64,000 nucleotides of DNA from Epiperipatus broadwayi (GCA_028023455.1 JAQFVV010000007.1:5146001-5210000), one strand, 5' to 3'; shown: positions 1 through 64,000, counted from the stretch's first letter. Program-made: numbers and translations. The notes: a model not told the origin generated them from the letters alone.

Positions 1-323
1 TAGAGGAATTGGCAATCCTCACTGTTTATAACTTACAAGCTTAAGAGATAGGTCATGTGATCTATGAAATGATCTATGACTTTTATTTTGACTATTTATA
101 GTCTTTGCCAAAAAGTCTTATGCAATTTTATATTGCTATGACTACTACTATGTGGCATGGCTGAAGATCTATCAGCCCCAAATAGCTATTTGAGTTGGAT
201 AGCTGGGTTTGAAGACATGTACATGTCTGAAAATTTCAGATTTTCCACTCAATAGATAACTTTTAGCTAAGTGCTTAGCTTTGGGTTGGTATTTTTAGAT
301 CTAGTGTCTGAACCTACCCTGAC

Positions 324-366
324 ACCTCTCTGAGGAGTGCCAAAGCATGAAACCATGGTCAGGGGT
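324..366 (+). ncRNA. Type I hammerhead ribozyme, array unit 1 (stem II closing pair G.U variant)
   Basis: ACCUCU-CUGAGGA-GUGC-CAAA-GCAU-GAAA-CCAUGG-UC/AGGGGU; predicted cleavage after 360 (GUC). Confidence 0.9.
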
Positions 367-758
367 TTGGGGAGGGGTTCCTGACAGAGATATTTTAAGT
401 GCTGGCTCTGGCTAAGCATTTATCATAAAGCTTGTAGAGGAATTGGCAATCCTCACTGTTTATAACTTACAAGCTTAAGAGATAGGGTCATGTGATCTAT
501 GAAATGATCTATGACTTTTATTTTGACTATTTATAGTCTTTGCCAAAAAGTCTTATGCAATTTTATATTGCTATGACTACTACTATGTGGCATGGCTGAA
601 GATCTATCAGCCCCATATAGCTATTTGAGTTTGATAGCTGGGTTTGAAGACATGTACATGTCTGAAAATTTCAGATTTTCCACTCAATAGATAACTTTTA
701 GCTAAGTGCTTAGCTTTGGGTTGGTATTTTTAGATCTAGTGTCTGAACCTACCCTGAC

Positions 759-808
759 ACCTCTCTGAGGAGTGCCAAAGCACGAAACCATGGAGCACAC
801 GGAAGGGT
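759..808 (+). ncRNA. Hammerhead, array unit 2, cleavage site destroyed
   Basis: Core, stem II and GAAA are intact, but TCAG at the GUC site is replaced by AGCACACGGAA (794-804). Confidence 0.85.
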
Positions 809-1200
809 TTGGGGAGGGGTTCCTGACAGAGATATTTTAAGTGCTGGCTCTGGCTAAGCATTTATCATAAAGCTTGTAGAGGAATTGGCAATCCTCACTG
901 TTTATAACTTACAAGCTTAAGAGATAGGGTCATGTGATCTATGAAATGATCTATGACTTTTATTTTGACTATTTATAGTCTTTGCCAAAAAGTCTTATGC
1001 AATTTTATATTGCTATGACTACTACTATGTGGCATGGCTGAAGATCTATCAGCCCCATATAGCTATTTGAGTTGGATAGCTGGGTTTGAAGACATGTACA
1101 TGTCTGAAAATTTCAGATTTTCCACTCAATAGATAACTTTTAGCTAAGTGCTTAGCTTTGGGTTGGTATTTTTAGATCTAGTGTCTGAACCTACCCTGAC

Positions 1201-1243
1201 ACCTCTCTGAGGAGTGCCAAAGCACGAAACCATGGTCAGGGGT
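1201..1243 (+). ncRNA. Type I hammerhead ribozyme, array unit 3 (consensus)
   Basis: ACCUCU-CUGAGGA-GUGC-CAAA-GCAC-GAAA-CCAUGG-UC/AGGGGU. Stem I has 6 bp, stem II has 4 bp closed by G-C, and stem III is the palindrome ACCAUGGU. Cleavage after 1237. Confidence 0.93.
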
Positions 1244-1635
1244 TTGGGGAGGGGTTCCTGACAGAGATATTTTAAGTGCTGGCTCTGGCTAAGCATTTAT
1301 CATAAAGCTTGTAGAGGAATTGGCAATCCTCACTGTTTATAACTTACAAGCTTAAGAGATAGGGTCATGTGATCTATGAAATGATCTATGACTTTTATTT
1401 TGACTATTTATAGTCTTTGCCAAAAAGTCTTATGCAATTTTATATTGCTATGACTACTACTATGTGGCATGGCTGAAGATCTATCAGCCCCATATAGCTA
1501 TTTGAGTTGGATAGCTGGGTTTGAAGACATGTACATGTCTGAAAATTTCAGATTTTCCACTCAATAGATAACTTTTAGCTAAGTGCTTAGCTTTGGGTTG
1601 GTATTTTTAGATCTAGTGTCTGAACCTACCCTGAC

Positions 1636-1678
1636 ACCTCTCTGAGGAGTGCCAAAGCACGAAACCATGGTCAGGGGT
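1636..1678 (+). ncRNA. Type I hammerhead ribozyme, array unit 4
   Basis: Identical to unit 3; cleavage after 1672. Confidence 0.93.
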
Positions 1679-2070
1679 TTGGGGAGGGGTTCCTGACAGA
1701 GATATTTTAAGTGCTGGCTCTGGCTAAGCATTTATCATAAAGCTTGTAGAGGAATTGGCAATCCTCACTGTTTATAACTTACAAGCTTAAGAGATAGGGT
1801 CATGTGATCTATGAAATGATCTATGACTTTTATTTTGACTATTTATAGTCTTTGCCAAAAAGTCTTATGCAATTTTATATTGCTATGACTACTACTATGT
1901 GGCATGGCTGAAGATCTATCAGCCCCATATAGCTATTTGAGTTGGATAGCTGGGTTTGAAGACATGTACATGTCTGAAAATTTCAGATTTTCCACTCAAT
2001 AGATAACTTTTAGCTAAGTGCTTAGCTTTGGGTTGGTATTTTTAGATCTAGTGTCTGAACCTACCCTGAC

Positions 2071-2113
2071 ACCTCTCTGAGGAGTGCCAAAGCATGAAAC
2101 CATGGTCAGGGGT
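2071..2113 (+). ncRNA. Type I hammerhead ribozyme, array unit 5 (G.U variant)
   Basis: As unit 3 but GCAU-GAAA; cleavage after 2107. Confidence 0.9.
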
Positions 2114-2490
2114 TTGGGGAGGGGTTCCTGACAGAGATATTTTAAGTGCTGGCTCTGGCTAAGCATTTATCATAAAGCTTGTAGAGGAATTGGCAATCCT
2201 CACTGTTTATAACTTACAAGCTTAAGAGATAGGGTCATGTGATCTATGAAATGATCTATGACTTTTATTTTGATTATTTATAGTCTTTGCCAAAAAGTCT
2301 TATGCAATTTTATATTGCTATGACTACTACTATGTGGCATGGCTGAAGATCTATCAGCCCCATATAGCTATTTGAGTTGGATAGCTGGGTTTGAAGACAT
2401 GTACATGTCTGAAAATTTCAGATTTTCCACTCAATAGATAACTTTTAGCTAAGTGCTTAGCTTTGGGTTGGTATTTTTAGATCTAGATCT

Positions 2491-2513
2491 AGCACGAAAC
2501 CATGGTCAGGGGT
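2491..2513 (+). ncRNA. Half hammerhead, array unit 6 (5' half deleted)
   Basis: A net 35-bp loss removes stem I 5', CUGAGGA and stem II 5' and duplicates ATCTAG. GCACGAAACCAUGGUC/AGGGGU remains. Confidence 0.85.
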
Positions 2514-2905
2514 TTGGGGAGGGGTTCCTGACAGAGATATTTTAAGTTCTGGCTCTGGCTAAGCATTTATCATAAAGCTTGTAGAGGAATTGGCAATCCT
2601 CACTGTTTATAACTTACAAGCTTAAGAGATAGGGTCATGTGATCTATGAATTGATCTATGACTTTTATTTTGACTATTTATAGTCTCTGCCAAAAAGTCT
2701 TATGCAATTTTATATTGCTATGACTACTACTATGTGGCATGGCTGAAGATCTATCAGCCCCATATAGCTATTTGAGTTGGATAGCTGGGTTTGAAGACAT
2801 GTACATGTCTGAAAATTTCAGATTTTCCACTCAATAGATAACTTTTAGCTAAGTGCTTAGCTTTGGGTTGGTATTTTTAGATCTAGTGTCTGAACCTACC
2901 CTGAC

Positions 2906-2948
2906 ACCTCTCTGAGGAGTGCCAAAGCACGAAACCATGGTCAGGGGT
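2906..2948 (+). ncRNA. Type I hammerhead ribozyme, array unit 7
   Basis: Consensus motif; cleavage after 2942. Confidence 0.93.
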
Positions 2949-3340
2949 TTGGGGAGGGGTTCCTGACAGAGATATTTTAAGTGCTGGCTCTGGCTAAGCA
3001 TTTATCATAAAGCTTGTAGAGGAATTGGCAATCCTCACTGTTTATAACTTACAAGCTTAAGAGATAGGGTCATGTGATCTATGAAATGATCTATGACTTT
3101 TATTTTGACTATTTATAGTCTCTGCCAAAAAGTCTTATGCAATTTTATATTGCTATGACTACTACTATGTGGCATGGCTGAAGATCTATCAGCCCCATAT
3201 AGCTATTTGAGTTGGATAGCTGGGTTTGAAGACATGTACATGTCTGAAAATTTCAGATTTTCCACTCAATAGATAACTTTTAGCTAAGTGCTTAGCTTTG
3301 GGTTGGTATTTTTAGATCTAGTGTCTGAACCTACCCTGAC

Positions 3341-3383
3341 ACCTCTCTGAGGAGTGCCAAAGCACGAAACCATGGTCAGGGGT
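3341..3383 (+). ncRNA. Type I hammerhead ribozyme, array unit 8
   Basis: Consensus motif; cleavage after 3377. Confidence 0.93.
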
Positions 3384-3769
3384 TTGGGGAGGGGTTCCTG
3401 ACAGAGATATTTTAAGTGCTGGCTCTGGCTAAGCATTTATCATAAAGCTTGTAGAGGAATTGGCAATCCTCACTGTTTATAACTTACAAGCTTAAGAGAT
3501 AGGGTCATGTGATCTATGAAATGATCTATGACTTTTATTTTGACTATTTATAGTCTTTGCCAAAAAGTCTTATGCAATTTTATATTGCTATGACTACTAC
3601 TATGTGGCATGGCTGAAGATCTATCAGCCCCATATAGCTATTTGAGTTGGATAGCTGGGTTTGAAGACATGTCTGAAAATTTCAGATTTTCCACTCAATA
3701 GATAACTTTTAGCTAAGTGCTTAGCTTTGGGTTGGTATTTTTAGATCTAGTGTCTGAACCTACCCTGAC

Positions 3770-3812
3770 ACCTCTCTGAGGAGTGCCAAAGCACGAAACC
3801 ATGGTCAGGGGT
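3770..3812 (+). ncRNA. Type I hammerhead ribozyme, array unit 9
   Basis: Consensus motif; cleavage after 3806. Confidence 0.93.
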
Positions 3813-6800
3813 TTGGGGAGGGGTTCCTGACAGAGATATTTTAAGTGCTGGCTCTGGCTAAGCATTTATCATAAAGCTTGTAGAGGAATTGGCAATCCTC
3901 ACTGTTTATAACTTACAAGCTTAAGAGATAGGGTCATGTGATCTATGAAATGATCTATGACTTTTATTTTGATTATTATCGCATATTTTGTAGAAATTAT
4001 TAGTAAAATAAAAAATTATCTATTGAAGATTAATAGAAGTTATTTATTGAAAGACCATATAAGAAGACTGCTTAAATATATATGTATTGTACCGGTCAAC
4101 TTCTTATTTCATTAATATGAGCATACACACAAATCAAACATGAAAAGAAATATGGCGACATGCTGGAATAAGGAGAAATTTAAATACTTTACCATAATGT
4201 TATTACAGATTCAGAAGATACTTATAAAAAGATTGATTCTTACATATCTTTGGGGGATGTCTCTAAATCAACCCTCGCGCCACTCCCAGAAGAAAAATTA
4301 ATTCTCCTCTTGAAAGGATATGCAAGTTCAACTATCATGGAGCATATATGAATATAAATAATTATTCAAACAAAACTAATAAACAAGTATCCTCGTGATA
4401 AATAAAGATCTAAGACCAGGTAAGATGATTTCCCATTTGCTAGCTCAGCGTACTCTATTTTCAGTTAAAAGAATGGGGATCGAAAAACTTGCATAATTAA
4501 TTAATAATATAGTTAAGAGAAAGTAAATGACAAAAAGAATAAATATATATATATATATGGCGATGGTCATTTTAAAATTATAATATAAATATTTTATTAA
4601 CCCATCACCCCATACCATTTATAATATGAATACAAAATTAATATTTCCAGATTGATTAAATATACGAAACAAATATTACACACTATATAAATCATTTTAA
4701 CAAACAAAACTATAATTGTAAAGAAATACTCGTCAAAGCAATCATTAAACTAAATAAAGGAAAATTTCTTTCTTAATAAGAAAAATGAATTAAATAATTA
4801 TACATGAGAGATAGTGATCTGTGGATTATAAACACACACACGTGAATTAAGCAAATAAGGAAAAATTAACAAGTTACATACAGGTGTGTTTATGTACGTA
4901 TTATGTACATCAGATATATATTTAGGAAATGCATATTAAATTTGAATAGAATAAATATACAAAAAAATAGTATACCCGATAAAGTCTATAAATCTACTGT
5001 AGCAAGGGCTGGACTTGACTGTGGCACAAGTTCATAGAATTGATCATCATCACTTTGGTGTTTAAATCTCGGTGTTTACATTCTATTGGGATGGCAGGAG
5101 CGGAGCTGGACAAGGGTGCTGAAGTGGGCTTCTACCCCATAATCATTCTATATGCAGGAAAGTGCTTGATTTGCATCTTTAGGCTGGACAACGGATATTA
5201 CACAGTATAAACAGTCTTTTTTTGTTTTACGGATTCTATGTTGATTACAGGCTTTAAGGGCATCTTGCAATTAAGCTTCCATTGGTATCAACTGAGTATA
5301 TGGTAGAATAAACATCTGTCCATCATTTAGTTTTCCATTAGTTGGCTAGATAACCGACGTTACTCTACACCACTTAATCGTCCGATGTTTAAATCGTCGA
5401 CTACGGACCGGTTAACTGTCAAATGATTATTTGAATGACTGCATGAATTAGTGTCCGTTGATTTAGAATGACAATGAATTTTTAATTAGAGTAAATCCCC
5501 ATGGATTAGGGTTAAGCAGAATTAGCATGCTTGCTCAAAAGGTTGCAAGACTTCATGTGGTTCCGTTAACAGCATTAGCTTAACAATAAAGTTAGACTTA
5601 GACTCCTAATAAGATTTGTCTTTGAAGAACAAAAATGAACTGCCTTCTCGCAACTTCAGAACTATCTCTCCAATTCTCTTTCAACTTGGGTATCCCCTCC
5701 AAGAAAGAAAAATCAATTAATTAAATCTTTTTTTGTTTTTTCTAATTAGTTTAGACGATTCATGAAACATTCCAATGCAATCACCTAAGTGCTTTAAGAA
5801 TTTGATTTCCAATTAGTTTTTTTTATATCTCCATTCAGATCACAATATCACTAATGAAAATTTTAATAAATGATAACATCTTTTTTATTTTGCTTTAGTA
5901 ATTACATTATCACAATCAAATTTTTTTAAAAAAAATATTTCACTTAAATTGGACATTCCTCTCTCCCAGCATTATCGCAAGTTTAATCAAGTTTTTTTTG
6001 TCCAGTTGAAATTATTTTAGAATGGACAGGAAATCAGAATGCCTTTAGGCTTATCTTAAATTTAAGACAATGACACCCCTCTCTTGCTCAAATGCAACAG
6101 AAGAGAAAAACAACTATTAAAATCTCAATTTTGAAATTAATTTTTAACTTATTTTTAAATAGTATTTCAAATTTTCCTTTTTACATTGGTTGTAAACATT
6201 CAAAAAGTAAATAAATACAGAATAACAATTTGCTAAATAAATGCTGTTTCTTTAACAAACAAAAAATATTTAAAATTATAAATACATTTTGGCGTTTATC
6301 TTTCTTTTTTTTAAAAAAAAACAAAAATCAAAAATACATATTTCTTAGCCTTTAAATATTGGCTTTAATCATATATGTGTGTGAGTTGATGTTATATCCA
6401 CAGTTCTCTTTTAATTTATAATAAGTTTGATTATAATATATAGTATACCCCCCATTTAATGGCTTTTTACATATTTTCGGCCATTAATTTGTTTAACATT
6501 ATCTTGTGCTTGGCCACATCAAATGTGCTTGGCACAATATACATATATATAATGCATACAGTACCTGTGACCATGTGTGAGTAGTTATCCATTTGCTTCC
6601 CCACAGTCATCAGCCAGTAGGTATTCAGAAGTTTCATCACTTATAACCACCACCTGTTTATAAGCCATTCAATAGTCTGCTAGAAAGGAATTTTGAAAGC
6701 ATCCATCATCCAGCTGGAAATATTAATTACATAAATTTTATATTTACGCAGTTTTAATCTACTAAATCTTATTTAATATTTTATATGTTGAGGTTTTGCT

Positions 6801-7139
6801 AGCTTTAAATATTTGACCCAACTATTATTAATTTTTTTTTTTTTGTATTTTATCTTATTTATGTTCACTTGAATGATGGAGGGAGTTAAAATTAAATACA
6901 GAGTTGTTTATGCCCCCCCCCCCCATTTTTAATGTTGCCCTGGAATGATGTGAGTTTGGGAAGATGCTCAGTTTTAAAACTCTGAAAGCATTGAAATAAA
7001 TTTTAAATAGATTTCTTTTTTTATCACTATATCCCCCCATCATGTCTAGTAAAATTTCATGATTACATTTGTGAGAAATCATATTTTCTATTACTGAAGA
7101 ATGGTGAGTCCTTAGAATTTAATTAGATATGTAATATTT

Positions 7140-7265
7140 AGAAATTGTATTTGCCTATTATGCTTAATCTAAATGTCAGTTTATACTTAAATTTATGAGT
7201 ATAGAAATTGTATTTGCCTATTATGCTTAATCTAAATGTCAGTTTATACTTAAATTTATGAGTAA
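7140..7265. repeat. 63-bp tandem duplication
   Basis: AGAAATTGTATTTGCC...TTTATGAGTA starts at 7140 and again at 7203. Confidence 0.9.
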
Positions 7266-8599
7266 AGAAACATACATGTAAACATATTATACCAATCACC
7301 TTACCTCATGCAATAAAATAAAGATGATCCTATTTATAATTTCAATTCTATATTTATGAATGGAAAAAGAAATTTTAATAATTCATCAGCATTATCATTG
7401 AGAGTCTATTGCATGAAGGTAATATTGTAATATCTAAATATCTGGACCATATTACCTATATATGCTATGTGATATGTAAATTAAAACACTCTTTGTCTAT
7501 AGGTAATGTAAACACAAACCTTAATCTATGTCACATTATGAGTGATAATAGCCCTTCCCTATATATATTTTATATGGTATTAAAAACATTAAGTTAAAAT
7601 TTATTAATGAATATTATTTGTGAGCAGTTGATGAGTTTACTCTAACTCTTTGTAAATATCTAGGGAAACATTAGTTAATAAAAATAAATTCATGGATATT
7701 TTGTAGTGCAGGTAGAAGGTTTATCTTATTATTATGCTTATAAATTTTGAAATCCTGCTCTTTGGCTTTGCTGTTTTGGTTTATCATCATTATACCTTTG
7801 TTACCACTGTATATCTTGTATGGTTCATGCTTCATGTATCAAACTGCATAAGGGCAGACAAGACACTGCATGCCTGACTTCCTAATCCATGTAATAGCAC
7901 CTGTCTAGGTTCCGCAGGGAGCTGGAGACTTCTTGTGGTCATAAATCCTAGATTTAGCACATCTTCACTCTCTCCTCTAGAATGTGCCCGTGGTCAGAAG
8001 TTGATACATCTCTGGGGCCAGGGACATCTATTCTTAGTGGTGAACAATACCATTTGATCACCAAGCCAATCTTAAACCTTATCAGTACTCAGTATGACCA
8101 TGTTCAGTGATTATAGTGAGAGTAGTATAGCAATATTTAAATAATACCTTTACTTTAACCTTCACCTACATGTGCGACCCCTGGATGACTGGAGAATCAA
8201 ACTTATGCACAGTGGCTCTTGTCATAATACACTTCAATTAATTAGAATCTTAAAAGTCATGATTACTGATAGTTGGGCACACACTAATATATAAACTGCC
8301 ATTACTTCTGTCCATAATAATGTAAAGGTCAGTGAAATTATTTTATTAAGCTAACATGTAAGCTACCTATTCATTATATTCAACCCTAATACATTTTTAT
8401 TATGATGATTAATTAGGAGTGTATTTTCTATATGTTAAAACCATAATATAACAATAGAATTAAGTATATTGTTAAATATTAACAATGGGCATTCTGAGTT
8501 TTGAACCCACTTCATAAAAAGTCATGTCTAATCATGTCAATAAAATTAATATTCAAAGTCTGATTTAATTGTATACCTAAATAGGGTTATGATTAATAA

Positions 8600-9443
8600 T
8601 GTAATCTCAATGTGTATAATTATGTGCTAAGGCTCACTGATCCTGAGTCAATAGAAGAACCCTGAGAGAGTTTCTGTATGTACCCTGAGCTAAGTCATGC
8701 TGTATGAAGAAGGGAAGCTGTGTGACAAAGATGTTAATTAGGTAGTTGAGACTAGGAAGTCTAGGTAGGGGGGTTAAACTAACCCTGTGCCTGCTGGTTG
8801 AGAGTTTCTGCATGGTCTTTTAGTTTTGTTGACTGATTGTACAATCTTGACCATTACAGAGTTTTTTTTACACAACATGACATGACCAATATAAGGCATT
8901 GAACCACCTTCACACAGATTGGAGGATACCTAAGGACCAACCAGAGGAAAAAGAAAGATGTTGTGCAGATGCAGGAAATTGGAAATTTGCTTTCATGCAA
9001 CCCTGAAAGCACTCTCAAGTAAAACAAAAAGGGAGAGATTTTAATTTTTTTCCTTTGGGCATTTTATACAGAAATCTAATGTTATTATGTATTTGTGTAT
9101 GCCTGTCATTAGCACACCAGGGTGAAATTTTTTTTTTGGGTGATAGGAGTAATTCCTAAAAGCTTATAAAATTACTATTAAAACCTGAAAAGAGTTTAGG
9201 TTAAAACTATGGATGAGCTCAAACTTTTCTTTTGTTGGCTTCTTCTCAGTTCCAATTTTCAATAAGAATATAAGGAGTGGATAGCAAGTTAATGAGTGTG
9301 GAAATGAGGCACAAGTGGGGACAATCACAATATTGTAAATAACCTCTATAATTTCTTTGCAGATGGGATAAGTGGTCATAGCAGCACACACACAGAGAAT
9401 GATTACATACAAACATAAGTGATAGCAGACATAATACTACTAC

Positions 9444-9478
<35 letters not shown>

Positions 9479-10520
9479 TGATGATGATGATGATGATAAT
9501 GATGATAAAAAAGATAGAGCTGGAATTTTTTTTCAGAATAATTAAAGTGCGAAGATGGAACATGATGCTGAGAAGGATGGCTGAGGGAAGCAGACCATTC
9601 CATGAAATTTTTATCATAAAACCAATAATGGAGTACAATGACTCAAGAAATGTTTAAAAGTCCAGGGAAATTTGAACACAGCAATGATGAGAAGGCACAG
9701 AAAAACAAAGTTATAGAGGAAAGGTTATGGAAGTGGGAAGAGAGGCTGGAGATCATTGATAACATTTTATTGGAAATAAGAAGCACCCAAGAGAGAATAC
9801 AAGGAGACAAAGATAGAGACAGTGGAGAGTGAGGGAACCAGCTGGAAAATGATTCAAAAGTAGTTATGCAGACAGAAGGAGCTTGAGAGGATCTGTCAAT
9901 TAAAGAGAAAAGTATAGAAATTAACTGACAGATTACAATCCTGGCAATGCAAATAAACCATTGGAGGAAGTGATCAGAGCCCTTGAGAAAATGGAAATGC
10001 CAATCATCATCATGGAAGATACCTGGAGGCATACATGGCTTAATAGATCACTGACAGCAAGAGTCATCTAGATTAAAGCTTTTTAAAGGGACATTGGAGA
10101 GACATCCATGCAGTACATCAGCAGCCTGGAAGTTATTTCAAGGTTGCATCATGAGTAACAATGAACAAGTAACAGTGACCATTAACAATTTAGGAACAGT
10201 GGTGACAGATTAGTGGGGGAGCATGTATTGACAACCCCAAATATAACAGTACAAAGTGGCAATTATAAAGGCATTGTGGAGCTAGGAAAGATGGGATCTT
10301 GGATCACATCTCACAAGAAAAATACAACAGAGATGGGTCAGAGACCCAAACCCAATTCTTCCTAAGCCAGGTGGCATGCCTGAGAGAATTAACAGCATTC
10401 CCAATGACAGACCAGCAGATCATCCAAAATATTAGGTATAATTTACCACTAGCAACCCAGCATATTATGTTTAGCAATCAGGGCTACAATGTTAGCAACA
10501 TTACTGCATGGAGAGTTTTT
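8600..10520 (+). mobile_element. Probable decayed LTR retrotransposon 5' part (LTR 8600-8858, leader, gag-like remnants)
   Basis: TGTAAT...ATTACA inverted ends with no TSD, followed by a possible decayed PBS and then interrupted coiled-coil/gag-like frames (ORFs 9638-9832 and 10299-10541). No diagnostic pol motif was seen. Confidence 0.35.
9431..9506. repeat. Compound trinucleotide microsatellite (TAC)n(TAA)n(TGA)n
   Basis: Read directly; it explains the poly-I/H/Y/M ORFs at 9246-9657. Confidence 0.95.
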
Positions 10521-10614
10521 CCAGTTTTTATATATAAATAATTTGATATTTCTTTTTATTTTTGAAAATAATCATTTTATTAGAAATACAATATAATGCA
10601 TACATTCTATATAA

Positions 10615-11037
10615 TTAACAGGCAAAATTCACCATACATTAGTGCCACTCAGTGCCAGCCAGAGTAATCAATGGATGCCAGAAGGTTTGTGCATAAAATC
10701 CCCATCTAGTTCCTACTCATCCAATATCCCCAGACCAGTTTCTGGCTTGTGGCCATCATCAATGAGGAGCCTTGGATCTGAGAGCACTGCACCTAGATCT
10801 TAGGATCTAATGCAACCCTCCAGAAGCCACCTTTTATCTCTACTTAACAATAAAACTATGAGAATAAAATTGAAAGCACAATAATATTTTCAATCTAAGC
10901 TCAATAGCTTATATAGTCATATGGGTCTGAACTCAATTCAATACCCATATATTTTGGTGTCTTTGGCTCTTTAACAGCCATAGCCACCACTATCCTATTG
11001 GGCAGGATTGGAGTTTTGCCTGTTAATAACAGTTATG
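10615..11037 (-). mobile_element. Family-2 hammerhead element, copy A, with inverted terminal fragment
   Basis: Body aligns to the copies at 28.9, 29.4 and 63.2 kb; inverted GAGTTTTGCCTGTTAATAACAGTTATG at 11011-11037. Confidence 0.85.
10725..10768 (-). ncRNA. Type I hammerhead, family 2 copy A (C3U)
   Basis: UCCUCA-UUGAUGA-UGGC-CACAA-GCCA-GAAA-CUGG-UC/UGGGGA. Confidence 0.75.
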
Positions 11038-14000
11038 TGACATTCTATATATTTATAAATTTTTTGGTATTAATATGTATTATTAACATATTAAATCAAA
11101 AAAACTTTAAACATTGATCCAAGGTAGATTTTCTTTTGTGACAAATGTTCAATACTTCATTATGTATAATGACACTTTAATTTATAATAAACCTTGAACA
11201 TAATGAGTCTTTGTTAAGATAAATTGAAAGAAGGATGAGTGTGATGATAATCAAGTGTTTTAATTTTTATGTCATAGTGCCTTTTTCTCAGAAAGTCATT
11301 TCTTAGGATCATACAATCTGTAAAAACACCAAGGTTGTGGAAGAATTTTAGTAATATTTTGCTTTTGGTTAGTATTGTAATGTTATATGATTTTCTATTT
11401 AATTTATGAATATAAATAATTATAAATATGCTACTTTTTTTCACATTAAATAGTGAAGCTATAATTATACTATAATATATAATAGGTCTGCTTAGCGCTT
11501 TTGAGATTTAATGTTCGAATCTCATACTCATAACTTTGTGAATGAAAACTGTTGTGATTTATTGTACACATATGCAAATGAGTTTAAATTTTTAATTAGT
11601 TAGTCCATTGTTTGAAGAGAGCAAAGCATGCCTCTCTTCTATTAATGGCACTCAGATTATTTGCTATGTGAAAAGCTTCTTTAACTTGTCTTTTGGCATC
11701 ACTTTTCTCTGTACAAATTATTTGGGCAGAACTGGGTTCAAATACATGGCCTGTAGCTGCTTGGTGGTCCCAGAATACTGATGGTCCTTCAATGCAAAAA
11801 ATAATTTAATAGTGAGAAATATTTTGTGATTGTGATTTGTCAATAAATTTAAACATTGCTGTTTTCTTAATATTGCCTATATATTTTATACTTTTCAACA
11901 GCAGCATCTAAAACTGTTTTGAATAAATACTTCATGTTAAGCATTAAAATGATAATATAGCTATGTTCATTATAGTGATTAATTATTTTTTCTTCTTCCA
12001 ATCATTTATAATTTATACTATTCAAGCTCTTAATCTGAAATTTAAAAAATGTAAGATTTTAAAAATTGTTTTTATTATTGTTTCATGATTTTATAAGATC
12101 CTTTCTTGAAAATGTGTGAACTCTGACATAGATGAAATAATATAAAGATGTCCATTTTTCCAAATAAAATAAAAAATGAAAAAGCTAATAATGAGAAATA
12201 AAACTATTTTTAATGTTAATTATAAAAGAATCATACTTCACTTTTAAAAGTAACATAAAATAATTTTTTAATTCCATTGGAATTATAGAAATGAAACTAT
12301 AATTTTGAGTCAAATATATTGTGTATATCCAGATTCTCAGTGCATTTGTTAAAGAAGGAATTTAACTTATAATTAAATTTGTTTACTTTTGCAAATGTGA
12401 ATGTTAAATATGATTTTTAATTATTGGAGTTCATTTTCAGAAAAAAATTTGGTTTTTAATTTTATTCAGTGTCTTATTTTAACTATTTTTTAATGTCTTG
12501 AGGGAAAATTAATCAAATGATTTATTTTTCTGGAGTTTATAAGAATTTTGATCACTCAGAAATGACAGAATAGGCCCATGATCAATGGACCTTGATCTCC
12601 AGTCTGCCATTCTCTAGTATATTGAATCATGCAGAATTATGCAACAAATTAATATCTTAATATGGAAATCATAGTATCATAAATTTTATTTTTATATTAC
12701 TTCTTAAATAGTGAGATGGATGCTTTAGTACATCTCAAATATATATATGTAGAAAATGGAGATTTCAGCTAAAATTCTACTTAAAAATTAATTTAAAAAT
12801 TTTTCCAGTTTAGTTTTATATTAAAGTGTAATCACATGTATATTTGCACACACACACAAATTGCTAAAATAATTTTGTTTACTAAAAGTAATGTAAATTT
12901 TTTTCAGAAAAGTATATTTTGCATAAAAAAATTTAAAACTTTGTAAAACAATGCTTAACTTCTAAACAAAATTTTAATCTGTTGTAATAAAAAAAATTTA
13001 AGAATTAAGATTGTTCACGCAAGTCATGTAATAATAGTTATTAGCATGGAATGTAAAAATGTTCAATTTTAAGTAATTAAAAATCTGGCTCTCTTGAGAT
13101 GCTAATCTTGAAAATTCTAGAAAAAGTTATATGGTAGAACAATAGAACAAAGCTCCCCAAAATCTATTGCTTTATTCAGAAAGCATTCAAGCTACTCAAA
13201 AATTATTCAGAAAACTTCCAAGCCAGGCAAAAGCTATTTATTCTAAAATTCAGTTATTTGGACATTCATCAATCTATTTTTCAATGAGTCAAGATCATAT
13301 TCCAGACTTCGGAAATCTTCATTCTGTATGTCAAGCTGCATTTCTTACTAGCTCTTTCATCAAAATCTTACCTGCCAATGGTTCAGAACAATCAGTCAAC
13401 ATTTGTACAATGAACCAATCCCCTTTTCTTAATGGTATTTTCCAAAATATGCTGGACTAGGCACTTCCATACTCTAAAGCAAACCATCATCATTCAATAT
13501 GTTGTGAAATCATAAATTTTTAGAAAGCTAATCTCTTAAAGCCACCCTACTTAAAGATTTTCACCTGTCTGCCCAAACAATTATAACTGGAAAATGGACA
13601 GATAACTACATTAGCAATAAAATGCAGGAAACAAAAGCAATAACCTTGAAGGTCTTAGCAGTAATACAAACATTTATATATCATAAAATTAGCCATAGGT
13701 AACAATGTTATGTTTTTTTTGTTTATGCACATTATTTTTTTTTGTTCACCTTATTATAAGATTTAAATGTATTTTTCTTTATTTTATGCATATATTCATT
13801 GATCTCATATATGTTATATATACATATTTAAATATTTAGGGCAAAAAAATTAGCTATAGAAGAAATTTTCTCTCTCATTTTTCATTGGGAGTTTTGAGTT
13901 TTTAAGAAAGTTTAATCATTATTGCAGAATAATTCAATCTATCTCCTCTTCTCTCTTAAAAAATTTAAAATCTAAGTGTTTTTTCTTTGTTTCTTTTAAG

Positions 14001-15110
14001 AAAACAAGTCTGAAGTTTAGTTAGTAAAAATGTTTAAAATTAAACTTGTCTTTTAATTAGTGTTAATCAATTTATTTTACGTGTGTGATTGATTTTAGAT
14101 TTACTAAACACTTTAATACTTATACATAATATGCTATTATATAAAAGTATTCATCTACTTGTGTGTGTACTTAAAATAAAGCCATATGTGGGCTAGTATT
14201 ATTTTATAGGGCTTTTCGTTTATTTTACCAGGGTAACCAAATCTCTACTAGATCAATATTATTAGTATATTTCTTCTGGTCACCCAGACATTGCCTTCAT
14301 CACAGTCTATTTCACTCTTGCATGGCTGTCTTTGGTATAGTCAGCATGCACTCTTGTTTGTTAGTTTCACTATAGCTTGGTAAATTCTTCAGAGCCTCTG
14401 ATGATGATATGTCGGTCAAGCTCATATTTTTTTAAACCAGGCTACTAATCATCAAATCGACTCACTTGTGTTTTGAATGGTAAGCTTAAAATTAGCTTTT
14501 TGTTTCTCTCTTATGTAGAGTAGCTTTTTTTATTTTATGTATAATCATTAGATGGTGTTATAATGTTGCACATGCGCATATGCATAAGCCTTCAAGGAAA
14601 TAAAATATTTTTATTTTCTTCTTATCAAAAGATATACATATAGATTATACACCCTATTTTATAAATACTGTTAAATGATTATTTTTGACGTAATTGAGTA
14701 TGAGATCAATTTAACTGTCAGGGCTGTTAATAATAAGATACTGTCTTAAGACATTCATAGATACAATATTAGTTAACTTTATGATTTCTTTATTTTCATT
14801 TAATTGTAATAAACATTATTATTATATTATTAATTTAAATTTGGCTGATGTTTGTTGACTGTGTCTGTCTATCAGTTGTTTAATAATTTGAGTCTTATAC
14901 TCTAAGTTGAGCTAGTGTCAGGGACAGGTAATTTATTTTATGTCAGGATGCTCGTCATCGTTAGTGAATATTCAGTCACCCCAAATAAATTTTTTATATT
15001 TATTAAGTAGATTAATGGCTCCCTCAAGTGACAATTTTCCTAACACTGGTGAGGTTTCACTACAATAGATATTTTTTTTATTTTTTTTATTTCTAAATGA
15101 TTATATACAT

Positions 15111-15222
15111 TTTTTTTTTCATATGTCATAGCATCGGCTGGGAGGCGAACCTGCAACAACCATCTGCAACCAATTGATTGCTTGCAAGGCAGCTGCACTG
15201 ACCTCTCGGCTAACAATACTTG
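15111..15222 (-). mobile_element. tRNA-Gly-derived mini-SINE with TSD
   Basis: Degenerate tRNA-Gly(UCC)-like body with an insertion in the variable region, an A-tail and TSD ATGATTATATACAT on both sides. Confidence 0.8.
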
Positions 15223-17566
15223 ATGATTATATACATTTAATTTTGGTCTACTGTGTGTTAGCAAGAACACCTTAAGTATCTATTAAACTATCTTTGGATA
15301 TTATAATAAACATTTTGATATAACTTTAGATAAGAATTAAAGAAACAGGATATGAAAAGATGTTTGAAATTGTATTTTTTTAACTCCTATTAACTTTTAC
15401 TATCAAATCCAAATGATATAAAACTGAAGTTAAGAATTTGATTGAAAAAGAATTTGAATAATCAAAAATGTCTAAAACATCATTGAGCTATTATATAAAT
15501 AAATTAAAATTGAGAAACTGGTATGGTATTATGATGTAGTTTTTCAAAATTCTATTTAAATAAATTAAAATTAAAACCTTTAATATAGTCTATAAAATTA
15601 CAATGAATTTCTAATTATTAATGAAGTGTGCTTTACCCAAAACAGGTGTGAGTGTTAGGGAATAGGGTATGTGCCATGTACACTAGTGGTAGGTTGCTGT
15701 TAAATCATAAACTTTGATTATATGTTTGCATAATTTTTGAAGATAACTTTGTGCATAAAGCAGTATTAACCTAAAGTGTTTAAAGAGTTTATCAGATTTG
15801 GTTTCAGTTATATTAATTTAGTTACTATTCATTGGAAACAGCAATGAAAAATCATAACATGCCTATTCCCTGCAAGAGAGAAGAAATGCAACTTCTTCAT
15901 GGTATCTTTCATTCTTTTTTATGCCCTGTGGAATAACAAAAATTTTAAACTTTCATTTGACAAATGTGGCCAAACAATTGTAGCTTTCAATTTATAATCT
16001 TTGCTATAAAAATTTCTTTCTGATTTTTCATTAAAACTGTTGCATTGTAAATCATTACTTGTATTTTACATGTATAAAAATACAAACTAAATATGCAGAT
16101 GTCCACTGCACTTAATATGATGTGAATTCTATTTTTTTCTATATTCTCACTGATATTCTCAGGCTTCATTTTATATTTACATAGATATTGTAATTAATTT
16201 ATTATTTCCTTTATATAACTCTTTATCCCTGACATAGTTTATCAGTCCCATCAAAAAAGCCTTCTGAAAGTCAACCAACTACAGATATGATTTATATCTT
16301 TGCAATATTTAATTCATTTTTTAAATCCAACTTGATCATTCACAAAGTATTTCTCTATTTAACTTCAGTTTTTTATGTAATGAAATGTAGACAAGAAAAA
16401 TAAAAACAATATTGGAAAAATATATTTTGTGTGGTTAATAAATCAAAATAGTAAATTTGTCTATGTATATTTTTAAAGCTTTTCTTATAAGTCCTTTTTT
16501 ATTATCACATTATCATAATTGTATTAAAAAATAGGTTTGATAATCATGAAAATATCAAATTTAGATATGGTATTTATCTTCTTTTTTTTTTTAAAAAAAA
16601 AAATCAAAATATAAAAACACAGATTTACAAAAAGACATAAAGGATCCAAAATTTATAAAAGAATTAATTGCATTATATCTTTTACTTATAAAGAAAGTTA
16701 GAAACAGAATGACTATTTCATTTAACATTAAAATCGATTTTGATAACAATAAATTTTGTCAGTATTTGATTTCTGGCATTATCTTTTGACAATGAAAGAT
16801 TTATTATGACTGACTCTCCGAAATAGAACTACTTGGAAAAGTTATGTGGACATGTTTTTGAAAATGAAATCAGAATTGTTTAAGCTATGATATGTTTTTG
16901 TACTTTTTAAATGTGAAAATTGGATACTGATAAATTAAGGTAATCATGGGTTACTGGGGGAAAGAAGTCAATACTCAGATGTAATTTTTCCCATATAGAA
17001 GAAATGGTTATCAAATTTAAATTGTTTGATTTCGATCTGTAACCTGTCATTGATTATTATTTAATAACGATTACAGTAGTGGTATAGAGATAGTGACAAA
17101 AGTAGGCTGCTAAATCTTGCACAAAGATGTGTCATCTGAGAAAGATTAACCATTGACTGATTTTATGGAATCTAATAATAATTTGTTTAAACCAGTAGTA
17201 TCTAACTATAACTTTTAATCATCATTCGCCACTGATCGTTATCTTCTTAACATAATTACATTTTTTTAAAAATTTACTCAATTTTAAGCTAAGGAAAATA
17301 AATATAAATTTGAATATAATTCTTGAACTAGAAATAGTTTAGAATGATGTTAATTAGTTTTTTTTCCTGATGATCATTTTCTTTATAAGATTAATTATTT
17401 GATATTTCAATTAAGTTTAATTATTTAATGACTTTTTTTTTTTAAACACCATCCTCACATCTGACTTTGTAAACCTGGAATCATATTGATCATATAAATT
17501 AATGTATTTTGTTTGACTTATTGTTCAACGATGTTTTTATTTAGAGTTGATATATATGAACTACAG

Positions 17567-17664
17567 TTTTTTTTTCCCATGTGTCAAAGCATCAGCCGGG
17601 AAGCGAACCCGGGACAACTGCTTATAAGGCAGCCGTACTAACCACTCGGCCACCAACGCCTGAC
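17567..17664 (-). mobile_element. tRNA-Gly-derived mini-SINE with 12-bp TSD
   Basis: GCGTTGGTGGCCGAGTGGTTAGTACGGCTGCCTTATAAGCAGTTGTCCCGGGTTCGCTTCCCGGCTGATGC closely resembles eukaryotic tRNA-Gly(UCC). It has an A9 tail and TSD TATGAACTACAG at 17555-17566 and 17665-17676. Confidence 0.88.
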
Positions 17665-18270
17665 TATGAACTACAGAGTTTGTCTGTGTTCACTGCAATT
17701 CTTATTTATAATTTGTAGTTAGTTTATTTTATTAGTTAATTTGCTTATACATTGCATCATGTTGTAATTGTTTATACTTTACCAATAAAAGTGTACACAC
17801 ACACACACAAGTATATTGAAATCTTATAAAAATTCTTAATGAGAAATGTTTTACATGTGTTTATATCAAATGACAATATCAGAATACAAAAGGTTAACGT
17901 AAAGCAATCAATAATTCTTTTGACAGCTGTTATTAAATTATCTGCATGAATAAGTACAAACAGCAACAATTAAAATGTTTATAACTAGTATTTATCTTTG
18001 TAAATTGAATATTTAACAAAGATATTTTGTTTTACAATTAATTGTTTTGTTGTTGTTAATATATGCACACACATGTACGTGTGCTTTCATATTTATGTGA
18101 TATATTGTAAAATAAACAATGGCTACCATAATTAATAGGGCATTTGATTACTATCGATGCAGTCATCATTATTTATAATTAGCAAAGATTATTTAAAATT
18201 ATAATTAATACTTCTTGTAAGTGATGGTGTAATAAATCACATTGCTATAATTGAATAATAATACAAAATC

Positions 18271-18334
18271 AAAACAGGCAGAAACTCTCTAAATAACAGT
18301 TATGAGCAAGCATAAGAAATGGTGATCATATGAT
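18271..18334. mobile_element. Termini-only remnant of the family-2 hammerhead element
   Basis: AAAACAGGCAGAAACTCTCT (body 3' end) is joined directly to the inverted tail TAACAGTTATGAGCAAGCATAAGAAATGGTGATCATATGAT. Confidence 0.8.
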
Positions 18335-18396
18335 GCTTACTGATATAAAATCACCATTACTTCTTAGCTATCCAAATACCCTCTGCATTTGAAACA

Positions 18397-18636
18397 TTTG
18401 GCAGAGTGTCCAATTTGGCATTAGAAGGTCCCAGGATCAATTCTGATACTCACAGGTCTGGTATTCAAACTTTTTATGAACTGCTGAGCAATAAAGCCAT
18501 ATGTTTTTAGCCCTACTGTTTGGCACATTTGCTAAAATATCTAACTTGGGGATTGGAAGGTCCTAGGATTGATCCTGGTGCTCACAGTTCTGACATCTGA
18601 ATATTTTATGAACTCCCAAGAAATAAAGCCATATGT
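18397..18636. repeat. Diverged ~120-bp direct repeat pair
   Basis: TTTGGCA...GAAGGTCC(C/T)AGGAT...CTCACAG...TTTTATGAACT...AATAAAGCCATATGT starts at 18397 and 18519. Confidence 0.65.
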
Positions 18637-21600
18637 CATGTTTTTTAGCTACCCAATTTTTTCTCCAAGAAATTGTAAAAGGCTAGAAAATGATTATTTG
18701 TAAGGAATATGGATGAAGTAAGGAATATTTCTTTGAAATATATAAAGGATAAAAATTATGTATCAGAGAAGCTGATTAAACTCACTAGAGATAATCTTGT
18801 CATGAACTAATAGTGATTGGTGATGGAGAATATAGATATATGTGAAAGTTCTTATAAAACTTTTAAAAAATATAATTTGACAAAAAGTTTTATCTTTCTT
18901 GGAAAAGTAAACCTTTGATATTAATAAAATAATTCATAAAAATCCACTTTTTTATTAATTTGTCATTAATTCAATATGCATTATGTATACTACCAACAAT
19001 TCAATAACAATTTTTTTTTGTAAGTCTTGTTTTTATTTTATGAACAAAGTAGCTACTTACATATATATCTTTCATCACATTCTATGGTCATTTTCAAGGT
19101 TCTTTTTAATTTATTATTTACTTTTAATATATTTTTGTAAACTTAAATTATATATGTGGATTTGTGAATGAAGGGAGTTACTATTTTTATACATTAATAA
19201 ATCTATAATTCTTTTATTTGAACGTCAACTATTAATGTTAAAATATAATATAAATTTATATCATTAAAACCTATTTTTAACATTAAAAATAATTATAGTG
19301 GAACCTCCACATCCTGTATATTCTATTTCAAGTTTTTTTTTAATAGATAGTATGAATTAATGGAAAATAGCTTGTGTGAGTTAATTTATGATAATAGTAA
19401 GGAAAGTAGTTACTGTTTAAGGCTTGAACAGGATTTTTAGTAGCAAGGAAATATACACATAAGTGGAGGAATGTGGGTGATTTAATCTGCAAGTTATATA
19501 AGAAAGGCATGGGAAATATTAGGCATCTGTTAATTGAATGTAAATGTTTACAGCAGAAAGAGTACGAATGATGAAGTTGTGGGAGAATAATATAAACAAA
19601 GTGATTATACAGAAAGTGGGTTCTTGGTTTTTATGCTGGGTTTGAAAAAAGATAAGGGTATCTAGATATAAAGGCCATAGAATGGACAAAGAGGATGTTG
19701 TGGAAATGTGATGAATTAGGATAGAGAAGGATTTAGGAAAAACTTTGGGCGGGGAATGGAAATGGAAACTAAGGTGACTAACAGGTTTCTCTGGGCATAA
19801 TGGACTAGAGATTCCTGATTTTGATAAAGGAATAGTCATATCACATCACATTATTCTTTGTTGACAATACTTTGGTTACAATATAATGGATATTTTTTGC
19901 TGATCTATAAGTATTCACCACTTTTTAACAGACCTATATATACAGTGATGCTATAAACTATGCTGTATTAATATAAACAACATCAGTTATATGTTATCCA
20001 ATAAAAAATATAATCAAACAAGCAAAAATGTAAATAAATTTAAAAAAAAAAACATTTGAATTTGTAAATTTAGCACATTTCAGAAAAGATGAGCAAGCAA
20101 TTTTGATCTCTGAGAGTCACTGCATGTGATCACATTTAAAAAATTAAAGAAATTTTAATAAATATGATAGTGTAAGGTGCTTCAAGATTAAAAAAAACAA
20201 GTTACTCCCCATGAATGGATATAGAATATGCAGAGCAGACAGTATTACAAATAAAGATGTTAATCCACTATTTAACTCAATAATAAAATCATATTTTATG
20301 ACAAAATACAATTGTCAGTCAAAATATGACTTGTTTTTAATAAAACCATATTACCAATCTCTTATATATTACTGTTTAAGTTCACACACATGGAGGAAAA
20401 TAATAATTATTTCTAAAGTATCCAAGATTTCTTTGATTAATTTAGATATTAATCTTCCATTACATTTTCTAACATTGATATAGTTTTATGATCAAGTATA
20501 TCCCAGTCTTTAATATACTTAAAAATACAACTGTATATAAATGAATTTATAAATATAAAGTATTTATTTAACTCATACATTTCCTAGCATAGACACATGT
20601 ATTTTTCTAACATTGGATAATTATAACTGCTACATCTTTCTTACAATAATAACTCTATAAAATGGTCATTTCAGGTCTGAATCCTGATTTAACAAAACTA
20701 CAACTTAATTACAGAGATCATCTTTTTAGACTTATATTTAATATAACAAAAGCTCAAATGGGACCTATAAAAACATAGAAACATTTAACTATTCCACAGT
20801 GAATAAACAACTCCATATATGTATAAGTTTTCACCTACACAAAATCTAATTCACAGAAATAAAAGAATAGTTAAATTATGTACATAAGAATTCAACTGAT
20901 TTAAATAATCTTTAACTTAAAACTACTTATATTATTACCTACATTATTTAACACTTTATTTTACTTTTTTTTTTAATCAGTATGGATATTATAGATTTAA
21001 AATGAATATTACATCTGATTATTTTCTGACAATTTCTACATTACAAAAGAAACACTTGGTTAATATCTATATTAAAGAAGAGTTCCTTTTTAAAATGCTA
21101 ACAAATCATAACTTATATATATAGCAAATATACTACAGAGTGAATTTCTCTCTTTTTTTAAAATTCAGTTGCATCAAAAGGCAACTAACTTTTTTTTTAA
21201 ATGTTCACTTCCTGTTTTTAAACAATTTATAATATAAAATATAATTAGTTAGTGCTAAATGTAAATTAAAATATTTTTTTTAAAACTTACAAAACAAATC
21301 ACATAGTCATAGCTTGTCTTTTTCATGATGTCAAGTATGAATCAATTCATATGTGGCCATAATATCTTTTAACAATTTCCAATTTTGAAATATGAAATAA
21401 GTGTTGCTTCTTCCTTTTAACAAAAAAAATTGTTAGCAAATAGCATGTCAAAATGTCAGATATTCAGAGGAGATTAGCAGTTGGCAGTTCATCTCTTCTA
21501 CTGAGTCAGCATAATAGTCTGATGTAACTAGAATAAAGTGAGAATCCTGGAGTGACTGCTTTAAGAAAAAATGATTTTATATAAGTTTTACTTCTTAGTT

Positions 21601-22719
21601 TTGAACACCTGATCTTGTTTTTCACAGCTTTGTTAATTTTGTTTTTCACATCTTTATGAGCAGATTTTATTTCAATTACAAGGGTTTAAAAACACTTTTG
21701 TTGTTCAAATGAATGAACTTGCAAAACACTTGTTTTTACATCTCTTATCAAAACCAGCTTCATCTTTTTTAATTATTTAAATTATTTTTTTTAAAACTGA
21801 GTTTGCAATACATTCTTTGATAAGAAAGTTTAATATATACAAATTTATTACATATTTTAATATGACAATTAATAATTTATACATTTGAATAAATTCTCTT
21901 TAATTATATCTAGCTTAAGTATACATACTATACTTGGCTTTTAATAATATTTTTTTAAACTTTTGAATGTGATGTTTATTAGCATCCTCACAACTCTAAA
22001 ATCATCTCTCAACCTTGTTATTGGAAAATATGGCCTGTTCAATTGCTTTGATGTTTTTTATTCATACTGACTTCTGAATGTATGTAGTTATCTTCTACTT
22101 GCTATGAATGACTTGGAGTTAGAATTTCAGAATCTCATCTCAACTCTTTACCTGTTCCTATCTTCTATTCATAAAGTCAATGTTTTTATCAAAAAATTGT
22201 CTTTTAATATGGTTTCAACTTTTGCCATTTCAGGACTGCAAGCATCCCTGGAATGAATTTACTTGTCTTCTCTTATTATTTCTCTAATAAATGATTCATT
22301 GTATTTTTAATACTTGGCCCATTTGAAAACTTTTATTATTATTATTAAATTGATGATCATTCATTAAGAATTCTTTTAAATTTGTCACTAGAGTTGCTAA
22401 CTTTAAGTTTAGGAAACATTTTATTCAATGAAAAACTGATGGCAAACTTTTGTAGGAAAAAAGCAAAGAAAGAAAATACACTAGCTTTCAACTTGCAAAG
22501 AAAATAATTTACAAGTTTTTATAAATTGTTAAGATCACAACATTTGAGGATGTTGCTTTATTGAAGATGTTCTATGATGAAAAAAATGGATGTTATACTA
22601 TATGTGATGCAGATTTATAAAATTGTTGAATTTTAATGTGGTTTTTTTTTGGGATAGCATATAATTCAATTAGTATACATGTCATAGCTCCACTGCATAT
22701 ATTATAAATTATTTCATTT

Positions 22720-25714
22720 TTTGCTTAGTTTTTTACACTATATTTTTTTACAAATAGGTATTTACAATCATGATAGAGAAAACAAAATTATAAATTTATT
22801 CCTAGGAGACTATAAAGGTACCATTCATGAAAGGAGTGGTTGGCAGCTGAATGCAGAGGATGCTAAGAAGCCTCAAATTGTGAAACCAGGCTTCCATTTA
22901 TTGATGACTTTGTATTTAGATAAAGATCACTGTAAAGTGAAGGAAGATTGCACAAATTGGAAGAATTATCTAATCTTAAATAGGAATTGAATTTTATGAA
23001 GTTAAAAGGTGAAAAGACAAATGATTTTATAATGGACATATCTTTTACTATAAAGGCACAAATATTGAAAGCATAAGTGGACTAATATTTATTATAAATA
23101 GAAAGTGGAAAAACACAGCATTGTGGAAATGAGTGGCAAGATTATTTATTCAACTTAATGGAAGATATCAAGTGCAGATAATTTAGTTTATGCCCCTGAA
23201 AATTCTCATTGTGATGAAGTAATACAGGATTTTTATATGGATGTACAAAAGATTTTGATCAAATCAAGTGACATTTTAAAATTGTCATGGGAGACTGTGA
23301 TGCTAGAATTGGTAAAGTATTGAAAGATAAAATTGCTGTGGATAAATTTGATTATGATGTTAGAAATAAGAGAGAACACAGACCTATTGAGTTTGCAGAA
23401 AAATATAAATTATATATTATGAATTTTTTCTTTGAGAAAAATACTAAACAGAAATAAAAATGGAAGCATCCAAGTAAGATAAAATAGAATTGAATTATAT
23501 TGTTTTGACTAAAAAATATATGTCTTAAGATTACAGTATTCTTAATAATTTCAACAAAAAAAGTGATCATTGTTTTAGGAAATGTAAGATATGTATGTGT
23601 TAATGCAAAACTAGAAAGACAAAAATTATTAAGGAAAGCAATAGTCAAAATTGATATTCTTAATCTTCAGAAACATTCCAATTAATTTAAATTAGAACTT
23701 GAAAATCATTTAAAAATATTAATAGATTTTGAAGATAGTTCAAATATGAAGGGAAATTAATAGGAAGATTAAGAACTGCAACAAAGATAACTGTTTCAAA
23801 GTAGCAGCAATTAACCAGTAAATTTTCTACTGAGACAAGGCAATGCATTAAGAAAAGAAGGAGTTTGAAAAATTATAAAAATGATGAATTAAGAAGAATT
23901 TAATATCAAAAGTGTTGTAAATGGCACCAAAGAAAGTTAATAATGGTATAAGAAAATATAATTGTGAATAAACAAGAAAAGCTGTAGTAAAGAATACAAA
24001 TCTCAAAAGTATAATTTTGGTAGGAAGCTTATTTCTGCACTAAAAAGAAAATATGAAACTATTACTAAAAAAGAGATGTCATCATTAAATGCATAAAAGA
24101 GTTCTATAAAGAATCATATAGCAATGAAGAACAAGAGAACAATGTGTTTCCTACAATTTCTCAGAATTCTAAACAAAAAAGTGAGACAAGCAGTTAAATC
24201 TATGAAAAAGGGAAAAACTCCAGATAATACTAAAATTATAATCGATATCTTAATAGAAGCAGGTAAAGAAATAGAAAAATTGTTGACACAGTTATATCCC
24301 AAGTATCTAAATGATAAAGATGGTCCAATTGATTGGAAGAATGCAGTAGTAATGTTAATATTTAAAGAGATATTAGAAATTACAATCCTATTAATCTTTT
24401 ATCATTTCTGTATAAAATTTTACCAAGATAATTACAACTCATTTACAATGAATTTTATACTTTAACCTCACCAAAAGAACAATCTGGATTTAAAAATGGA
24501 TTTAGACAGTGGATTACATCTAAGTATTGAGAGAAGTTATAGAAAGAACCCATGAATATGAATTGCCAGTATACTTTGAAATTATAGATAATGAAAAGGC
24601 ATTTGTTTATATAAGCATTTTTACAGTGATAAAAAAGGCATATGGTTTTACTGCATATGACTTTATAATAAGTTTGAGCACCAGATCTGTGAGGAACAGA
24701 ATCGATCCTAGTGCCTCCTGATCCCAAATCAGACACTACCTATTGTGCCAAAATGTGCAGGGCTTTACAATGATTAAAGCATTGGATCACAAGATAAAGA
24801 CACAAGTTATTGTCATTTTCTGAAGAATATTTATCAAGGTATAACAGGAATAATTAGATTGCAGTATATTACTAAGAAGATTAAAATTGAGATGGGTATA
24901 TGACAGGAAAGTTTCATATCTCCAAAACTTTTTACAGTAACTTTACAAAAAATATTTTGTGGATTAAAATAGAAAACTAAAAGAATAAAAATAAATTATT
25001 ATTTATGTCATCAACATTTTGCAGATTATGTGCTGTTTTTGCAAATAATATTTCAAAGCTTCAGGAAGTGCTACAAGAATTATCAGATGAAAGTAAAAAA
25101 ATAAATGCTCAAAAGACTAAAGCAATGTTCAACAAATTTTGTTAAAAAATAAAAAATAAAGGTGATAATGATGAATTAGAAAAAGTTAACAGCTATAAAT
25201 ATTTAGATCAGATTACTAATATAGATGGAGACATAATGGTTGGAATTAGTCATAGAATTAAATTTGGATGAATTCCTTTTTGGGTAGAAATAACTTAATA
25301 TTAAAAGGTGATATGCTTATGTGTTTTACTGTCTTTTATCTGTGGGTGTGAGACTTGAAAAATCAACAGAATAGCCATACAGAGACATCAGACTACTCAA
25401 TGAAGAGTGGAGACTTGTGTTAGGACTAAAAAGAAGGGATTCAAAATGAAATACATGGGATTAGAGAACAAATGAGTATTATTGAAATCATTGAAAAAAT
25501 TCAACTAAAGTGTTTCTGGGCTGGCCAATTGTTTTTAGAGATGATAATAGATTAACAATTGAAATCTTAAATGAAATCCCAAAAGATTTTAAAAGACCTA
25601 GACAGGGATGTCATGAGAAATGAATGGAGAAGAAAGACTAGAGATCAGAGAAAGTGGGTTAAACTTGGAGAGACCTTCATCCTGCAATGAACTGATAATG
25701 ATTGAAAATGATGA
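22720..25714 (+). mobile_element. Decayed near-full-length RTE-clade LINE (APE endonuclease + RT)
   Basis: Colinear with the minus copy at 59.3-62.2 kb from the start codon region to the LGETFILQ terminus and TGA-type tail; many stops and frameshifts. Confidence 0.88.
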
Positions 25715-28045
25715 ATTTTTGTAATCTTATAAAATAACCTACTAACATCAAATTATTTACTCTTATTTCTTTTTTTTGTTGTTGTTGTTGCATTTCACTA
25801 TTCATTATTTAAGAATAATGAATGGAGCACTTTGTTTTATATGTAAATGTATTTGTGTTTCACATATTGGTTTGTATAATCATTTCAAAACTCTTCCCTT
25901 ATATAGCAGTATTATTATTTTGTTTTGTATTTATCTTTTTATTTCTTTTAGAAGTGGAATGTTATTTCTAATTTGCAAATAGCTGCTGAAATGATGACGT
26001 AATATCTAAGAAAAACATTTGATCATCTTTCTCTGACTAATATAATTACTACCTTGACAATGTTACTGTAAAAGTTTTTTTTATTCTTTACAATTTTTAA
26101 AAATTACCATTTTATAATTATTGTAAATAGTTATTAGTCATTTCTTTATCATTGTTTCTATTCGAAATTACTTTTTAATCATTCTTTCTTTATATCATTT
26201 CACATTTTTTATCATTTTATTTCAAAATTTAAATGTTTAAATTTTTGTACATGTGTATGTGCACATATATCAGAATTTCTATCATTTGGTTGCTTTAATT
26301 TAATTTTTATTTTATGTTGTGTCTATTTCTGAAACACATTCATTTTCTTTTTAAAAATTTTACAATTTATAATATAAATACCATTCATGGTTTCTAACAT
26401 CTCCATGTAAATTTGTTTTCTTTTCTTACACTAGTTAGAATTTCGGTTTTATTTATATATAATATTTGTACTCTTAATTATAAAAAATATTTTTAGATAC
26501 TCTAAAATTAAAATTTCCCATCTTTTAAATTTTCTTATTATTTATATTGTTTTTTATTTGTCACATTTCTCCCCTTCAAACGATTTATTAATTAATTCAA
26601 TATGTATTTTATTTATCATTTTCCTACTACATCCTATAATAAATTATACCATTTTTTCCCCATTGTATTGTAATTGCCAAGTCAATAATTATAGTAATTA
26701 AAGAAAGCAATTATTTAAAAAAAAAAAACCATAATGAATAGTGGAATGTAAAAAAATAGGATAGAAAGTGTTAAGTAATTTGATTTTTATATGATTAGAA
26801 AAAATATTTAAGAAATACATTATAGAAGGTTTATTCAAAAATGTAATGAAAAAGTAAAAGATATATATATATTTAATAATAAAAGTGAAATTTGATAATA
26901 TAAGATTGTTTTATTTAATTACATACATGGATTTCTGAATTTAGGGAAATATTGCTATTCCTACAGTATGTGATCTATCTTAAGTTTCAAGATCTTGTCA
27001 CTATATGGTTCTTTAGAGAAAAAATCAATGAAGAAACTGATTGATATTGATTTAACATGTGACCTGTCTTAAGTTTCCCAATCTATCTGCCAGATAATGC
27101 TTTAGAAAAAAAAGGAATGGAATTTATTCATAAAAAATTAGATGTACATATTTATTTGTCCAGAAAAATGTGCAAAAAAAAGTAATCTATACAATGACTA
27201 TTGTGAGTGGGGCAAATGTAATTTATTATATCATAACACCAGAATTAACAATTTTTAAAAATAATTTTAAAACAAAGAATATTTTTTTTGTTTTTTAAAG
27301 AGTATTGAATTTCATCACACCCCACATCTCAAATCGCATTGGAAGATCAAAATCTTCATTGAATGTATTTTTTAAAAAAAAAAAAATTCTAAATTCATAA
27401 TGGAAAAGCTACATCTTTATAAAATTTAAACAACCATAAGTTTTACATTTTAATATATGATCTTTGAAATTATATTTTAAATATTGATTATACAAATTAC
27501 TATAGATTACTTTCTTTTGACCAAATATTTATGCATGCATTTAATTTCTTTTGGATTACTTTTTTTATTTCTTCTATTTAATACACTTATTACTGTAACA
27601 TTGGTGATATGAAACCAAATACAAATTCTAAAGAAAATGAGATGATAAATATAAAGGACAGCCATTCCAAGTTCATTTAAATATTGCAAATTTCAAGACA
27701 AAATATGTATCAAGATTTATTCATCATGTTCTTGATTGACATTAGAAATGTTTTCTGTATTTGAAGTTAATAATAATTTGTGATTATGTATTGATCACTT
27801 ATTACTATCATTTAACTGATTATGGGTTCCTTTTATTGTTTTGTAATTTTTTGAATGAATTCATATATACATTAAAATTCTTATAGATTACTTTTGGTTC
27901 TTTTCTAGCTAAAACACTACTTATAATAAATTCAATAATAATTTTTTAAATTTCTTATGGAATAATTTTCTCATGGCTTTTCTCACTAAATTGCCATCCA
28001 GTGGGGTAGGTAATGAAACTTAAGATAGATTACATAATATAATAG

Positions 28046-28769
28046 ACATCACCATCATTTTCAACCATAATTGATCTATTACTGGATGAAAATCTTTTCA
28101 AGTTCAGTCCATCTTCTCTGATTTCTAACCTCTCTTTTTTCACTGCAGCACACTTTGTTATTTCATTTATTTTATCTCACATGATTTATTACAATCTAAT
28201 GATATCCAGTTTATGATTTCAATTGTCCATCTATTATCTTCTCTTCTAGCAATATGTCCAACCCAACTCCACTTCAGTCTCATAGTTGTTTCAGTGATGT
28301 CAATAACACCTGTTTGTTCTCTTATCTTTGTATTTTATTTTTGATCTCTTCTTGTTACTTCTAACATGCATTTCTCCATATTTTATTGAGTGGTTTGCAG
28401 TCTCTGCATTACTGTTTTGTTAAGTGTCCAAGAATCAGGTCTGTAAGTAAGAACTGGTAAAGCGTATTTATTAAAAATCTACACATCTCCAAAAAATTTT
28501 ACAGCTGTTTTGCAAGAAGTATTTCATGGATTAAAATGAAAAGCTAAAAGAATAACAAGTAAATGGAGATTATTTAAGTCATCTATATTTTTTAGATGAT
28601 ATAGTTATTTTTGTAAATATTGTTTTAGAACTTCAGGAAATGTTGCAAAAGTTATCATGAAAGGAAGAAAGTAGGATTAAAGATAAATGCTAAAAAGACT
28701 AAGGTAATGTTCAATGGATTTTCTCAAAAGAAGATAAAAAGATTGATAAAGATGAGTTAGAAGGTAAGA
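28046..28769 (-). mobile_element. 5'-inverted RTE insertion with TSD
   Basis: RTE 3' end on minus (28046-~28475) followed by an upstream RT segment on plus (~28480-28769). Flanks ATTACATAATATAATAG (28029-28045) and ATTACAAATATAATAG (28770-28785). Confidence 0.8.
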
Positions 28770-29077
28770 ATTACAAATATAATAGTTAAAATTTAAATGT
28801 GTATATTTAGTATTAAGTTTATTAAGTCATTTTTTAGCAAGCAAAGCAATAAATAATTTGTCCAAAAAAATGGGAAAACAAGTTAAATGAGGGTGATAAG
28901 GATGTTAGATAGATAATTTCACATTACATGATCATCATTTCTTATACTTGCTCTTAACTGTTATTAAACCGGCAAAATTCTCTATACATATATTGCCACT
29001 CAGTGCAAGCCAGAGTAATCAATAAATGCCAGAAGGCTTGTGCATAAAATCTCCATCCAGTGCCTACTCATCCAATA

Positions 29078-29117
29078 TCCCAGACGAGTTTCTGGCTTGT
29101 GGCCTTCATCAGTGAGA
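29078..29117 (-). ncRNA. Type I hammerhead, family 2 copy B
   Basis: UCUCA-CUGAUGA-A-GGC-CACAA-GCC-A-GAAA-CUCG-UC/UGGGA. Confidence 0.75.
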
Positions 29118-29550
29118 AACCTTGCTCTGAGAGCACTGTACCTAGATCTTAGGATCTAATGCAACCCTCCAGCAGCCAACTTTTATCTCTATTTAACTAC
29201 TAAACTATATGTCTTAAATTGAAAACACTATAATATTTTCAATCCAAGCTCACCAGCTTATATAGTCATATAGATCTGACCTCAGTTTAGTATCTATACA
29301 TTTTTGTGTTTTTAGTTCTTTAATAACCCTAGACACCACTATTCTATTAGGCAGGATTGGTTTTAAGTCAATAAACATCACATGATCACCATTTCTTATG
29401 CTTGCTCTTAACTGTTATTAAAACAGGCAAAACTCTCTAGTGTTTTCAATTTAAGTCTCATAGTTTAGTAGTTAAGTAGAGATTAAAAGTGACTGCTGGA
29501 GGGTTGCATTAGATTCTAAGACCTAGGTGCAGTGCTCTCAGATCCAAAGC

Positions 29551-29592
29551 TCCTCAGTGATGAAGGCCATAAGCCAGAAACTAGTCTGGGGA
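29551..29592 (+). ncRNA. Type I hammerhead, family 2 copy C (C3G, probably impaired)
   Basis: UCCUCA-GUGAUGA-A-GGC-CAUAA-GCC-A-GAAA-CUAG-UC/UGGGGA. Confidence 0.7.
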
Positions 29593-29871
29593 TATTGGAT
29601 GAGTAGGCACTAGATGGGGATTTTATGCATAAGCCTTCTGGCATCCATTGATTACTCTGGCTTACACTGAGTGGCAATACATATAGAGAGTTTTGCCTGT
29701 TTTAATTTCACATTAGTAATAATTTAATGTAAATATAAAGAATAGGTCATGATTCAAATTTTGCCTAAAAATTGCCAATGTAAATTATTCATTTGTGACT
29801 GAAACATTCTTGAAACATATCTTTCTTTAAAATTTTGCATTTGGGCTTAAATTAAAAACATTATATAAGAT

Positions 29872-30489
29872 TTGAAATACCAGGCACTCTTAAACCTGGA
29901 GCCTAATTGTAAATATAGGGATTTGAACTCAGACTTTCAAGCCACTTCACTATCCACACTTTCTCATACTACTGATACACTTGATCACCCACATGGAGAA
30001 AAGATAAATAATCACCAATATACATATTTCAAATCTCAAATATGGTATTTCAAGTCTTACATATTAAGCCTGCATTCTGCCCATCCCTCTATGTATTTAA
30101 ATGGATATTGTCCTATACATAAGGGGTTAGAGTGACTTCAGGTCAACATGAGCATGACAACAATATTGTCATCAGCATGGAATTTTGGACTTCTATCTTC
30201 AGATTTTCAATGGTATGTATGGCGGAAAAGTTGGAGGTTGGAGTAGGTTGAAGTCTGTCCATTAAAGTGTAATGATTTGCTATCTTAATATAAACTGAGC
30301 ACTGATTATATATATATATATGTATGGGAGATTGTATCTGGACCAATTGATGAGTGCTGTCTTAGCATGAAATACAAATATTGGTGATTATTTATCTTTT
30401 CTGCATGTGTGTGATCATGTGTATCACTAGTATGAGATAGTGTGGATAGTGAAGTGGTTTGAAAGTCTGAGTTCAAATCCCTATATTTA
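29872..30489 (+). mobile_element. Family-3 hammerhead element with 122-bp inverted arm and probable tail
   Basis: 29910-30031 is the reverse complement of 30368-30489; an HHR sits at the inner edge of the right arm. Confidence 0.75.
30342..30385 (+). ncRNA. Type I hammerhead, family 3 (C3U)
   Basis: ACCAA-UUGAUGA-GUGCU-GUCUU-AGCAU-GAAA-UACAAA-UA/UUGGU; AUA cleavage after 30380. Confidence 0.72.
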
Positions 30490-33400
30490 AAAACATTATG
30501 GCAATCTCTATATTAAATAAAACAGTAAAATAAGAAATTAAGTGCATGCAGAAAAAAATTAGCAGAACAAACAAAAAAATAATCCAAATTAAATGATGAT
30601 AATAAATATTCGAAATATAATTTCAAAGATCACATATTGAAATGAAGAACTTAGTCGTTTTCTTATATTTTAAAAACATAACGTTTTTTGGTTCTAAAAA
30701 TAATTTCAGTGAAGGTCTTGATTCTTGAAAAGAGCTATCCTTCACTTAAATTGAAAAAAAAAAACTTCTTTCCTTAAACAGTAATTTTTTTCAATTTTAA
30801 ATTAATAATAAAAATATTTATTGTTAAAATATGATAAAGTAAAATACTATATATCTGATATACCCCATTTAAAATATGATAAAATACTATAGCCAGCTTA
30901 TTACCATCATTCTAATTAATAGATTGTTTTTTATATTATTATTTTGTTTTTTTAATTGATCAAATGTGTATTTTTATTTATTTATGACTTAATGTTGTGA
31001 TGTGATGCACTATGACTTCTCCTTATACGAAGTCAGGAATCTCTCAGCCACTATTTCCAGAGAAATCTGTTAATCACTTTACCTTCCTTTTCCATTCCCC
31101 ACCTTAAGTTTTCTTCTCTACCCTGCTCCATCCCATTCCTTACTTTTTTCTCAAGTGACATCTGGTAGATAAATTGTGAAACTTAATGTAGATCTTTTGC
31201 CATAAAAATATCATTGATATTAATAACTTTATATGTGTTTATTTAAATAAAATTTGAGGTTACCACATCAGCTATATAACTATCTGCTACCTAACTTATA
31301 CACTATTCAGTATATATAAACAAAACACATATTAAAATTTGTAAATTAAATGGATAACATTTTGCACATAATATTTTAGTAAAACCAGTCATCATTTTAT
31401 TTTTATGCAATGCCTTTTCTAAGTCTATCACAATATTAGCTTGTCAGCCATGTTTTTTCCCATCAATATAGATAATAAGTGTCATTCTTTCAAATGACAA
31501 AACTTTAAATATACCAATCACTTAGTAAACTTGTAAATTATTAAATTTCATATATTTTTGATATTTAATTTTTTCCACTTTAAAATGATGTGTTCACTGG
31601 GTTGTGACTAATTTTTTGTTTCATTGTACTGAATTACAAAAAAGTATGAGTCAGCCATTATTACACACTTCATCATTATGTGGGTTAATTAACATCGTAG
31701 AGTAAAGATCTCTTCACTAAGTATTAGGGACATAAATTTCATCTTACATTTTGTTGTAGTTTCTATTGCCCCATTTTGTGTTTAATCCTACTTCCCCCAA
31801 CTCCAATCTCAATTTTTGAATAAAATTAACAAAATTAAACTTAAAGATCAGACTGTGGTATAATATATACACAATCACTTAGAGACTTCTCTCATTATAT
31901 CAAATTTTGTAAATAAAAACAGTTCTATTTACAAATTTGATTGGTATTTGTTCTTTTCAGTGATTTTTAACTAAACATTATTTCTATCTTAAATACAGTG
32001 AATACACTTTTAAAATGCTCTTTGTTTTTTTATTTTGCAAAAATATAATTCAAAATTTTCACTTTTTTTTTTTAGTAATTCAGTGAATCATAATAAATAA
32101 TCAAATTGTTTATTACTTGGCAATTCATAAAAAATTCACATACAGGAAGTGACGAAGCAGAGGAGTAATCCATAGACTTTGCTCCTGAGCCCACACTTCT
32201 CATCCGCTGCATTCATAACTCATAAATACAGTAATTGTATAATTGTATAAATATTATCTATGTATATAATAGATGTAATAATAGTTATGAATTTGATTGT
32301 TGTTTTTTTATATAATGAAAAAAAATTATTTAAAACATAAAAGATGTCTGGTTTCTGGATTTGTGATTACAATTCAGCTTTTCTTCTTTGTGAAAGCTAT
32401 CAGGTAGAAAGTAGCTTAGGGATTTGATGATTATTAAAGCCCGTAATAAGTGGTTGTGATGTAAATAGTATGGATTCCTAATGCAACAGGATTTACTTTT
32501 AAGATAGTTAGGCAAATTAAATTACCTTCATTATTGTTAATGACTTTTTTTATAGTATACTAAATATCAGTATTCGATAGAATTAAAAATCAATTCTTAT
32601 GCAATGTTACGCATAGACCAAAATTATTAGAAATAAGGCTATTTTCATTTTAGACTTATGCTGTAATGGAAATATTGTTTTATTTGCCTCTAATTTACTT
32701 TAATTTGATTTTTGCATAATATTATATGTTATGTTACAAGCAGCACTTAATTCTTACATATTAAAATAAATCTTGTCTTTTAGCAAATGTAATCTAATGC
32801 TTGCTATGAACATGTCTGGCGTATATTATCAGAGCAAACCTGTCAAATAATATTTTTGAAGAAATATATCTTCCTCAAAAGTTCTTAATTGATATTTGAT
32901 CTGTAATTATATATATACGTTTTGCTTTACCCTGTTGTGCATGTTTATTGAAACTTTAAAATGCTGGACTGGAAAATTGTTGCTTTTAAAATATTTATAT
33001 GAACTAAAAATGCACTATCCATTTGCAAATTATTAAAAGTTTATAAACAGTAAAAAGGATTCAATATTTAAGTCAGAAATGTTAAAAAGATATTGAAAAT
33101 ACAAAAATCACTAAGAGCTGCAGAAACCATCCATCAGCTTGAATATTTATTGCTTTTAGCAAGTTTTGTCATTTCCAGTGCATTAACATTGAACACAAGT
33201 TTATAAATGCATATATATAGAAATAGGAAGGAGGTAAAATGCTGATAAAGAATAAGGACCGGATGTTGCTCATTTTAATTAAAATTATTAAGAAATTTAT
33301 CGCATATTTGCATGAGATAATAACAAGATTTGAGTTTATTAAAAATCAAAAAAAAAAAAAAAAGATGTTAATTTTGATAAATTCTGCTTATTAACAGCTT

Positions 33401-34039
33401 ATTAACAACAACAAAAAAAAAACAACAACATAAAACTGCTATATTGCATTGAGATAACAAAATTGACGTAGGTATTCCTTAACAGGATTATTTTAGATAA
33501 AAATTTTAAATTTCATCTTAACTACTTCACACATTTGTATAACTTGATTAATATTGATTAATAGCTATATTGTTTCAGCAACACTTCTCCTTTAAATAAA
33601 ACAATAGCCTAAATTTTTGCAAACCCATTGAAAAGGAAATTGAGGTTATTTAAAAAGGAGGAGTATATCTGAAGCAATATAACTATGGGCATTTCAAATA
33701 TTTTATATAGATTGCAGCTAGCGTTATGCATTGTTTCTATAATTTGATTAATGTATATCAAATTTTATTTCTTTCGACTAATCTAATAATGATGATAAAT
33801 TAATATTTCTAATAATATATATTCTGTTTTATAAATATTTCATCACCCTCTAACTATCCATTCTGAAATATCGACTTCAGACATTCATCGTGAAATAAGT
33901 ATGAAAATTTTAAAACTAAAGAAATTCAAGAACTAATATTTTGATTAAAGTGCATTGTTACTGCTTCCTAATTTGCAAGATATACTATAGTCCATATAAG
34001 ATAATCAGTATGTAGATGCTAACATTATTCACCTACTGC

Positions 34040-34601
34040 CAGGGCCAATCAGAGGGGGGACCATAGAGGCAGCTTCTCTGGTCCATGCAATATTAGGTGC
34101 CTCATCTTGGCAACTAAGTATATTAAACAAAATATAGGAGAAGGAAAAACAATGTCACAGCTCATAGAACAGTCTTAATTTTACAGTTAAATTCCTCAAA
34201 AAAGTATTCTAGAAAAACTTTTCCAAGCAGGCATACCATGAGTCAAAAATTTAAGCCAATTTAGGGATGAGGTGCCAATTTGATGAATCTGTGATGAAAG
34301 CAACTGCAGTGCTTAGCAATGGGTAGAACTAATAGTCTCAGTCCCTTTAAGTCAGTTCTGTGGTAACAGCTTTTACAATACTAACAGTGCTAGAGTGAAT
34401 CTACCCTATCCAAGCTGCTATCTGGATCTAATCTGCTTTGGTTGTTTCTGTGACTGGTAATTAACTGCTCCCATAGTCCTATTTTCAGGCCTGTAATTAA
34501 AAACTCTTATTTATTCTCTCTCCCCACATTCTTATTTAAAATTTTGAAGGACCTCTAAAATATTAGTTCCTCAGGCCTTACATTTTCTCTGAAAGGCCCT
34601 A
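34040..34601. mobile_element. hAT-type non-autonomous element (MITE), 562 bp
   Basis: TIRs CAGGGCCAATCAGAG / CTCTGAAAGGCCCTA; 8-bp TSD CCTACTGC at 34032-34039 and 34602-34609. Confidence 0.88.
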
Positions 34602-35125
34602 CCTACTGCAACATATTTGATATCCTAAGACTACAACAATTAATAAGGCTAAAATCCTAATGCTAACATTATTTACCTTTAAAATCAGCAACATTTTTTT
34701 TTTCTCATAAATATTAATAATTAAATTTTTTAAAACTAACAAAACTTAGATATTTGTAAGTCTACAACTATTAAAACTGCTAAAATAAACAAGCGAGCAT
34801 TATTTACCTATTGCAGTCTTTACCTATCAGAAACCTATTTTTCACATAGACTGTTTTACACAATGTGTTCCAGAGATATTAATTCTTTTTTTAAGTATTG
34901 ATGTGAATATTATTACCACACAGGATAAACTTAATGAATAAACTGTCACAGACATCATCATGTACTAAACCAATAAAATGTCACATGACACTTGCTTACG
35001 CAAATGTTACTTAGCAACAAATAAATTTCCAAGCCATATTATGCCACCTATTATAAACTTTAGAAATTAATAAATGCCAGATAGTAGTGCTTAATAAATC
35101 TCTAGCCATTGATGTCATATCGAAT

Positions 35126-35169
35126 ATTCTCAGACTAGTTTCTAGCTTATGACTTTTCATCAGTGAGGA
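35126..35169 (-). ncRNA. Type I hammerhead, diverged family 2 copy E
   Basis: UCCUCA-CUGAUGA-AA-AGU-CAUAA-GCU-A-GAAA-CUAG-UC/UGAGAA. Confidence 0.65.
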
Positions 35170-35566
35170 ACTTCAGATCTTGGAGTAGTGTACCTGGATC
35201 TTCTGCACCTGTTGCATTTATTTTAGTAACCATCTGTTACTTCTTTATGTTAGTATCAAACCACCAGCACCAACTGATAAATGCATTAATGTTTATAATT
35301 ATTAATAGATTTAGATCTGATTTCAGTTCTATATAACTATACAAGCACGTTGTTGTGTTTTATCCAAATTCAAGTGAATAGTGGTAAAAAACTAAAAGCA
35401 CTATAATATGTAGATGCTGAACTGGTTTCAGATCTCTATAACCCTACAAATGTGTTAGATTTATTGAAGACATTTAGGACTGATAGGTTGATAGTAAAAC
35501 AAAGAAATAAAACTGATGCTAGAGAGAAATGCATTAGAACCTGTTGCACTGCTCCAAGATCTAAAA

Positions 35567-35610
35567 TTTCTCACTGATGAAAGCTGTAAGCTAGAAACTA
35601 GTCTGGAAAT
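35567..35610 (+). ncRNA. Type I hammerhead, diverged family 2 copy F
   Basis: UUUCUCA-CUGAUGA-A-AGC-UGUAA-GCU-A-GAAA-CUAG-UC/UGGAAAU; cleavage after 35603. Confidence 0.7.
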
Positions 35611-37012
35611 ATTAGATAGAATAGCTTTAGATAGGGGATTTTTAAGCCCTTCCATGTGACATCAACTGATTATTAAAGCTGATGTTCAATAGCACAAAAT
35701 GGTAAGAAAAAAGAATTTGCTGCTGATAATCATATATTATTTTTATATGAATTCCACATTAATAAATTTTTATCATTTTAAATTGAATATAAAATTAAAT
35801 TTAAAACATTTTTACTTCTCATAAATATCAAATAATTAAATTTTTTAAAATTTAAATAAAGAAACTTAGCCATTTGTAAGTCTACAACAATCAAAATATC
35901 CCTTGTTTTTATTTAATTTAATAATTCCAAATAGAAAAATGTTAGGTGGGTATTATCTTTTATTCACTTTTAATTTATAACTTTATTTCACACCTAGTTT
36001 CTTGGAAAAAGTTTTTTGGAAAAATTGAAACATTTTTACTTTAAAATTCAATTTTTATTTTTTAATTTAGATTCAACTTTGGGCGTTTGGATACTATGTT
36101 AAAAAAAGTTTACAATAAATGCGTTTTGAATCGAGCTTAGCGCTTGACCTCAAATTTCTTTTTTACTGTATATTGAAGTTCTATATTTAATATCTAATAT
36201 CAGTTTCCCATTCTATTTTATAACCACAATTTTTTTCATATATATATATTATTATTATCTGGAAACATCTCTAATTGCATAATCCTATTCTATTAATTTA
36301 AGTAATTTTTTTTTTTTTAAAAAAAACTTAAATAAATATTACATTTATAAATGAATAGGTGAATAAATGGTTGTACTTTAATAATGCAATTTTTGGTGAG
36401 AGCAAAAAAAATCCTTCATAATTCTAAAACAAATCAATTATTTTAAAAAGGGAGATAACCTAAATTTTTATTTCAAATTAAACAATTCCTTATCCTTTTC
36501 AAACAGTATTTTTTTATTATTCTTAATACAAAATTAATTTTTAAGTCATTCTTTGAAAGATCTTATATTTTCCAACATTTATTTCATAATTAATTTTTAT
36601 TATATGTATATAATTAATCATTCCAATATATTGCAGTTACCTTTAATATTATCAAATTCACAATCTGGACAAACAACTTCATAAACTTGTTTACAATTAA
36701 AATGTTTTAATTGCTTATTGAATTGTCAGAAAGGAATCTAAGAGATTGGTTGAGAAGATTGTGAATTTGATAACTGAAATGATTAAATATTATTTAAAGG
36801 CAATGTTGAAAGATCATGTCAGAAAAAGCAAATTCTTTCAAAGATATAAGTAACAAAGAATATCTTTACATTAGGAATAAAAAAAACATAACAAAATAAG
36901 CTAATGGTTCGGTTTCATCTCTTATGTCAAAAAGATTTTTAAAAATGAGGGCTAAATAATTCAATAAGTTTAAAAACAGGGAAATAGTATAATTTATTTA
37001 AAAAACAAATTA

Positions 37013-37110
37013 GTCAAGCATTGATGGCCTAGTGGTTAGCATAGCTGTCTTCCAAGCAACTGGCCTGGGTTTGCTTCCTGGTCAATGCATTTGACATGAA
37101 AAAAAAAAAA
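37013..37110 (+). mobile_element. tRNA-Gly-derived mini-SINE
   Basis: GCATTGATGGCCTAGTGGTTAGCATAGCTGTCTTCCAAGCAACTGGCCTGGGTTTGCTTCCTGGTCAATGC with a TCC anticodon, the same GTCA leader and TTGACA trailer as the other copies, and an A12 tail. Confidence 0.82.
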
Positions 37111-38041
37111 TTACACCAACTTCTTTTTAAATCTTGTTTTTATATGACTATTATAAAAATAAAAGTGTACACCAATGTTTTGACTATTTAGTAATCTTTA
37201 TCAAGTAAACTCAAACCCTACTACAATAATAGAAAGGGTTTGAATTTCCTTGACAAAGACTATATTGTAAAATAGTTAAACAGTTTATACTTTTATTTTT
37301 TATAAGTTATATAAAAACAAGATTTAAAAAGAAATTAGTGTATTAATTTATATATATTGAAAGTTATGAATTATTTTTGAAAAGAAAACTGCGATGATGA
37401 TATTTTAAAATTGTTAGAAAACAAACTTCAGACAAATTAAATTAGTGGTGAGAACAATCAAAATTCCATAATAAATTGATAATAATTTACAGCAAAAACA
37501 TTCATTTAAATAAATTGTAGATAGATCTTGTCTGTCATTATTTAATAATGTAACTACCATTATATAATAAATTGAATTATAATATCAATAAGTGTATGAC
37601 AAAAATTTAATTTGCAAAGTAGAAAATGGGTTTGTTTTGTATGGACTATAATGAGTAGAAAAGAAAAAAATTGTCATTCAAAAGCAGAGAAAATGTTGTT
37701 GGTTTAGATAAAAAAAACATGGGAAAGATATATTAAGATGAAAAGCTTCCCTCTTCTTAAGGTTAGAGAAGTTATAATAAATTTGTTAAAAGAAAAAAAT
37801 ATAATAGTTAGATTTGAATTAGGAATAGGGTACTTACGTATTATCCATAAAGCATGCCATGTGTCATAAAGTATTTGTTTTTTTCTCAAAATTATTTTAT
37901 CGAACATGAGTTACTTGTTAACTTTAAGAAATATTAACAAATTGATTAAAAATTTATTTTAAGTTTTATAAAATATTAATAAATCTCTTATAAATTTCAT
38001 TCATAAGATTTAATTCCTTTTTTATGCATATTATAATGTAC

Positions 38042-38400
38042 AATGATAACACATTTTACCAAAAGTCTTTTCAGCAGAGGAAAAACAACAAGGGAGATAC
38101 TTTGATGGCTTTTTGTGTGGAGAGATTGGCGGGGCTTTACTGTAACTGTTGCACATAGAACAGTGCCTATTCCTTATAGATGTTATCAAAGAAAATGTCA
38201 CCTGGGAATCTACTATTTATTAGGATTGTTGAAAGGACTATTAAATTGAGGATTTACTCCATGCTAGATTTAGACATTTCAAAATAAATCACAGAGTGTA
38301 AGTTTGTGAATTTATATTTAATTAATTAATTACATTTTGAATTACAAGTGTCAAACTAACTCAGCTCACATCTTTGATATTGTATGATGAGTTCTGGTTC
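38042..38400 (+). pseudogene. Merlin (IS1595/ISXO2-like) transposase fragment
   Basis: From 38170 it translates FLIDVIKENVTWESTIY*DC*KDY*IEDLLHARFRHFKINH, resembling the Merlin 'IKENV.PGSTIYSDCWKAY...GF.H..VNH' block; a later DEFW resembles EFMWR. Confidence 0.6.
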
Positions 38401-40264
38401 AGTACAAGTGCATCTTGGGGGATCATTTGTCTTTTATTGTATCTTTATTTATATGAATTTAAAAGAATATGTGATAATAGTGAGGTTATTTAATATATTC
38501 ATTTTAATTGCAATTAATTGTTGTACTTTTGTGTAATTTCTTAGATTAAGAAATAAAAGGAAATATTAAATATGAAAGTTTGTTGTCAGCCATATTGTTT
38601 GCAAGATTTATTTGAGGCCCCTGAAAATGGATAATAAAAACTAAAATGTCTGGCAACCTTTTGGCTTATGGATAATACTTAAGTACCAGGAATAGTATTA
38701 ATCTTATTTATCTATCGTGTAAATTTGGATAAGTTATGGCAATTATATTATAGCATCAACAAAATCTCAAAATGATAGTGACTTTTTGAATACATATATC
38801 TAGCAGCTGTTACTCCAGGCTTTTTAATATTATACAATCTAGTGATTTAAAATTCTAATACTCTCATACTTGAATCCACTCCAACTTATTACTATTCATG
38901 TATTGGTCTGATTCTATGTCAGCAACTACATTACAGTGACCTCAATCATATTAACTATATATACTTTTACCTATTTGTTAAAAATTATCTATACTAAACA
39001 AAGATTCATATGATTTTCACTTATACCAAATATCAACATTATAAATAGTAGTAATTCACTCTATTCCAGAGCCATTTATTGTCATTGATTTTAAGTGGAT
39101 AGTGGATAGTTTTGAAGTAGAGTAAATTGAATAAATTATTCCTAATACAGACAGTGAATGAAAAAATGGATAGCCGTATAATGCTTTGATGTATACCACT
39201 ATTACCAAAGGTAAAATGTGTCTATTATTTGCTATATATTGTTTCTATTATAGTGTCAACCCTATATAGCCATAGAAGCAAATTGTCTTGGATTCAAATC
39301 ATTAGGAAATGTAGAAATTCAGTATTTTCATTGATGAAAGCTAATAATTAGAAACTAATTTGATTTTGTTGTCAGTGCCATTTAGTGTACATTAGGAATA
39401 AAATGGATTACTGCTTCTAATGCAGACCTTAAAGCTAAGTTTGAAAAATTTCATGTTTTGGTTAATGTATGATAAATAGAGATTGGAAGTGTTGATTTTT
39501 GTAAGTAATCTAATTATGGCTACATCTATGTACATTGAAACAACATTGTTATATTTTGAAAGTATTTATCTCTTAAATATATATATCAGATTTTAAAAAG
39601 TGATAGATATAAAAAAAACATTTTTTGAAGACAAAATATATTTGTGTTATACTCCTAACTAGTAAACACAGTTTGTTTAATAACTTAAATAAATTTCTGC
39701 TACTGATTGACTTATAATAATAAACTTCCAATGTATCTAATGAATGGTATTTATTATACCAAAAATACTTTATGTAAAAAATCAAGTAATTATGATCAAA
39801 TATGTATATATTTCAATATACATATTTGCTCTTCATGGTTTGGTATACTGATCTGATAGGGTGGCAAACTCTGGATCTCAAGTGCCATGAATTATGGCCC
39901 AATTGTGCCACATTTTGTAAACAAACTTTTTACAAACTCTTGAGCAATAAAGTATTGATTTTTTTAAAGATATCTATTGCAATAAACAATTTATTCCTAT
40001 GAAAAAATTGTACATTGATCATCTTTTTTTCTTTATAAATCCAAAACTCCTATTTTTCAGATATATAAGGTATGATAATTTAATTCCCAGAATGACCATG
40101 TGGTGTCACCCTTTACCTAATTGTATTGAAATCACAGGTGTATTCATGTTGAACATGTTTAAGCTAACATAAATTTTAAGCTGGTAGAACAAATTGTTAG
40201 TTATGGAGAAGATAATAAATATCCATGTGTATGCTTTAGCATCAAAAGGGTTAATCAAAATTTT

Positions 40265-41115
40265 GAGCAATGTATTATTTTGTGTGAAAATCAGCAAATG
40301 TGCTACTGAAACATTATAACTGTTGCAAGTGCCTTATAATGAAGATGCTATGAAAAAATTGAGTGTTTGAATGGTACAAGAGATTCAAAAATGAGTGAGA
40401 TGTGACAAATAATCCCAGATGTGGACAGCTAAAAACAATAATGACACATTAATATTAACAAAATGTGAGATTCAATATGGTCCAATAGATGATTAAGTGT
40501 GAGATTGGTAGCTGAAGAATAGCACATTAATTGAGAAACAAGCTAATTTTAAATAAAGAATTGTATGAGAGAAAGATTTCTATGAAGTTTGTGTCTCATA
40601 CCTTTCCAGATGAACAGAAACAGCATCGGGTTAATGTTACAACTAGTCTTTCTTCAAATATGCATCTACTTTTGAGAATAATTACAGATAATGAAACTTT
40701 GTTGTTACAACTAATATTTCTTTAAATATGCATCTACTTCTTAGAGTAATTACAGATAATAAAACTTGATGCTTTCAGTAGGACTTAGAAACAAAATATC
40801 AGAGCATACAATGGAAATCCCAGAGTCACTGTGCCATATTAAAACAAGCATGTTGCACTCACTGTTTAAGGCCATTCTTGTGTATTTCTTTGATCACAAA
40901 GGAATAGCCTATGAAGAATTTATTGAACAATGACAAACAATCAACCTACAATATTATTTAAAAGTACTTCAGAGATTATGAGATTATGTTTATAGAAAAA
41001 GACCCAAATTGTGACCTAAGAAGTGGATCATTCTTTATAACAATGTCCAAGTCGTAGGATGTTGATTATGAGAACTTGTTTGGCCAACAAATCAATTACA
41101 CAACTAGACCATCCT
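40265..41115 (+). pseudogene. Tc1/mariner transposase remnant
   Basis: VFEWYKRFK at 40363, KFVSH, a duplicated IITDN(E/K)T segment (IITGDETW-like), YFFDHKGI at 40883, RKRP and LDHP; no TIRs identified. Confidence 0.85.
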
Positions 41116-43411
41116 AAATAATAAATAGTAAGCTTTAAACCAAAATAAGGTGATGACCAGTTGTTTGTATGGTGTCTTAATAACATAGAATCCAATTTAT
41201 GTGCTCTGCTATACTTAAAACATGGGGTATTTAATTATAATAGTATAACTATTTCAATTAAATTGACAACATATTTAACACAATTATATAGAAATGAAAA
41301 CAAATATTCTTTTGCTATAAACTTAGCATAAAGACACAGGAAACATTTTCATATTAGAATATTCTTTAATCTGTTGAAAAAATGGTGGCAAGATCAACCC
41401 ATTAATATATATTTTCCAGCGTAATGGATATGATGATGAATTTACAAGAATGTGTTATTGCTGGGGTGGGCATATAAAACAGATTAAACAATCCTAAGTA
41501 GACCACATTTATAAATATTTTAAAAAGATTCTAAAAAGAAACAGTATTGATCACATTCATTCAAATGGTTTGGCTGAGAATAAAATGCAGTGAGAGTTAA
41601 AATTAGGCAATTGCTGAAGTTTTTTAGAAATAAACATTTGCTATGAAAGAAGTTTTTGAAAAGTCATTATAAGATGGTAAATAAAACGCTAAAACATCAG
41701 ATGTGATGTATGTGAAGATATTTTGAGTTTTACAGAATAAATTTATAGGATTGCCACTAAAATTATCTTGCAGAGATTAACTCTGATCAAAGTGGTGGAT
41801 TTTAAAATTAAAAGTTCCTGGGTTGAATTTCAACTGAGTAAAGTACAAAATAAAATGTTGCTCTAAGTAAAGCTACTTATGTATTAGTCCGATGATGACT
41901 ATCACTGGCACAAACAAATGTGTATATAAAGAGAAAATGAGACATGTTTACAATCTTCTAAAATGGAAATGAGTTAATTTTGTAAGTGAATATTAGTTAA
42001 TATTCTGATGAAAAGATAGTTATTAGTCAAAATGTCAGTTTTACTGCTAATTTTACAGCCAAATAATGGTGCTGTTTTATTCACAATTGTCAAAAGGGAG
42101 TAGCCATTTGTAATGGAAAGTGGTTCATGGCAAGAAAGTTCAGTCCACAGAGATACTAAGAAACAACATTTTGTAAATGGACAGAATTGCATAGTTAAAT
42201 CTTTGTATATATATATAAAGGTGGGATTCCATCCTTATTGTTAAAAGGAGATTCCCTTGACAACAGTTTATGATTGTTGATTGTTATCTATATTGAGATT
42301 GTTTAAGTGTTGACTGTTGTCTAATGGTTATACATACATTAATATATAGAGAGAGCTCACAAAATAAGCTCTTAACAAGATTTGAGAATATCCTCAACCC
42401 ATTTGTAAACACAAGCTTATTAAATTATGTCATGTGACATCTGACTTGATTTTTTTTTTGTACATTAATATACATATTGGTTTGGTTACCATGTAATAAA
42501 TTTAGATTATTAAAAGTTTACTTGTTGGAAAATCATTTCTCGCAAAAAATAAATGCATGTTTGTTTCATTTCCACTAAATAAAGTTATATGCAGCTATTT
42601 TCCAAAATAAAAAGTCTTTTATAAGTTTAGACTATGGAAGATAATTTGACATAAAAAATGTAGTAGACATATGAATCATTTTCAATAAATAAAGTTATAG
42701 GTTGTCATTTTTTCCAAGTAAATATTTCCAGACTAATATACATATTGAAACGGTTACATCTGTTTCACCTATTATATTCTATAATAGTATATTTTGTTGC
42801 ACTCAGATTGCATGTCTTCCTTTAATTTAAAACTTCGAGTGTGCTTATAATATTGCCGAAGATGTGCGTGTATAATCACCTATTAATTATAATATTAAAA
42901 TACGGACTTAAATACTTATATACGCGCATATTCATTTACGTTTATTAAAACTGAAGTAAACATAACGGTGTGTAGTTAGAATTTATATATATATAACAGA
43001 ATAATAAGTTTAAATTTATAAAATTACTTATTTAAGTTTCAATATTCATTTTAAATAATTTTCAAGTTAAATAATTTTCAGTTCTATTGTTTGTTTAAAA
43101 TTACACAAGCTGGTAATTTGTTTATGAGTTTTAACACTTCGTCTAAAAATAAATCTTTAGCTAAAACTTGACCCATTTAAAATTATAACTAAGACCAATT
43201 ATAAAATTCAGGCAGGTATAAATTTCATACTAAGTGCTTTGCATATAGCTATGACCCACATTGGGAAGCTCTTGGGAATATATCTTTGTTCCTGGATGTA
43301 GCTATGATGTAAATTGGAATAATAGAGCCTTTAAGTCCAGATTTAATTATACCAAATATTTTACTAAATGGATATTTAGTTAAAGGCAAGTTTGAACCAG
43401 TAATCAGGTGA

Positions 43412-43872
43412 TGTAGCAGGAGTAAAAGGAGGAGGGACCTACTGTCAAAAGTAGAATATAAAAAAGGTCTGTAGTAGCCATCAATACCTCTTCTCTTCTG
43501 ATTATTCCTTTTGTTGCTATTGCTGTCAAAATTATTGTTGTTGATGCTGAAAAATCTTTCTGAAGACCAGTGCTGAAAAATTAAATACGAAAACTGTTTC
43601 TGCTGTACTTTAACAAGCTGAATCCTAGAAAGCCATTATCCAAGCTGTTCAAATGATGACCATTGGCTAGAGACAAGAGACTGCCATCTGCTCTTCCCCC
43701 GACTGCTACAGTGAGAGCTTTCTGAAGACCAGTGCTGAAAAATTAAATACGAAAACTGTTTATGCTGTACTTTAACTAGCTGAATCCTAGAAAGCCATTA
43801 CCCAAGCTGTTCAAATGATGACCATTGGCTAGAGACAAGAGACTGCCATCTGCTCTTCCTGAGACTGCTACA
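43412..43872 (+). mobile_element. Probable LTR with internal 162-bp tandem duplication of its 3' part
   Basis: TGTAGCAG...CTGCTACA 8-bp inverted ends; duplicated block starts at 43556 and 43718; short gag-like frame follows. Confidence 0.55.
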
Positions 43873-44567
43873 ACCTGATGAGAGAAAACCTCAACCGAAC
43901 CAGCCCATGATGGAGAAAGAAGCTACACCTGAAATGCTAGAGAGTTCCTTGAATGAAGTGATGGGAGGAGAGCTGCCACCAAGTAAATTTACAAGGCTGC
44001 ATCCAGAATCAAACCTAGAAAAACCTGGCCTGATTTGATAGAGAGAAGCACATTAAAGAATGCCTAAAAGACTTTACTGGTAAATCATTCTGCAGAATAT
44101 TTAATTTCATAACTAAACTTATTCTAAATGAAAAGCTAGCTAACTAATCAATCTCATAATTCATAATATCATTTAAATGTTACACTAAACTGTTTATATT
44201 AAATTTATTTAAAGCTTGGAGCACTCTCAAAATTCTTGCTTGATCATTAACATTTTAAGTAAGCATAAATATTTAATTTCTATAAAACGATTCAAACCAA
44301 TTTTCATTTCTAAATTATAATTTTATTGATTGTTTTCTGCTATTTATGCTTATGCCATCTATTTTAGTTTTAAGTTCATTTATTAATTTATGCTATGTTC
44401 ATTAGAACAGAGTTTTGTGTGTTTAATAAATTATCAGGGGAGGGGGCGAGTAATCACTTTTCTGTTATGACAGCTTATTGTAATATCAAGAATATAGGCA
44501 AAATTCCCTTCTGAAATAAAACTATTATTTATGCTAGAGTGAATTAGTTATTTATAGTGCCCAAAAT

Positions 44568-44823
44568 AAGTTATTTAAAATGCATCTTTGTGTAAGTTAT
44601 TTAAAATGAAAATATTTGCTCAAGTTATTTAAAATTTATATTTTACGTATGTTATTTAAAACGCATATTTTGCGTATGTTATTTAAAATGCATATTTGTA
44701 TAAGTTATTTGAAATAAATATTTTACGAGTTATTTAGAATTAATATTTGAGTAATTTATTTAAGAATCAATATTTTATGGGAGCTATTTAAGAATATATA
44801 TTTAACGTAGATTATTTAAAAAT
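44568..44823. repeat. Degenerate ~27-bp AT-rich minisatellite (GTTATTTAAAA core)
   Basis: About 10 diverging units read directly. Confidence 0.8.
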
Positions 44824-45682
44824 CAGTTCATTTGATATTAGGTGTAAATTATACGACATATAATTAATGTTCTAAGTTCTGATAAATCTTTAAACTTTTG
44901 CTAAAACTCCATTTAATTAAAGAATCAGAAGCTATGCATAGATCCTTAAATCAGATTCTCATTGTCACCTTTATCATGTGACTTAATAATCTCATTTATG
45001 AACTGACCAGTGGTAGTAGCACTGAAAGAAGCTAAGATTTTGGCGTAATTAATTTATGAAAATATTAATTTAGCGTTGTGAATGTGTTTCTAGTTAGCAT
45101 AAATATGCATATATCCTTGCTATATCTATAATAGCCTACATCAGGATCTTTCCTACGTCAAGTCACACCTTGAAAGTTTAGGCAAACATGACATTTATTT
45201 GTATTAAAGGAACCAAAGCGTTCCAAAGGGCTCGTAACCATTCTTCTGCTCACTTTAATAAAAAGGCCTCTTCAATTATAGCAAGCAGACCGGTTTGGGG
45301 AACCATTTACAAGGTAATAAACCTCAATTAAGAATACATTTGAGGCGGATTTATTCTGATACTATAGTTTATAATGCACTAGAATCTGACGTTCGACTGC
45401 CACACCTCAGTTCAGCTTCCCTAGAAAGTAACTTCAGCTTTGATCCGATTCAGAATCTGAGTTAATGTGTTTATCTGTATAGCAATTATATATCATGCAA
45501 ATATCTTTATAGTTGAGTTTAAACTTAGTAATAATAATATAATCTCTATCAGTTACCAATAAATCGATCACTCTAGCTACTACTGATTTCCACTATATAG
45601 AGCATAGTGTGAATAGGGACATGGGAGATGGTATAAGACTATTAAAAAATCATAGACTAATTAAACATTTGTAAACCAAATA

Positions 45683-45873
45683 AACCACTCACCTGCATGT
45701 GAGCACTATATAAATTGCTTTGTGATATTATTTTATAACCATGAACCACTTACCTGTGTGTGAGTCCTATATAATTAGCTTTGTAACCCTGAGCCACTCA
45801 CCTGCATGTGAACACTATAAATTGCTGTAATATATTCTCCATAACTCTGATATTCACTCACCTGCGTGTGAGC
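45683..45873. repeat. Four 48-61-bp repeats with CACT(C/T)ACCTG..TGTGA core
   Basis: Core starts at 45686, 45747, 45795 and 45855. Confidence 0.8.
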
Positions 45874-45998
45874 AAGCTATACCCAATTTATTTTGCTTTA
45901 TAATTTATTAAGTATTATATTAAATTTATGAAATATAAATTTGTCTCAGTCTCTTTCTTGCTCATTACCTTATGAATCACTAGTTAAGTTATATAATA

Positions 45999-46229
45999 TG
46001 TAATAGGGGGTGTCTCATGTTTAACTGCTTTGCTATTGTTGGAACATGAATAAAGAGATATTGAGTGTAACCTCAGGCAGGTCATTCGCAATGGGTTGAC
46101 TTGGAAGCATGAGTAAGAGAGTTGAGGTATGATCAGACGTAGGATATTACTATCCCGACTTGGTCAGCTTTTGGTTCTCTGGCTCGAACTCTCAGTCTGT
46201 TGAGCAAATATACAAACCTGACCGTTACA
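45999..46229 (+). mobile_element. Possible short LTR
   Basis: TGTAA...TTACA ends and an internal AATAAA; no matching TSD. Confidence 0.3.
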
Positions 46230-46612
46230 ATATGTCAAATCTTACTAGCTGATTAATATGTAAATACCAAAGTAGATTAACACAATTTGCATGAATATAA
46301 GAAAATGCAAAAAAAAAAAATTTGAATAAAGGCCAAGCAGAAATGGCAACAAAATGACATAACTTGTCAGATTTATCAACTATTGAATAATGAAGTGTTT
46401 GTTTAGTGGTAATATTATTGTTTTAGCAATCCCCAAATCATAGACATGATAGGAATGCACTAGTAATTATGAATTAGACCAATGATTTTCAGTCTATGAA
46501 GCAGGCCTATCTGGAGGTGGGTGTAAAATAATAGGGGAGGAATGCAAAGACATAAAAAATAGGTAAAAATTAAAAAACAACAATTAATTATTGAAACCAT
46601 AAAGATACATTC

Positions 46613-46787
46613 TACACAGAGGCTAAACTCTCCATATAATAGTGCTACCTTGCCAGAAGTATACAATGGATACAAGAAAGTTTGTGCCTACTCATCCAAT
46701 TTCCCCAGACTGGTGGCACTATTGTATGGAAAGTTTAGCCTCTGTGTAAACAGCTTGTGTAAGCATAAGAAATGGTGTTCATGGGAT
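46613..46787 (-). mobile_element. Family-2 variant truncated at the hammerhead, with inverted fragment plus tail
   Basis: The body stops at CCCCAGACT (46711). It is followed by inverted GGCACTATTGTATGGAAAGTTTAGCCTCTGTGTA and the tail AACAGCTTGTGTAAGCATAAGAAATGGTG. Confidence 0.75.
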
Positions 46788-48248
46788 GGTTAAAAAAAGA
46801 TACATTCTGTTAATATAAAAATAAAACATCATCCTTACAAACAGGTATATATATATATAAATTTCACTAAAGGTATTTTGATATTAATTATTTAAAATTC
46901 CTGACTTGCAAAAAAAATATTAGAGCTCCAAAAAATCATTGGACTGGGACAAGATTAAACTGATATGGAAAGTTAAGTCCCAATACTAAAAGATAGAGAT
47001 CTGCTAACTTGAGCATTTTAGATAAATAGTTAAACTTAAAATTTAAGTATTATATGTTTTTTTAATAATTATTTTTTTAAAAAAATTTAATTATTTTTAC
47101 TCCATTTTCCAATATCTCACCTCAATTATCTTAAGGTGTCTTTTTATTATCATGATTTGAAATGTTTCGATTTCATCATCTCCTTTAAAAAATAAATCTT
47201 TCTAGAAGAGCACTTGTTATCTTATGTTATCTAGCAAATAAGGAATTGATTTGTGTCTTAAATACTATTTTGTAAACCCAGCTCACTTGAAATTAAAACA
47301 CCACAACTAGAACTGATTTATTACTTTTGTGAAAAGTATCTATTAGCGTTTTTCTTTTGAGGATTTTTGTGTGGTAATTTTGAGATTTCGATCAAGGCAT
47401 AGTATTTTTTTTAAAATGTACTATCGGCTGCATATTATTTGACTTTCTCCTTTAAAAAATTACAATTTTTAGATATATTTATATTTTTAATTTTGCAGAC
47501 TGATATTATTGAAAATATTTAATTAACCTTGATAATGTTTATAGTTAAATAATCTAAAATCGAATTTTGTAAGAAAGACAAATATTTATACTTTTTTACA
47601 TATATTTTATATTATTGATTTTAACTTATTTTGTCCAATAATAAAAAAAAAGTTATATATTAATTCAGCTGTTATTACATTTTATACTAAAGTGAAGTTT
47701 AATATTTTATTTCTGTTGAAATCGGTCATTAATAAAGTTTGGTCAAGGGAACATAATAGGACACATGTATACCTTAATATAAAAAATTTTGACAATTAGA
47801 TATTTAATACATGTTTGAATTCTTACCGTTGCAAATGCAATCTTTATTTTATGAATGGAATTTTTTTAAAAGCAAAATTGTACAAATTTTTAAAACAAGG
47901 CTTTTAAAATGGCAACAATTACTGATTTATAAAAAAGAATAAATTTTTTATTTTACAGGAATTGAATCTTTATATAAGTTTTTTTTCTTCCTGTATTTAG
48001 TATTTCTGCACAAAGAAATGTTATATTTAAAATTACTGTATTTCAAAGGTGATTTTTAAAACCTTTTACAATAAATAATTTAGTTTGCATACTATCAACA
48101 TTAAAAAACAAAAAAAAACTTCTACGTTAATAAAAGACTTTTAAATTAATAAGCCAGTCCACCCCCCACCCTCCATTTTATCAGTTGAGGATTCCAAGGA
48201 AAGGATAAAAAATCTTTGTCTGAAGGTTTGTAATGATGGTATATTATT

Positions 48249-48360
48249 AGATGTGATATGTTGGACTATTTCCATCATCTATGAGTGAATGTTGAATGTA
48301 ATTTTCTATACATTCAATATTCACTCATAGATGATGGAAATAATCCAACGTATTACATCT
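48249..48360. repeat. 112-bp foldback (52-bp arms, 8-nt loop)
   Basis: Arms 48249-48300 and 48309-48360 have 4 differences, 3 of them G.U-compatible; partial copy near 48705. Confidence 0.88.
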
Positions 48361-48959
48361 GATCAAAAATCTATTTTTGAAATCTGAAAATTTCACAAAT
48401 TAAAAAATTTCTAGGATCAGCGATCTCAAATTAATGATATTTGCCTTTATTTGTGAATCATTAATATTTGGATTTTAAATATACAGTAAATGTAAAAATG
48501 TATATACATATGTAAATCTTTGTGTAGAAATAAAATTAACGTTAATAAACATTTGATTTTATTGTTAAAGGATTCTATGTTACTTTATTTATAATGGTAA
48601 GTTTTATAAAATAAAATAAGGCTGAATATTACTATATTATTTCTCTTTTAATTTATTCAGTTTATATTATTTGGAAAAGTAAATTCTTATGTGATAATAC
48701 ATGGGACTATTTCCATCACCTATTTAAACTTTTCAAATAGAAACATAATACCCAAATAGAAAATGACCCAATATTTCAGGTGGTATTATTCTTCACTCTT
48801 ATTCAGCTATTGCTAGCCTGACCAGTGACAGTATTAGCGTAAAAGTTGAACTCACATCTTTAGATTCTTGAATATCGAATTTAAGGAATGCTCTAAGCAA
48901 GTTATTCTGTCAAAGGCTAGAGATAGTAGAGACTTTATATATTGCAGTTGGTTGAAATC

Positions 48960-51006
48960 CTTCTATGTCCTTCAAATTTTTTTTAAATAATTTTTTATAA
49001 GAGCAAGATTATTTAGAGGCTTCCTTATATTATGTATGACCACACTAGATTGGCTTACAAAATTATTTGTCATTGTCATATATGCAGCTTTCTTGAATTT
49101 TCTTCTTTGCCTTTTTCCTCTCCAATATTTTTGTATGGTCATTAATGTATGCATGGTCTCCTACTATAGACACATCAATTTTTTATCTTTTAATAATTAT
49201 TTTGTGTTCTTTTAGTTGAGGTTTGACAGGGTGAATGGTTTCACCAATATACTCCCTCATTCCCTAGGTATTTCATAGATGCATTTTTTGTTTTTCAGCA
49301 GTTCAAGTTTAGGCTTGGTAGAAGTAAGAATTCTTCAAAGTGTAATAAGCTCTGAAAACTTGTTCTAATTTTATATTGACTACAGATTTTTTTAAATTTG
49401 TTCACCATTCCTGATATGAATGGATACATTAAAAGACCAATAATTGTCATTTTTTGTTGTCACATTTTCTTGTTTATTAAAGGTTTTCTTAATGACTGCT
49501 GATGGATAATAATTTTTATGAGAGTTTGTTCTATGAGCATTCTTTTCATTTTCCAAATCACTGGATTCTGAACAAAGTTCCTTTGCTCTGTTCCATAGTG
49601 ATAGTATACTTTCATGTTAAAAACTTCTAATATGATTGGATATATATGTCAAAGCCAGTGTGTTGGTTTCCTATACACTGTTGTTTTTTCTTTGATGTGA
49701 GGAAGTCTTGTCACAAGAACATCTAAGAATGTCAATTTTATTCTTGTTCTGATTCAATTGTGAATTTAATTGAAGATATGTTGTTGATATGCATCCAGAA
49801 TGACTATAATTGTACTTCACCATGCAGCCACACCATAGATATATCAACTTAGTGAAGCAGCACTTTAAGCAGACATGGAGTATTATTTATGACTGTGAAT
49901 TCAAGTTTTTCCATGTAAATGTTGCTCATCATGGGTGGTTGGTGATCACATAATCATCCCTTGATTTTGTTGAAAAAATTCTGAGTTGTATTGAAAGTAT
50001 GTTGCTGTTATGCAGAACATTAATAATTTCATTATACTAGCAATAAGTAGAGTTGTTTTAGATTGTAGACTATTATCATTATATAACATTTATAATAGAC
50101 AATGCCTCATCATATGTTACATTTGTAAATAAACTTTCCACATTGAAGCTTATCAATATGTCAGTTTTTTCCATTTTCATGTCATTGTCTAATTCTACAA
50201 AGTACTTAGAATTGCTGATGTAGGATTATGACAATGGACTAAGAACATTGAGAAAAAATATCAACAAACTTTGTCATGGTGAATTTCTAGAACCAACAAT
50301 AGGCCTTAATGGAACATTGTCTTTATGGATTTTAGATAGTTGATATAGGTAAAAAATCTTCTGAAATATGATTTTAATTTACTTTTTTTCTGAATCACTG
50401 AAATACCTGTGATGCTTCCAGAGTAATGCTTGTAATTTTACCTCTGTAGTCAGAATTGGATTTTTTGCTACCTTTTGTATTGGTCTTCTGTGAGAAGTCT
50501 GTGTATTTTGTTTTCATAATCAGTGTTATCCATAACAACTGTAATGTTACCTTTGCCAGCAGGGAGAAGAATTATAAAAGTATCCTGTTTTAGAGATTTA
50601 ATAGCTTTTCTCTCATGACATGAATGATATGTTTGATTTCTGCTTTCTCAAGTGTTTTTTCAACTCTACAACATAATGCTGCTACTTCTTCCAGATGCAA
50701 TTTTTGGGTAATCTCCTCAGTGGCTGCCATTTTATCCAAAAATGGGACAGTAGATGATGTAATGGCAAATTTCAAACCTTTTATAAGAATGAATAATTCA
50801 GCACCAATAAAATGTTTAGAACTAAGATTTTTCATTGTTGAAGCTGATAGATTACTAGTTGCAGTATGACTTTTGGATTGCCCATGTAGATTTAATAACT
50901 TCTTTTTCCTAAATGCCTGAAGAATGGTGGAGAATACTATGCAAAATGTTGTCATTATTAAGCTGTGTTGTATATTTGTCTGTTGCCAATAACAAGTTGT
51001 TTGCAT
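48960..51006 (-). mobile_element. Decayed Penelope-like element (RT + C-terminal GIY-YIG)
   Basis: N-terminal LSSKHFIGAELFILIKGLKFAIT; RT thumb FLDVLV...VYRKPTH; GIY-YIG CIYEIP (~49262-49285) and YIGET (~49237-49254); C-terminal VGDHA and RRKFKKAAYM. Confidence 0.88.
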
Positions 51007-51216
51007 TTGAAAAGATTAAATAAAGTTTAAAATTTTCTATGCATTCAATATTTACTGATAGATGGTGGAATTAGTTCAACATATTATCACATTTAATATA
51101 TCATTCCAAACTTTCAGCAAATAATAAGTACTCAGTATATACCTGATGCTATGTTAAAGTATTGACATAATGAAAAATTATGTCTAAAACTGTCTAAAGT
51201 AGAAAATCATTTAACT

Positions 51217-51258
51217 TTAAATATGAGGCAAATGGCCTCGAAAGCGCTTAGCATTTAA
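51217..51258 (+). ncRNA. Hammerhead remnant upstream of the plus-strand PLE ORF
   Basis: Stem II GAGGC-AAAUG-GCCUC, then GAAA, palindromic AGCGCU and CUU/AGCAUUUAA pairing with UUAAAU. The CUGANGA core is largely deleted. Confidence 0.5.
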
Positions 51259-51339
51259 TAATTTTTGAATCTTTATAGATTCTCTTTCAAGTGCTTCACA
51301 TGCTTTTAATTTTGTATATTAACTTTCTTATGTAAGTCA

Positions 51340-52870
51340 AAAGGGATTACTTCTAAGAGCTTGCAATTAAAACCTTCTATTTCCTCCAAGAGAGCTGAAA
51401 AGATTATTCAGAAAGCAAATGAGGTCTTATTGAGAAAAAAAATAATTGTTCAACAGTTTTTCAAGTATCAAACCTTGTATTCTATTCCTAAAAATAAATG
51501 TACACATGAAAATTTCTCAAGAATTTGTCAAGCAATGAAAAGATCATATTGAAAATTACATGAAAAAAATTAAAGAATGTCAGAAGAAAAAGCTTGTAAA
51601 TCTACATGGGCAAGACAAAATTCATACTGCAATTTGCAATGTATCGTCTTCATGAGTGAAAAAGTATAGTTCTAACCACTTTACTGATGCTGAACTAACT
51701 GTTCTTGGAAAAGCTTTGAATTACACCATCTACTGTCTCATTATTGGATATAATTTCAGTCACAAAAAGTTATCCAAAAATTGTATCTGGAAGAAGCAGC
51801 AGAAATACACTGGAGAGATAAAAAAAAAATACTTGAGACATGTCAAAAGCAGAAATCAAACATTTCATGTGATGAGAGAATACCTATTAAATCTGAAACA
51901 GGCTACAACTAGAATCATTCTTCCTGCTGACAATGGTAATATTACAGTTGTAATGAGTAAAACTGATTACAAAAACAAAATACAAGGACTTCTCACAGCA
52001 GGCCAGTTCAAAAAAGTAGCAAGAAAAGGCAATTCCAAATACAGAGGTAAAATTACAAGCATTACTCTGGAAGCATCACCAGTATTTCAGTGTTTTAAAA
52101 AACAGGAAATTAACTTTATATTTCAGCAAGATTCTTCCTTTATATGGACTACCTAAAATTTATAAAGACAATGTTCTATTAAGGCCTATTGTTAGTTCTA
52201 AATATTTGCCATGTCAAAATTTGTCAAGATTTCTTCTTGAAAGTCTTAGTTCATTAGCATACCATGACACAATCCTGCATCAGGGATTCTAAGCACATTG
52301 TAGGACTAGTCAGGGACATGAAAAGAGATGATAAAATGGTAAGCTTTGGTGCAGAAGGTCTATTTACAAATGTAACATGATTAGGCATTGTTTATTGTAA
52401 GGAAAAAGTTATATGATGATAATAGTCTAGAAACTAGAATAACAATATCTAGTGATAGTATAGTGTAATTATTAAAGTTCTGCATAACAACAACATACCT
52501 TCAATATAATTCTGAATTCTAACAAAATCAAGGGATGGCCATTGGATCACCATTGTCACCCTTGCTGAAAACTTGAAACAACAGCTACAAATACTATTTG
52601 ATGTCCACCTAAAGTGTGATCTCACTATACATTTGTGGTATGGTTGCATGTTGACGCTAATTACTGTCATTCTGGATGTATATCAACAATATATTCCATT
52701 GAATTAACTTCACAGAAATCAGAACAGAAACAAAAATTAAGATTCTTAGATGTTCTTTTGACAAGTCTCTCTCAGAGCAAAGTAAAAACAACAATGCATA
52801 GGAAACCATCACACACTGGCAAGTACTTGACATATACATCCAATCATGTAACTGATTTTTAACATGCTTT
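51340..52870 (+). mobile_element. Decayed, 3'-truncated Penelope-like element (RT)
   Basis: SSNHFTDAELTVLGKALN, PKIYKDNVLLRPIVSS (RPIVSS at 52182), VSFGAEGLFTNV, GMAIGSPLSP (GSPLSP at 52544), RFLDVLL and HRKPSHTGKYL; no GIY-YIG retained. Confidence 0.9.
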
Positions 52871-55657
52871 TATCAAATGTATTTTTTTCCAAATTTTGTG
52901 TACATGTTAAATAATGATGACATTACAGTAGGATTGCAATATATTTGGGTTATCCAGTCATGTGTGTATCACAGTTGATGCATCAAATTTCAAACTGAGT
53001 TGCTATTGGTTCAGTAAGTTTTCAATTATGCACAATAGATGGCAGAATAAATTTTAAAAATATTCTATCATTGGATTTTGTGACTTATTTATTAAAAAGT
53101 GTTTACACTTAATTAAAATAGAAAGAAAAAGAAATAAATAATATTTTAATTTCTTTTGATTGTCGAACTAAAACTTTTTAAAATGATTGCTTTCATAATT
53201 AAAAAAATATTGTAAACTATTAAAGTACACAAATTTCATTTCAATTTCCGAAAATATTGGATAGCCATATTGTTTTGATTGTCATTTTTAAACTTCAATG
53301 AAAAAAAAACTCATTGCAATATATCTGAATACTAAAAAATAATACAAAAAATATTTTATAAAAAAAATGTTTGTAGCAAAAACAAAAAAAAAAAATTTCA
53401 ATCACAATTTTGGTTGTTACATACAACTTAAAATAAAAGCATGTGGCATCCATAAACTAAATAATTTAATGCTAATTTATGGATATCTCATGCTTTTATT
53501 GTGATTAGTTTGATTTTTAATGCAGTACTGTTCAAATTAAGTAAAACTGTTTTTATAAAATATTTTTTATATATGTAGTTGATTATCTTATATTTTTGGT
53601 TATATGTATTTAAATAAATAAATACAACAATACACTACAGAGCTATATGTATCTTATAATATTACAGTGAAAGAAAACCTTTAAGACCCTCCATTAGCTC
53701 AGAATATTTAATTAAATATATGCCACATGCAATTTTAGCTCAGTATTGTATAATGATAGACATAAAAGTTAAATGTTCTTGGATAAAACCTGAACCTGAC
53801 ACTTTTGGTATTCAAATACTGTGAGTTCCTGGATGTTTAAACTATTTTATTATTTATCTGGCTGCTAGAAAAAATGAACCATTATTTTTGGATAGCTTTA
53901 ATAACTTTTGTTATATCTGAGATACAGAAAAAATTAATTTTGAGAGATAATTATTTTTTAATTCATGTAATTTAAATATATTTCAATAAGAACAATCAGT
54001 GAATAAATTTACTTAAAATTCATCATGATATTTTATAACTATATCTGAATCCTTTTTATAATCTTGTAAAATGCTTTTCATAATACTGTAATTCTAATAA
54101 AAGTACATTTCTATGTATATTCTTGATACGGATTTTTATTAAGTAATCATCAAATCAATATCCATTTCTAATGGTCATATTAATAGCATTGTTGATTCTT
54201 CCATGATAAAGGTTTATTTATTATTGTGATGATAGTTTCCATATACATATTTGGTAGTATTACAAAAGTAGGAGTGGTTTTAATTGATTTTGCTTTTGCA
54301 TATTCTCAAATCTATATTTAATATTTAAAGTTTTAATTAAAAATTATTACATCATTGTAACAAAAGAAAGGAATCTTTCAGTTATTTTATTATAAATTAA
54401 ATTTTTTTTTGGAAAGATTTGATAAGAATTTATTTATTCATTTCTTAGTAATGAGAGTTTTCCACTGAAGAAACTATAAATATATGTAATTAGACTTTAT
54501 TGTATTTTTAATTTCCAGGTATAAATTTGTTAATAAGCTGTTTCATATAAATATGCATAACTTTGATATTTCAATATTTAAATCATAACATTTATAATTT
54601 TAAAAGTATTTACTTTGCCTTATAAATCACATTGTAATTTATCTTTGTAATATAGATTGTTTTGGTTTATAAAAAAAAGTATTTTAACAGTTACCCATAC
54701 CACCAGAAAAATTAGAGAAATACTGTTTAAGCTTGAATCATAATAAATTCGTATGTAATTTTTATTGACTTCTTTAAATGTTTATTTTTCTCTCTTTTTA
54801 TTTATGCTTGCTTTCAGATGTTGGGTATCCCATTAAAAGAGGTAAGGATCTATTTTATTTTTTGGAATATGCGTAATATATAAACTATTATGAAACTAAG
54901 TTGTGTGGGGTTTTTTTTTATTAATATTATTATAGATGAAAACGCAAAAAAAGAAAGATATGTGGCTTAAAAATTAAATTAGAATTTAAGTAGAAATAAC
55001 TCTAGAGAATATTAAAAGTGTTTTTATTCTATACAAAAATCAATATCCATTACTACCTTGTTTATGCTATTCTAGATGAAAAGTTAATACTTGATATATA
55101 TTCGATTATTTGTATTAATATAGTTTTAATAATTTCAAAGTTATTTACAAATTAATATGAAAACCTTTTTATTTGTCATCAAAGAGTAATAGCAGTTTAA
55201 AGAAAAATTAAATCTAATAATTTTTCAAGTTTTATTAATCTTTTTTTTTTTTAAAAAAAAAAAAAGCAAAAACCATTTCTATTACTTTCTTATTTTCAAT
55301 TATTTATTCAATATTTATATTTTTCTGAGACTGAATAACTAATTTTATTCGTATTTGATGCAAAAACGATAAATAATTTTTAGAAAATGTAATTTTTAAT
55401 TGAAAGTAACTATATTATAATTTGCATCAAAGTATTTTTCTTATAGGCCAAGAGATTTAATCACAAAGAAAAACATTTCAGTATTGTTGTTTATACAAAT
55501 TGTCTACTATAAGACATTTAATTAAGATTTCAAAACAACAGTCATACTTATTTTTTATTTTTTGAATATTATGAAAAAATGTTTCAGAGTAATCACTGGT
55601 TTAAGAAGAAAATAATCATGATATGAGTATATTGGTCTCTTAAAGTTTAATGATTTA

Positions 55658-58600
55658 TGCTATGTCCAGCAGTGACCAACTTACAGCACAGATGGATTGC
55701 AAATTTAATAGAAAAAGATGACTATAATATAATCACAGGCTGCATGGCAATTTAAATTATAGTATTCCTTTAATTATAAACAGTTATTATAAATGTTCTT
55801 TTATCATCAACATGCGAAGTTAGAACTTGCAAATACAACAAGTTTGAAGCAGTTGATTTATGTGGGTCCTACGACCAGGTACTACTGTCTCAAGATATTA
55901 ATTAAGAGTCTGGCAAATAGTTCTCAGAGAGGCCAGTTTGGCAAGGCTGACAATAATTGTCAGTGGAAGAAACATGTCTGTTCTTCAAGGGCTACAAATA
56001 GCTAATGATTTCTCTTCCCCCTTCTGGTGAAGATCACGGTTCAAGTTTTCATTCTAATAATCTAATTGGTTGGAATCCACCAGTACCATGTGGTAGTACC
56101 AATGTTATTACATTCCAACCTGCATTTTTGTTTAATCAATCATAATATGAGTTCTTATATTTTTAATTAATTTTGTTTTTTGGGTTTCAATAAAAATACG
56201 CATTTGATCAGATTTTTCTAATACATGTGTATTTAGCACACCTCCTCCCAGTTCAGAGATCAGAGGGGTTTTGTTTTCTGCCCTCTGAATTAAGAGCATA
56301 GTCACCAAAGTGGGCAGGGGTTTTCCTCTTGCACTTAGGATATAATGGGGTGTTAGATTTTAATGATGCAAAATTATTAGCATTAGGAGTTTTTCCGTTT
56401 TTGCTTTCGATTTAACTTTGAAAGTAAACTTGCAGTTATTCCTTCATAGTTGCTTGATATGCTTACAAAGTACTTTTGCATCTGCCATCCAGATGGCAAC
56501 AACTTGATTACTCAGGTGTACTATTTCTCCACCAGTCCACTTTTTATCTTGATTATTTTTGATCCAAATGTGGTCAGTAGGTGAAAATTTATTTATGATA
56601 TCTGTGGGTGGTTTGACATCCTCAGTTTTCATGTGATGGTAGTTTTGATTTCAATGATTGGAGAGCTGGTATTTGACCTTGTTTTTTCCAGTATGTAATT
56701 TAATTCCCAATCCTGAACCATTTGCGGCCAATGAGAGGATTTATCTTGGCGTGGACTATGTATAACAGTAGTTTCCAGTTCTTGGCATTACTAATCATGA
56801 CAAGAACCTGGATTTAGCCTCTAATGTTAATGGCATTACCATTTATATCACAAGCTTCTAAGTTTGGCTTTATTATCTTAGGGGGATGTGTCATGTCAGC
56901 AACAATGGTTTTCCATTCTCTAAGAGAGATCAAGGATACTCCACTACCGCTGTCTATTTCCATGAAAACACTTTTTCTAAAGATTTTTAATATCATTTCA
57001 ATTTTATGATCTTATTATCTTTGGGGGATGTGTCATGTCAGCAACAATGGTTTTCCATTCTCTAAGAGTGATCAAGGATACTCCATTACCGCTGTCTATT
57101 TCCATGAGAACACCTTTTCTAAAGATTTTTAATATCATTTCAATTTTATGATCCAGGTCAGATGACATGTTATTTTTGTGAGTAGATTTGTCTTTAGTAA
57201 GGCACTCCTGGTGTTTTTTACTTGTATAGTCAACAGATTTCTTTTTTCGGCACATTTTCTCTAAATGGCCAATTTTTTACAGTTTCTGCATTGTTGATCT
57301 TTATAAACAAAATACTTAATATTGCTTTGAATATTCTGCATTGTGTTATCTTGCTGGGGTGCACTTCCTTCTAACTTATCAACCTTAGCTATTTTATAGG
57401 GATTGCTGTCCGATAATTTGATGGCTGTGAATTCTTTTGATTGAATAGTCTTGAGCTCAAGGGCTATTCCACACTTGATAGCTTCTTTGTAGTTGATGTC
57501 ACTGTCAGCCAATAACTTCTGTCTCAAGGTGTCACTAGTCATACCACATAAAAATTGTTCAAAAAGTGCTTCCTCCAGGTATCATTTGTAGATGCAGTTC
57601 TTGGCCTATTCTCACAGGGCCATATTATATTCTTGAGTATGCTCATTCTTTTCTTGATGGCAGTTCCTAAAATGGAGTCTGGCGATGTGTCTAGACTCAT
57701 GAGGGTTTAAGTACTCAGCTAATTTCTCTTTGAGCTGCTGAAACATTAGATCTTCTGGGGTTTTAGTTCAGCCAGTCTGTTAGCAATATGAATAATGCTT
57801 CTCTCTATGTAGCACAATAACATCACAGTTTTAATTTTGTTGTTTTATATTCTATTAATGACCAGGAGTTTCTCAATTTGTTGGATGAAGAGGGGCCATT
57901 CGCTTGCCTATGTGACGTCAAATTCCGATATTGCCAACTGCATTACAGTATATATAATAAATCACTTTAAATTTTTCTTGCTTATGAGAAATGAATAGTT
58001 TGCTTACATGAGTTAATTGAACTAAAATTTTTTCTTCTTCTGCCTGTTACATAATCTGATGGGATTTCAACTGTCAGGGTTCATTCACAATGACTGCAAC
58101 AATTGCTATGTCCAGCGATGACCAAGTTACACCACAGCTGGATTGCAAATTTAATAGAAAAAGATTACTAATATAATCACAGGTGGCATGGCAATTTAAA
58201 TTATAGATACTCTAATTATAAACAGTTATTATAAATTTTCTCTTATCTTCAACATACAAAGTTATAACATATGAATACAATGTGTTTGAGGCAGTTGATT
58301 TATGTGAGTTCTATGACCAGGTACTGCTGTCTCATTATATTAATTAAGAGTCGGGAAAATTGTTCTAAGAGAGGCCAGTTTGGCAAGGCTGACAATAATT
58401 GTCAGTGGAAGAAACATGTTTGTTTTTCAAGGGCTACAAATAGCTAATGGTTTCTCTCACCCCTTCTAGTGAAGATTGCGGTTCAAGTTTTCATTTAATA
58501 ATCTAATTGTTTGGAATCCAGTGGTACCACATGGTAATACCAATGTTATTACATTCCAACCTGCATTTTTGTTTAATCAATCATAATAGGAGTTCTTATA

Positions 58601-58679
58601 TTTTTAATTAATTTCGTTTCTTAGGTTTCAATAAAAATACACATTTGATCAGATTTTTCTAATACACATGTATTTTGCA
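55658..58679 (-). mobile_element. Internally deleted Gypsy (Mag-like) LTR retrotransposon
   Basis: LTRs at 55658-56238 and 58104-58679 (TGCTA...T(A/T)GCA), 5-bp TSD ATTTA (55653-55657, 58680-58684) and PPT GGGAGGAGG next to the 3' LTR. Gag starts at 57943 with LRQKLLAD and a CCHC-type knuckle, followed by protease IDSG and an integrase C-terminal module. No RT/RNase H was seen. Confidence 0.92.
56870..57153 (-). repeat. 142-bp tandem duplication of the protease active-site segment
   Basis: Blocks start at 56870 and 57012; both encode MEIDSG.GVSLI. Confidence 0.9.
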
Positions 58680-59278
58680 ATTTAGTAATCCATAGTTTGT
58701 AAAATATATTTAAAATTGTGTACTATTTTTTTCCCAGTTCATCAAGAAATTGTGCAAAAAAGACAGTGATTTTATTACAATTTCTGAATAAATATAATAT
58801 ACAATGGATCCCATTTAGATTATATACTAATAATTTTTAAATAAAAAAATTATTTAATTTTACAAATTTATTGTTTAAAAAATCTGAAAAGTTAACTATT
58901 TTTATTACTTGTATATTATCTCAAATCATGTCTAAAAGAATTTAAATCAAAGATAATTTACGATGGAGCCATGAAGTTTCAAACTACTTTTGATTTAAAT
59001 TATATGTTAACCAAAAATAAATGAATAAACAAAAAAAAAAGAGAAAAATAAATAAGAAAAACAATGATATTTATGATCTTATTAAATGTTATGAATTTGG
59101 TATGGTGGCAATCATTTTTTATCTTGCTAAATATCATGTTCTCAAACATGCATTTATGTATTGCAATCATGTTTTCTTTGGGATTTAAATACTATACCTA
59201 TTCATTTCTGTGCTGTAGATTAAAAGAACTTGTGCTACTTTTTTCCAAGCATTTATTTTTTCAAAATATTTTAGTCTG

Positions 59279-62240
59279 TATCATAATCATCATTGATCAA
59301 TCCACTGCAGGATGAAGGTCTCTCCAAGTTCAATCCATCTTCTCTGATCTTTAGCTTCTATTCTCCACATCATTTCTGCACACTTTCTTATTTCATCCAT
59401 CCATCTCACTTGTGGTCTCTTTCTTGGTCTTTTATAATCTCTTGGAATCCACTTTAAGATTTCAATTGTCCATCTATTATCATCTATTCTAGCAATAAAT
59501 CCAGCCCAACTCCACCCCAGTCTTTTAATTTTTTTTAATGAGGTCAGTAACACCTGTTTGTTCTCTTACCTATATATTGCATTTTTGAACTTTTCTTGTT
59601 ACTCCCAACTTGCATCTCTCCATACTTTTTTGAGCAGTCTGAAGTCTCTGTATTGCTTGTCTACTAAGGATCCAAGTCTCAGGTTCATAAGTAAGAACTG
59701 TTAAAACACATTTATTAAAAACCCTTCCTTTTCAAACACATAGGCATATTTCCTTTTAGTATCAAGTTATTTCTACCAGAAACACTCCAACCAAGTTTAA
59801 TTCTATGATTAATTTCATCCATTATGTTTCCATCTATATTAATAATCTGACCAAGGTATTTGTAGCTGTTAACTTCTTCTAACTCATCATAATCAATCTT
59901 TTATTTTCATATTTTGAGAAAATCCATTAAACATTACTTTGGTCTTTTTAACATTTATCTTTAGTCCTACTTTCCTACTGTCATCTGATAACTCCTGCAA
60001 CATTTCATGCAGCTCTAAAGCATTATTTTCAAAAATAACTACATCATATGCAAAATCTAAATGACTTAAATAATCTCCATTTGCTTTCACTCCTTTAGCT
60101 TCCCATTTTAATCCACAAAACACCTCTTGCAGCACTGCTGTAAAAAGTTTTGGAAATATGGAGTCACCCTGTCTTACACCCTTCTCAATGTTGATTTTCC
60201 TAGTATCATTATGTAATCTAATTGTTGTGGTTGCATTTTTATAAATATTCTTTAAAATATGACAATATCCTGAATTTATACCTTGATGATCCAATGCTTT
60301 AATTACTGAAAAATGTTTATAGAATCAAACGCCTTTTCATAATCTACAAATCCAAAGCATAATGGCAACTCATATTCATTTGTCCTTTCAATAATTTCTC
60401 TCAATACCTGGATATGAGTGTACTAAAAACCATTTTTAAATTCAACTTGTTCTCTTGGTTGGTGGAAATCCAAAGTTCTCTGTAGACGAGTTGTAATTAT
60501 CTTGGTAAAAAATTTGTATAAAACTGATAAAAGGCTGATAGATCTGTAATTTCTAATATCTTTTTTATCAACCTCTTTTAAATATTAATATTGCATCCTT
60601 CCATTCATCTGGTATATCTTTATGATTTAGACATTTGGTATATAACTGTGCTAAAAAATGGTCTATTTCTTCACCTCCTTCTTTTAAGATATCAATTATA
60701 ATTCTATCATTACCTGGAGCCTTTCATTATAAATTTAATTGCATGTCTCACTTTTTCATTTAAAATTCTAGGCAATTTGGAAGAGATATTAGATATAGGA
60801 GGTACTTGTTTTTATTATTACATAATACTTGATAGAAGTCTTCTACTCATTTTATGATGTCATCTCTCTTTTTTTCTTATTGCAGATATAAATTTCCTAC
60901 CAATACCAAAATGTTGTTTTACACTCTTGAGACTTTTATTCTCTTCTATAGCTTTCCTTGCAAGCTCACAGTTATGCTTTCTTATTTCATTTTCAACTCT
61001 TTTCTGCACCATTTTACAAAATTCGAGATATTCAATCATTTTTAATGCATCATTTTTGTATATCTTCCTATTCATTCTTATCCTCATAAATTCTCTAGTC
61101 TCAATAGAAATTTTATTGGTCAATTGCTGCTTTTTTCTACCAGCTATCTTTGTTCCAGTTTTTAAAAGTGTACCAGTTATTTTCTTATTAATTTCATTCA
61201 AATCTGAATCATGTTCAAAATCTACTAATACTTGAAACCAATTTGTAAGTTCTAATTTAAATTCATTAGAATATTTCTAAGATTAGGAATATCAACTGTA
61301 ATTATTGTTAATATCAATTGTAATTGTTGTTTTTCCTTATAATTTTTGTCTCTCTAGTTTTGCATTAACATGTATCTTATATCTTACTAATCAATGATCA
61401 CTTCCTCTGTTAAGTTTATTAAGAACATTACAATCTTGAAATATATATTTTCTATTAATCAAAATATTATCCAATTCTGCTGTACCTTCATTTGGATCCT
61501 TCCATGTCCATTTCCTTGTAACATTTTTCTCAAAAAAAGAATTCATAATATAAAGGTTTTTTTTTCTGCAAACTTCACAAATTTATGTCCTCTCTCATTT
61601 CTATTCCCATAAACAAAATTACCTATAGCACTTTCATCTTTCATTGTTTACCAATTCTAGCATTAAATCTCCCATAACAATTTAAAATGTTGTTTACTCT
61701 GATCAAAAGCCTTTTGTACATCCATATAAAAATCTTCTACTATTTCATCACTATGAGAACTTGTCGGGGCATAAACCTGAATTATCCATGTGCTATTAAG
61801 TTATATAATTAATCTTGCCACTCTGTCCAATACACCATGAATCTCCACAATGTTGTTCTTCCACTTTTTATTTATAATGAATTCTACTCCACTTCTATTT
61901 CCAATATTTGTGCCTTTATAATAGAGTACATGTCCACTTTTCAAATCAATTGTCTCTTCACCTTTTCTTCTAACTTCACAATGTTCAATAATGTCCCATT
62001 TAATATAAGACAGTTCTTTTTCTAATTCTTGTAATCTTCTTTCACTTGAAGTGGTTTGCAGTTGTAAGTGCCTAAATAAAATGTCATTATTAAATGGCAG
62101 CCTGGGTCCACAATCAGGGGATTCTTAACATCCTCCACCTTTGGCCACCAACCACTGTCTTGGTTGGTGACTTTACAACCTCCTGGGAATAAAGGCCATG
62201 ATTTATTTTTGTCTGTCATGATTGTATATATCTATTGGAA
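59279..62240 (-). mobile_element. Decayed near-full-length RTE-clade LINE
   Basis: ATG at 62219; APE motifs IIQVYAPTS and IVMGDFNARIG; RT KGVRQGD and degenerate FADD; C-terminal WAG.IAR..DNRWT...W.PR...RW.D; TGA-type tail. Confidence 0.92.
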
Positions 62241-63235
62241 AAATATTTGTCATTTACACATACATTCATTCTGCCTTATCAGGCTACTGAGAAGAAAGAC
62301 CATAATGTTTCTTCATCTTAAACTCAGAGGTAAAAAGCCAATAAACTTGCCAAGCTGGCTAATGCATGTTAGTGAGCAGCCCATTCATGTTCATATACTA
62401 AATACATAATCACATAGTAATAACAGCTGCAATGACAGGAATGTATGGGGTGGCCATTAGGAATTTTCTCTGCTCAGTTCCTTTAAGGCCTCCAAGAAAA
62501 ATCAGAGTCTCCTTTCAGTTAATAGCAAACTCCTTTCTGCAGCCTTACTTTGTATATCTTTAGTAAAATATTGAATTTTTATAGAATCATGGGTGAGAAT
62601 TTTTTTAAAATGTCATAAAGTACTGTGTTTACAAAAGAAGATAAAAAGTTGTTTTAGAAAAAGAAAAAAAAAGGCTGATTCAGAAGTAGACCACATGTAT
62701 CAAAGAAATAAATCTATTAGAGAAATTATAGAGAGGTTTTATTTAAATAAATGTGATTTTTCATTTTATTATTTATGGCTATGTTACTATATTATTTTTT
62801 TAATTTTGTCTATATAGTACATATAATTTTTGTAAATGAAGAAAGCTTGTAACAAAATATAGTGTAGTACATATCTAAACTGTAGTTATTAAATACTACT
62901 ATATGTATAATGTTTAAGATTAAAAAATGCTTTTAGATTTAATTTATTTTATAGCTACCCTACATCAATGCTTTTATTTTGGATTTTTTTGTTTATGTAA
63001 TCATCTTTTTTACAGCATGAATGAGTCTTTTTTAAAACTACAACAGGCTCTATCATATATTGAGTAAAAAAAAAAAAAATTAAAAATTTCATATTTATAT
63101 TAATGTAAATACAAAGAGCATTTTATGTTAACTGAGGAATGTAACTAGTGGCGTTTTGCATTATGGGTTGTAGCAGTATCACAATTAACAACAGTTTCAT
63201 TAATATGTTAAAGAAAATAATCAGTATAATATGTC

Positions 63236-63654
63236 TATTAAAACAGGCAAAACTCTCCATACAGTAGTGCCACTCAGTGCAAGCCAGAATAATCAATGGA
63301 TGCCAGAAGGCTTGTGCATAAAATCCCTATCCAATGCCTACTCATCCAATATCCCCAGACTAGTTTCTCGCTTGTGGCCTTCATCAGTGAGGAGCTTTGG
63401 ATTTAAGACACTGCACCAGGATCTTAGGATCTAATGCAACCCTCCAGAAGTCACCTTTTATTTCTACTTAAGTACAGAACTATGAGAATAAAATTAAAAA
63501 CACAATAATATTTTCAATCTAAGCTCATTCGCTTATATGGTCATACAGGTCTGAACTCAGTTCAGTACCCATACATTTTGGCACTACTGTATGGAGAGTT
63601 TTGCCTGTTTTAATAACAGTTATGAGCAAGCATAAGAAATGGTGATCATATGAT
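63236..63654 (-). mobile_element. Family-2 hammerhead element, copy D, with 37-bp perfect inverted fragment plus ~40-nt tail
   Basis: 63236-63272 is the exact reverse complement of 63579-63615; the tail 63616-63654 occurs only on the inverted piece. Confidence 0.9.
63352..63393 (-). ncRNA. Type I hammerhead, family 2 copy D
   Basis: UCCUCA-CUGAUGA-A-GGC-CACAA-GCG-A-GAAA-CUAG-UC/UGGGGA; core intact, stem II weakened. Confidence 0.72.
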
Positions 63655-64000
63655 ATTTGGTGGTATAATATGTCTCAGAAAGATTTTAAGATAATCCTTA
63701 TAATGTTAATGGGCTCTATCTCCCCTATGAAAACCATGCATAAGTTCGCTATAAAACTTTAAGTCTTAAAATGTTTATTTGAACAAGTGTGATTTTTACT
63801 GTTGATTATTATATTACATTCAGTAAGTTGAATATATTAATTAGTAGTATAATCTTATCATTGTGTTTCGAAATTTTACAAAAAAAAAAATTAAATAAAA
63901 CTTTTCTAATGCTTCTCTGTTTTATTAATGGGGTATTTAAATCACAACTCTCATATAATAAATTAAGTAAAATAACTCCTTTATTGATAGCTAATTCACT

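Follow-up and report, generated by a model that had tools for sequence, protein, structure and literature searches.

At the left edge of a 64,000-nucleotide stretch of the Epiperipatus broadwayi genome (GCA_028023455.1, JAQFVV010000007.1:5146001–5210000; here called the window), non-coding tandem units with hammerhead motifs raise the question of whether they are plain satellite DNA, multiplied parts of an autonomous retroelement or copies of a ribozyme-processed element, and by what machinery they were moved. The reading favoured here, at a probability of roughly 0.7, is that the array arose by a single insertion of a metazoan non-LTR retrozyme, a young and non-autonomous element of high copy number, mobilised by a Penelope-like element (PLE) through the cycle proposed below.

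Organization of the array and its hammerheads

Tandem Repeats Finder (TRF) gave a 435-nt period with 98–99% matches across the whole of 1–3977, as the initial annotation had described it, although BLAST of the reference unit placed the true start of the array 475 bp to the left of the window (C7:5145526), at unit position ~28–30. The array ends at window position 3977, unit position 171, giving a total length of 4,452 bp or ~10.2 units, nine of which lie inside the window; anchored unit starts are spaced by 434, 442, 435, 435, 435, 400, 435, 435 and 429 nt. The unit has a GC content of 38%, and no ORF longer than 50 amino acids was found in the array, in agreement with the earlier statement that it has no coding capacity. 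Units are mixed for the family polymorphisms 180T/C, 144A/T and 233T/A. No inverted arm was found at this locus, and its left and right flanks have only a 7-mer in common (TTATTAT, at 31 nt from the left junction), a match at chance level for a target duplication. The window copy is a single + arm, 5′-truncated at unit position ~30 and ending at the ‘long’ site defined below.

Type I hammerheads matching the full 45-position Rfam model RF00163 (Hammerhead_1) are present on the + strand in seven of the nine window units (Table 1); the annotation of one ribozyme per unit stands for these seven, whereas the remaining two units carry broken ones. In all seven, CUGAGGA, GAAA and GUC are retained, corresponding to the consensus CUGANGA...GAAA with a cleavable GUH, and a 31-nt core string occurs eight times, against zero expected from shuffles. 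Cuts are predicted after positions 360, 1237, 1672, 2107, 2942, 3377 and 3806, the same seven sites that had been proposed at the outset, and stem I (ACCUCU/AGGGGU), stem II (GUGC-CAAA-GCAC) and the palindromic stem III (ACCAUGGU) are likewise as first described. Helix I is open, so that the 5′ and 3′ ends of the RNA exit through it, which is the type I topology. Its 6-bp stem is present, but because it continues in predicted structures into an imperfect helix of ~60 bp instead of standing bare, the term ‘minimal’ used for this ribozyme is only partly apt.

The two lower-scoring hammerheads share a C>U change that produces a closing G·U pair of stem II beside the core. In one of the two dead copies the GUC/A site (TC/AG) is exchanged for an aberrant 11-nt stretch at 796–806 (GG-AGCACACGGAA-GGG), lengthening the unit to 442 nt; in the other, a 35-bp deletion at 2487 takes out the 5′ strand of stem I, CUGAGGA and the 5′ strand of stem II, leaving a unit of 400 nt. 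The 3′ strand of stem I is mutated in the extra unit to the left of the window. A perfect 3′ half of the hammerhead is kept at 82 of 103 sampled unit junctions.

Table 1. Features of the array in window coordinates
Feature	Position	Strand	Basis and remarks
Tandem array of the 435-nt retrozyme unit	1–3977	+ (every unit)	TRF; BLAST of reference unit
Hammerhead with C>U in stem II (variant 423C>T), predicted cut after 360	324–366	+	RF00163, 29.5 bits, below gathering score
Dead hammerhead; core and stem II intact, cleavage site lost	759–806	+	Sequence; 2-mismatch pattern match 765–795; junction listing
Intact type I hammerhead, predicted cleavage after C1237	1201–1243	+	RF00163, 34.3 bits (gathering score 34), E 6e-06, model 1–45
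Reference unit	1238–1672	+	Numbered from the A that follows the GUC cleavage site; many other contigs carry copies with 100% identity
‘Short’ 3′-end cluster (unit 102–107), ...CUGUUUAUAAC	1339–1344	+	10 outer ends across loci
Predicted hairpin between the two 3′-end clusters (unit 119–164)	1356–1401	+	MFE and centroid structures
‘Long’ 3′-end cluster (unit 164–189), around small hairpin GACUAUUUAUAGUC	1401–1426	+	13 outer ends, including that of the window array at 3977 (unit 171)
Identical intact hammerheads	1636–1678, 2906–2948, 3341–3383, 3770–3812	+	RF00163, 34.3 bits each
Second hammerhead with C>U in stem II, predicted cut after 2107	2071–2113	+	RF00163, 29.5 bits, below gathering score
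Dead hammerhead; 35-bp deletion of unit 380–414	2481–2507	+	Sequence; TRF 400-nt period; BLAST break 2486/2508
6-bp deletion in palindrome GACATGTACATGTC (unit 290–295), giving a 429-nt unit	3667–3672	+	Variant list; sequence
Unique, AT-rich DNA to the right of the array	3978–4040		No convincing target-site duplication against the left flank

Predicted folding of the unit RNA

The reference unit is the predicted monomeric RNA, which would be linear once cleaved and circular once ligated. Its + strand folds at −150.6 kcal/mol (z −6.97) with ~69% of bases paired, 36 kcal/mol better than the − strand (−114.3 kcal/mol), a strand asymmetry that may be counted as a sign of selection at the RNA level. 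Two hammerhead copies cofold as a double hammerhead at −31.2 kcal/mol, compared with 2 × −11.8 kcal/mol for the monomers; helix III, which costs +1.4 kcal/mol in the monomer, extends to 8 bp in the two-copy fold. These in silico folds agree with the earlier idea that cleavage proceeds in dimers. Newt satellite 2 and other amphibian hammerhead repeats act as double hammerheads. The present units share with them the tandem context and a weak helix III of palindromic sequence, which by the present prediction needs two copies to form, and differ in that the monomer has a helix III made of a 2-bp stem and a CAUG tetraloop. Such a helix III has been likened to that of hammerheads from invertebrates, of which some are efficient at cleaving as monomers (PMC7229834), so a requirement for the dimer does not follow here.

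Dispersed copies and their insertion anatomy

A genome search with the unit returned at least 300 near-identical matches of 99.5–100% identity (551 candidates), spread over many contigs. Together with intact target-site duplications, this identity supports a recent amplification, in line with the initial annotation. Duplications of 9–15 bp, including CCCAAAGGC, CTATATACCAC, AGTGTGAGTT, AAATTGTTATAAT and GAATTCTAGT, were found at eight loci, and at these sister loci the arrays adjoin them directly. About 18 of ~23 loci are inverted head-to-head, with a − arm followed by a + arm, and none of the sister loci examined is arranged tail-to-tail; some family loci are single-arm copies. The arms of inverted loci are unequal in length, and their inner junctions fall at scattered unit positions, where either microhomology of 1–3 nt or a filler of 27 nt is seen. 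Primer mismatches are kept at the arm ends of two loci (C13 and C6315).

The outer ends are far more regular, all 23 of 23 lying at unit positions 102–107 or 164–189. Each of the eight complete insertions combines one short with one long end, for which the chance is ~0.004 if ends were picked independently. The two clusters are read as two start sites of reverse transcription, and the stretch of the unit from ~105 to ~170 would correspond to the ‘tail’ of PLEs; the hairpin predicted between the clusters is possibly a module that binds the reverse transcriptase (RT). In one array (C12397) a private variant, 28A>G, is present in all seven units that cover the position, in both arms. Other arrays (C16054, C12462 and C7055) are, like that in the window, mixed for shared family polymorphisms.

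Penelope-like elements in the same genome

The genome contains 10,242 GIY-YIG candidates with open frames of up to 901 amino acids, and close GIY-YIG pairs are arranged ‘− then +’ in 20 cases and ‘+ then −’ in none. An intact PLE at locus L039, with an RVT_1 domain (44.8 bits) plus a GIY-YIG domain at its C terminus (39.4 bits), shows tandem copies and a truncated arm in inverted orientation, together with a ~10-bp target duplication and microhomology, and one of its ends exceeds the other by a tail of ~132 nt. Four PLE families sampled from the more than 10,000 GIY-YIG loci showed no homology to the retrozyme unit and contained no Rfam hammerhead. A unit-like sequence of 73% identity lies beside the ORF of another PLE (C6200); it is missing from the 3′ UTR of that PLE and is therefore probably an adjacent relic.

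The initial annotation had named an intact PLE ORF fused directly upstream of the array as the finding that would recast the repeats as multiplied pseudo-LTRs. A tblastn search of 84 kb with three resident PLE proteins found no PLE ORF, either in the 20 kb upstream or in the 60 kb downstream; a weak remnant of an RT, at a distance of 46 kb, was the sole match, and the free retrozyme is retained. The window also contains RVT_1 fragments that are not obviously of PLE origin. The claim that the repeat depends on the RT of another element is borne out because its insertions carry target-primed footprints.

These footprints resemble those of PLEs closely. Tandem and inverted copies with a one-sided tail are typical of PLEs (Craig et al. 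2021, PMC8557442). In vitro, a PLE protein cleaves and extends both target strands (Frangieh et al. 2024, PMC11167929), and begins reverse transcription inside the RNA, at two sites downstream of the hammerhead; the segment separating these sites makes up the genomic tail (PMC11167929). The retrozyme shares with PLEs the partial tandems, the adjacent inverted 5′-truncated copy (at sister loci, the window locus being single-armed), the extension at one end, the two internal starts downstream of the hammerhead with outer ends in two clusters and mixed pairing in complete insertions, the use of both target strands as primers and the AT-rich targets. It differs in having no RT/EN ORF, in a tail of ~63–70 nt compared with the 30–40 bp reported for PLEs, and in its lack of sequence homology to the four resident families sampled.

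Proposed cycle and alternatives

In the proposed cycle, the tandem units would be transcribed as + strand RNA, which the type I hammerhead would cut after GUC once per unit, probably as a double hammerhead formed through the palindromic helix III. A host RNA ligase would close the 435-nt monomers into highly base-paired circles. The RT/GIY-YIG protein of a PLE would then nick both strands of an AT-rich target ~10 bp apart, and each 3′-OH would prime reverse transcription at one of the two fixed internal sites (unit ~105 and ~170), aided by 1–7 nt of microhomology. The RT would travel round a circular template, or along a multimeric one, over several units, and the two cDNAs would be joined head-to-head through microhomology. 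The outcome would be two tandem arrays in opposite orientation, enclosed by a target duplication, the outer end of one being short and that of the other long. Transcription, cleavage, circularisation, the choice of helper PLE and the form of the template are the parts of this cycle that we infer. As to the template, the fixed private variant of C12397 is evidence for a single small molecule, and the polymorphisms mixed among units of several arrays argue against one monomeric circle as the sole source; the circle is narrowly preferred to the multimer.

Twin priming of L1, in which a second nick primes on the same RNA, was reportedly set out by Ostertag and Kazazian in 2001; it is a minority outcome and starts from the poly(A) tail. 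The same retrozyme could in principle have been moved by the RT of a LINE (non-LTR) element, its inverted arms arising in this way instead of through a PLE protein, since twin priming likewise gives inverted 5′ segments, microhomology at inner junctions and flanking target duplications, of 7–20 bp. The RVT_1 fragments in the window would suit such a source, and LINEs were left open as possible mobilisers of retrozymes in PMC7229834. Against this, inversion is the rule here, poly(A) or any other 3′ tail is lacking, the resident intact PLE has the identical anatomy, and two fixed internal starts with a one-sided tail are reported as unique to PLEs (PMC11167929), all of which makes LINE mobilisation improbable. 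A more serious competitor, doubtful as it is, keeps the PLE machinery but takes as template a multimeric transcript, long and uncleaved, from a donor array, with the hammerhead dispensable for mobilisation. It would explain the many arrays that are heterogeneous for shared polymorphisms, and in vitro hammerhead mutants had no effect on PLE insertion, with unprocessed RNA as the dominant substrate (PMC11167929); the private variant throughout both arms of C12397, the preservation of the hammerhead 3′ half at most sampled junctions, the strongly favoured + strand fold and the accumulation of related retrozymes mostly as circles (PMC7229834) speak against it.

The other explanations dispense with a retrozyme. 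That the repeats are plain satellite DNA, spread by unequal crossing-over, reintegration of extrachromosomal circles or fold-back replication and carrying the hammerhead as an inert relic, is suggested by the tandem layout with its 400-, 429- and 442-nt length variants, but is very improbable given dispersal over many contigs with 9–15 bp target duplications, 3′ ends that are fixed while 5′ ends are scattered, retained primer-derived mismatches and the strand-asymmetric RNA fold. A fold-back DNA transposon moved by a transposase, with long inverted terminal arrays of subrepeats and a ~9-bp target duplication, would have a counterpart in the Drosophila FB elements, which these inverted tandem arrays with 9–13 bp duplications resemble. 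Identical, precise inverted termini were not found, however: the termini are systematically unlike (~105 versus ~170, ~65 nt apart) and imprecise by several nucleotides, microhomology with the target, unequal arms, random inner junctions and single-arm copies do not suit such an element, no associated transposase is present, and the idea is scarcely credible. Hardly any weight falls on multiplied pseudo-LTRs of an autonomous PLE copy either; such pseudo-LTRs do carry type I hammerheads in tandem (PMC8557442), but the 84 kb searched by tblastn held no RT/GIY-YIG ORF contiguous with the repeats at the window locus, and target duplications immediately border the sister arrays.

Relation to known retrozymes

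Metazoan non-LTR retrozymes are repeats of 170–400 nt with type I hammerheads, described from coral, mussel and axolotl in 2020, with tandem repeats bearing such hammerheads as their defining feature (Cervera and de la Pena 2020, NAR; PMC7229834). The array shares with them a type I hammerhead per short tandem unit (within about 150–450 bp), low GC, the lack of coding sequence and LTRs, a highly self-paired RNA, dispersed copies with target duplications longer than 4 bp (at sister loci, the window locus having no clear one) and a genome with many PLEs. Its 435-nt unit is slightly longer and unrelated in sequence, and whereas expression and circles have been shown for those retrozymes, the present array is known from genomic sequence. 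Plant LTR retrozymes (Cervera et al. 2016, PMC4918200) are likewise non-autonomous and hammerhead-processed, with circular RNA, which is predicted here; they differ in their type III hammerheads within LTRs, PBS and PPT, 4-bp target duplications, Gypsy helpers and high GC (PMC4918200).

The kind of element is thus already known, and a link between retrozymes and PLEs has already been argued (PMC7229834; bioRxiv 10.64898/2026.07.22.740005). Inverted head-to-head arms, fixed 3′ ends and a tail are not described for the families in PMC7229834, where the word ‘inverted’ occurs 0 times. The array is best read as a further metazoan non-LTR retrozyme, and its insertion anatomy is what this analysis adds to a known kind of element.

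Tandem hammerhead array in the window

The array at positions 1–3977 of the window (G000:C7:5146001–5210000, contig C7 of the 5.6-Gb assembly G000) is made up of head-to-tail units with a 435-nt period and 98–99% matches, in agreement with the initial annotation, and contains no open reading frame (ORF) longer than 50 amino acids, which bears out its proposed lack of coding capacity. Unit anchors are spaced at 434, 442, 435, 435, 435, 400, 435, 435 and 429 nt. Examination of 10 kb to the left placed the true start of the array 475 bp outside the window, at unit position ~28–30 (position 1 being the A after the GUC cleavage site, with window 1238–1672 as the reference unit), for a total length of 4,452 bp or 10.2 units. 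The 3′ end, at the right edge, lies at unit position 171. The array has a GC content of 38%, versus 28.7% for the window, and the copy is a single plus-strand arm with no target duplication found except a 7-mer at chance level. A search reaching 20 kb upstream and 60 kb downstream of the array found no Penelope-like element (PLE) ORF, which argues against the alternative raised at the outset, of PLE pseudo-LTRs (pLTRs) multiplied next to an upstream PLE ORF. The original observation is correct, and a retrozyme is the best-supported reading; the element is a new family, and an ordinary member, of a known class rather than a new kind, and its class assignment is unchanged.

Ribozyme and predicted RNA fold

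Full-length plus-strand matches to the Rfam type I hammerhead (RF00163) scored 34.3 bits in five units, with a gathering score of 34, and 29.5 bits in two units whose stem II carries a C>U change. The 31-nt hammerhead core occurs eight times, versus none in shuffled sequences. The proposed presence of one ribozyme per unit held at the predicted cut sites and failed in two dead units of the window: in one, the cleavage site is replaced by an aberrant 11-nt stretch (796–806), and in the other the 5′ half of the ribozyme is lost through a 35-bp deletion at 2487. The remainder of the window contains no further hammerheads.

The plus-strand monomer has a predicted folding energy of −150.6 kcal/mol (z = −6.97 relative to dinucleotide shuffles), compared with −114.3 kcal/mol for the minus strand; this 36 kcal/mol advantage, owed to G·U pairs, points to selection on the plus-strand RNA in the folding model. 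Folded as a circle, the plus strand pairs 69% of its bases and reaches −147 kcal/mol. An imperfect helix of ~60 bp pairs unit positions 1–62 with ~343–404, and its first 6 bp are helix I of the hammerhead, so the ribozyme is predicted to sit within a rod-shaped closing stem, an arrangement also known from published retrozyme circles. A further predicted hairpin (unit 119–164) is flanked by the two clusters of array ends described below.

In the isolated 47-nt ribozyme monomer, helix III (2 bp and a CAUG tetraloop) has a predicted cost of +1.4 kcal/mol. When two copies are folded together, they share an 8-bp helix III and form a double hammerhead, with a predicted energy of −31.2 kcal/mol, versus 2 × −11.8 kcal/mol. 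These predicted energies agree with the dimeric form suggested initially, for which amphibian hammerheads provide a consistent precedent; monomeric cleavage is possible for invertebrate hammerheads whose helix III has 2 bp (PMC7229834), and a dimer may not be strictly required here.

Copies and insertion anatomy of the family

A genome search with the unit returned at least 300 matches on many contigs, nearly all 99.5–100% identical; the 551 first-look candidates are a lower bound. Among about 25 mapped loci, ~18 consist of a minus-strand array followed directly by a plus-strand array, with their 5′ ends facing and 3′ ends outward, and none is arranged tail-to-tail. Inner junctions fall at scattered unit positions, joined through microhomology of 1–3 nt, with a single junction bridged by a 27-nt filler instead. 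All 23 outer ends belong to two clusters, a ‘short’ one at unit 102–107 (10 ends) and a ‘long’ one at 164–189 (13 ends, among them the right edge of the window array). Each of the eight insertions with both ends read (see table) pairs a short with a long end, on varying sides (probability ~0.004, assuming independent draws of ends), and is flanked by a target-site duplication of 9–15 bp whose edges overlap the arm ends by 1–7 nt. In two cases the bases at the arm start are those of the target and not of the family (GTTATAAT in C13; TACA in C6315), as predicted by priming from nicked target DNA. The loci are footprints of target-primed reverse transcription in which both strands were nicked and the template either exceeded one unit in length or had no end.

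A private variant, 28A>G, is present in every unit of both arms of the C12397 insertion, as predicted for a single small template; in the window array and others, family polymorphisms at unit 180, 144 and 233 are mixed among units. Scars at the cleavage site were considered as a sign of a linear monomeric template and set aside, the site being hit in 2–3 of ~21 variant junctions, with no clear enrichment.

Units beside inner junctions are much more damaged, with many 1-nt deletions and 70–97% identity, versus 99.5–100% at outer positions; error-prone late synthesis, instability of the long palindrome or assembly error at hairpin DNA could each produce this. At one unit junction of a sister locus, the helix III palindrome CCATGG forms the centre of a local inversion (...CCAGACCATGGTTTCGTGCTTTGG...), a sign that synthesis may have switched strands there. 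Most diverged copies are riddled with 1-nt deletions and uninformative on covariation, the sole exception being the relic on contig C6200.

Features located in the window and in other stretches of the assembly (C, contigs; L, fetched stretches)
Feature	Location	Strand	Details
Insertions with both ends read	C12544, C12397, C6309, C843, C13, C86, C21, C6315
Damaged inner-junction units (examples)	L028 2372–2967; L019 2367–2860; L012 2354–2968
Compound PLE insertion	L039 (G000:C12394:20942001–20951000) 258–8617		PLE apparently intact
PLE and unit relative	L045+L047 (G000:C6200:4546600–4552599)	−
PLE 3′-UTR motif	L039 5270–5345
PLE 3′-UTR motif	L047/L045 ~4110–4165	Sense
PLE 3′-UTR motif	L037 ~2120–2190
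tRNA-like sequence	Window 17588–17659	−	Rfam 39.3 bits, just above threshold; mismatched D-arm
tRNA-like sequence	Window 37018–37089	+	Rfam 30.5 bits, just above threshold; mismatched D-arm
Two-copy tandem duplication	Window 43556–43872		Young; period 162 nt, 96% matches
Reverse-transcriptase fragment	Window ~50091–50348	−	Weak tblastn match to PLE RT; stop codons
Two-copy tandem duplication	Window 56870–57153		Young; period 142 nt, 96% matches
Reverse-transcriptase fragment	Window 59893–60291	−	RVT_1 42.8 bits

Penelope-like elements as candidate helpers

A first-look search for GIY-YIG gave 10,242 candidates genome-wide, whose open frames reach 901 amino acids; among the 150 listed, close pairs were ordered minus then plus in 20 cases and plus then minus in none. 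Whole PLE ORFs gave no Pfam matches, probably owing to composition bias, and domain pieces exceeded the cut-offs. The compound PLE insertion in stretch L039 begins with an inverted, 5′-truncated arm (258–1338), continues with 2.3 copies in tandem (period 3,135 bp) and includes two open ORFs of 875–877 amino acids with RT and GIY-YIG. A target duplication of ~10 bp (GAATTG, with TATT as microhomology) lies on either side, one outer end is ~132 nt longer than the other, forming a one-sided tail, and the insertion contains no hammerhead detectable by Rfam. Its anatomy is the same as that of the retrozyme arrays. Partial tandems, an adjoining inverted truncated copy and a one-sided tail are typical of PLEs (Craig et al. 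2021, PMC8557442).

Seven PLE loci contained no hammerhead detectable by Rfam, and four sampled PLE families had no sequence in common with the unit. The only BLAST match of the unit to the seven loci, a 73% identical stretch on C6200, lies 300–700 nt upstream of an open, intact 800-amino-acid PLE ORF. It was considered as a pLTR and rejected: it is missing from the 3′ UTR of the same PLE, which makes it most likely an older relative next door, and for other PLE families the alignment begins no earlier than the start of the ORF. In this relic, compensatory changes keep stems I and II and the palindromic helix III is longer (ACCAAUUGGU); its hammerhead core is mutated (A9U, G12A).

The 3′ UTRs of different PLE families have a common motif, CUUGAAAA(A/U)G, a hairpin, then GU(C/U)GAAAC(G/A)UUG. 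A GACUAU/AUAGUC stem occurs in the motif hairpin of two PLE families and in a small retrozyme hairpin (unit 165–178) at the long end site, with a different hairpin geometry in the retrozyme and the PLE 3′ UTRs. As an unproven lead from sequence comparison, this stem may serve RT recognition in both kinds of element, or may be shared by chance.

Occurrence in other organisms and other features of the window

A search for sequencing runs returned none recorded as RNA. In coded organisms A and C the family shows great abundance and variability, as judged from the contigs of four runs (75–115 Mb each, library type unspecified): on the unit, summed word depth is very high, variants are many, and there are tandem joints going back 435 nt and one joint of opposite strands, with no molecule ends visible. 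DNA runs of three further coded organisms contain 31–81% of the family’s 31-mers. When runs X6–X10 were compared with window 1021–1455, contigs of other coded organisms departed into different downstream sequence a few bases before the cleavage site (for example ...GAAACCGGUC/UGAGG...), which suggests that related species have sister families of the hammerhead whose palindromic helix III differs in sequence.

Elsewhere in the window, the two tRNA-like sequences may be heads of tRNA-derived SINEs or pseudogenes. Both RT fragments are unrelated to the array and lie 46–56 kb from it.

Discussion

PLE helpers for retrozymes have been proposed on the grounds of shared hammerheads, tandem organization, co-occurrence and pLTR similarity (PMC7229834; bioRxiv 10.64898/2026.07.22.740005), and neither source describes the insertion anatomy seen here. 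Purified PLE protein nicks and extends both target strands, and its reverse transcription starts downstream of the hammerhead, at two internal sites in the RNA that are non-homologous to the target, the tail being the stretch between them (Frangieh et al. 2024, PMC11167929). The present data agree at each point with this study, the only biochemical one on a PLE, in duplications, paired starts, inverted arms and primer mismatches. The first start in that element is ~85–92 nt past the ribozyme cut, and the clusters here are ~105 and ~170 nt past it.

The inverted pairs may have arisen in single integrations, an origin to which we tentatively give a probability of roughly 0.4. A dimeric PLE RT/EN would nick both strands of the target, and each protomer would start at its own fixed site (~105 or ~170, flanking the hairpin) on one circular RNA and copy this retrozyme circle round and round, laying down both inverted arrays in one event. 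If so, the loci would be the first to record directly, in a genome, the target-primed rolling-circle reverse transcription of a circular RNA made by a ribozyme, and would show a PLE seeding satellite DNA in one step.

Animal retrozymes were already known, their mobilizer and the origin of their arrays having been argued so far from co-occurrence and pLTR similarity. Here the insertion scars are still legible because the family is very young, and they connect an animal retrozyme with target-primed reverse transcription of the PLE type, on both strands and from two sites, making both the PLE-helper hypothesis and a rolling-circle origin of a satellite directly testable in this species.
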